This document shows, piece by piece, positions 1 through 64,000 of a stretch of 64,000 nucleotides of DNA. The notes beneath the pieces are model-generated. The model searched no databases, was not told the origin of the DNA, and worked only from the letters and a program-made list of their open reading frames with translations. Within the stretch, counting starts at the first letter, position 1; every line of letters begins with the position of its first letter. The stretch is from Ramazzottius varieornatus (taxonomy: Eukaryota > Animalia > Tardigrada). The stretch covers positions 124,001 to 188,000 of the forward strand of contig BDGG01000009.1 in the NCBI GenBank assembly GCA_001949185.1, given 5' to 3'. The translations under genes and the position numbers were made by a program.

Positions 1-846
1 GATGAGCGAAAGATATTCAACATGCAAGATAGTCGTCCATGAAATATGTGGCAAAGTGCGCTCTGGGGCCCATACAGAAATAAATTCGTAGGAAAGTTTT
101 GCTGGAAATCTGTTTTCGTAATGTCGATACAATGTCGTCTTTACTATATTTTGGCCCTTTAGGCTTTTGCATAAAACTGTCACGTGATGGAAGACGAGCA
201 GCAAAAATTCGGGTATACTTCCTTGTCCGAATTGTCGACACTCACCTGTTGATTGATTGAAGAAATGGAACTTTTGTCACCTGAACAAAAAGTTTGAATT
301 AATAGAATCGGACATTGCGGTAAGGAAATACAAGTGTGTAAAGACAAACCATGGGGTGGTGATGACCCTTGACTGTGACTGTACCTCAACTAGGCTGGTG
401 GAATCTCGATTGAGTATAGTACTCGGAGCCAAGAATTTGAAATCAAGTCCATGTGATCAAGTGGCCATCAAATGCGCTACCAGCCACAAGATGGAACAGG
501 CTTTCCAGAGACAAACGAGTACGATGAAGGTTCCCATGATGGTGCACTGGATTTGGGCGTGGTGTAAAACGCTTTTCTTGGAAAATCCAGAGCAGTATGC
601 TCTCTGAGCACTGTCACGGTCGGTTGAGCATTCAACTGACCCTGGCACTGTACATAGTCTCATAGTCTGCCATGCTATCATAATCATATAATGCTTCGTA
701 TTTTCAAGCTGATATACCTGCATTGCTGCAAGGTCCTCGGTCACGAGTGTACCCTCAGCCAGGAGTGTTTAAAAGGATGACCGTTCGATGGTCCATGCTA
801 AAATTTGCTAAACCAAGTTGCTCGTTCCGGAAGGCGAATCTAGATC

Positions 847-1373
847 TCAGAAAAAGTTATTAGCGCCTACTCTCGACGACGAAACCTGGTAGTCCTTATC
901 GATCGCACTTGCGTACTCCCATATCTTGTTCTCACAAGTCAAGAGAACCTCGAGATCCATTCCGAGTTTCACCGCCAACAAGTCGCACTGAGCCAGGTAG
1001 ATGGCCTGCAAAACAACGAATGTACCGTCAAACATGACGACCAGCAGGTTTGAACTACAATGGTAAGTCAGTATGTCGAAGATCAAGCTACCTCTAATTC
1101 GTCTCGTCGACGATGCGGCCACAAGCGAACATTCGCCTCCACGCTTTGGCTTCGACGCATCAGCTCTTTGTACCATTCGGCCACTTCTTCCATGTTCAAA
1201 GCAATCTCCTCGCAAGTCGGCGCTTGATTGCCGACGAGGAAAAAGACATCATGTCGCTCCGCGATGTAACGTCTCAGTGTGTCCAAGTTACGTACTCTGC
1301 GGCCACCGTCGAAGCACATCAAGTTCGCCTCGTACCAAGTGTGATCGTCATACCCCGTGATCACGCTGTCCAT
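847..1373 (-). CDS. Orphan two-exon gene, ~146 aa, no recognisable domain
   Basis: ORFs 1083-1406 and 847-1215 join in phase 0 via an 86-nt GT-AG intron (1006-1091); ATG at 1373. Confidence 0.4.
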
Positions 1374-1504
1374 AGCTGAAAGGAACTTCCCTTCGATGAT
1401 GTACAACAGAAGATTACGTTAGGTGGCAGAAACATTTAGAAATCACAGCTAACCACTTGCACCGGTCCCTACATCCTCTAGCGTTTCGAAATCTTATTTC
1501 AAAG

Positions 1505-1989
1505 ATGTCCGGCACTGAGAACCACGGTGGCGGAGGCCTGGCAAACGGCGGCTATGGACGTCTGCGGAGACTGGGTGAGTTCACGGTGCTACCGGTGATC
1601 CCTATTGTTATGGTTCAATCAACCCGCAGAAACTTGATTGAACCACAACAATGGGAATTACCGGCAGCAAAAGCCCGATCAAACTTAATTTCATCGGGTA
1701 CGGCCGTGAAGTTGTCCGTGGCACGGGCTGTCCTTATACCTGTGGTCTGCTGGCAGGATTGATATGGCAAAACGGGAAAACTACCAGGACAACCCGCGCC
1801 GCGGACAACATCACGGCCATCGTGAACTCAACAGTCCGCGCCGTCGTCTCCACCATCCAAGCCATCACCGCACCGACCTCTCCGCCGCCGCTGCCTCCGA
1901 GCAGCTTTGTCCAGGACCACCCTTTCATCTTTGCTCTGTTTGTGTTCTGCTGTCTGCTGGTTGTGATCCTGGTTGGGCTGCTCGTATGA
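1505..1989 (+). CDS. Small orphan membrane protein with Thr/Pro-rich stalk and C-terminal TM helix
   Basis: ATG 1505; phase-1 donor GTGAGT at 1575 is compatible with the acceptor before 1757; ends FIFALFVFCCLLVVILVGLLV*. 5' structure ambiguous. Confidence 0.35.
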
Positions 1990-3886
1990 AAGCGACGGCG
2001 GGGAGCTGGAGCGGTGCAGCCTCGGAAGGCGAAGACGTCGGAGAGCTCAAATGAGAACCTTTTCGACTCCATCCCCTTACGGTAGCCTTGGAGCCATTAA
2101 CACCTTCCGGACTCTCTTGTCCTTTCGTTTTTCGTTCTACTTTTACTTTTTTATTGTGTAAAAAACAGTGTCAAAGAAAAAACGTAATGAAGAAAAACAA
2201 AGAAATTCGCTGTTTTCAACCGTAATCCCCCCAAAAATAGAAATCCCCTAAGGGAAATTTATATTCATATAGGGGTCCGGTAGGAGTCTCATCCCTAGCT
2301 GCGACGCGATACTTTGCGGAGGTCCTCCGTCCTCGTGGCCACACACCGTGGCCCGTGGGACACGCGCGGGCCGAGGATGGCTCACCGGCCCGCGCTCGTG
2401 TTATCCCTTGAATGCCAGGGATCAAAATCAGATGGAAATGAGAAAATTAACTGTACCATGGAAAGGATGACACTCGGCCGAGAACTCATTTGTCGATGTT
2501 GCGCAGCTGATGATCAGCTCAGGAATACGGAAGAGAAAACTTGCAAGCCCAAACGGTCGCTACTGACCAGCCGAACCATCTTCGAGCGAATCCCTTATCT
2601 CTATCAAAATCGATAACGGTGATTTATTACCACTTCGTCCACGAATGGAAAACGTTCTGCCATTCCATCTCGACAGCCCCCTTGTTACGCTCGCTACTCG
2701 ACTCCAACTTTTGGAGTCGAGTAGAAAACTGCTGACTCAAAATGTTGACTGAAAGTTGTTTAGCTGTAATCTGCCTCTCGAAAAAGATATGCCGTGTCGT
2801 TGTACTACTCGTCGAAAGAATGATACAACAAATTTAATGAAATCGAGTCGGAATGTAGGGCGGACGCTTAACAACAAGGTTTTTGGAAATGGGTTAGATC
2901 GTCTACCGATAAGCAAAACGATGAACGGGTAGCTGACTAAATGGGCTATCCAAGAACGGAACTCTGTTGATTACACTTAGTGGAGCTTGACTGCAAAAAG
3001 ACTTTGCGCAGAAACCGAGGTTCGCGTGAAACAACATTTTCGGTTTTTGAGGCAGTTTCGAAAATTTGTTATCCAGCTTTCTGACGATTTCCCGCGGTGT
3101 CAACAGTTACAGTAGCTAGTACCTGGTACAAAGACCGGGCTCCATGAAGAGTGGTGGAAAGCCTGAATTTTTGGTTTCGAGCGAAAGTTACCATATTTGT
3201 CAATTGTCACGAGGAATAGTTTCCCAGTAAGACGGGTGAGATCGACCGTTTCAATTCATTTGTAAGGTTTGTATGGTACTATGCAAAATTATTCGGTTTT
3301 CGATGATAGCCCTCATAGCTGTGAGTCTGTTAAAATCAAGCTGAGGATGAGTACTCAAACACGGAATTCCAGAGACAATTTCTTGTTCGCGGTGAAAAGT
3401 CTTCCCCACCGGTTATCTCATCAACTTTTCCAGCCTAGAGCTCAATGCATACGAATAAGCTATACCTCAACAAAAGCAGTGCGAAAAGTCGCACGGATTG
3501 TCTGAAGGAACAAGACGGAAACGAATGATCTAAATTTTGTTTCTCTGCCAAAGTTCCAGGGGTAGTCAGCGGAAACCCCCTGTAAATACAACGTTAGGGC
3601 TGAGTTAGGTCGAACCTGTTGCCTTCCGTTCATCCGAATCTTCTGATGTTGACCTGCTGTAGTATTCAGGTCTGTACTAGTTATTCGCTTCGCCTTCGGC
3701 TCGGTCGCAGCTTGTCGACGATGCAGAAAAACGGAAACGACTCGGCACAGAAGAATGATGCAAATATTGAAAGTTATGGTCAGTTCGGACAGAGTAGATC
3801 CCATTGGCTCGTTCTAACTGGACCCACGAGGAAACCTTAGAGTGTGCAAATTGAAACCATTAGAAAGCTTCGATTTTGTTTGATCT

Positions 3887-4230
3887 TCACGCGACAATCC
3901 TTTTGAGATATTCAGTCATGTCGTCCAGAAAACAGAAAGCTTGTCGCGTCTTTGGCGGTTCGTACTTGAAGACCGAATACTTTGAAGCCCGCAACCAAGC
4001 CCAGTAGAACGGCCACTTTTCGATCTTTTGTGAGTTTGCTATTAATATCATTATTTCTCACGTGATTCTGGTGTGGACCTTATATATAATCCTACCGCAC
4101 CTTTTAAAAGTGCCTTCAGCATCTTGTCATGCACACTTAGAGAGCCGTTCGGTTGAAAATCCTGTTCATAGTCCATCCCCAAAAGCTTCAGGATGTTCAA
4201 GTGATTAACAGATTCCAGGTCTGCGATAAC
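3887..4230 (-). CDS. Last two exons of a possible orphan spliced gene (5' part unresolved)
   Basis: IADLESVNHL...KALLK and ANSQKIEKWPFYW...KRIVA* join in phase 1 across a short GT-AG intron; no homology recognised. Confidence 0.25.
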
Positions 4231-6259
4231 TGGAGGAGAGAAAACGAGAAAAGAGAACGAAGTTTGACAAAACAGTCAAAACTGTAGTGATCAGCTGCTC
4301 TTCTACCCATAGTGCTACAGACCAATCAAATAGCGAATCAACCAGCACACATTCAAGCACTTGACTGATGCCGATGTGAACTTGCTGACGCCCATGTTCC
4401 GCCCAAATTCTGACGTCACTTCCACTTGCTGCTTTGTCTTCCAGGATTTTTTTCTGCCAGCCAATAGAGAAAACTCTCCTCTACCTCTCTGCCGTTTCAG
4501 TTTTTGAAACAAGACTGGAGCGTTGGAAAAATCCAAGGGCATCGCGTGGTAGGCTTCGCCACGGACAGAAGTTTCGCAAAACTGTCCGGCCTTTTACGAA
4601 GATTTTGCCGAAAAGTCCAGAGCTATTTCCTGGCTGAAGCACCCCACATGCATGCAGACGCACATTCGAGCTGTATGATGTCGTTTTGACGTCAAAGTTT
4701 TGTCGGTCGAAACTTCGAATCACTTCAGACTTTTCTGACGAAGTCATGTGACCAGTGGTCAGAAGGCCAGCTGGACTTTAAGATTGTGTTCCTCGTTGTC
4801 TGTCACACCACATTGCATCAGCAGTTCAGTTGCCCTTGGAGTCCCAAAACTACAGACTCGTTTCCTCAACAATTAGACTGGCGAACATTCGTATTAAAAT
4901 TGGGCCGCCGAAACCCATATATAAATTAGAATCTATCAAATCAAGTTAAAATCAGAAGGGTCGGATGAGCGGAAGGCAAAAAGTTCGACCTGACAAGTCC
5001 ACCATGCCTGACAACTCCGCTAGGCTCTTCCCATAATTTTCCTCTGGTGCCGCTCAATATTGGAAATTTTTGGAGGTACTTCCACAGTTCCACTCTTTCG
5101 ACATAATCCAGTTTTTTCCTCCAGAACATCGTGTAGAGCCCAATTATTGTCGCTGGCAACAAGGCAAAACTCTGCGTTATTTGTAAAGTGCGCGAGGTAA
5201 ACGGTGCGTCCGATTCCCTACTTCTTTTGCCTTCCCGTTTTACCTAATTGTCCAGAGAGGATTTAGTGAGACACCTTGAAGGTCTCGTAAGAGTTTTATA
5301 GGAGGCCGGAGAGCATCGGATTCAACAAACTCCCCGAGCACGTTATTGTCCACCTTCAATTTCGGTCTTCCGTAGGGCTGACTTCTTGGCAAAAAATGTG
5401 TATAGCGGAGATCTACCCAATCTCCTACAGTACGCTTGTTAGCTGCTTTCTTTCGAAAAACGGTGCATATCTTCTTGCCCGTGTGGGATGCGTCGGCGCC
5501 TCGAAAAAATTCATAGTTTTGAATGACCCAAAACTCTGGTTGTCCACGCTTCAGGCAAAACTATTCCCGCTTTACCGCGGAGCTGGGAAACTCAGAACAC
5601 AGGAACGCCAAACGATAACCAGGAGCTGGCACAGTGATGGAAAAGAAACTTCAAGACAAAAGAGCAAGGAGAGTGCGACTATGAATTTTTGAAGTTGACG
5701 TGTTTCCGTGAGTAGCAAGTCACACTTCCGCACTCAATAATCAATAGGTCATGTAGGAAAGTGTGGTCACCGTACATCACATCGGAGCCTGGAATAACTG
5801 GCAAAGGCCGGAAGATAGACTATATCCCCACTGTGCCCCTACGCTAGTTCGCCTTTCCTGAGAAATGAATTTTAATTTTCATGTATGTTTTGTTTGCCCA
5901 GCTCCCATATGACTCATGGCGGAATCAGTTAAGCATCGGCGTGGTCGGAAGTTGGTACGTTCACCTTGCCGTACACCATAACACAGAAATATTGCATTAT
6001 TATGCTACTTATGACAACGTTTATCCGTCGAGGATATTTAACTGCATAATACACGATATTCTACACATACGAGGTTCGCGGAGGTGGACCCGAAGGCTTG
6101 AGGTACGAGTACAGATAAAATCCAGATGAAAACTACTGAGCGTAATTCTAGCTTGATTGAGGTGGTTCCTGTTTAATAAGACGATGGTTACATAAACCGA
6201 ACGAAAACTCGACAAGCGGATAATAAATTAGAGCATTAATTAAGCATGCTGCCGGGCGC

Positions 6260-7197
6260 TCATACAACATCCGGTGCTGACTCCAGAGTAAAAACCTTAT
6301 TTTTGAACAGAAACTGCGCGACTTCTTCAGGGATCTTTTCCATGCAGACTTTGTAGTCCACGAACTCCGGCTCACGGCCGGCGTACGTCAACATGAAAGA
6401 CAAATCGTCGAGAGTACGTATGCCTGCTTCCCTCGGCTTGTACCCAACAATGGTACCCGTAAACGTTCCAGTCTCCAGTGCAGACATTCCCGCTTTTGGC
6501 TCGACCAGCAGGCTCCTAGCTTTCAGACACGTCAACGTGGTGTTGCAGCCTCTGCTGACCATCGTCTTGCACCCCACCATTCTCACGGGTTTGATCACAC
6601 GAGTCGAGGACAGATTCTTTTGAGCAGCTTCTTTTACTGCACTTGGAATTGCGTTCACGCGCGGAGCGACTGTTGAAAAGTCTTCGCACACTGGCGTGCC
6701 AACATCCCGGTGCTCTACCTGCATACCTTCATACGCCCCGGTATTGACCAACATTTCTGTAACATGGTACTAGATTAAACAAACCACACCCGTATCGCGC
6801 AACCAGTCATACCCGAGATGCCACTTTCTTTCACGGACGGTATCGACATCTTGCTCTTTCGGATTTTCTGCTGAAGTGTTGAGAGGCTTCTACGACGAGA
6901 GCGGAACGTCACTTTAGTGGCTGTCGGTTTGTTGTTCATAACGGGACGTCTACGGTTTCGTTTCCGACGTTCCTGCTGAAAAGCAACCCAGGCATCGTTG
7001 TTTTCACCAAAATGGTGTCGCGGTTCCCAAGTATGCTGGTCAGAACCGAGCCATTTAACCAAGTACATGGCCCGTTTTACTCCCCCACGTGCAAACGCTT
7101 TGCGTTTGAGGATTTTTTCAGCGACATGTCCGTCTTCAAATGATGCGAGACGTGCTCTGCGATTTTCACCAGGATGACTAGATGAACGGAATTGATT
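6260..7197 (-). CDS. Divergent HP1/CBX-like protein (chromodomain + basic hinge + chromoshadow-like domain), 5' exon not located
   Basis: Exon 7197-6813 encodes EDGHVAEKILKRK...MYLVKWLGSDQHTWEP (chromodomain); 56-nt intron 6757-6812; exon 6756-6260 ends TIVG...DLSFMLTY...EPEFV...KIPEEVAQFL (chromoshadow pattern). Confidence 0.7.
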
Positions 7198-10100
7198 CTA
7201 AAACATACGCTGTTTTCAATAGCTGGAATTTGCAAAGCCAGGCTGGAGCCAGTTTAGAACCACTGTAATTATGTCCGGTACGATGTAATGCCACAGCTAG
7301 AAGTCTAGAACTCGTGAAAGCACGAGCAATAAATTGGAGATTTTCGCGCGAAAGGGAATTTGCAAACTGCTACATCATCATATTCACCAAATTCTGGAAA
7401 GTTAGAAAAGCAACTCTACTTACGACAGTTTTGATCGACTCAACGTTGTCAGACATTGCTCCTGAATCAGAGAGACACTGATACCTTCCTATCCTGAAAC
7501 CATACATATGTACCATTCCAGTCTGTAAAGTTAGATATGAAAGACATGAGAAATCCAGAACCTTACCTTTTCCTTGGTGAGAAAGTTGGAGATCGCAAAA
7601 CTGACGGGTAGAAATAGCCAGATAGGATTTTCTGCGTGCTGCCTATCCTGTATCTGACTGCACCGCTAAATCATCCAGTCAATGGAGAGAAACTGCAGCG
7701 CATACGTGACATATTAACTTTGTCGTGCCTCGGTTCAAGTTGTCTAGATTGCGAAACGACAGAGCACGCTGCATGCTGACGGCATGGCATGCGCATTGAT
7801 TCCCTACACCCAATATTTTGAGGCGCGTACTCGTTAGTACAGCTTGCTTCACAGCAGGGGTAGACTCGCAAGCCAGTCCAGGGTGGGAAACGATATAGCC
7901 TATATCAAACTTTCCGCTACAGTTGATCGAGTGGTTGCTTTTCTCTTCGATGCGGGTAATTAGATGCCCCAAAAGCACATAGCCACAGCGTTGTTGACCT
8001 CTGAAGCAAATCCAGGAAATACATTCCTACTTCGCTTTTATCTTCTTGATAAGCCTCAGTTTTTGAAGCGCTCAGAAAAATAAAGCGAAACTCAAACAGC
8101 GAATATAGCTACAATAAAAGGCAGTTCGCGAACACTTTTGAGTAATTTTCAAAACGGGGGCTGCGGCTAATTTTGTGCACGTCAAATTCGATGAGAAGTG
8201 TATGCACTCGTTAAACGAGCACAATGACATGGACATGCGTTCCGTCAGCTATTTAAGCAAGAGCGTGTGGTTTGGCAGGCCGTTCTTTGACATCAAACAA
8301 GGCTAACTTCATGCGTTTCTGTTCCCGTTTAACAGTCGTTTCCTGAAAAAAGCTGTCATCTTCACTGTCATCTTCACTGCGTCCAGTTCGGGATAGCCTG
8401 GAAACGTATGTGCTCGATATGTCGCCCCATGGCCGTCGCTACAGATCGAGTGAATTCAAGCTGCTTGTTTTTAGTTTCGTAGGGAAGCGAGAATGGGGCA
8501 CACTTATGGGTAATCATCAGTTTGAGTCTGGTCTGAAGGTCCACGTAGTTTCATGCAAGCGAGGGTTTCCAGTCCAGACCGAAAAATGTAGATCTCGAGC
8601 CATAAAGCGGTGATACGTAGAGCTACTTGTCTGCTGCGGTGCGTATCGTCCTTCAATTGACATGTGCTTCTGAAAAGGAACAAGAGTACCGAAATACTGT
8701 GACTGTCCTTGCGTAATCGGAGCAGTGAAAATTCAAAAAGGATTTGCTGTTTCTGAACCTAGGGTGCTATACTGCCGCATCGCTCTAGATAATTCGAGGT
8801 GCCAATGAAGTGGGACAAGATTGGTCAGACTCCGCGTAAAGAATCCCTCCGGTATGCGCCGTGTTGGCTGTTCTGTGTCATGTCGTAGCGGTCAGCTGAT
8901 CGATCCACACGATGACCAGATATTTCACCCACCATCCGCGCGAGGTGTTTTTACACGCACGCGGATCCAAACCTGTCCTGCATCATTGGCACTTTAAAGT
9001 AATTCCAGTAACTGGGACTGTCGAACTGATTTTTTCTGTCAGTTTCGATATACCGACGTCACAGAGTACTCCTCGTGGCACTGCAGCATTGCACTGGCTG
9101 ACGGTGTGTGGCCGAGACTGGAGGGAATGCTACTCTGTAGGGTATAAATGAGGTGGTTAACTGGGAACCCTTGAAACAGACAGCAGGAACTTTTAGAACT
9201 TGTGATTTCCGGGTGTGATATCACGGAAAACCGGTGATCCCACCCTATCGCTTGTTCCCAGCATTTCCATCCTACCGTTCCCACCCTGTTCTCCCAGGGT
9301 GGAAATTTCCACCTCTTGTATATCAGAGCTATTTAGGGCAGTGTTGTTCCGATACGAAAGCGGAACTAATTCGAATCCGGTCGCTCATGTTAAGTCTATG
9401 GCAACAGCGGGCCATATCGGAATTGAATTCTGCATTATGCATTAAAATACATTGTATCGGAACAACACTGATTCAGGGTGGTCGTTTTTCCACCATTTCC
9501 GACCCTCGCCGACCAGTGCTTCACAGCTGTGCGCTTCTACCGAAATTTTGAGTCTGCGCTTTGGAGCCGGGCCAGTGCGTTCACGTAGTCACAGCGAGGT
9601 CAGTTTTCGCAGAAATTCCAGTTCCTGGTAGAAGAGCGAGCTCGCAGTTCCTGTCCCGGAGCCTCCCGAAGTCTCGTCAGACGATGCGTGGAGGGAGCCG
9701 TGACGAGACGAAGACGGTTTTTTCGGTAATACAAAAAAGAGGCGGGCTTGGGACCGGACACGTGGTTAATAGTTTTGGGGCTAGAGCATAAAACGGTTAA
9801 AACCGTTCGGGATTTCGGATACCAAACAGACTGTTCCCAAAATTTCAAAACCAAGCGGAAACGAGCGGTTGAAATATGCGTTTGACCGTGACCAGAACCG
9901 AATGCAAAAAGCTGACGGCCCAAACTGAACGGAACCGTGCCAAAAGTTTCTTGTAAGAGCAAAACTCATCAGAACAGTCGCCTTTTTATCCTCAGATCGC
10001 AGTGTGTGGATGTTTTGGCTCGAATTTTTGGAACTAAGCTTATCATTTTGCTTGGGAATTGTACTTTTTCTAGTATACTAGTATTTTATTAAATTGAAAC

Positions 10101-10375
10101 GTTATTTAATTAAAACGAGCAAAACAAGCGGAACATTTGTACACCGAAAACCGAACTGAAAGAAGCGGAAACGAATCGGCCTTTCCGAAAACGAAGAGCA
10201 AAGGAAGCGGAAGAACTGCGAAGAACAAAAAACAATAGTGCAGAAGCCTCTAAGCAGCGGTCATTGGCCCTGGGACCACGACGTAGAGGACATGATTCGG
10301 TGCAATACCACTCTACAGGGGACTCGGAAGAGTGGCTTTGTTCGGACACGCCGATTTTCGCATCGTAGTTCGGGC

Positions 10376-10561
10376 TAGAGTGGATTTGACCAAACCTTGG
10401 TCGGACCAATTGGCCAACTTTTGGTTCTCCTTGTGGTCAAATGATCATGCCAATGGTCAAAATGTGCCAGTATATTTTGACCAATGGTCAAACATATTGA
10501 CCAAAAGGTCAACCAATAGCTGACCAGTTGGTCCGACCGAAGGTTGGTCAAATTCGCTCTA
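10376..10561. mobile_element. hAT-type MITE (186 bp)
   Basis: ~42-bp imperfect TIRs TAGAGTGGATTTGACCAA.../...TTGGTCAAATTCGCTCTA, perfect 8-bp TSD GTTCGGGC (10368-10375, 10562-10569), internal TGACCA/TGGTCA repeats. Confidence 0.85.
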
Positions 10562-11120
10562 GTTCGGGCGACGCGAAAAGTGTGGATACTGTCATGAGGG
10601 CTGGATTTATCCCTCATCGTACGTCTGTTAACACAACTTCAGGCTTCTTCACACTGGTGAGGCGCTTCCCTCTTTGAAACTGATTGTCTCAAAGACTAAC
10701 CATCAGAATCTCTTCCTGTTTAAAGAAGTTCACAGGGAATAGATCCCCAGATCCCAGTTTCCGCCATCTTGGGGAAACAGTTCTGTTTTGCTCGAATTTT
10801 AATCATATCGTAGCAATCCCTGCATAAGCGCCTTAAAGTACGAGCGGAAATTACTCGTTGAGCTATTTTCGTGGAGCGGAACCTTGGGGTCTGAGACATG
10901 TACATAATTGTAGCCCGTGGAAAACCAACACCGACTCTTCTATTTAGCCTCCCTCATTTCAGTATCGTAAAGAAATTAGAGAGGCCTCTTGACATCCAGC
11001 GGGAAGCGCTTTTCTCGTCGTGAGCCGGTACGGGGACGGAAGGACGCAAGGAAAAATGAACATCGAGTCTGTTTTGAAGAAACTTTTACGTTTGGATAAA
11101 CTTGGAACAATGACTCCCTT

Positions 11121-11985
11121 TCATGTAATACTGCAGCCGCAACAGTGGCAAACAGTCGAACTTCTGTCATGGTTTCGCCTCATGGCAAATCTGGCTGCAG
11201 TGTCAAAGATTTCCCGAACTCCTTCGCGGTGCTTGGCTGAGCATTCCATATAAGCCTTGACTTTCATGGCATCTGCTCTCGACTTGGCATACTGCGTAGT
11301 AACCGTTCGCTAAAATCCAGAAAAGACATACCATGTAGTCTCCGAGCAGATTTTGATTGACACGAAGTCTTTTCCATCTTACCGGTTTTCGCTCAAATGT
11401 TGCTTCTTCGTCCTTCCGGAGGTCTCTCTTGGTCCCTACTAATATAACAGGAACATCGGGGCAATACTCCACGACCTGCAAACAAAGTCGTCACCTCGCA
11501 CGGCCGGGTTAGCGAAATACATAAAGCAGTTCCACCAGCTACCCACTTCAGGCATCCACTTGGTAGTGGCGTTTGTGAGGCTTTGCGGGTCGTCGATTGC
11601 AAAAACCAAAAGTATGACATCGGTGTCCGGATAACTGAATGGTCGTAATTTGTCAAAGTCTTCTTGACCGGCAGTATCCCATAAATACAGCTGAATCTGC
11701 ATAATAATTCAATTACGTTTGATCACGATCCATTGCCAGCTGAGTTCCCATCATTCCAGTCGGACAGGTCCCAGTTTACAGTAAATTTATACTACATTGG
11801 AAAACAAAACTTACCTTCTCGCCGGCAACATCGACATCCGCGAGAAACGTCTCGAATACCGTCGGAATATGATCTTCGGGGAAAACATTGTTGGCGAAGA
11901 CGGAGAGTAGGCAGGTCTTCCCGCAGGCTGCGTCCCCTACCACCGTTAGTTTGTACTGTTTGACTTTCTGCACCCTTATCCCCAT
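11121..11985 (-). CDS. RhoA-like small GTPase, 4 coding exons
   Basis: [55 protein letters not shown]-terminal CAAX CSIT. Exons ~11985-11815, 11696-11547, 11475-11383, 11310-11121. Confidence 0.92.
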
Positions 11986-12346
11986 AATCTGCCGCAAAAA
12001 TTATGGAAATATCCCCGAGCTGGTCCCTTCCTAGTCCTCACATGAGTATCACTCACCGAAGACAACAAACCTTCACGTGCGCGGTGGTATCATCGGTAGC
12101 ACAAATGTTCAAGGCCGCAGCTCTCTTTGGCAGGTGTAACTACATGCAGATACCAAGTTGATAACCAAACGCGTACGTTGAAATCAAAAGCTCAGCATAA
12201 TCGGACTATCGCTTCTAAATACCATAGGATTTGGTATTCTATTGTCTTACACCGATAATTGGTCACAACGTCGTGCCGTTGCGTAACTCCAACATTTTAC
12301 ACTGCCCGCTACACATCACAGGAAGCTGGTATGCAGTACGATTCCG

Positions 12347-14568
12347 TCATAAAGGCAGACTCTTTTTCAATCGAACGCACTTCATTCCGCAAAACTCCAG
12401 GTGTTCATTCGTGGCACTAGCTGTTTCAGGAAACACCACGAAGAATCCTTTCCGAAAGTCCCATGCGCGAACTACCGAGGTCTGTAAGCAGGAAGTCACA
12501 GCTAGACACCCCGACTTGCGGCAGAGGATGAGAAGAGAAGGACTAGTGGTTCATCAGAGTTTACCATCAAGTCATCGCACATTCCAACAGCAATCTTCTG
12601 CTGAATTTGTGGTGATGGGTGGACCAGGACAAACACGGTTGCCCATTGACGTAGAAGAATGTGTAAAACTGGATCACCCCTCTTTTTCCACATCTGCCAG
12701 CGTAAGCAACTTAGTTGCATTGTGGGGTGTAAATACCGTCATGCGAGACCCATAACGAGCTCCACACTCTTATTTACAGTATAACATTGCAAAAACTCAC
12801 TTGCCATTCGTCAGCATCCGTAAATATTATCTGTTCCTCGAATGCCGCCGGCGTTTCGTAGGTAAACAGCGGAAGGGCCGAATTAGCTTGTTTCGCCAAG
12901 ACGAACTTTTCTGTGATGGCGGGAGGTACATAGCGGTTTTTTCCGACTGACAGGGCAGCAGTCTTCATTAGATCCTCTTTGAAAGACTTTGATAATGATC
13001 TGGCGGACGAATGCTCGCTATGTGAGCCGTGTTCTTCAGTTGTGACTAAGATATTGAAAGGCTCGCCCGGTCTCCAAGTTCCTAAGACCCGCCGTAGACA
13101 TTCGTAGTAAGGAAGTGCTGAACTACTCATGTCTTCAAGCTTCAGGTTGGTCCCTTCGGAGTGCACTGCACCCGGGTTTTCGTGCCACGTATCGACAGCG
13201 TGGAATAAAGGAAGCGGAACATCAATGAGCTCTTCTGGAACTGGTTCGATAGTACGGTTTAATGCTTCTATCAGGTATCGAGCGATGTTTTCCGGTGCCT
13301 CTATGTTGCCGTATCCTGCAAAAAGATCGTAAAGAAGCGTATCAGCTAGAATGAGCACCGCGTAAGGTCGAAGTTTACATTCTGGCGATGCGCTCACATT
13401 GCAAGGTGGTCGCAGAAGCGGTACACATGTTATCGCTTACTATAGAAGGCTCGGCGAAGCTAAAATAAGCCGCTTTAGCCGTGCCTAAGCCGTGGCTAAA
13501 AATATTCTAGCCACGGCCAAATATTCTTAGCCACGGCTAAAACCGCTTANNNNNNNNNNNNNNNNNNNNNNNNNNNNNNNNNNNNNNNNNNNNNNNNNNT
13601 ATTCATCGTCTNAGTACAATATATNNCCACAATTTCCACGTGCTTCCGACCGTACTCAAGGCTTCTATATCGCTTACCTATCTCGCCGCACATAGAAGCC
13701 TTGAGTACGGTCGGAAGCACGTGGAAATTGTGGCCATATATTGTACTCAGACGATGAATAGCCAAGCGTGTGTGCAATGAATTCCACATGACCGGATTCA
13801 TTGCCGGTGCAATCAGGAAAGGAAGATTGCTCTCGCCAGCCACCTTTCCAGCGTTTGTCAACATGTCGAGAATAATTTCCTGAAATTGCAGAACACATTG
13901 GCAATTACACGGCGCCCACTCGAAACGCGCATAAAACTGGCACGTCGGCCACTGAATTACAGTATACACAATCGTTACCGTGTCGCACCATTTCACTGTT
14001 GTTGGCTGAAGCTGTGCGCCACTTGAGAAAGCGATTATGTCCAACGTACTGTATTGGCCGACGTCCCCACTATATAGTTACCTACGATGTTAGACGCTAT
14101 TCCCGTTCGTTCGTCGAAAGGAGTGGTAAGACGTGCCATCATATTTGCTCCCAGGGGCGCGATAAGAACAGCAGCTATGCTTTTGATCTCGAATTCCGTA
14201 CTGTCACGGATGCTGTCTGACGGGTACTGTAACAGAAACAAATATCTTTGCAATTCGTCTGCGTGTAAGCTGAACTTACGATCACACGAAAAGACGGTTT
14301 GCTGCTTGCAACGTGAATCTCTCCATTGCTCGTCTTGGGAAGGAAGTAAGTTGCGCTGAGCGTTGGAACGAGAATAATTGAACACTGCAACAGCACCCAC
14401 ATAATCATGCGCAAATGCATCAACGCAACATCCAGTAGGTACATAACACAGACAGGTTATCCTAAAACCACTTACCTGCGGATCCAGTCTGCTAATCTCG
14501 GTTATGATGTTTGGAATTTTGATGCAGGCCACGCTTCCACTGCATCCCAGTACTACGACAGAAGCCAT
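12347..14568 (-). CDS. PPCDC: Tandem double-domain phosphopantothenoylcysteine decarboxylase (PPCDC/HAL3, HFCD flavoprotein)-like protein, ~439 aa, 7 exons
   Basis: Exons 14568-14476, 14384-14280, 14226-14086, 13879-13678, 13315-12801, 12693-12565, 12481-12347 join in phase. Motifs GCSGSVACIK, APLGAN, PAMNPVMW, MCGEIGYG, then DADEWQMWKKRGDPVLHILLRQWA and VRAWD. Intron 4 contains an N gap. Confidence 0.85.
13443..13549. repeat. Partial repeat/MITE end with TAGCCACGGC-type units, cut by assembly gap
   Basis: Repeated AGCCGTGGCTA / TAGCCACGGC units in both orientations inside PPCDC intron 4. Confidence 0.45.
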
Positions 14569-15184
14569 AAAAGACTGAAACGTAAATAGCGAAACGTCTC
14601 GAAGTGAATGCTACGTTGCTCGCTGCAACTTTCATGCACTCGATCGTGTGGGCGCAACTGCGTACGCAGAGGCGAATCCTGGGTAGGATACGGTTGTACG
14701 AACGAGAAAATGACGGCCGGTACTTCGGCTAGATTGTTCTGGCTTCTGGGTGCATCATCAGGCTCTTACAGATTGCTCAAACACGAGCCAGATAAAAGAC
14801 AGAGGAAAGCCGAGAGCTAAACCTGTTTTCTAAGGAAATCTTTTGCCGTGCTCTGGACCTTATGGTCCTGGGGTGGTTGGATAGTGTGAAAAAAAGTTGG
14901 CCGGCATGACTGGCGCTGTCCACTTGGCAGACCGACAAGTCTATCTACTCGCCTGATTGACTACCCAATTCTGACTTTTCTGGCCTCCTCGGTCACTCTG
15001 GCTCGATTGTTGGGCTCGATTGACCTTTCACCCCATCTGTGGCTTTTTATGGAATTAGGATCCTGATAAGCTTTAGATAGCTCAGCGCATAGATTTCGAA
15101 GAGAGTATGTACTGTGGTACGCGCGAGAAATGGAGACATGTTGAACCAGGTGAAAAGAACGTATCAGCAGTAGATTCGTGCTCT

Positions 15185-16261
15185 CTAGTTCCGTTTTCGT
15201 TGCTGTGCCCTATTAGGCTGCTTGAAGAGTATCTTGAACGTAATGATCCGGATATCCGTCAAGGCTAGCATGAAGAAAACCGGATCGAGTACGGTCTCCA
15301 GCAAACAAAGAATGGTGGCGACCTTGACGTAAGTAGGCCAGTTCATTTGACGAAAAAGTAATACCGTGTACAGTACGATAGATGGTATCCACGCAATGGC
15401 CATGCTGGCTGTCAGCAAACTTAGCAAAAGAAACCCGGTCGTCCGCCGTTTTATTGACTTTCTTGGTTTGTCCATTCCAGGGGCTTCCGTGGGCTTCGAA
15501 ACTGATTCCTGTACTGTGTTCGTGATGGCGTATGTTTTTCGCTGGACGGTTAACTCCATTCTTGCCATCTCCATCCTCTGAGGCGCAACCAATCTCGTTC
15601 TATAGCTAGAACATTTGTAGACAATGTACGGATATGCGCATACGATGACAGCCAAGGGTATAATATAAACGGAGACTTGCTGAGCAATGGAAAGGTCAGG
15701 CTGGGCAGCTTTATTGATGAAACACCCGAATATTTCGACAGGTCTTTGGTAGTAGACTGCGTCTAGGAGGTTATAAGGCAAGCGGAAAATTTGGACATAC
15801 AACCACACTGCCGTGCATAGGACAATGGCAGTCTTCCGCTTATGGTGAGTTCGATAAGTGACGGGACTGGCCACCGCCCAAATGCGATTGATGGTGATCA
15901 GGGCGTGAGAGCACACCATAACCCCTTGAATGGTGTTGCCATAAAGGTAAATAGAACACGCGGTCGAACCCAGCCACCAGTGTGGTCGCAGGTTGTTTAT
16001 CAGGTACAGAGGGAGCTGAAGCAAGGTCTCAATCAGAGTGGCAATTACCAAGTTGAGAACGTAGATGTTGAAAGGAGTTCTCAGATGTCGGTGGCGGGCG
16101 AATAGGTAGAGCACAAATCCGTTGGCGACGGTTGCGGCAATGAAGATAATTAGCGAAAAGACAGGAACAGCTGACCAGATTTGCAATCGCAGCGGTAAAA
16201 CAGTGGTAAAGGTGCCGTTAATATGGCTGAACGATTCGTTTTGCTGCGAACTGTTCCCCAT
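15185..16261 (-). CDS. Intronless class A (rhodopsin-like) orphan GPCR
   Basis: ~358 aa ORF, N-terminal N-glycosylation sites, 7 hydrophobic helices, TM1 ANxxV, LRTPFNIYVLNL, WWLGSTAC, NRI in place of DRY, TM6 WIP, TM7 DPVFF. Confidence 0.9.
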   Translation of the reverse strand: MGNSSQQNESFSHINGTFTTVLPLRLQIWSAVPVFSLIIFIAATVANGFVLYLFARHRHLRTPFNIYVLNLVIATLIETLLQLPLYLINNLRPHWWLGSTACSIYLYGNTIQGVMVCSHALITINRIWAVASPVTYRTHHKRKTAIVLCTAVWLYVQIFRLPYNLLDAVYYQRPVEIFGCFINKAAQPDLSIAQQVSVYIIPLAVIVCAYPYIVYKCSSYRTRLVAPQRMEMARMELTVQRKTYAITNTVQESVSKPTEAPGMDKPRKSIKRRTTGFLLLSLLTASMAIAWIPSIVLYTVLLFRQMNWPTYVKVATILCLLETVLDPVFFMLALTDIRIITFKILFKQPNRAQQRKRN

Positions 16262-18134
16262 CTTCAAAATGTCTTAAAACTGTGCCACCGTTTTAAGCTG
16301 TCTGCGCAGCATTAATACTTGTCACTGGGCACTTGAAAGAATCTAAGTCTCCAAATAAAACATCACCCCGTTACCGCCCGAGGGTTGTACGTGATTGATC
16401 TACGAAACGTCGCCGTCAAGAACCGGGAACTGACGATACGTGGTACCTCGAATGGCTGCGAGGTCAAATTCGATATAGCGGACTGGAATTTGAACACTGT
16501 CCTTCAATCAGCCAGAAATGACCGTGCAAAGACTAGTTTTTCCGTGCAATCACCGTCAGCAAAGAATAGAGCAATGACTTTCTCGGGCGACATGAAACCT
16601 CGATTAATCGGATATTAATAATGAGAATCTCGTTGAGGAACGATAAACCTGCCTGCCCTCAACGGTACGCTAACGTGAACCAAACGCATGCAACCCTCAA
16701 CAAGTGGAGAATAGCCAGGTCGTCAAAGCTACGCTGGAAGAAGGAAACCTAAGACGTGGACGGTGACGGCCAAACCATCTCCACCGAGAGCATTAAGTAG
16801 TTAATGATGCTTAATTTTTACTGTTAGAATTTGACACACATTGCTGTCGTCAGACGGGAGGAGTGCCCATTAATTGACAGCGGTTGTAGGAATGATCAAC
16901 TGTGTCCACTCTGATCTTCACACAAACACGACAGAAAGATAGAAGAGAGTTTACTCCACACACTGAGATAGACTGAATCGGCAGAACAAAATCCTGGAAG
17001 ACACCGTAGGAAGCGCAAGTGACGTCAAAATTCAGGGCGGATCATCAGTGTGATAGTAAATGAACCGATTTGATTGCCTACCGGTTGAATTCATCTTGAT
17101 TAATCCCGCTGCACTCGTGTAATGACTTGGTTTGCGGCCACCGTCAAATCAGCAGTAGCAATTATGATTGGTCGACCGGCTTTTGCGGCATATCTTACTG
17201 CAGATTCTAGACTGCGGTTCCACTATCCGTTTATTTCCAGCGTACCGGTGTCGTCTCACAGCGCGGCTCGTCAGTCTTTCAACCATGGACCACAGTAAAT
17301 AACGTCCGGGTCTGGCAGCCCAAATCAACGAAGTGGGCGTAAAAGTAACTGATACCACACCCCCTTACCGAATTTAGCGTCTGCTATCGCGCTTGATAAT
17401 TATATCCAGCAGGATCCACAAAAACTCGAAGTGGTCCTTTTCTTGAGAATGAACCATTCGTTTGGCTCAAGCAAACGTAAAACGAACGAAAGTTCCTTGT
17501 TAACTGATGTTGCCGAATAGACAAGAAAATCAGCTGAAGTTTTTTAGAGGAGCCTCGGTTTCGTCTCTTCGACCACTTGCTTCCATTGTGCTTTCTGTGT
17601 CGCTCTACGTCACGACTATGCCCCGCCCGTACAGAAAATGCGCAGAATCACCAGCGCGTACAGGCTGCGCGTATGCGCACTAGCTAGTCCTGTTCGTCGT
17701 CGTTCTGACTCTGGTGGCTGGTGGTTCGGGACATGAACAGGATCGAGAACTGTCTCGTTATCCCTTGGGGCCCTTACGTCACGAGCAGAGGTTTAAGATT
17801 AACCGTGTACGTACGTTGCACCCATAGAGCCCTCCCACCGGAAGATACAATATCGGACAACGCTACCTACTGGCCCTTCTGGTGATGACACAAACAATCT
17901 GATGATGTGTAGTACTGACCTGTCTGCCAAACACTTTGCACTAATGGGTGCATCGTGAAGTTTACGGACAAGTAATCTACGCATAATGTACAATAAGTAC
18001 AGCAAACTTGAAGCAGAAACTAAGGTTAGTTTAGAAACCGAAACCAACCGACCACAGCTAGAAAATAAGGAGCGGCAAGGACGGTCTGGCAAAGGGTACA
18101 GTAGGCACTGCCGTGGAAAGTTATTCAATCAGTT

Positions 18135-20549
18135 CTACCGGTGAAGTCCGTTGTGAAGAGCTCTGCTGGAGGGAACGACAAATTTCGGTGGGTCTTTGGA
18201 TAACCGTCGGCGAGTGGTGGTCACATCGCTGGCCGGTAATCGTTTGGGTGGGTCACGGTCGCGGTCTGATTTGAGTTGGCCAATGTGGGCGGCAATGATG
18301 CGACATAGTTGCGGATCGATATCCGATGGAAATAGACAGGCAGCTTGGTCGGGCAGACAGACGGCCTGGAAGCGCCGGGTAGCTAGGCTGGGCTTCCGTT
18401 TGATGGCCGTGTTACTGGCAAAGGTGATATAACGATCCAGCGTCACTTGTTCCACTTCACAGAAGAAGAGCTTACGCTTCCGCAGCACTTCTTTCGCTTG
18501 CTCATTAACCAACAGATGACGATCGATCGACGTGCCATATAACTCGACGGCAAAAGCATTAGCCAGGTTGGCCGATACGTCGATGAAGCGACATAATTGG
18601 CGCAGAAGATCCTCCACCGGCGCGTAAGGGTTCTCCACAAGGCTGGCTAGTCGGACGCGCAACATCCTACGGACGGAAATTACAACGCTTTATGGGCCAT
18701 GAGAGCCCAAAAGCTGAGTCAACGTTTTTACAGTATCTACTGTAATTGCTTTACGAACGACCAGCTAATACTACACACCTAAGCTTTCCGAAGGTCAGCA
18801 CCTACCGGTATTTGCTGATATCCATGCCGAGAAAGGCGTCTTCTTCAAAGGCCAGAATGATAACACAGTTGACAGCTCGTTTCGGTACGAAATCCATGTG
18901 GATCAGGAAGTCGCTAATTTTCTGCCAGATAAGTTCGGCCACTCCACTGCTGGCGTCGACACTGACCAGTCGGCCTGTCTCTCGAAAGTATTGCAAAAAG
19001 TTCATGACAGCGGACTCGTACAGGGCATAACGACGCTGCATGCGGTAAGAGTCCATCTCGTCCGAGGTAGTCGCTTCACCATCCTTGCCTTCTTTACCCT
19101 CTGCACTCTTTAATTTAGCGTCAGTCTTGTTCTTCAAAGCATCACCGGTCTTGGGGAGTTTGTCCTGAAACAGAGGGATAATTAGAACAAGTGTAAACAA
19201 TCATGAACCTCGGTAGATAACGTCGTCCCGATCGAAAGTGGCTCAAATTGGAGAACGTTTACAGTCTTATTAGCTGGAAGCGTGCGTCACTTGCGAAAAT
19301 GACTTTGCCAGGTTTGTTTTCTCAAGTGGCGCACGTTTACATTGACACCGACTGAGAGCGTGCGTGCGCCACCTGGCATAACAATTTGGGCCAATTCACT
19401 CGCATGACGTTCCATATGCTTTTATTCTCTCGGTTTTCATTGATTTAAAAGAAGAAAACCTTCAACACGTACCTGAGGCATGGCCAGATCAATGGCAAAG
19501 AGTATGGGGTATTTTTCTTCCAGCTTTTCCATTTCGTCCCAGCAGTCCTTGATGAGGGTATCACACTTGAGCAAATGGCGCATATTAGGCATGAGATCGA
19601 TCAAGAAACCGCTGGCGTTATGGGTTACTCCATAGTCGATTTCATCCGACACGAGTTGTAGGAGCCATTCCAGCGTCAAGGTAGAAGAATGTACGCGAAG
19701 AAGCTCTTGCAGACCGCGCATATCTGGAACCATGGGCCGCTCACTGCCATCACCTTCGGCTTCAGCGCCCTCTAGCGTTGACCGACTGAGACTTCCGCCT
19801 TCCGAGAAGGTTCCGTCCAGATCCGCAGATCGCGAACCAACCCTCGCGGAGCCCGATGGGCTGGAACTGCGAGGTTGGCGCAAGGCAGTGGAAGCTCGGG
19901 CACTACCATTAGCCACCTGATCTTGTAAGTGGCTGTTCACCTTGGAGGGAAGCTTCATACCAACTTCGCGCAGTGAGGTGCTGGAAGCCACGCGTTCCAG
20001 TATATTCTGCAAGATCAGGGCTTCTCCTGCAAAAAAATAAGGAGCTCCGAAAGCGTCTTGTTGCTGATTTTGTTTCTTGATGAGCCCGATAAATGGGAGC
20101 TCGGCAAATCGACTCGACCAAATCGTTCCCTCAAGTGGCGCATGCTTCGAGCGAACTTTACTGGAAACGTGCGCCACTCTATAATTCGTTCTGATCGAAC
20201 TGGTTCGCCGAAGTAGCGCACGTTCCTGGTGTAATTGGCTAAACAACTGCGCCACTCAGGACAACGATCTCGTCGAATTTGCCAACCGAGTTCCCAAATA
20301 CTGACCTGAAATGACGGTGAGACCAAACATTTGAGCAACGTCATCAAGAACACGGCCTTTGTGGGTACCCGGTCCGCCGAAGATAAAGGCAATTTTGGGT
20401 CCAAGATACGGTCCGGGACGCGTGACATTCATACCCACTCTGATGGAGATTTTGGGCAGCTTCTTGGGCTGAGCGTCCTTGCTGGTACCGGAGACACGCG
20501 ACTGTCGATGGGAAAAGAAGCGAGCCGGCCAGTTCAGGCAAGATTGCAT
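18135..20549 (-). CDS. Adenylate-kinase/NMP-kinase-like protein (AK5-like), divergent
   Basis: P-loop KIAFIFGGPGTHKG, GFLIDLMPN, RRYALYE...FLQYF...GRLVSVDAS; four exons matching ORFs 20256-20570, 19437-20255, 18802-19200, 18135-18665. Start at ATG 20549 is tentative. Confidence 0.75.
19205..19413. mobile_element. Palindromic MITE family copy (degenerate), AK-like intron
   Basis: AAGTGGCGCAC...GTGCGCCAC hairpin units. Confidence 0.65.
20095..20295. mobile_element. Palindromic MITE family, complete two-unit copy (Sola-like)
   Basis: Ends GGGAGCTCGGCAAA / ...CCGAGTTCCC, AAAT on both flanks (20091-20094, 20296-20299), two AGTGGCGCA..TGCGCCACT hairpins. Confidence 0.8.
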
Positions 20550-23500
20550 GGCCGGCCACAAGCCCGCCACGACGATGGTGAATGCTTGTCAATCACATTC
20601 AGCGCTGGACTTCACAGCACATGTCCTAGTCCTAAAATAATAATGAAAAAAGTAAACAGTCATACTTTAGCCAAGAGGAAGCTGTCGTCGATGTCAAAAA
20701 TACTACGATCAATACGGTGACAAGAAAAATGGTGAAGCCCCACAAAAAAAATAACGTTATGTTGACGCCTCCGTTACAAAGAGGTTTCTCCCTAGTGAAT
20801 TTTCTGAGTTCCAAGGTATCAAAGAGCTGGTATCACTGGCTTACTCAGTTGAGATAGGTCCACAAGTTCCATAAGATAGTCAGAATGATGATACTATGCC
20901 AAACAAACAAGTAATTTTAATTCAAGCAAAATGGACCATTTCACTAATAACAAGCTGGCATGTTCGATCGATACGAAGCGTCCCATGAGCTATGCCGGCA
21001 TGAACAGTAGTGGATCATCACGTCAAACATCACTTCAGATATGTGGCCGAGGTTCGCGCGTGGCGGCGCCTTTTCAGCGTTCTCAAGGTTCAACGTAAAA
21101 CGGTCGGTTGAAACGAGTTCACTATCGGCAAAGTGAACCACAGAAGTTCTACATCAATCGCCGTAACTTCAGCAATCGGGAATTAAACAAACGTCGGAGC
21201 TCGAAGTGGTGAAAATCGTGCTGGGTGTTGGATAATGAATGTACGCAGTTACCGACCACCGTTAGATATCAACGAGATGAAAGTCTACTTCACATTACTC
21301 CCTCGTTGGTAATGTGCTATAGATGCTTTGGGCTGGCCTCACTCATCCGCTGAATTAGATGTTATAATTACGGGTCTGGTAAGCCGTGTCTGTGTTAATC
21401 CCCACAGTGGGTGGAAAGGATAGAAGACTCGACAAAAAGATCGATCTTGACGCACACCTGCATGTATTGTGTTATGCAGGGTACACTGCCTGATCATTGC
21501 TGCGATCATACCATCCTGCAAAATCAATAGGTTTACGTACAGGGAAGAGCTTAACAAAGATACGAAGAGCCAAGCGGAAGCTGAAGGCAGAGTAAAACAA
21601 GACTCCCAGTTAACGACTGCCCGACGGCGCTGGAGGACGAACTGGGATGGTGGAAGACCTCAGTCAATGCAATATACGAAAGATGGTTCGAGCTGCGTAA
21701 TGATGTCGTCGGGACAAGGGCAAGTGTCGGTGACTTTCGGTGCTGGTGGAAGGACTCCTAACTTATATCCTGTCCTATTGTCCCGGAGGCACTCATCAGT
21801 TGTCCCGATCAATAACAACCAAGTGGGAGTGTGGACCTCCAGTCCACGCATGGTGTGTATCAGACTGCAGAGGTCGCTCAAGAGATTCTATCAGGTCTTT
21901 CAGTACGAAATTACCATTTTCCGAACGCTTATCTCGAAAAATTGTTTAGCTCTGGTCAGAAGCACTTTATCGACACCCTCTTTTTAACTGAGCATAGTGC
22001 ATGGTAATGTGTCTCGCCGGAGCATAGGGAAGCTTCACTTCAGCCTCACGATCAACCGCTGGAGCTGTTTATGTCTGGCTTAATTTTAAAAATTTGACGT
22101 TCTTGGTACATTCTTTTGTCGCCACCAGCGCCTTCAAAATTCTACGCTTGACGTAGAAACGTACAACAAGAAGAAGACTGTTGATTATTACCCGCTTCAG
22201 TTTTAACGAAACATGTATTGTTCAGAAAACTTCCACGTGAGAGAAGAGAGCTCAAAACCCTCATCTTTCTCGAAAAAATTGTCCTCTTCGCCCGGCCCGG
22301 ACAGAGCAGATTTCCCTTAACTTCACACAGTGATCGAAGACGCCTTGACACACTGACAGATAGTGTCATTGCTTGGGATTGATCAACACTACGGCAGAAG
22401 AAATGGGAAAAAGTCATCACCACATTGAACTGGCGCACGTTGTTCTCGGCAATTCACCACCTCGTTTTCAAACTTTTTTTCTTTTATAGAATCCTGAAGG
22501 ATTATTTTCTTGCTTTCTTTTCCGGCACTGATAGCCTAAAAGTACCACTACAAAATAACCCTGTTGCCGGTGTGATGGTGCAGCTGATGTTGCAGCAAAA
22601 AATTCGTAAAATGGTCCTGGTTAAATATGCATTGTAATTTTCGAAATTTTTTCTACGTCCCGTTTCAACGTTTTGAATGGATCTTTGCGAAACAACGAGA
22701 AGACCTCGTGACTGGAGTTGGACATCTACCCCACTTTGAAAGTTGTGGTACGACTTCGGAACGGGATTTTGAAATCCGGCCTTAAAAAGCGGCAGTTTCA
22801 TACTGAAAGACCTGATGATGTTGCTGTTTGCTTCCGGCTACGAGCACTGCAATAGTTTTTGAGTAAATGGGCGCCGGTGTTTCATGAATCCCTGCCACTG
22901 CGACGTAAAACTAGCGGACTTGTCCACGCGAAATCACCTGGCGAANNNNNNNNNNNNNNNNNNNNNNNNNNNNNNNNNNNNNNNNNNNNNNNNNNGACTT
23001 TACATGGACAAGCCCGCTAGTTTTCCTCGTATATATACTCACCTCATAAATGTTCACGGTCATGGTCAAAAACTAACTTATTCAATCCCGGTAAGATTCG
23101 CGTACACACTCCAAATGCCGCAAGTAACTCGAATGTTACGAAGCTCTACGTGTGCTCCACCCGAAATAAAACCGGAGACCTTCCGGGCGTTGCTCGTTCG
23201 ATCATGTGCCGATTCTTTGGAGGTGTACCAGTGAACGTTCGGAACCATGCGTACTGTGCGAATACACGATGGGGAAAACCTTTTGCTTTAACCTCCTGGA
23301 AATCCCTCCGCGTTAGTCACTCGTTCGAATCCGCAGTTCCGCAGACTATTCTCCCATTTCAAAAGGGGCAAAATTACCATAAACACAGGACGGTAATTTT
23401 GAAGTTTTTTTATTGTTTGTTCATTCGAACACAACAGAAGCGACCTGCTGCATTCACTTTTTGCTCTTTGAAAACAGAAATAACATCCAGAAGCTCGAAG

Positions 23501-24226
23501 AATACAAGATGACAATCCTGCATTCGGTCCAATGGCTTGTGAAGGCATGGGTCAGAAGTTGACAATCCGACTATATGGAACTGCTTGCGCAAAGCTGCCG
23601 CGTTTCATATGGTAGAAAATGAGTGCTTGATTTTTGAAAAAGAATGGTTGTCCGTTGACTGTAGTATATGACGTCTTTCTCTTTTGGCAAGCTGTACCCT
23701 TGATGTTTGACTGGTACCACGTGGCAAGTAAGAATGGACGAGATTTCGAATTTCAGTGTACGGATTTCGAACGAATGGACTGTATCGTTGCGAAAGCTGA
23801 ATACTTTGCTCTACGCACAGTGTACAGCGGGTAAGTTTGCACTTGAGGGCAAACTTGTCATAGCTTTCATGCAGGTCTCAGATCATCGCTACATCCAATT
23901 TTACAGGTGGTGGCAGGTCTAGGAGTCGAAAAAATAAGGTCATGAATTTTTTGATCTAGTCATGAAAAAACAAGGACCCCGTCAAAGCGTCATATATCAT
24001 CGGTGTCATATGTAATAAAAGGTTTCTGTCAGCGGTCCTCCAGAACAATGGGGCGTGGCAAGGAACGGAGAACTTTGTTGCTGTGGTAGCGACCAAAGCA
24101 AGCCACAGGATTCATGTAGCATCGAACCGACGAGCGCTTTTGCTTCTCCATGGGAGAGCTCAGTGCGTCCTACATCGCATCAATCATAATGAAGGTCGAA
24201 GTCGGCAGATTATAAGAATAGCACTA

Positions 24227-24556
24227 TCAGGCAAAACCTTTCTCGTCCAAGCAACATACCGGCACATCGTTCCAGATGGTCGGGTTGGGCTGGTCCTCCA
24301 CCCAATATTTTGGGACTGGAAGCGCTGGATAGGAAGCTGACGGGCGGGGACGAACCGGTTGGGTTGACCGGAGAAGGCTCGAAGTGGGCGTTGGAACGAG
24401 GAGGATCCACAAACCTGGATTGTATAGTGAATGGTCGTTGGTGTTTGGAGGAATGGTGGCAGCTGGTGAAACCGCCAAGGTCAACCACAGACCAACAAGC
24501 AATCGTGCTAGTGGGACAATACCAGCCGAGACCTTTCCAGCTCGGCGCAACGCCAT
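24227..24556 (-). CDS. Possible small secreted orphan protein (109 aa)
   Basis: ATG-initiated ORF with signal-peptide-like LARLLVGLWLTLAVSPAA, Pro-rich body, C-terminal VCCLDEKGFA. Confidence 0.3.
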   Translation of the reverse strand: MALRRAGKVSAGIVPLARLLVGLWLTLAVSPAATIPPNTNDHSLYNPGLWILLVPTPTSSLLRSTQPVRPRPSASYPALPVPKYWVEDQPNPTIWNDVPVCCLDEKGFA

Positions 24557-25866
24557 TGCACTTTTTATTGAAGGGTAGCTAGCTCTAGGTTACTTGAAAG
24601 AAAAGATATTGACCACCCAAAAGTGATGGCGAAAAAGCGAGTATATTTTAAACGAGATCACGAGATGAACGGTGATAGGAAAATCTGCCCTGAGTTCCTC
24701 ACCGGAAGTCGACGGATCAGGGATGGAAGAGTTCAGCTTCCAGTGGGTTTCCCGCAGATTCTAGAACAGATATGACATGTAGCATCGAAAGTTTAAAAGA
24801 ATACCGTTCATGCGGAAAACAGCCTATCTTGTCCGTCGCTCGGAAAGATGAGGAAGTGGACCGCAACGAGAAGCCGGACTGATGTAGTACTAGATAATAC
24901 AAGGGTGCGCATGAGAAGGAGTGGTCGAAAGGCGACCAGAGAATGATGAGCGAACCCGCAATGACGTGGAAGAAGCCTGGCAATGAGTGGTGGGAAATAC
25001 GACTCAGCTCCTGCAACTTAACGACACAATCACATGCAACTCAACACCCTCCTCAAATAATTATGCGGGACGTGCGCTGGGTGTTGGGCTGGCCAGGCCT
25101 GGCCTAGCATTAAACATCACCGTCCTATAGTCCAAAGTGGATGGGAACTCGGCTCGTTCTTCCCACTGGCCAGTTACCATTCCGGAAAAGTGGGCAATAG
25201 TCTAAATCTGTAGGTGAAGCCAGCCTGGATGATATTACACCCGCCTATACGTAATGTTGTGTCTTGCATGTGACTGAAGACCCGAGACAGCCGTCTCGAT
25301 GACAGACAGCCTCCGCACTTTGCTCACGCAGGACGTCACAGCGAAATGCAGCCGTCCATCACACACCAACTCCCAGCTATGGTTAGTACCTTTCTCGCCG
25401 TGACGTCATATACAGTAACGACTGTGATGACGGACCCACTTCACGCCTAGCTTGTCGTGGAGACCTGAGCTTCCCATAACGAGCATTACCAAGTATTTTC
25501 TGGACCACTGCGAGCATATACGAACCCGGAAAATTCACATATCATAAAAGCGTACCAAATCTAAGGTCGGATAAAACGTGAACATAGCGAAGCCACACAC
25601 GCAAGCATCTGCCGACTTCAAACAGTAAAAAAGAGACGTGCGAGACCACTCAGAAAAAGTTTAAAACATGAGTGAACTTTATCGTCTGCATGTGATGTAA
25701 GCTTCACAAGAAGAGAAAAACTTTTGAAAAGGATTGAAAGTCAGTAGCTGCAGAAGCCTGTACATTGCAGATGGATATTAAAAAGCTCAGACAAAAATGG
25801 AAAATTCTTGGCGACGACATTCATTCTTGGCACACGTTAAAGAAGTCGGCCTGTCCGGTGAAGGTT

Positions 25867-28800
25867 TTACTTGGTCGCTGGGTGTGTCGTGGCGAGAGTT
25901 TCGGTGATGACGGCATTGTAGCTGGGAGGTGCGAAGCCGTGACTCTGATTGTACAGTTGGTTCTCGAAGGCTGTAGATGACAATGAGACAGTAAGGAAGA
26001 GTTCGGAGAAGGAAAAAGGTAAACCCATAGCTTACCGCGGTTGATCTGGCCAGATGTGTCACGATCGGGCTCGTCGATACTGGCATACTGATGGCGGGGA
26101 GCAGGTGTTTCGTACTCAATACTCTGGTAAATACTGTCACGATCGGGGTTCATGCTGGCAAAGCCCGACGAGCTGTGGCCTGCTAATGGCATGGAGACAT
26201 ATGTGTTGCGCTTAGGCTGCGCCGGCAGTGGTTCTACGAACAATTTAACCATCAACCACGGCGGACTGGCAAGTATAAAAAGCTTCGCAGTGAAGCGGGA
26301 CGTCGGCAGACAAGCTCGACAAGATCGTTTTTGAAAGCCGCGCACGTTCAGGGTGATGTTGGCTGGAACGTGCGCCACTTGGCAAAACAAATCTGAAAAG
26401 ACCAGTTTTCCAAGTGGCGCACGTTACCAGTCAATGATACTGAAATCGAGCGCTACTTACAAGGGAACGGAGGTGACCATGAGAGTCTGAACTTCTTCCA
26501 ACTTTTTCTGTCGAAAGTACTCGGTCCTAGCTACCGTTCAAGGGTACTCTCAGTTGCCACCGAGCACCTTTTGGCTAGGGAGCAAATTTCGAATGCGTGG
26601 AACCCTCTCAAAACCACTGTGGGACCTCTGACTTCTCGACGTCTACTGGTTCTCGTATCGTCCGAAACATAACTTCTCCAGCAACAAAACTGCACTATAT
26701 GAACTGGTGAACACTTCTACTGTTTCAGATTAGCGAAACAAAAATTTTCGTTTTCTTCAACTTTCCATCGANNNNNNNNNNNNNNNNNNNNNNNNNNNNN
26801 NNNNNNNNNNNNNNNNNNNNNAAAACGAAAATTTCTGTTTCGCTAATCTGACAGCAGAAGTGTTCCCCAGTTCATATAGTGCAGTTTTGTTGCTGGAGAA
26901 GTTATGTTTCGGACGATACGAGAACCAGTAGACGTCGAGAAGTCAGAGGTCCCACAGTGGTTTTGAGAGGGTTCCACGCATTCGAAATTTGCTCCCTAGC
27001 CAAAAGGTGCTCGGTGGCAACTGAGAGTACCCTTGAACGGTAGCTAGGACCGAGTACTTTCGACAGAAAAAGTTGGAAGAAGTTCAGACTCTCATGGTCA
27101 CCTCCGTTCCCTTGTTAGAACAGTATCTTGTCCAGTATTCCCTGCTTTTTTTACACAAAACTTCGTGGTGGTTTGAGCCCGGTCTGAGTATTTTGTAGAA
27201 AAAGGACAGGGGTAACAGATACGGCGAGCAAAACTCTTTTGCTTTCCGTAGTCTGATACTTACCGGCCAACTTGACGAAGGCTTCGCCATTCTTCAGGTG
27301 AACCGCCGTGGTCTTGGCAGTGTCCAGCGTCTTCAGGCTATACTCGCCACCATCGGAACTGGACAAGTCCAAGGAAGAAGAGTAGGTGACATTGGCCAGT
27401 TCTTGTTGCAACTTCGCTAGACGACGACGGTAGAAGAGAGCCAGCGCCAGAATGAGCAGGATGACGATGATGGTCATGCACAGTCCAACAATCAGACCGG
27501 TATTGTCCGACTTGCTGACCGCTACCTGGCTTCTGATGAAGTCAGCTCGGTTGGCACTGTCATCCAACGCCAGACTAGAGCGACACTCGGGCCCGCTGTA
27601 GTGTGGTAGACAGACACAGCCGTTGAGCTCCACGCCACACAAGAACTTTTCCTGTTGGCAGGAAGACCCGCAGTCGCGGAAGCACTGTTCGTCGCCGCCG
27701 TTGAGCAGGCAGCACAGACAACAGGAAGGTCCGGCTTGGTTTCGCCAACCCAATCGACAGCTACAGGAGCCATCTAGCGGGTGGCAGACCGTCAAGTTGC
27801 TGCACTGGCAAGTACTACCGCAGGTGGGAGGAGAGCCGTACTTGCCATCGGGACAAGCTACAAAAACAACAAAAGGTAAAAACGAACCCATATAAATGAA
27901 GAAAAATATAGAGACACCAAAAAAGTATCAAAACATATCTGAGACGTGAGCAAACGAACTAAACCAGACTATCTTCCCAAGTAGCGCATGTTTACGGTGT
28001 CATAAGCTGCAAGCATGCGCCGCTGGGGAGAACGATCTGGTTTCCATCAAAAAAGGTTATAATACTAGAAGAAAATTAATATATAAAAGAAATAAAATCA
28101 GCGTTATTACACGAAAGTTTATCGAGAAAGTAAGAGTCAGCTACATTGCGCTGTCCACGCCCCACCGAACAACAATAACAGCTTTTTCACGGAAACATCA
28201 TGATTATGCATATAACGCCATGTATAGCATTCTCTAAACAGGTTTATGAGCAACAAGGTGCGCCAGGTCAGGCCTGTCCGTCATCATCGTTATTCAATAA
28301 AGCCAACATGACTTACCTCGTTCCTGACAACGTTGGCCCGAGTAGCCTTTGAAACAATGGCATTGACCCGTAACGGGATGGCACGTTTGGGCATTCTCGC
28401 ACTGGCAGTCCTGTTGACAGTCCTGGCCGAACTTGCCGGGTTCACACTGCATCTCGCATTGGGCTCCCCAGTAGCCGGCTGGACACTTGCAGACACCGGA
28501 AGCGCCGTCACACTTGCCTTTATTGTAACAGACTTTGCAGGCTTTGCTACAGTTCCTGCCCCAGAAACCTTCGGCACAATCATTCTCACAGGTCTCGCCC
28601 TGCAAAGAAAGCAAACAAGTCGTCAGGAATCAATCACCAGCAGAAGAACACCTCGTTCAGTATCCATGTCGATATGGGAACTCAGTAAACGAAGTTTTTC
28701 TGAGTTCTTCTGAGTGGCGCAAGTTACCATTGCCACCGGCTGACAGCGTGCGCCACTTGAAAAACGGTCTCGTCGAGTTTTGTTTCCCCAAGTGGCGCAT

Positions 28801-31646
28801 TTTTTATTGGTGTTGGCTGAACGCGTGCGCCACCTGGAAAACAATTTTTAAAGATCAAAAAAATTATTAGCTTGAAGTTTCTTATATTCCTTAGTTGCAT
28901 AATCATCAGGAATAATGTTGTAAGGATGTCTTACGCTGAAGCCCGGCAAGCATGTGCACTGTGCATCGCTGGCCGACAAGCAGTGTGCCCCATTCTGACA
29001 CTTTTCACACACGGACAGACTGACGGGACATGGGGTCTCGCATTGAGGACCACAGAAGCCGGTAGTGCAGGTACAAGCTCCGTTGTCGGCGTGACACTGT
29101 CCACCATTCTGGCACTGGCAAGTCTGCTGGCAGTTGAGACCATACTTGTTGGCTGGACACTTGTCTTGACACTGAGGTCCCAGGAAGCCTTCCTTGCACT
29201 GGCACTTGCCGCTGATGGTTTCGCAGGTACCGTTGTTGGCACATTTGCACTCCTGTCCACACTGGTTACCCCATTTGCCCAACGGACAAGCTGCAATGAC
29301 CAAAAAACTGCATTACAGCGTGGTTGACAAAGTCGAAATAGAAATGTGGTTCCGTCACGCGTTTATATACAGCTAATCTACCCGCGTTTCTATTGAAATG
29401 GTCCCATCCTTCAACGTCGCATTTGGGTAATTTCCTACAATATTTCGACGTTATGTGGAAAAATGCAATGAACGTACCGATGCAGGTGTTGTTGGGATGC
29501 GGTCCATAGCCTTCGCAGCAAGCCTTGACCATCTCCGTCTTTTGCTGCTGCATCTTCTTGTAGACAATCTTGAAGACGGTGCGATAGGTGGTGCAACGCG
29601 GTGGAATGGCCAAACACCAGGTCTTGGTGGCGACTTGCGTGGCTTCCCGCACCGGACTCATCACTTCCTCCGACTTCCTACAAACAAAGAAAATATCCAT
29701 CAGGCATCACATCACAAGGTTAACGAACATCACTGTCCTATTTTCATACAAGGTCTTTAATTGACTAAAGAGTGGTAGCAGGGGACCAGTCATCATCAAG
29801 TTAAACATCACCCAAGCTGGCAAACGGAGGTCGGCCGACTATTTGCCCACAACCCTGAAATGCCTCGCTCCTCACATCATCCCACCTTGATTCCACCTTG
29901 CACTTGACTTCAACTCAGCCGGCAAGTTCAAACAAAGTTTCGACAAACAAAGGCAAGTCCCACCTGACAAACGGCATTAGAGTGCCTGATTAAGCAATGA
30001 AGCCACTCTAGCGACTACTTGCGCCTGCTAACGTCTCACACCTGTATGGTGAAGGACCTACCGTTCCACACCTTCGTGACCCAATTACGGCCATGTTCAC
30101 TGCTAGCTTTCCCAGCACCAATATCCAGAAAAGCATATCCACTAAAACGCCCATCAAACTACCATCTTTTTACAACGAGAGGCCGAGTGCTCATCAGGAA
30201 CTTTGTCGTTTCTGCGAGTTTGCGTCGGGCACCTGCGTACACTAAGTGGACGTCTGGTCAAACTCCCACGAAAGGTATGGACGGACTGCCCTAGAGACAC
30301 AGCTGGTATAGGTGACAGGACATTCTGATCCGCTATTTTATCGGTCTTGATTACCATCAGACTATTTGAGTCATATTAATGCGTAAGACTCATGCATTAG
30401 CCAACAAAGACTAGTCTTCAGTCCCGGCGACGCTCGGCCTCGATCAACGACGATCATTCTAATCAGCCTATAATCTGGTACTTTGAACATCTGACAATTC
30501 CTGTCCGCTCCTACTAGACTAGCGAACTTTGATTTCGTCTATCGTATTGTGATTTAAAATAGGACTTCCGTTTTTCCACTCTGCTAGTCAAGCCGGTAAA
30601 GAGATATACGGGTACCTTACACTTCTCTGTCTGAACCTAGGCGTCTGCTGCAGGGCAATCTCCCCACTGGGGAACTCTCTCGAAATACGAAGAGACCGAT
30701 AAAAAGCGATCGACAACTTCAGAAAACTTGGCCAAGAGAAGTCTGTGAATCATTACAGCAGGGTCGCGAATCACACGTTAGCTTCTCTTGCCAATCTGTC
30801 CTTCAGTGTCCGCACACGCACCGATCGGGTTCCATCAGTAGCACAGAACTCTAACAACATGCAGCGTACATTCTAACCACACCAGCCGGTTTTGCCTGCA
30901 CGTTCGGAGAACGTCAACATTAGCCCATCATATCGCTTGATATCGCAGCACGAAGGCACGAACTGCAGAGAGCTGATGGTATGCCAAGCTCATGCACCTC
31001 ATCACACCCAACCCAGCCAGTTCAAAAACCGGCCAACAAAGCAGGCAAATATACCCAGCAATCGTTTCTGTCAATATACACGTAAAATATCAACAAGGCC
31101 GCACAACAAATTCTTTCCACCAAAAACATTGTCCCTTCTTCCTTTGTCTATCTACATACCCAAAGCACCTGTTGCTGGTCTCAAAAAAGACTGAGCATTT
31201 CATTATATAGCCTTATTTTCAGCTGATAAGCGCAGTCGGACAGACCCTTGACTACATTTGGGAGCTTGGCAAACAAGCTCGACCTGAACGATTTCCCAAG
31301 TGGCGCACGCCTCCAGCCAATAACACTGTAAAGGTGCGCCACTTCGCCGAACAGATTTGGCCCATTTGCCTTTCCCGATGGCGCACGTTATTATTGTTAC
31401 TGGCAGGAAATGTGCGCCACTTGACCTAACAATTCTGCGCGATCCGTTTGCCGGTCTTCCATCTACGAGAGCTATCCCACGCTTCTCCAAAAAACATGGA
31501 CAATAAAGGTATGAAACTTACGTTTCTTGGCGTAGACAAACATTAGCTCCACGCAAGTCCTCGTTGGCTTGCGTGAAGGCTAGGCAGCAGACGAGGAGGT
31601 AGCTCCACAGCAAGACTTTCATGGTCGGATTCTGCCTGTCCATCAT
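25867..31646 (-). CDS. Draper/CED-1/MEGF10-11-like engulfment receptor (signal peptide, EMI domain, EGF-like repeats, TM, Tyr-motif tail)
   Basis: Exon 31646-31522 MKVLLWSYLLVCCLAFTQANEDLRGANVC; EMI exon WCLAIPPRC...CCEGY; EGF exons ~28935-29290, 28317-28600, 27210-27860; TM GLIVGLCMTIIVILLILALALFY; tail YQSI, YASI, FENQLY; stop at 25867. Confidence 0.9.
26297..26459. mobile_element. Palindromic MITE family copy, interrupted by the Tc4/Tc5-like element
   Basis: AAGTGGCGCAC...GCGCTACTTA unit resumes after 27117 (GAACAGTATCTTGTCCAG). Confidence 0.7.
26460..27114. mobile_element. Tc4/Tc5-like long-TIR (foldback) DNA transposon, interior lost in N gap
   Basis: ~290-bp inverted arms (26460-26754, 26822-27114) with a few mismatches, termini CAAGGGAA/TTCCCTTG, TTA on both flanks reconstructing a CTTAG target. 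Confidence 0.8.
27945..28045. mobile_element. Palindromic MITE family copy (one unit), Draper intron
   Basis: CCCAAGTAGCGCATG...CATGCGCCGCTGGGG. Confidence 0.6.
28675..28860. mobile_element. Palindromic MITE family copy (two units), Draper intron
   Basis: GGGAACTCAG start; two AGTGGCGCA/TGCGCCAC hairpins. Confidence 0.7.
31260..31460. mobile_element. Palindromic MITE family, complete two-unit copy
   Basis: GGGAGCTTGGCAAAC...GTTTGCCGGTCTTCC, flanks ATTT/ATCT. Confidence 0.75.
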
Positions 31647-33238
31647 CTAAGTTCAAACGTGCGTAATTACACGTTGTCAGAAACTATAGGGCGTCACCTA
31701 CAAACAAGAAAAAGAACTGTGTCACTCTAAACTATTTGAAAAGACAAAACAGGATTTGAAAATTGGGCAAAATCACAGTCAATCAACAGCGCAACTGAGA
31801 AACCAGTTTAAAATCATCAACACCGTAGACTTGCGTTACGGCACGCGTTAACGGATACTCGATCAGAGCATAAATTACGAATGTCGAGTACGCACAGTGA
31901 ACTGACCGGACGGATAGAGGCAACGCTTGCTAACTGTCCATCTCGACATCGTACCTTGATCGGCGCCGGAAGTGACAATCTTAACCCTCAGATCAGTTCA
32001 ATTTCATGCATACTTCAGCTCGGAAGTCAGTTTCTCGTACCTGGCAATCAACCAGTGATGTAACGATCGGGCAACCGTCGATAGGAAGAGATGGGCGTGG
32101 GAAGGTAATTACCATAGACTCTGTAAGCACAGACAACAACGCTCGATTAACTACTGTGCACAAACTAAACGGCCAAACCGTCCACAGCCTAAACACAAAA
32201 AGAGATAAAGGAACAAACTGGCCTGCTAAAAAAGAATGTGCGTCGCGTACGAGTATTTTAACGTTGATACAGCGCTAAAACAGTGTTGAAAGAGACTGTC
32301 TTCAGTTCGCGGCACTGTTGCATTGCGTGCGAGGATTAGACACCACCATTTGATGTAACTTTTGCCCTTACTCATCATGGTGACTTGTTGTCGTTTTCCA
32401 GCAACAAGCCCGCGGTTGTATGTACTAAGCATGCTAGCAAGCTGAGAGTTCTCTCAATTATGTGCACCAAAACGAAAGCAGAAACTTCTATTCCGTTATA
32501 CCAATGACTACAGCCTGCTCCCATATCCATCCGCCATGAGTATTGAACTAAGACAAAAGACGATGACGCGAAAATGGATTGGGTGAGAAACTCACTAACT
32601 TTACCCCAAGAACCGCCGTATATCTACACTAAAGATGAAACATCGCACGAGCATCCCGCATAGATCTTAAGGCATAACTGCCGCATAAGTAATGATTCGA
32701 AGAGGGAATACTTACGCGTCAGTAGGCAAAGCAATCCGATACGTGGTTACATAAGCAGAAGATGAATATTGAGCAGCGATCACGGATTGCGAGTGACTTC
32801 CGGAGGAGTGGAGTATTCCGCTGTCCTGTATACGAAGCTCTATATGAACGTGGGCGATCTTAGCTGCGATGAGTGTGTTTTACAAATTATCCATGTAGCC
32901 TTTTTCGACCTACAACAGCAGTACCTTCAACACCGATAGATCAGCGCGTTTACGCTCCGAGTAAAGATTGCAAAGGCAAACCGAACTTACCAATTTACCA
33001 AAGCTTGAGCAAACAAAGGAACTTGATGAACATCGGGAAAAATTCACAACTCAAATTCAAAACAAAGCTCAGCTGCTGATCTCGTACGTCGTACACATTG
33101 CTGTTGCAGCCACATAATAACCCGACGGCCTACTGCCACCGAATTCAAAGCTCAGCTTTGCAAGCCATGCGGACCGTTTGGCTTATACAAACATCGGAAT
33201 CGCAAACTAAGTATTGAAGATGTGGGAAACTAGAGATC

Positions 33239-33276
33239 GGGGAATTCGGGGAATTTGGGGAGTTGGGAACTTGGGG
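33239..33276 (+). other. G-quadruplex-forming motif upstream of the MED19 start codon
   Basis: GGGGAATTCGGGGAATTTGGGGAGTTGGGAACTTGGGG: five G3-4 tracts with 4-5 nt loops. Confidence 0.55.
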
Positions 33277-33443
33277 ATCTTCTAGTTTCTACATCTATTT
33301 CCGTTACAATTGTATGTTCTGAATGTTGACGTTTGAACAAAGGAAGAAGATGGAAACGGTATGAGAGGCTTTCTGATCCAGCTTTTGCCGTCAGGATACA
33401 GTTGTTGACCCATCCGAAGAAGCCTGCGGAGCAGATCAACAAG

Positions 33444-34663
33444 ATGTCGCATCCCATGGGAGGAATATTTAATGGAAGCATGCATTCCCCCGTCATGAAC
33501 GGTTCGCAATCTACGCTCACTTCCGTGCCAACCGCCAACGCCAACTTTCGTCCGGACGCCACCACCGGAACGCTCAAGACAACCATCATGCTAGGCAAGA
33601 ATCCCTCCGTTCATCCCAGCGGACCTTTCTACCTCCTTCGTCCTGAAACTATTGGTTAGTATACCCTTCCAGATCGTGGTTGTCTACTGTCGTAAATGTT
33701 GTGTTCTTGGTGCAGAAGAAAGTGACTTGTCGGGTAGCATCAACCTGCTGGACTACTACGGTCTGGAGAGTTCCTACCAGAAGCTGTCGATGACTCGGAA
33801 GTTGCGCGATGAGCTGAGTTCCTTCCTGCCTTCTCTACCTGGCTTTGTCGACCATCCGGCTAGCGAAGATGGCTCATCCCTCAAGCAGCTCTTTGAGAAT
33901 CCACCACGGGTCCGTAAAGAGATTGAAGTATTACCTCCGCACCTCCTCAGCGGTTTTCGCCTCAAACCAGGCTCGGTAAGACAAATGTCTCCCCCAAGTA
34001 CTACTTTCCAAGTGGCGCACGCTCTTGGCCAAAATTACTCACAAAGTGCGCCACTTGGGGGCTCGGCAAGCAAGCTCGACCAGACCGTTTCTCCAGTAGC
34101 GCAGGTGTGCAATGTTAGCGGCTGACAGCGTGCGCCACCTGAAAAAAAACCGATTTTGTCGACTTTGTGTGCCTAAGTTCTGTATTATGGTATCCTCTAC
34201 GCCACATCGTGCGATTTGCAGTTACCGGACAGATTTCGTCTGATGGACTTGAATGTGGTAAAGAAGCTGCATAAGAAGAAGCGAAAGAAAGAAGAAGTAA
34301 ATGGCGTGGCGCACACTTCCGGTAAGCTCGTGGTTTTGACTGAGTATTTGCAGTATTGGTTTCTCTCTGTACTGCTCATTGATTTTAGACAACTTGTTAT
34401 ACTATGTTTTATCCCATGCTTGTTAGACGCTGAAGGTAGTCCTGAAGCGAAGAAACAACGGAGGGACCGTGAAGATTCCGAGCGGCGCCGTTTGAAGAAG
34501 CTGGACAAGAAGCGGAAGCGAGTAAGTCATACTATTCGCTAGGTTTCATTTTTCGTTACGGTCCTGGTACACTAATGGTAACACGATTAATAAATTCAAA
34601 CGTCTGTTGTGTGTGTAGAGGGAAGATGATCCTACTGGGGATGATCTGATGAGCAGAACGTAA
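33444..34663 (+). CDS. MED19: Mediator complex subunit 19
   Basis: GPFYLL, LSGSINLLDYYGLESSYQKL, LSSFLPSLPG, SLKQLFENPP, LSGFRLKPG and Lys-rich C-terminus; 5 exons with GT-AG introns. Confidence 0.9.
33995..34180. mobile_element. Palindromic MITE family copy, MED19 intron
   Basis: Two hairpin units plus an internal GGGGGCTCGGCAAG terminus-like segment. Confidence 0.7.
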
Positions 34664-35083
34664 AATAGGAAAGCAACAATAATGCCAAGACGCCCGATTC
34701 CTAGCCACGCCGTGAAGAGCGCCACCCGACAAATGCCTGTGCTGATATTCTTCTGCACAGCCTCCTTTTTATGGGTCGCCAGACTAGTGCAGACTAGTTA
34801 ACTCTATATGTCTGGGTAGGCCAGAATCTGCTTTCTCCACGCCCGTGTTTGTAATTTAACTCACGGAAGAATTGTTCAAGGTCGCCCAGCTTCTCACTTT
34901 CACTCGATGCTACTATATTACTGCAATGCACCGTCGCACAGACTATTGTAAATATAGCAGACGACATATCAAGCAGAATATCCTTTACAAGAGTGAAGTT
35001 TGTACACTGATAAAGCTACACCGCAGGCTATGTTCTATGGCAGTGCTGATTGATAAAAGTTGATCTTGAGAAAATAGCATTGG

Positions 35084-38000
35084 TTAGTGTGTGACCGGAC
35101 TATGTAGAATGCTGATTTCTGGAGGAAGAGGAAGACTGTCCGGTTGACTCGATGGAGCTGACACTGAGATCCTCGGGACTTTCATCAAAATCGCTACCTG
35201 TAAAGCACCCCCGTTACCGTGTCGTTCACTAATACTGCACGAGAGGGAATGACCTGCTCGTGTTACTGACTTACCTCGCAAGGGCGGCATTGCATCGTGA
35301 GACTGCAGGCCAGCTACGGGGACATCTCGTCCGGTATCGACTTCGTCCGACGTCGGATGGCTGGTCCGTGGAGGAGGCTGGCTGGAGAAAGGCAGGTCCG
35401 CCATGGCGTCGGCGATCTCCTGCATTCGCAGCTCCTCATCGCCATCGTAGTTTTTGCTGAGGTAGTCGGGAAAGACCGCTCGGTCAAAACTGCCTACAGA
35501 TCAAACTTACTCGTGTTACCGTACTACTCAAACGTGTTAGCGAAGAGCTTCGAGGTTGACGGTACAAAGTGGCCTACCTGATCCAGCCTCAATGAAGATG
35601 GTACCGTGCGGGTCCAGACCGGAAGTGGGCATCAAGCTGACTGGTTGTGTTTGTAATCGAAGGTTGGTGAACCTACAAAGCGTATAAGGTTGTTGCATAA
35701 AGTGACGCACGCTTCCAGCCAATTTTAGCGGAGAAGTGCGCCATTTTAGATGAGAATCTAGCGCGTTCAGTTTGCTGACGTTTGAGTAAATTTACAAACA
35801 GAAAACTAAGGTGAAAATTTACTGCAAATTAGTCCCATTGGTGAGGTCCCAGTCCGAACCGGTACGTTGGATTTCCGTGGCATCGGCATGGCTGGCTGGC
35901 AGGAGATGAGCAGCGGCGCAGCCTGGTGTGACAGTGGGTACGAAGCGAAACTGCGGACCCATCCAGAGACGGCGTGAAGGGCCAGCTTGTGTCACGATCT
36001 CCACTTGTGACAGCCACGGCTCGTGCACTTCCGGTTGAGCCCCACCCGTCAGTTGCAGCATGTGCATCTGTGGGTAATCAGCCCTGTTCTCTCTACCCTT
36101 TTCGCTCTTCCCGACAGCGCAGAAGGCGCTGCTTCGAACCAGGGGATGGCTCTCTGAAAAGGGTGGTAGGAACTCGGCCTGGTTCAAGTGCCTGCAACAA
36201 TCGAAACAAAGAAGCCTGGCTAAACATGTTCATAGCGAGGAAGGCAGAAGGTGTGGGTAATATGAGAAACCAGCACACAAACTCCGCCGCATTGCTTTCC
36301 CAAGTGGTGCACGTGTCCAGTTTCATCAGCCGGAAGGATGCGCCATTTGGGAGAAAGATTTGGTCGAGTTTGCTTTCCCAAGTGGCGCACCATTCCAGCC
36401 TTAATTAGCGAGAGACTGCGCCACACGGAAAAACACTATCACCAAGTATGTTTGCGGAGCTCCCATATTATGACTTGCCTGTTGAGCGACCACTGAGCCA
36501 GTGCGTGGACATTAAGAGCCACTGGAACATCTTGGGCAATGCGTTCGACTTCGGTAGCCACCGCCGGTTGCAGCGAGTACTCCACCAGAGCACCATGTGA
36601 GGTCCCGATCAGCATGGCATCACAAGCTGGGACTTCCCCACTGTTCTGCTAATACAATAATTTTGCGAAAATACAGCACGCAAACAGGGACAGAAAGACC
36701 GCACTTACTCGAAGTCGCCGTGTAACGAAGCAGACAGCGACGCGTACCAGGTCGCTGTTAGCGTTCGGATTGCTGCCAGAGTTATGTCGGCCGGTTGTTG
36801 TACAGGTACTGGCCAGGACGGCAGCTTGCGTGACTTTGAGTGAGGGTGAGTTGCGAATTTGGGAGAGCGGTTGAATAATCAACGGACCTCTTTGCTGCTC
36901 ACCTGTTCGACCCTGCAGAGAAGAACACCTCCATTAAGCAGCGTTTAATTATCAACGTAGAACGCTGGTCAAGGTAGTGCTAAGCACAGCCTTGACAGGT
37001 ATTCCGTAGCAAAAGTAGCTGATGGGTTTCTGGCCCTTTTTTCCTGCAAGATATCTACCAAGGCCGTGTTCGGCACGGACCTGAAAGGCGTTTTCGTAGG
37101 AAAATGGCGAAATAAGCAAGACACGCAAGATTATCTCCCATCGTTACTGTAGGAAAAACGGTACCTGGGACGGGCCAGCGTTGGCCGGGCCAGTCTGGTT
37201 GGTGGGGGGACTGTGGACAGTGTGAACCCGAGTGGCGTCAATCAGCCGAGGTGAAGAACTGGTCAAGGGCGCTGAGTAAGCGTTTGTAATGCTTGGTCCC
37301 GCTGCAATACTTCCGCCACTGGCATTGGGCAAGAAGGCACTCTGCGTACCCACTTCGAAATCGGCTTCGTCTAGACCAGCGCTCTTGACGAATCGCGATG
37401 TCTTGTTCACCACACGACTGGAAGAATGGGTTCGATAGGTTATGGGACCTGTAAACAACAACAAAGACGATTAAACTGGTTCACTTCACTCACCATGCAT
37501 ATAGGGTTTACATAGGCTACAGTGCTAATGCTACGATGTCGAAAGTGCTTCCCAGCCCGTGATCAAGGTTTGACTGGTTTAGTGTGCCTGCAAGGATTCA
37601 CTATGGCTGCAGTAATGTGTTCAACTGCTAATTAAATTTGACTACGGGCTGGGAAGCACTTTTGACATTGTACAATGAAGAAACCAGCAGCGTACCCGTG
37701 GTCACATGACTCATAGCGTCAATCCATGCTAAAAAATTCACGTGACACCGGGTATGCTGCTGATTTTTTTAGTGCACTGTACACGAAGGTACGAGCTCAC
37801 CGTCGAGCTGTTGAAACTCTTAAGCACCTACATACAGAATGCGCATATGCCACAGTCCTAATACTGCATGTAGGTACGCACTGTTCAGGCTTTCATGCAT
37901 CTGCGTACAAAACTGAATGGATAGTATGACGGTCAGGGTATGCAGGTGCTTGAAAGATTGGAAAAAGGGTGTAGGAAAACGGTCAAGGTGTAACTTACCT

Positions 38001-40182
38001 CCGTATGGTGTGATGGGGAAGACGTGGGTGGTAGCTCGCATGGTTGTTACCGCGACCCATCGGCTGTCCAAGGAGAAGGCGATATCTTGAACGGTAGCGT
38101 TGGTGTCCCCACGATGGAGGGTGTACAGGTGCTGGACATTAGCGAGCGAAGAGCCGGCCGGATGGGGACGCAGCAGGAAGATGTGGAAGTGCTGGCCGCT
38201 TTGCGAGCCTGACAGCAGCACCGTTCCATCGTGATTGAAGGCTAGAACGGCTACTGGGGACGAGGAATGGGCGACAAAGTGGGCTATAATGGCGCTGCGA
38301 CTCACACTGGCCTTCTCCAGAGAAAACTACAACCAGTAATTTTCCTCACGCATTGTCATAAGACTTCTGTTCGAGCTTACATACCTCGCCATCACCAGCC
38401 TTGTCCAAGTCCAGGACGGTGACAATACCTTCATGTACTCCTTCAGTCACATTCCCACCGTTGTTGGTCACGGCAGAAAGGGGGACTGGGCGTTTCAGGG
38501 CAGTGATGCCCTGGGCTACGGCCTCACTTATCTGAGTAATACCTTGCGAGATCGTCTGTAGAAATTAATATATGTCCCTCCTACCGAATTCTGAGTGGTT
38601 CCTTCTTCATCCAAATAGAATAGATTATTGAGAAAACTGAGAAACTGGACGAACCAACCTTAGCAGCGCTAATAACACTGGCTGTATACGAAGGTAAGCC
38701 ATCGACACGACCGCCCAGTGAATGGTAAATATCGTGCAACTGGATAGCAACAAAGAAACCATCGTTCGTTCATCATGAATGCACAAGATGCAATATTACG
38801 TACCTTCATCTCCGTATAAGCCAGCCAGCGGGTTCCCAAGGCTAGCGGATTGGGTGATACCAGATGAACCGGAAAGGACGCTGGAAATAGCATTACTCTT
38901 ATGATGAAAATTTACATAAACGAGTACTTGAAAACCGCAACGTACCATTGATGAAGAAGCGTTCCTTGAATGTACATGCATCGTAGACGACACAACGATC
39001 GGGAAACACCACAACCATTACCCTGTAAAACACATTGAAATCCGTTACACTATAATCGGGAACTGACAAGAAACCCGTTGCTACATACCGTTGGTTGCAC
39101 AAGATATTCTCGATGGCAGCTCGGAACTTGATGCTGTGAACCTTTTCGCCGCTCTGCAGTGAGATTATGCTGATGCTGGAGAAGGGATGCGTTTGCGAAG
39201 AGGAGGAATCGCAAGAAGCCAGCAGTGGGCGTCGTTGGCCGTAGGCATCGCCTGTCCCAAAAACTGTAACAGCCGAACGAATAAGCACCTCGTCCTATGA
39301 CCATAAAAAGTGAGGGAATGCGAGCTCGGCAAACCGCCCCGACCAGAACGTTTTTCCAAGTGGCGCATGTTCTCAGCCAGTATCACTGAAGAAGGCCGCC
39401 ACTTGAAAAGATTAACTTTCCGAGTGACGCACTCTTCCAGCCAGTACTACTGAAAGCGTGCGCCACTTGGGTAAACGATCTAGTCAAGTTGGTCTGTCGA
39501 GCTCCCAAATTGTTTCTCTTAAACTTGTACCTTCTTCGGGAAAAGGCAGCAGTCGAAGATGCTTAACTGGTCCTTGGCGAGACGAGTAGACTTCCCAGGC
39601 TTCCCCGTGAGGCTCAATGGCCCAGATTTGTGCGCCATTCGCGTAACCAAGCAAGACATATACAGCACCGTCGCTCCGTCCATGCCCTGTCCAACACAAC
39701 ATTAATCGAGCTACTGTAGGTACGTGAACTATAGAAGAGATTTCACGGTAGTACCAAAATGCTCAGGCTGTTCTATCCGAATCCATAGTACGACTTCCTT
39801 GTCGTTGGCTTTGTGGGCTTGTGACGAGGTTCCCTGTAAAGAACACAGGTAACTTTTTTTATACACGGAACCATAGCAGGCGCAAACCATCAGTGTACTG
39901 TGTGCCTCAACTGCTCACGTGCACGATCTGACAACGTAATTACGGGGTTAATTACCATCTGGGGGAGAACATCGTTGAAGAAGTCGACAACGCTTTGTGC
40001 CACGGATTTGTCAGCTCTGCAAAGAAAGACAGCCACATCTTCGGATGACCTGCTCTAACGAGGTTTGTCTTCGTTTAACGGTGGATCATGTGCTGGTGTA
40101 CTCACGAGACTTTCTGGGGACGAACAACCGTTCCAACGGTGCGGACATTCGCTGTATTGTGGAGGACGTCTCCAGCTGCCAT
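35084..40182 (-). CDS. BCAS3: BCAS3 (rudhira) WD40/PROPPIN-related protein, multi-exon
   Basis: VVRPQKVS..SVVDFFNDVLPQ, LLGYANGAQIW, NPLALGTRWLAY, IIAHFVAH, HLYTLHRGDTNATVQDIAFSLDSRWVAV..THVFPITPYGG, WLSQVEIVT..RRLWMGPQFRF. Confidence 0.93.
35695..35785. mobile_element. Palindromic MITE family copy (one unit), BCAS3 intron
   Basis: AAGTGACGCAC...GTGCGCCATTT. Confidence 0.6.
36280..36465. mobile_element. Palindromic MITE family copy (two units), BCAS3 intron
   Basis: Two hairpins; right end GTTTGCGGAGCTCCC-ATAT. Confidence 0.7.
37534..37670. mobile_element. Tc1/mariner-type MITE (TA flanks), BCAS3 intron
   Basis: ~33-bp TIRs CGATGTCGAAAGTGCTTCCCAGCCCGT / ACGGGCTGGGAAGCACTTTTGACATTG, TA on both sides. 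Confidence 0.8.
37673..37779. mobile_element. Second TA-flanked MITE abutting or enclosing the previous one
   Basis: Inverted arms CAGCAGCGTACCCGTGGTCACATGA / TCACGTGACACCGGGTATGCTGCTG; right end GCACTG-TA (Tc1-like). Confidence 0.6.
39320..39506. mobile_element. Palindromic MITE family, complete two-unit copy
   Basis: GCGAGCTCGGCAAAC...TGTCGAGCTCCC, flanks GAAT/AAAT. Confidence 0.75.
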
Positions 40183-40556
40183 GACTGCCAGGCTTAACGA
40201 TGTCCCTTAGCTGTACTTCAGGCAGTTAGTTTGATCAGCTCTAGAAGATCAGGAGAGTGGGGATTGGGGAAACAACTGAAGTCTGAAGGACAAAGTTGTA
40301 TTCTGGACTTCAAAGTTCAAACTTCAAACAAAGCCAAGACGAAAACCACAACAGTTCGATCGTAACAAAATGATCAGCTGACTGCCATACAGTGATGTCA
40401 TCCAGTGAGTTATGACCGCAGAATCGCAATCTCGCTACTGCGAATAATTCCAAGTTTTCCGAAATTCATGTTTCTTCCGTTGGAACGTTGGAACGTTGGA
40501 AGTTGGATCTGCGTTTGAGACATGATTGTCAGCCTCCTTCCGTTGTTCCTCTCGCA
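40183..40556. promoter_or_regulatory. Putative bidirectional promoter BCAS3/FANCJ
   Basis: Head-to-head ATGs ~375 bp apart; contains a short (CGTTGGAA)n tandem near 40478-40507. Confidence 0.5.
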
Positions 40557-43500
40557 ATGACGACGCCTGGAGCGTGGAGACCACAGTTACGACGCCTGGA
40601 TGGCAGCAGCACTTACCGCCCGAACGCAGCCAACGCCATCAACAGGTTGACTTCGTTTCCCGTCAGCCCCAGCTTTACCTCCACTTCCGCTTTTCCTGCA
40701 CAAACAACATCACCGATAGCGAATGGACATCCTGCTACTCCAGTCTCTTTTGCGGACTACAGAGGTAATGGCTATCAGCCATCACTCATCCACAACGCCA
40801 CTACAAGCTGGTCGATGGAGGAAGATGAGCTTCCCGCATCGACGTCCGTTGCTGCTGAACTACCAGACATCAAGCCGTCCGTCGCGCCAAAACCCCTGTC
40901 TCCTCCAGCCGGCACTTGCACGGAGCAGGAGTTCGTCATATCGGGAGTACGTGTCAAGTTTCCTTTCAAGCCCTACTCGTCGCAGACGGCACTGATGGAG
41001 AAGGTGCGACTAGTTAGTCTACTTCCGGTTGACTCCGTGCAACTACAGTAACGTTTGATTTCTTCCAGGTTATAAGATGTCTAAAGTCCAAAACCAATGG
41101 CTTACTGGAATCGCCGACGGGTAGTGGGAAAAGCCTCAGTCTTTTATGTTCGTCGCTGGCTTGGCAGAAGAGTCAGCATGCTGAGAGACGAGCGGGTAAG
41201 CATTCGTTCAGTCCACAGTTATCTCAAGTGGCGCACTTTTGCGGTGTTGTTAGCTGGAAGCGTGCGTCTCTTGGAAAATCCGACAGGAGTGCTCCCCAAG
41301 TGGCGCGTCTTTTTAGCGTTGTTGGCCGGAAGTGTGCGCCACTTGGACAAATGATCTTGTCGAATTCGTTTGCTGAGCACAGTTTTTTGACTGGCTTTCA
41401 CTGATAGTTGTGTACTCATAGTTTGCTGTTTCCACTTGCAGTGGATGGGATAACAGCTCCAACTGCTCCTGGTACCAAGAAGCGAAATGAAAAGCAAGCG
41501 ATGCGGAGGGCTCCGGTGCCTCCGGTCAAGAAGACTGGTCCTTGTGACTGTCGACGTTCACCAGCAGCAACGTCCGCAGTCGGTAGTGACGCACCAGTGT
41601 TGCCGCCGGATGACCTAATGAGTGAAGATGAGGACAACATGTCTTTTGACGATTTAATGGTAAGTTTGTTTTTGGTTTATTGCTACCGTTGGCTAACCGG
41701 AAGTTGGTATACCTGTCTAGCTTCCGGTAAGTCGTTCCTGGTCTCACTTCCGATTGGTCGTATTGTGCGTTTTGCCTATTGTAGAACCCCAAAGCTTCTG
41801 CGAAAAGGCAGCGGACGCAGCGAGGAACTACTGGGGGCGTTCTGAGAGACACTTCTCTAGCCAACCGACCAACTCCTCTGCCGAGTTTGCCGACTGCGCC
41901 GGGCAAATGCTCCTGTTCAAGCGCCACGCAGCTTGAGCAACAGCAACCTTCGGAATGCCAAGGACCACCCTCAACAGAAGTCCTTCAGCAACAGGAAGAG
42001 TAAGTTTGCTTCTTTGATTATTCCTGTTTATAGTTATACATGCAGTTAGGAACCCTTTCTTGTCTGACTGTAGTGTCCCCAAGATATATTTCGGCTCGAG
42101 GACGCACAAGCAGATTACGCAGCTCGTGCGGGAGTTACGCAAAGTTCCTTCGTACTCCGATACCAAGTAGGTTGGCATTTTTATCACAATCATAGCTCGA
42201 CCTAGACGATCTTCTTGAATGCTAACAGTCTGTGTTCTGTTGCAGGATGACAATACTGGGAAGTAAAGATCAGGTTGGTGACACTCGTCCCTTCTTCTTC
42301 TTCTATGAAGCATGTTCCGGGATTAGCGAAGGTAAACTCCGGGTACAGAAGTACATGCAGTCATTTTGTAGTACTGCGTCCACCCGTCCGTCTCGAGAGA
42401 GAGGAACAAGAATGAAGCTTGTCAGGAGCTGTTGGACTCTAACAAGACTGCTGGCGAGTATTTCGCTGGTCATCAGAAGGTCCGTGTCTTTTTTTCGCGT
42501 TCTTATTGTTATCTTACCTTTCCGACAGAAGCAGCATAATAACTGATCAGTGATGTGCGGGCTTGCAGGGTTGTGAGTACCATGGTGGAGTTGCGCCTTC
42601 GCTACCCCGGCTGTTTCAGAAAGGACCCAAGGGTCGTCTGCCCTCGATTTTCGACATTGAGGACCTGATGGAATCAGGCAAGAAGAATGTTGTAAGTGAC
42701 TTTTAACACAAGTTACGTCCAACGAGTACTGTAGGTAATACAGAATTTGGTGTCCGTAGTACTGTCCGTATTTCATGTCTCGGGAGCTAACGGAAAACGC
42801 TCACCTCATCTTCTGTCCATACAACTACCTGGTCGATGCCCGTATTCGACAAGCCTTGAAGATCAGCCTCGAGGGCCAAATTGTCATCTTTGATGAAGGC
42901 CACAACATGGAAGATGCAGCGAGAGAGGTAACAGATGAAACTGCAGAAAATGTTTACAAAAGAAATACACGTGGACGTCGGCAGACGAATCCGTCCAGAT
43001 GGTTTTCCCAAGTGGCACAAGCTCTTGGGCGATAACAGTGAGAACGTGCGCCGCACCAATGGCGTTCTCAAGCGGCGCATTTATCCAGCCAGTGACAATG
43101 AGATCGTACGTCACTGTGGATGAAGATCTGGCTGAAATCTTTTTCCGACGTGCCAAATGAGATTATTGAAATTCAGCAAGAATTTCTTTGTTAGGCCGCA
43201 TCGTTCACGCTGAGCAGTAGAGAATTGAAGGAAGTGTTGGAAGATATGTCGACGGTGTTAGCGTTGAATGCTCGGCATCGAGTCTTCAGCCCGGTGACGA
43301 ACGAGATTCAGAGTGTAATGGAGCGTTTAAGGGTCTTGCTGGAATGGCTAGAGAGCAATGGACGCAATGTCCAGGCCGATTCCTTCGGAACTGGTAATAA
43401 AGAGTTGAGCGGGCAAGACTTGGTGGCTATTCTCACCGAAGTGGGCCTGGGACCTGATGAGTACAAGCACCTGGAGGCTGAGTACGAGGCCATCCAGGCC

Positions 43501-46500
43501 GATAAGACGGAGAATGAACAAGGTGGACTAGCGGCTATGCAGATTATCTTTGACGAGGCAGGCAATAATCAAAGCAAGACCAAAAAGGTACGTGAAAAAC
43601 AGCAATCAAACCGAAGTAAGAAATGGGACATCGGCAAACAAAACGTACAAATGAATCGTTTTCCCAAGTGGCGCACCTCTCTCGTGTCTTTGGCTGGCTG
43701 CTTGCGCCACGCGGGAAAATGATCTTGCACGTTTCGTTTGGCTGCCTTTCAAACATCCATATAACTAATACTAATACTTTAAAATTGAGTTATATCCCAA
43801 TTGAAGTGAGATAGCTGAATAGCTTAAAAGCAAACTACAGTGACTGAAATATAGTAAAATATTACATTGTGTCACCTGTATGGTGGTAGGTCTCGGCGGT
43901 GACGTTGAACCTTGTGCGTAGTCTGGTGGTCATCCTGGACTATCTGTATCGTCTGGGCAGGCGTCATGTCCGCGACTACAAGGGGTTACTAGCCAAAGAG
44001 ATGGTTCGCAACAATGCGTACAAGGTGGACCAGGATAACTATCGTCGAAAGCGCAAAGGACACGAAGTGCAAGAGTGGAGTTTCAAGCTGCACTTTTGGT
44101 GTCTCAACCCAGCCGTGGCCTTCGGGGACTTTCACCAGACTCACTCGGTTATCCTCACTTCCGGTAAGTCATCGCCTCCTTCTTGTCATGACAAATGCAA
44201 CAGGGAAGCATTCAGTCCGTTGTTTTCCCCTCTGTTGACAGGTACCTTGTCTCCCATGACTTCCTTCCAGTCGGAACTAGATATGCCGTTCAAGATCCAG
44301 TTCGAAGCTAGCCACGTCATCAACATGAGGTAAGATGGTCACCGTCTAGTCGTAGGAAGATATTCTAGGAGCTTAGTTGGTCTTGCCTTTTTTCTACGAC
44401 AATGCCAGTTGTGTTCGTGCCGAACACGGCCTTGACTGGTTTTCCCATAGCAAAAAGGCAGAAATATCTATAACACCAGATACTTGAATCCAACAGGGCA
44501 TGCGTGGCCTTCTTTCTGATATTTTCCGTTTATTTGGTCAAGCGTCAGATAACATGGATCGAGTAGAAACGGTTGTGGCTGTATAGACAGGTCTGGGCTG
44601 GCGCGGTGGGCTCTGGTCCGGCAAGGACCCAGCTGATGGGAACTTATAACCATGTGCAAACCCTGGCCTACCAAGACGAAATTGGCCAAGCCGTCCTCAG
44701 TGTCTGCACCATTGTTCCCCATGGTGTCCTCTGCTTCTTCACATCTTATAACATCATGGATACGTTGATGAAACGCTGGACAGTGCGTTGTAGTCTTTTT
44801 TTTAGTAGCATTGGAATTTGGTTTCATTAGTAAATGCTGTTTTTCGTAGGACACGGGCGTGATGGATAAGTTGGAGGAGCGAAAGATGGTGGTCCAGGAG
44901 CCACGGGGTGGCGGCGGGGACAAGGCCATCTTCCAGAAAGTGATGGACGACTTCTATGTGGCCATCAGCGGAGAAGGCTGCTCGGGCCGACAGGATGGCG
45001 CCATTATGTTCGCCGTCTTTCGCGGAAAGATCAGCGAAGGTCTGGACTTTGCTGATAACAACGCCCGTGCAGTCATCACCGTCGGCATTCCCTTTCCCAA
45101 CTTTAAAGACCCGCAGGTACGCCTTTTGGTCTTCGTGCGTCCCGTCTCCGTTCATTCTTGCTTCTCAAACATGAGCTCTTGATCAAATGGAAGATTGGAG
45201 GAGGAAGCGCGCCATCGTACACAGACCTGCATACAGTTTTACTTTACGTTGTAGTAATATGATGTACGCAGGTTTTGAAAGATGTTCAGTTGAGTTACCA
45301 TGAGCCGGTCCGTCGAAAAAATCTCTAGCTGAGCTGACTTTTTGTTGTTGTTGCTGCAGGTGACGATGAAGCGTTTATACAATGATCAGAATCAGCATCG
45401 TGGTTTGCTGAGTGGGTCAAACTGGTATGACATTCAGGCTTTCCGAGCACTGAACCAAGGTACAAACACTTCTTCGTTTTTCCCCTGTCAGGGTACGAGT
45501 ACCACTGTTGGTTGCATTGACAGCACTGGGGCGCTGCATTCGTCATAAGGATGACTGGGGTGCCCTGGTTCTACTGGACTCTCGGTTCACCTTCCCTCAA
45601 GGTACAGGTGCTAAGTCCCGATTCGCTCAAGGTATGCCTCTCTAGTCATGTTTCACTCCATATGGTACCCTGCAGCAAGAAAGCAAGCTTTAGAGCTGAC
45701 TTCTGAGGAGTTATTTAGTATAAACTCGATGAGATTGTTTACTCAAGTGGCGCACAGTTTTAGCGTTTTTGGCTGGAATCGTGCGCCACTTGAGGGTTTG
45801 CTGGCCTCTCATGTACGAGGTAAACGGCATAATTCGGGCAATTTCCGACCCATAATTCGGGCAACTGTTTTCTCCGTAAAGGCTGGACGGATCAGCGTTA
45901 TTTGTAGTTTTCCGAGTGGAAAAACTTGTTTACGGTAGCCTTAAATAGTTTTGAGGATGATCTGGTGGACGGAATCCGAAAAACAGGACTCCAGCCAGAC
46001 GGGGGTATCGCTAATGTTAAAAAGCCTACGAAATGAGATTGAGAAGGGCCACAAGAGACGCTTGACTCGATTTATTTAACAACCTTCGTTGACGTTATAA
46101 AGCTCGTTTGAAGTGGAAAAAAGACTTTCACATGACAAGACGTTTTTCTAGGAGTTGCGACAGACAGCTCGAGCAGGGTGATGCCCGGCACGGCCCTGTT
46201 CGGTCTTACCGTAGGAAAACTGCAAATCTTGTGTTCGCGAGTTGACTGAGCTAAATGACAACCCAGGCCCGGAAGCAACTAATACACTGGATACTGTATG
46301 TATGACGTTGTGTTGATTTTGATAGGTCTGTCCAAATGGTTGCGGCCTCCAGACGGCCTGATTTCTCACGGGAGCTTCCAAGGAGCCATGGCTAGCCTGA
46401 AGTACTTCATCCAGGGCAGACTGGCCCTCCAGCCATCGTCGGCTTCGCCGGAAGAGCCTTCCGCTCTCCTTAGTCCTGGCGACGAACCTGGCATTGTCCG

Positions 46501-46549
46501 ACTGGAGGACCCGATGAATGGGGACGACTTTTTCTGTGATGATCTCTAG
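40557..46549 (+). CDS. BRIP1: Fanconi anemia group J / DOG-1-like Fe-S DNA helicase
   Basis: Q motif [35 protein letters not shown], Fe-S Cys (YCVHP, CQELL, CEY, CPY), [66 protein letters not shown]. Confidence 0.93.
41200..41385. mobile_element. Palindromic MITE family copy, FANCJ intron
   Basis: Two AAGTGGCGC hairpin units. Confidence 0.7.
42972..43157. mobile_element. Palindromic MITE family copy, FANCJ intron
   Basis: GGACGTCGGCAGAC...TTCCGACGTGCC ends with two degenerate units. Confidence 0.6.
43625..43750. mobile_element. Palindromic MITE family, one-unit copy, FANCJ intron
   Basis: GGGACATCGGCAAAC start, one hairpin, flanks AAAT/AAAC. Confidence 0.65.
45715..45800. mobile_element. 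Palindromic MITE family copy, FANCJ intron
   Basis: CTCAAGTGGCGCAC...GTGCGCCACTTGAG. Confidence 0.65.
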
Positions 46550-47454
46550 TTACACAAAGATGTCACCGACGCTCGCTTTTTATGTCAGTATGTTCCTTTC
46601 CATGCCGCTCTAGGCTTCCCCTTGTGTACTACCTCTTTCACATTCCATACATTATCATATGTTGTATCGTTCAACAGCGACCCATTGTTTACCTCAGCCT
46701 TCTTGTTTTACTTGCTTTTGTTCCCAGGTGTCCATGAATGGTGTTTTTAAAGACCGGAAGCGTCGGCCTTCTTATCAAAAAGGTATTCTAATAAATTCAG
46801 TTGACGGTGATGAACGTTCATGTTGGATGATATGAATGTTAAGAGGGATGAAGTTTTAGTCGGTTTCAGAGGCTTTATGGTGTGTGTTGACGGAACGGAC
46901 TTTGAGGCGTGGTGGGCTGGAGTGGCGACAGGTAGAGCGTGTCGGATACTGTATCTGGGGATAGGAAGGTGTCCATATCGGCTCATTGACGGGACAGACA
47001 AAACAAAGTCAATAGCGGAGGATTATAACCTGTCATTACAGAGGTGCCTAATGAATAGTGGATGAGGTGGAAGCATTGACAAAGAGACAAGGCTTGAGCC
47101 CAAGGGTCAGCTTGTTAGGGCTGCTGGATGGCGCCGCTCTGACTTTCCATAAGTATAGTTTTCCGGTCATTGTCATTGTCCATAAGTGCCTCTTGTTAAC
47201 TTTACCTTCAACAACTGTCTATCACTCCTGCTTGTACACAGGACATCATCGCCACTTCACCTGCTCCCTCCCTCTTACATACAGCCATAGCTACCGCCAA
47301 CGCCATCCGTTGATACTCGCGCATCCTTCTTACCTCTCAGGTATAAAATTACGTTGGCAGCAAACCACCAAATTTCAACAGGATTCGGATTTTCTAGAAA
47401 TAAAAATCAGAGACGCGTTATGAATGCACAATGTTCCAAAAATGGAAATCTGGG

Positions 47455-47640
47455 AATTGGCTACGTGGAAAGACACATGTGGCGCCACCGGTAGCACTGG
47501 TACGGCATGGCAAAAGGAATCCATCTCGTAAGTGGCGCACTGTGACAATCAATTGCGCAACTTGGAAAGAGGATTTGGTCGATCTTTATCGCTGGGCGCA
47601 CGCTCTCAGCCAATAACAATGAATAGCGATCTGGATTAGT
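47455..47640. mobile_element. Degenerate palindromic MITE family copy
   Basis: GTGGCGCCAC, AAGTGGCGCAC..TGCGCAACTT, GGGCGCACGCTCTCAGCCAATAAC. Confidence 0.45.
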
Positions 47641-48794
47641 TCATATTCTCATGCCCAGTTGGGTAGTTCGAAGCTAACATCGGAAGAACTTCCGCCTTCC
47701 ACAAAAGGAGCGCCAGAAGTCGAGCAAAGCTTCTCTCGAATGACAGGGCGATTCATACCTTGAAATGGTATGGCGGCTGTGATACGGATTATCTTGGGAG
47801 TAAATACTCTTCATAAACAGGGAGATAACAGAATGCCATTTGAGGATGCGAAGGTTGTTGATGAGGTAGACAAAGCCCAGTGAAAGGAGGAGACACTTAA
47901 TCCTCTTAGCATGCAAAAGCTTTGGCAGTACAGCCACTCATTAGCATTTATTAAGATTGTGAAGATGTCTCGTCGCCAAAAGGTGTGTGTGTGTTTACAT
48001 AATTACTCCTACCTGCTATCAGAACCTGCTGCTATCATTGACCATATGCCAGACCGGCAAACCTTCTTCTTCAGCCAAACAGCGCGGCTTTCAGAGACTC
48101 CGTCAGCCACCAGGCTGCGCAGGTGAGACCCCACCATCCAGAGGTTCTGGCCATTAAGGAAGTAATTTTACGGTAGATAGAAAATCCGTGCACGTGCGAG
48201 AAGGTCTTGAGAATGCGAAGGTCGATGCGAGCGGTCATCTTTCAAAATCAGCTTACAAAGGCAGAGGAAACGGGCACTGTGAGGCCGGAAGGCGGGAAGA
48301 CCGATGATAGTCTATCCACAAAAGATGTAGAAGCGAAGCTGAGTTCGGTCTTTATAACGGGATTGCATTTTGTGGATAGTACTTTAGGCCATATTCTGTG
48401 GTTGCTGACGGTTATTCAAAGTGTGCGCAGACGAGAAGAGGGAGCAGATTAGCATAGGATTCGGCTGTATAGCGATCCATTACGGAATGGGCCATCTTTG
48501 GTGGAGTGTCAATCAGACAATTAATCGCTCCAGCAATCATCCATCATCAGCAACTTTGATCAAATGGAATGAAAGCTAAACAAATTATCCCGCCAAGCAC
48601 ATCGCCACAAGCTAGTCCCTAGCCTACATCATTTTGCGCAATAGCCTCATCGCGCACATTCCTAGCTCCCCTTTACATCAATCAAATTAGGCGGGCGCGG
48701 TCAGCCATCAATTGCCCATTGCACAATATACCATGTACAAGTTAATCCTTGGGGCTGTGTTCCTGCAGGACATGTCTTACCCACTGAACTACTT

Positions 48795-49071
48795 GGGAGC
48801 TCGGCAAATGAACTCGATCACATCGTTTTCTCAGTGGCGCACGTTTACAGTAAATACTGGCTGAAAGCAGACGCCAGTGCAAAAACGATTTGGACAGGCT
48901 CACTTTCTCAAGTGGCGCACCCTCATAGCGTTATGAGCCGAAAACGTACGTCACTTGAAAGAGAAATTTGGTCAAGTTTAATTTCCCAAGTGGCGCACAT
49001 TATCAGTGTGTTGGCCAGAAGCATTCGCCACTCTGAAAAGTTATTCGGTCGAATCTGTTTGCTGAACTTTC
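48795..49071. mobile_element. Palindromic MITE family, three-unit copy
   Basis: GGGAGCTCGGCAAAT start, three AGTGGCGCAC units ~72 bp apart, flanks ACTT/ATTT. Confidence 0.75.
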
Positions 49072-50644
49072 ATTTAACCCATCAAAGCCGAACGGTAATA
49101 TGTAAATTACAGTTTTGTAGGTGAGCGACAAATCCCCTGATGAGTTAAAGCGTGGCTCGGTTTGACCAGGCGGAAGACGAAACGACGCCCGGAATGGATG
49201 TGAGGCGAAGGAGCGAGGTGCCTTACCTGCCTATTAAGCACCATGTGACCATGGTCGAAGAGCACCGGTAGGAAGCAAGTCCTTCTGAAGGTTTGGAGGT
49301 AGCCACAGGAGGTGGCGATGGTGGTTTGGAGTCTGAGCGGGTCGAGTCAATGAGCTTAAATAGGTATAATATGCAGCTCGCAGCGCCGGCAACACATCTG
49401 GCGCCGCGGCTACTTAACTGTCCACTACAAAACAGACATTATCCATGATTCGCCACTCGATAAGCATCCTACTTAAAACTAGCATACAGCTACCATGCAT
49501 TCTAATGACTGTCCCAAGATGCATACCCAGCCTCGGCTGCGGTAGCCGCTGTCGCGCCACACTGCAATGCACTCCACTCCTCTCCACGGTCAAACAGCCC
49601 TGAACCGCGTTAGTTCTTAAACCATGTCGACTTGTTCTTCATCCCAAGGTCCAATTAGCTTCTGAGTATGCCAACTGTAAAAAGCAAGCGTCTTGAATAC
49701 TGGTTGGTTGAATGGTGGAGGTCTTCCGCAAGGGGGCACTTTAGAGTGGCGCAGATGTGCGCCACTTTGCGGAATGCTGTCTTCGCTCGGTCAATATTTT
49801 GCAAGGCACTCGTCACAGCACCGGAGACTCAAATCTGAGCTGAAAACATCCTTATACATACTAGGAACGGAGATACGTAAAAAGTGGTCATAACTGCGCC
49901 CTCTGATTTGAAGGACCTCGGAGGTCGTGCATGAACATGACCAGTACAAGCAGTCAAGTGTTGGTGGGTACATGGTGCGCAAGTTGGGACATGTCATCGA
50001 CATGCTTTGCAGGCTCATTAACAAGTCAATCGTTTATTCAAATCAACTTGAGGAGGATAATGGCCCATCAACGGTCTTATGCCAGTAAAGCACTAGCGAG
50101 GCACCCGAGCCCGACTTGATGGGGCCCCATGCCTACGTTGTCGGGGCAGAGGCGCAAAGCAATGCGTCGAATGCTCCATCCTGTTTGTCGCGCTGCTTGT
50201 ATTACACGCATCCCTGATCTCCTAAGCAGCTTGCTTTTCCATGAACTGCACTATGCGCACTGGCTATAGTGTCATGATCCGGCCGGCGCGCTCCATTATC
50301 GGCGCTGAAGGCTATTGTTCTTCACCGGAAGTACTCTTTGCGCTCATCGGCTTTCCCCCACTAATCACCCAACGCCGATTCGCTCACCAATCATCTCGTT
50401 TCCTTTCTAGATCCCGCATAACCACAAACATCAAACCATCACAACTCACTTCCTCCCATGAAAAATATTAGAGGCAAATTGCGGAGATTCAGAAGGCACA
50501 ATCGTCCTTCCCAACGACCAAGTTGAGACTGCAGGACTCTGTAACCTTTGGCGTACCCTAACGGTCCACGATCTACTCAGAAAAAAATCTGTTATGCCCT
50601 AGTGGTTTCAGAGCCAATTAGGTACACCGTAAAACAAAAGATGA

Positions 50645-50766
50645 AACGTTGGCAAATGGATTCAGCCACATCGTTCTCTCAAGTGACGCATGTACTCAGT
50701 GTTGCTGGCTGGTAGCATGCGTCACTTGGAAAAACGATATTGGGCGAATTCATTTGCCAACGTCCC
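50645..50766. mobile_element. Palindromic MITE family, one-unit copy
   Basis: ACGTTGGCAAATG...CATTTGCCAACGT arms around AAGTGACGCATG..CATGCGTCACTT. Confidence 0.7.
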
Positions 50767-51867
50767 AGATGTGCCGTGCTGGTTCCCGGCCTTTATGTGT
50801 GGTCAAAAGAACAATACACGGCCTTGTTCTGTGAGCGGTCACCCAAAAATATTTTGCTTCAACTTGGGTAACAAGATGGAGACGCAGCCTGTGAGTCAAA
50901 GGCGGCATCGGAAGGCTGAGAGGCTTTTATGTGCGCCTATTTATAAACAAGCCCCGTCAGCTCGCAGGGAAGTAGCGTATGGGGCAGTGCAGTGAAGCAC
51001 AATAATATTGCAATCGCCTGATTTGCTCAATATGATCGATGCGGCAATGCGGTCACGGATAACTGACAGTCAGAAGCTATCTTACTTAGTTACATGTTTA
51101 TGGCATGTCCATATCCAACCTCAATGTGCAACTTGTGAATTCCGCTACACAGCTCGCCTTACAGTTAAAGTCGATCGATGGCACAGTGAGGGTATCACGG
51201 CATCAGTGACAAGAACTGACAGCTCTCCTCTTTCCGGTCGCCGCTTCATCCGACCGTCAACCAATCTCCCCCATCTCATCCCTAAATCGGATAGAGCCAC
51301 ATTGGGCACTTGCCAGCCACCCAGCCAGCTCAGGCCAAGCAACGCAAGGCAAATGAAGTGTAGACATCCATCTGTATGTAATATATGCAGCTGCCGCCAT
51401 CAGCCATTAGTATCCAAGAGGTCCAGCTCGGATGAGCTGCTATACTGTCAGTGGATATGATGGCTCACTTATCACTGGCGCAACTTTATCTCACTTAGAA
51501 AGGCCGGAGTGATCCGCTTTCCAGTGAATATATTGGCTCAGCCCATCCAAGACAGCTGTTATTCCCACCACCATACAGATCCGAAATCAAAGCTCTCCAT
51601 CATGCCGTCCTTCTTTTTGCCTCTAATATACTCTAGCTCGTCATGACGACTGGTCGATGCAAGACTGACAAACGTTGACAGCTTGTTTAAACTGAGAGCC
51701 TGCAGAGCTTTCGTCTCCTTGTAACTCTTCGGTCATCTGATAGCCTCCCTTCCCACAGAGATAACGAACGATGTTTGCTTGAGAAATCCCCCAAAGACAC
51801 TCTTCCCTCGTGTACGTGACGGCAGAAGACCGTATTACCATGTCCCGCTGTCCAAGCTTAGAAAAAC

Positions 51868-51978
51868 GGAAAGCCGGCAAATGAAGCGAACAAGATCCTA
51901 AGTGGCGCAGGTTTACAGCTAATACCAATGGAAAGTGCGCCACTGGGAGTCTTGCACGTTTCGTTCACCAAGCTCTCA
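51868..51978. mobile_element. Palindromic MITE family, one-unit copy
   Basis: AAGTGGCGCAG...GTGCGCCACT. Confidence 0.6.
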
Positions 51979-53126
51979 AATCTTAAATATAAAGTATAGC
52001 TAAGATTGTTACGGAACTACTGTTGCCAAAACTCTTGGGCGTTTCACAATCGTTCAGTGTACGGGCGAGCTCATACGGATTGTTTTATCAGCTTCTTGGA
52101 GGGACAGGCGATTTCGAGCTGCGTTCTCCGAGTTCTGCGAGGAACTCTGGCTGTAAACTGGCGCACTACGTGATGCACGTGTGCAAAACATGATGCATCG
52201 AAACGACGGCCAAAGGCAATAGCGATGTTGCAGCGAAGAGCTCTCAATCTGTGGTCTCGAAAACGTTCTTCAGTACAGCCGGGCACACTGAAGAAAGTGT
52301 ATGTACAGGGTGTTAACCGTATGTGTATACACACAAAGTATCCAATGCGCGAAATAAGACACTTGTTCGACAGAGGCAGGCGTAAAAAGTCCATATATCT
52401 TGGCGCCGGCTTTAAATGGGGCTCGGGTGCTGTACAAGTGTGGGGTGGCAGACACCACCACCATTGGCTGCTCTGTCGGCCATTATTTAGCCAGTAATGC
52501 CTGATGGGCCGCCTCGGCTGACGTACCATTTGTCGCGCCGACCGGTTATAGCCGCGCTACTGCTGGGTGCCCAAGGCGAAGAAATTGGCAAAGAGCGAGT
52601 GAGAAGCTTCACGCCAAAACTTGCCACAGCCACCATACCAATATAGCACCCATAGTGTACTGACAAACACTGAAATCCCAGCGGCCGTCATATTAAGACT
52701 TTGCCAACGCTACATCTCTCTTCTTGCCACTGACTAATGCTACCTTCGCACCTTTCCATTGCCCGTACAACAGCTTTATATATTTTGCCCTGTCGAGCGT
52801 TTTTGTGTGCCATACTCTACAGAGCTGTACCCACCATTGTATGGCTGCGCCGTTAAGCCCTGTCCTAACTTGACTTGATAGACTTTGTGTTGTAATTGCT
52901 ATTGTCACTTGATGAGCCTTTCACGCCATAGGCAACACATTCTGGGTCGCACTTTCCAACTGGCGCACTATTGCCACTTCCTTTCCTTCGATCGCTGCAG
53001 CTGGGCCACAGTCTGTGGTAGGGGGGATTTGCATCCCCTTCACGCTCATTGCCCATCCATTAATCACCTGATAATGACTCTGCGTACCGTCTGTTGAATC
53101 AGAAGAACCAGTACTCGCCTTCCAGG

Positions 53127-63668
<10,542 letters not shown>

Positions 63669-64000
63669 TGGCTCATATAGGCACTTATTTTGAGTTATGT
63701 GTCATGTAGCACAAGAATTCAACTCAATCCCCGATGATGTTTTGAATCGTCACGCTCTATTGTATTAGTGGTCTATCAAGCATATAATAGTCTTCTTCAG
63801 ATGCATTAATTCTGACGAGAACGTAAATCTTTAAAAGCACGTTGAAAGCGTAAGCCATTTGGTAATGTTAAGGGAAGTGAAGACTCAGAGCTCGAACGTG
63901 GGCGTTTCAGGGGCGACGCTAATAGCCGCTGCCTTGGTGGTAGATACGGCGGTAGTTGCAGGCCCAACGCGGCTCTTACTCTTCTCCTCTCCCCGACAAA

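What the first reader, a model, noticed from the sequence alone, without database searches (positions are those of the whole stretch)
12347..14568. Single-chain split PPCDC: two fused, reciprocally degenerate domains that should complement each other
Seen: the spliced product is ~439 aa, about twice a normal PPCDC. Domain 1 has the FMN-binding GCSGSVACIK, APLGAN, PAMNPVMW and the catalytic-Cys motif MCGEIGYG. Its DEW...LHIxLRRWA segment is replaced by YPSDSIRDSTEFEIKSI, with no His. Domain 2 has a near-perfect FTDADEWQMWKKRGDPVLHILLRQWA..IAVGMCDDLMTSVVRAWD but lacks GSVA, PAMN and CGDxG. The end of domain 1 and start of domain 2 lie in one uninterrupted exon (13315-12801), so the fusion is not caused by the nearby gap. 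Established: PPCDC/HAL3 active sites form between adjacent protomers, with His from one and Cys from the other; in budding yeast Cab3 supplies the Cys and Hal3/Vhs3 the His. Inference: internal duplication and subfunctionalisation produced a covalent Cys-donor/His-donor pair, convergent with yeast. It could be an active monomer with one intramolecular site, freeing the degenerate faces for moonlighting (Hal3 inhibits Ppz1). I know of no description of this architecture in animals.
Basis: partly seen in the sequence, partly recalled or inferred. Interest (0 to 1): 0.88.

Follow-up and report, generated by a model that had tools for sequence, protein, structure and literature searches.

The report
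Two-domain split PPCDC in a tardigrade
The only coenzyme-A decarboxylase (PPCDC) gene of the tardigrade Ramazzottius varieornatus encodes two fused copies of the enzyme domain. Each copy has lost the catalytic parts that the other keeps, so the two probably build one shared active site, as two separate proteins do in baker's yeast.

Summary
The window is Ramazzottius varieornatus, and the gene is RvY_13453 (GenBank GAV02952.1, 428 aa, named only 'Flavoprotein domain-containing protein').

- **Gene model:** seven minus-strand exons with GT..AG introns give 1320 nt, or 439 aa. The deposited model has the same exons 2-7 but omits exon 1, which carries GSVA.
- **Gap:** it lies inside intron 4. The family alignment runs across that junction without an indel, and an invariant Gly is the codon split by the intron. 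The fusion itself is in one uninterrupted exon.
- **Reciprocal loss:** 66 columns are conserved in 84 canonical PPCDCs. Domain 1 keeps 30 of them (GSVA, APLxAN, PAMNxxMW, CGxxGxG). Domain 2 keeps 23 (DxDEW, the His loop, GxCDxL, RAWD). Only 2 are kept by both.
- **Single copy:** a whole-genome profile search finds no other PPCDC. PanK, a PPCS-like locus and DPCK are present.
- **Relative:** one unnamed sequence (ENA contig) has the same fused exon at 46% identity.
- **Complex model:** it places the FMN/Asn/Cys face of domain 1 against the His/RAWD face of domain 2 (0.71; best control 0.00). This may be recalled from solved trimers.

I rate it a new variant of a known kind.

The parts
14476..14568 (-). 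Exon 1 (31 aa). It starts at ATG 14568 and holds strand beta-1 and the FMN-phosphate motif G-S-V-A (14527-14538) of domain 1. It is absent from the deposited model GAV02952.1.
   Evidence: Scores 25.3 bits against a profile of 84 canonical PPCDCs. The whole-genome profile search hits it at E 0.0036. The donor is GTAAGT, phase 0.
14280..14384 (-). Exon 2 (35 aa): the beta-2 region of domain 1.
   Evidence: Present in the deposited protein P0006 as residues 21-55. AG/GT boundaries.
14086..14226 (-). Exon 3 (47 aa). A degenerate stretch replaces the DEW...His loop (no His in the aligned position). It is followed by IAPLGAN and a diverged helix (GIASNI).
   Evidence: Profile columns 74-97 are empty in domain 1, while columns 101-110 are kept. 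The exon 3/4 junction ...ASNI|EIIL... is the one used in P0001 and P0006.
13678..13879 (-). Exon 4 (67 codons plus 1 nt). It holds APAMNPVMW (Asn codon 13796-13798) and K..MCGEI (Cys codon 13688-13690).
   Evidence: Phmmer alignment to AtHAL3a 130-177 and human PPCDC 126-177. Scores 37.3 bits against the local profile.
13316..13677 (-). Intron 4. It contains the assembly gap (13550-13599), an inverted copy of the end of exon 4 with Ns (13600-13668 against 13692-13760), and short palindromes at 13466-13549.
   Evidence: The family alignment is continuous across the junction, and the invariant Gly is the split codon.
12801..13315 (-). Exon 5 (2 nt plus 171 codons), the fusion exon. It holds the C-terminal helix of domain 1 (to about 13254), a linker of about 60 aa (about 13253-13071), then beta-1 to beta-3 of domain 2 with a degenerate GSVA site, ending in FTDADEWQ.
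   Evidence: It is one open frame. An orthologous open exon occurs in another organism (P0002): 46% identity over 171 aa by BLASTP, E 5e-42 for that single comparison; 49% identity and E 1.8e-29 against the whole library by phmmer.
12565..12693 (-). Exon 6 (43 aa). It holds the His loop of domain 2 (His codon 12661-12663), a degenerate APLxAN site (HPSPQI), and GMCDDLM.
   Evidence: AtHAL3a 81-122 at E 9e-9 and human PPCDC 80-122. Scores 42.9 bits against the local profile.
12347..12481 (-). Exon 7 (44 aa plus stop). It holds TSVVRAWD, beta-5, and a degenerate PAMN site (FPETASAT). It ends just before the point where the Cys loop would begin.
   Evidence: The domain-2 model, residues 252-422, aligns to human PPCDC 14-165. 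No PPCDC-like remnant is found in the 3' UTR or in any intron.

Best explanation
RvY_13453 is the single PPCDC gene of Ramazzottius varieornatus, coding for the third step of CoA synthesis. An internal duplication of the flavoprotein (HFCD) domain was followed by reciprocal loss of catalytic elements.

- **Domain 1** (exons 1 to early exon 5) keeps the loops around its own FMN (GSVA, APLxAN, PAMNxxMW with the Asn) and the Cys clamp. It has lost the His loop and the RAWD segment.
- **Domain 2** (exon 5 to exon 7) is a full Rossmann-like domain truncated before the Cys loop. It keeps the DEW/His loop, GxCDxL and RAWD. It has lost every FMN, Asn and Cys element.

Canonical PPCDC active sites lie between neighbouring protomers, with His from one and Asn/Cys from the other. 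So domain 2 most likely presents its His to the FMN site of domain 1, giving one competent composite site per polypeptide. That would be a covalent counterpart of the yeast Cab3-Hal3/Vhs3 pair.

**Shown:** the sequence architecture, the residue partition, single-copy status, and conservation of the fusion exon in one relative.

**Inferred:** the catalytic complementation, whether the pairing is within a chain or between chains, and the oligomeric state.
For: - **Identity of the gene:**
- **Exon model:** 1320 nt, all introns GT..AG.
- **Family match:** Pfam PF02441 scores 35.5 bits (cut-off 22.7) in two stretches. The local profile places domain 1 at P0006 residues 74-190 (57.7 bits) and domain 2 at 326-399 (94.0 bits), with exon 1 at 25.3 bits.
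- **Partition:** of 66 columns conserved at 80% or more, domain 1 keeps 30, domain 2 keeps 23, both keep 2, and together they keep 51. About 10 shared columns would be expected by chance; hypergeometric P is 7e-6, though the columns are clustered and not independent.
- **Catalytic positions:** His aligns to AtHAL3a His90. Asn and Cys align to Asn142 and Cys175.
- **Domain 2 fold:** pLDDT is 91-95 over residues 331-400. Against 1qzu_A, Z is 14.2, rmsd 2.6 A, with 140 residues aligned and model 252-422 matching chain 14-165.
- **Both domains:** the ESM Atlas's own model (pTM 0.72) matches flavoprotein folds with residues 1-192 and with 252-428.
- **Complex:**
  - ipSAE is 0.71; the best of 3 controls is 0.00.
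  - That mark was reached by 51 of 78 solved complexes and 2 of 108 mismatched pairs. On eukaryotes it was reached by 39 of 65 solved pairs and 2 of 126 unrelated pairs.
  - The runs agree in at least 67% of contacts, and the partner's pLDDT is at least 58.
  - Interface: A82, N83, A86, N130, M133, C166 of domain 1 against W340, I353, R356, K374, G378-D381 and R389-D392 of domain 2. These are the family residues each domain retains.
- **Single copy:** no other PPCDC locus in 55.8 Mb.
- **Pathway:** PanK, a PPCS-like locus and DPCK are present.
- **Relative:** P0002 keeps the fused exon open, with the same degenerate GSVA site and a retained (D/N)EW motif.
- **Yeast rule:** PMC9604783.
Against:
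- The deposited isoform 1 starts inside intron 1 and lacks exon 1. Without exon 1, domain 1 has no GSVA.
- The complex model was run without exon 1 and without alignments. Because PPCDC trimers are solved, its pass may be recall of that interface rather than evidence that these copies bind.
- AlphaFold2 did not model domain 1, because all homologues aligned to domain 2.
- In yeast, Hal3 itself binds FMN and Cab3 alone does not (PMC6168597). My assignment of FMN to the Asn/Cys protomer therefore rests on fold logic, not on a test.
- Two domains cannot close a C3 trimer on their own.
- Only one relative is known, a 1-kb contig of unnamed origin.
- No annotated two-domain orthologue was found among proteins of 235-749 aa.
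Confidence: 0.6

Rival explanations
1. The protein is not a complementing pair. Either domain 1 works, perhaps poorly, without the canonical His, or the whole protein has lost PPCDC activity. In the second case the animal would rely on salvaged 4'-phosphopantetheine, and domain 2 would be a structural or regulatory appendage with a new role.
For: - Domain 1 lacks the His loop and RAWD, and domain 2 lacks all FMN, Asn and Cys elements.
- Domain 1 is so diverged that P0001 finds no homologue in 5.8 billion proteins at E 0.001.
- Uptake of 4'-phosphopantetheine by animal cells has been reported (from my own knowledge, not checked here).
Against: - The His loop of domain 2 is the best conserved part of the protein (94 bits over 75 residues). 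That is hard to explain unless its catalytic or interface role is retained.
- The near-exclusive partition (2 shared columns of 66) is what complementation predicts. Independent decay does not predict it.
- The flanking pathway genes are present.
- The retained residues meet each other in the complex model.
Confidence: 0.2
2. The gene model or assembly is an artefact, or the gene is decaying. The real transcripts would stop after domain 1, start after exon 1, or not cross the gap. In that case the 439-aa protein is not made.
For: - There is a gap with an inverted, N-containing copy of exon 4 sequence in intron 4.
- Deposited isoform 1 starts in intron 1, and isoform 2 is a 256-aa fragment.
- No reads could be examined.
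Against: - The fusion lies within one open exon that is also open in another organism.
- The family alignment crosses the exon 4/5 junction without an indel, and the split codon gives an invariant Gly.
- Both deposited proteins cross that junction. The models were built partly from RNA-seq with Cufflinks (PMC5034306), and two numbered isoforms suggest a transcript-based origin (my inference).
- All seven exons are open with canonical splice sites.
- Exon 1 keeps a perfect GSGSVA motif.
- No other locus could supply the missing halves.
Confidence: 0.1
3. Two adjacent PPCDC paralogue genes have been wrongly joined by scaffolding.
For: A gap lies between exons 4 and 5 (scan program note).
Against: - Exon 5 itself starts with the C-terminal helix of a PPCDC domain, which continues domain 1 exactly. 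It then runs in frame into domain 2.
- No further PPCDC exons exist anywhere in the genome, or in the introns or flanks.
Confidence: 0.03

Closest known systems
Canonical eukaryotic PPCDC (human PPCDC/COAC, PDB 1QZU; Arabidopsis AtHAL3a, PDB 1E20, 1MVL, 1MVN)
   Same: - Same family (PF02441) and same fold.
- Same catalytic residues: the equivalents of His90, Asn142, Met145 and Cys175 are all present somewhere in the polypeptide.
   Different: - Canonical enzymes are about 200-aa single domains forming homotrimers with three identical sites.
- Here there are two domains in about 439 aa, neither self-sufficient, and at most one complete site per chain.
Saccharomyces cerevisiae heteromeric PPCDC (Cab3 with Hal3 and/or Vhs3)
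   Same: The division of labour is the same. One protomer type gives Cys plus PXMNXXMW (Cab3, matching domain 1) and the other gives the essential His (Hal3/Vhs3, matching domain 2). The result is a single functional site at their interface (PMC9604783).
   Different: - In yeast these are separate genes and polypeptides that assemble into a heterotrimer. The subunits have long N-terminal extensions and acidic tails, and Hal3/Vhs3 also inhibit the fungal phosphatase Ppz1.
- Hal3, Vhs3 and Cab3 all keep the conserved His (PMC9604783), and Hal3 itself binds FMN (PMC6168597).
- Here the two halves are covalently fused and the degeneration is deeper on both sides: domain 1 has no His, and domain 2 has no FMN motifs.
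- The origin is independent, in an animal.
Other PPCDC fusion proteins (bacterial CoaBC/Dfp; S. pombe Hal3-thymidylate synthase, P0098; nematode PPCDC-ChaC models P0010, P0011, P0019)
   Same: A PPCDC domain forms part of a longer multidomain polypeptide.
   Different: In those proteins a complete PPCDC domain is joined to an unrelated enzyme. None has two PPCDC domains with reciprocal losses.

Membership tests
PPCDC / HFCD flavoprotein family (Pfam PF02441) | Significant match to the family profile | tested here: met
   P0006 scores 35.5 bits against a cut-off of 22.7, in two stretches. The local canonical-PPCDC profile gives 57.7 bits for domain 1 and 94.0 bits for domain 2.
PPCDC / HFCD flavoprotein family (Pfam PF02441) | Rossmann-like HFCD fold | tested here: met
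   The domain 2 model matches 1qzu_A at Z 14.2, rmsd 2.6 A, 140 aligned, and Foldseek gives E 4.5e-9 to 1mvn. Support for domain 1 is weaker: the Atlas model, residues 1-192, matches a CoaBC flavoprotein at TM 0.36, and my AF2 run did not model it.
PPCDC / HFCD flavoprotein family (Pfam PF02441) | FMN-binding loops (G-S-[VI]-A after beta-1; APL[SD]AN after beta-4) | tested here: met
   Met in domain 1 only, with GSVA in exon 1 and APLGAN in exon 3. Domain 2 has TTEEHGS and HPSPQI at these places.
PPCDC / HFCD flavoprotein family (Pfam PF02441) | Catalytic His (AtHAL3a His90) in the DEW...PVLHIxLRxWA loop | tested here: met
   Met in domain 2 only: His352 of P0006, codon 12661-12663. In domain 1 the loop is deleted or replaced.
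PPCDC / HFCD flavoprotein family (Pfam PF02441) | PXMNXXMW motif (Asn142, Met145) and redox Cys (Cys175) in CGxxGxG | tested here: met
   Met in domain 1 only: N130, M133 and C166 of P0006. Domain 2 has FPETASAT and stops before the Cys loop.
PPCDC / HFCD flavoprotein family (Pfam PF02441) | All catalytic elements in one domain, with a homotrimer of identical protomers | tested here: not met
   No single domain carries His together with Asn and Cys. The oligomeric state itself cannot be tested here.
PPCDC / HFCD flavoprotein family (Pfam PF02441) | FMN binding and decarboxylation of 4'-phosphopantothenoylcysteine | not testable with these tools
   This needs a biochemical assay or genetic complementation.
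Yeast-type split PPCDC (Cab3 + Hal3/Vhs3) | His donor and Cys/Asn donor are different protomer units that form one composite site | tested here: met
   At sequence level the conserved residues partition 30/23 with 2 shared. In the model, the Asn/Cys/FMN-loop face of domain 1 contacts the His-loop/RAWD face of domain 2 (0.71 against the best control 0.00; that mark was reached by 51 of 78 solved complexes and 2 of 108 mismatched pairs). This is computational only.
Yeast-type split PPCDC (Cab3 + Hal3/Vhs3) | Separate polypeptides from paralogous genes; Hal3-type N-terminal extension and acidic tail; Ppz1 inhibition | tested here: not met
   Here there is a single gene and a single chain, and no second locus. 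No acidic tail is present; the protein ends ...KKSLPL. Ppz1 inhibition was not tested, and Ppz is described as fungus-specific (abstracts listed).

The most novel reading that the evidence does not exclude
An animal PPCDC has given up the universal C3 homotrimer. Instead it is an obligate pseudo-heterodimer within a single chain, with exactly one composite active site. It would have arisen by internal duplication and reciprocal loss, independently of the yeast Cab3/Hal3 system, and would be old enough to be shared by at least two tardigrade lineages. The two dead faces would then be free to evolve new contacts.
Probability: 0.4. Interest if true: 0.75.

Novelty: new variant of a known kind. 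Interest (0 to 1): 0.68.

Why it matters
PPCDC is an essential, near-universal enzyme whose active site is shared between identical protomers. The yeast Cab3/Hal3/Vhs3 heterotrimer is the one described case I found where that symmetry was broken by gene duplication and reciprocal loss.

A second, independent case in an animal, with the two halves fused in one chain, would be a clean natural example of subfunctionalisation acting on an interface active site. It would show how homo-oligomeric enzymes can become pseudo-heteromers.

The constructs for testing it are ready-made: full length, each domain alone, His-to-Ala in domain 2, and Cys-to-Ser in domain 1.

It also corrects the public model of RvY_13453, which lacks the FMN-binding first exon.

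Tried and rejected
1. This happened once on a stretch containing the N run and once on an N-free stretch. I stopped there, so read laying could not be used and there is no RNA or DNA read evidence.
2. **Contig look-up.** The contig and organism of P0002 could not be examined.
3. **Pfam genome search.** PF02441 searched over the whole genome gave no candidate, not even this gene. The search is too insensitive for short exons. It was replaced by an alignment profile, which found exons 1, 4, 6 and 7 of this locus only.
4. **Homologue searches.**
   - With P0006, the search for homologous proteins returned only single-domain PPCDCs covering 14-34% of the query.
   - With P0001, it returned only P0001 itself.
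   - With the exon-6 ORF, no candidate was found.
5. **AlphaFold2.** With alignment A2, all 59 homologues aligned to domain 2. Domain 1 was therefore folded without information and came out as low-confidence helices. That part of the model says nothing about the domain 1 fold.
6. **Direct comparison of the domains.** BLASTP of domain 1 against domain 2 gives no significant match. They are related only through the family profile.
7. **Hidden exons.** I looked for PPCDC-like remnants in the introns, the 5' flank and the 3' UTR. All scores were negative.
8. **Literature and earlier notes.**
   - The supplement and full-text searches for RvY_13453 found nothing.
   - Earlier notes of this scan held nothing on this gene.
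9. **Joined model left out.** Exons were searched one by one by reference. Whole-protein analyses used the deposited 428-aa protein P0006, which lacks exon 1 and carries 20 spurious N-terminal residues.
Full report
**What and where.** The window is part of scaffold C9 of a 55.8-Mb, 200-contig assembly. Exact-sequence look-up identifies the gene as RvY_13453 of the tardigrade Ramazzottius varieornatus. It has two deposited products:
- GAV02952.1 (428 aa, P0006; UniRef name 'Flavoprotein domain-containing protein').
- GAV02953.1 (256 aa, P0001), a fragment.

No paper in the searchable library mentions this gene, a tardigrade PPCDC, or a tandem or duplicated PPCDC.

**Checking the observation.**

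*Exon model.* Reading the minus strand and checking boundaries by script gives seven exons:
- exon 1: 14568-14476
- exon 2: 14384-14280
- exon 3: 14226-14086
- exon 4: 13879-13678
- exon 5: 13315-12801
- exon 6: 12693-12565
- exon 7: 12481-12347

*Deposited model.* The deposited 428-aa model uses the same exons 2-7 and the same junctions. It starts, however, at an ATG inside intron 1 (14444), so it lacks exon 1. Exon 1 carries GCSGSVACIK. It scores 25.3 bits against a profile of 84 canonical PPCDCs and is picked up by a whole-genome profile search.

- Exon 6 aligns to AtHAL3a 81-122 and human PPCDC 80-122, with the His at the position of His90.
- Exon 4 aligns to AtHAL3a 130-177, with Asn and Cys at the positions of Asn142 and Cys175.

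**The gap.**
- The 50-N run (13550-13599) lies inside intron 4.
- Next to it is a 69-nt, 96%-complementary inverted copy of the last part of exon 4. It contains three Ns (13600-13668 against 13692-13760).
- The Cys codon and the splice donor sit in the 23-nt spacer between the arms. This looks like a fold-back artefact at a contig end, although it could be real.
- The other two gaps in the window also sit at inverted repeats.

Continuity across the gap is supported in four ways:
- The family profile aligns ...K.SMCGEIG|YGNIEAPENI... without any indel.
- The family-invariant Gly of CGxxGxG is the codon split by this intron.
- Both deposited proteins read across the junction.
- No other PPCDC exon exists elsewhere in the genome, in the introns, or in the flanks.

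The fusion itself does not depend on the gap. The C-terminal helix of domain 1, the linker and the N-terminal half of domain 2 all lie in the single open exon 5.

**Two domains.**
- Pfam PF02441 matches P0006 above its cut-off in two stretches.
- The local profile gives domain 1 as residues 74-190 (57.7 bits, profile positions 136-239), plus exons 1-2. It gives domain 2 as residues 326-399 (94.0 bits, positions 101-175).
- In the AlphaFold2 model, domain 2 is a five-stranded alpha/beta domain, with pLDDT 91-95 over residues 331-400.
- Model residues 252-422 superpose on human PPCDC residues 14-165 (Z 14.2, rmsd 2.6 A, 140 aligned). Foldseek gives E 4.5e-9 to 1mvn.
- Domain 2 is thus a whole HFCD domain cut off just before the Cys loop.
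- Domain 1 could not be modelled in that run, because MAFFT aligned all homologues to domain 2.
- The ESM Atlas's own model of this protein (pTM 0.72) matches flavoprotein folds with residues 1-192 and again with 252-428.

**Reciprocal degeneration.** I counted the columns conserved at 80% or more in 84 canonical PPCDCs; there are 66.
- Domain 1 keeps 30: G-S-V-A..K, IAPL.AN..A, APAMN.MW..T, and K.CG.G.G.
- Domain 2 keeps 23: D.DEW, RGD..LHI.LR.WA, and K...G..D.L...V.RAW-D.
- Only two columns are kept by both, and together the domains keep 51.
- Independent loss would give about ten shared columns. The hypergeometric P is 7e-6, but the columns are clustered, so this figure is descriptive only.

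Domain 1 has also lost GxCDNLL...RAWD, and domain 2 has also lost APLxAN.

One further point hints at a DNA-level duplication. The phase-0 intron after GIASNI in domain 1 and the phase-0 intron after GMCDDLM in domain 2 fall within one residue of each other in the family alignment. This is suggestive only.

**Is it the working PPCDC?**
- A 30-sequence profile searched over the whole genome finds exons 6, 4, 1 and 7 of this locus and nothing else.
- A crustacean PPCDC as query gives the same result.
- The bacterial coaBC model finds only a PPCS-like locus.
- Pantothenate kinase (224 and 148 bits over two adjacent pieces), a PPCS-like exon (22.9 bits, just at the cut-off) and two DPCK loci are present. 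The pathway around this step therefore exists.
- An exhaustive HMMER search of 1.84 billion cluster representatives with exon 5 found only the gene itself and one relative, P0002 (180 aa, from a 1007-bp ENA contig of unnamed origin; E 1.8e-29).
- P0002 is an open reading frame covering the same exon at 46% identity. It has the C-terminal helix of domain 1, the linker, the same degenerate GSVA site (ILVGTEETDSGNE), and FTDQNEWQ, after which it runs into intron-like sequence.
- So the fusion, and at least part of the degeneration, predate the split of two species, and the frame has been kept open.

**Mechanism.**

*Established for the family* (PMC9604783; PMC6168597):
- Sites lie at protomer interfaces.
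- His90, Asn142 and Met145 act in the oxidative decarboxylation, and Cys175 acts in the reduction.
- In yeast, the single working site forms between Cab3 (Cys plus PXMNXXMW) and Hal3 or Vhs3 (His).

*The tardigrade protein* fits this as domain 1 = Cab3-like and domain 2 = Hal3-like, covalently linked.

*My inference from the fold.* The GSVA, APLxAN and PAMN loops follow neighbouring strands of one sheet, so they surround the same FMN. Domain 1 would then own the flavin, the Asn and the Cys, and would need only the His loop and helix of its neighbour.

*A computational test agrees.* I submitted domain 1 (residues 21-215, without exon 1), FMN, and domain 2 (230-428).
- The score is 0.71 against a best control of 0.00.
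- That mark was reached by 51 of 78 solved complexes and 2 of 108 mismatched pairs. On eukaryotes it was reached by 39 of 65 solved pairs and 2 of 126 unrelated pairs.
- The runs agree in at least 67% of contacts, and the partner's pLDDT is at least 58.
- The confident contacts join A82, N83, A86, N130, M133 and C166 of domain 1 with W340, I353, R356, K374, G378-D381 and R389-D392 of domain 2. These are the residues each domain has retained, in the orientation the hypothesis predicts rather than the reverse.

*Caveats.*
- The calibration held no ligand.
- Solved PPCDC trimers may be remembered by the model.
- Exon 1 was missing from the domain 1 chain.
- A pass supports likeness to the known interface; it does not show binding.

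**What remains open.**
- Transcript structure was not tested.
- The deposited models were built by merging Cufflinks RNA-seq models with ab initio ones (PMC5034306). The two numbered isoforms suggest transcript support for junctions 2-3 to 6-7. That is my inference, and it does not cover exon 1.
- Nothing here tests whether the pairing is within one chain or between chains, what closes or replaces the trimer, whether FMN is bound, or whether the dead faces do anything else.

- Exons were searched singly by reference, and whole-protein work used the deposited P0006.

**Verdict.** It is not yet supported by transcripts or biochemistry. The gene is in public databases but uncharacterised, and I found no description of this architecture. 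I class it as a new variant of a known kind, with interest 0.68.

Noticed in passing
window 14385-14475 (intron 1) and 14444: The deposited model GAV02952.1 starts at an ATG inside intron 1. It replaces exon 1 (GCSGSVA) with 20 residues of intron-derived sequence, so the public annotation lacks the FMN-binding N-terminus.
   Followed up: yes
window 13600-13668 against 13692-13760: A 69-nt inverted copy of the 3' part of exon 4, 96% complementary and containing Ns, abuts the gap. The Cys codon and the 5' splice site lie in the 23-nt spacer. This is probably a fold-back assembly artefact. If real, it would form a pre-mRNA hairpin presenting the donor site in its loop.
   Followed up: partly
window 22907-23024 and 26520-27054: The other two 50-N gaps in the window also sit at the centre of inverted repeats. 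One has 29-nt arms. The other has 204-nt arms at 99% plus 30-nt arms. Gaps in this assembly seem to mark palindromic sequence.
   Followed up: partly
window 13466-13549: Nested short palindromes and direct repeats built on TAGCCACGGC/GCCGTGGCTA lie in intron 4, on the low-coordinate side of the gap.
   Followed up: no
window 14035-14568 (-): An unspliced reading from the exon 1 ATG stays open for 177 codons through intron 1, exon 2 (out of frame) and intron 2, and comes back into frame in exon 3. The two introns are 91 and 53 nt, which together make 144, a multiple of 3. This is probably coincidence.
   Followed up: no
window 15185-16267 (-) and 11779-11997 (-): The neighbours are an intron-free rhodopsin-family GPCR ORF (PF00001, 93 bits) upstream and the first exon of a Ras/Rho-type small GTPase downstream. 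About 350 nt separate the PPCDC stop codon from the first listed start of the GTPase reading frame.
   Followed up: partly
proteins P0010, P0011, P0019, P0062 (nematodes): Several plant-parasitic and filarial nematode models join a complete PPCDC domain to a ChaC (PF04752) domain. This is either a real fusion or merged neighbouring genes.
   Followed up: no
proteins P0105, P0122 (ENA, unnamed): Two PPCDC-like proteins of about 460 aa have an extra N-terminal piece matching only the first third of the domain, followed by a large insert. This is a different pattern from the one studied here.
   Followed up: no
L011 / L016 / L017 (G000:C19:58558-63977): The only PPCS-like locus (PF04127/CoaB) in the genome matches weakly: 22.9 bits, just at the cut-off, with 19.3 and 16.9 bits to the coaBC model. 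The step before PPCDC may also be diverged in this animal.
   Followed up: no
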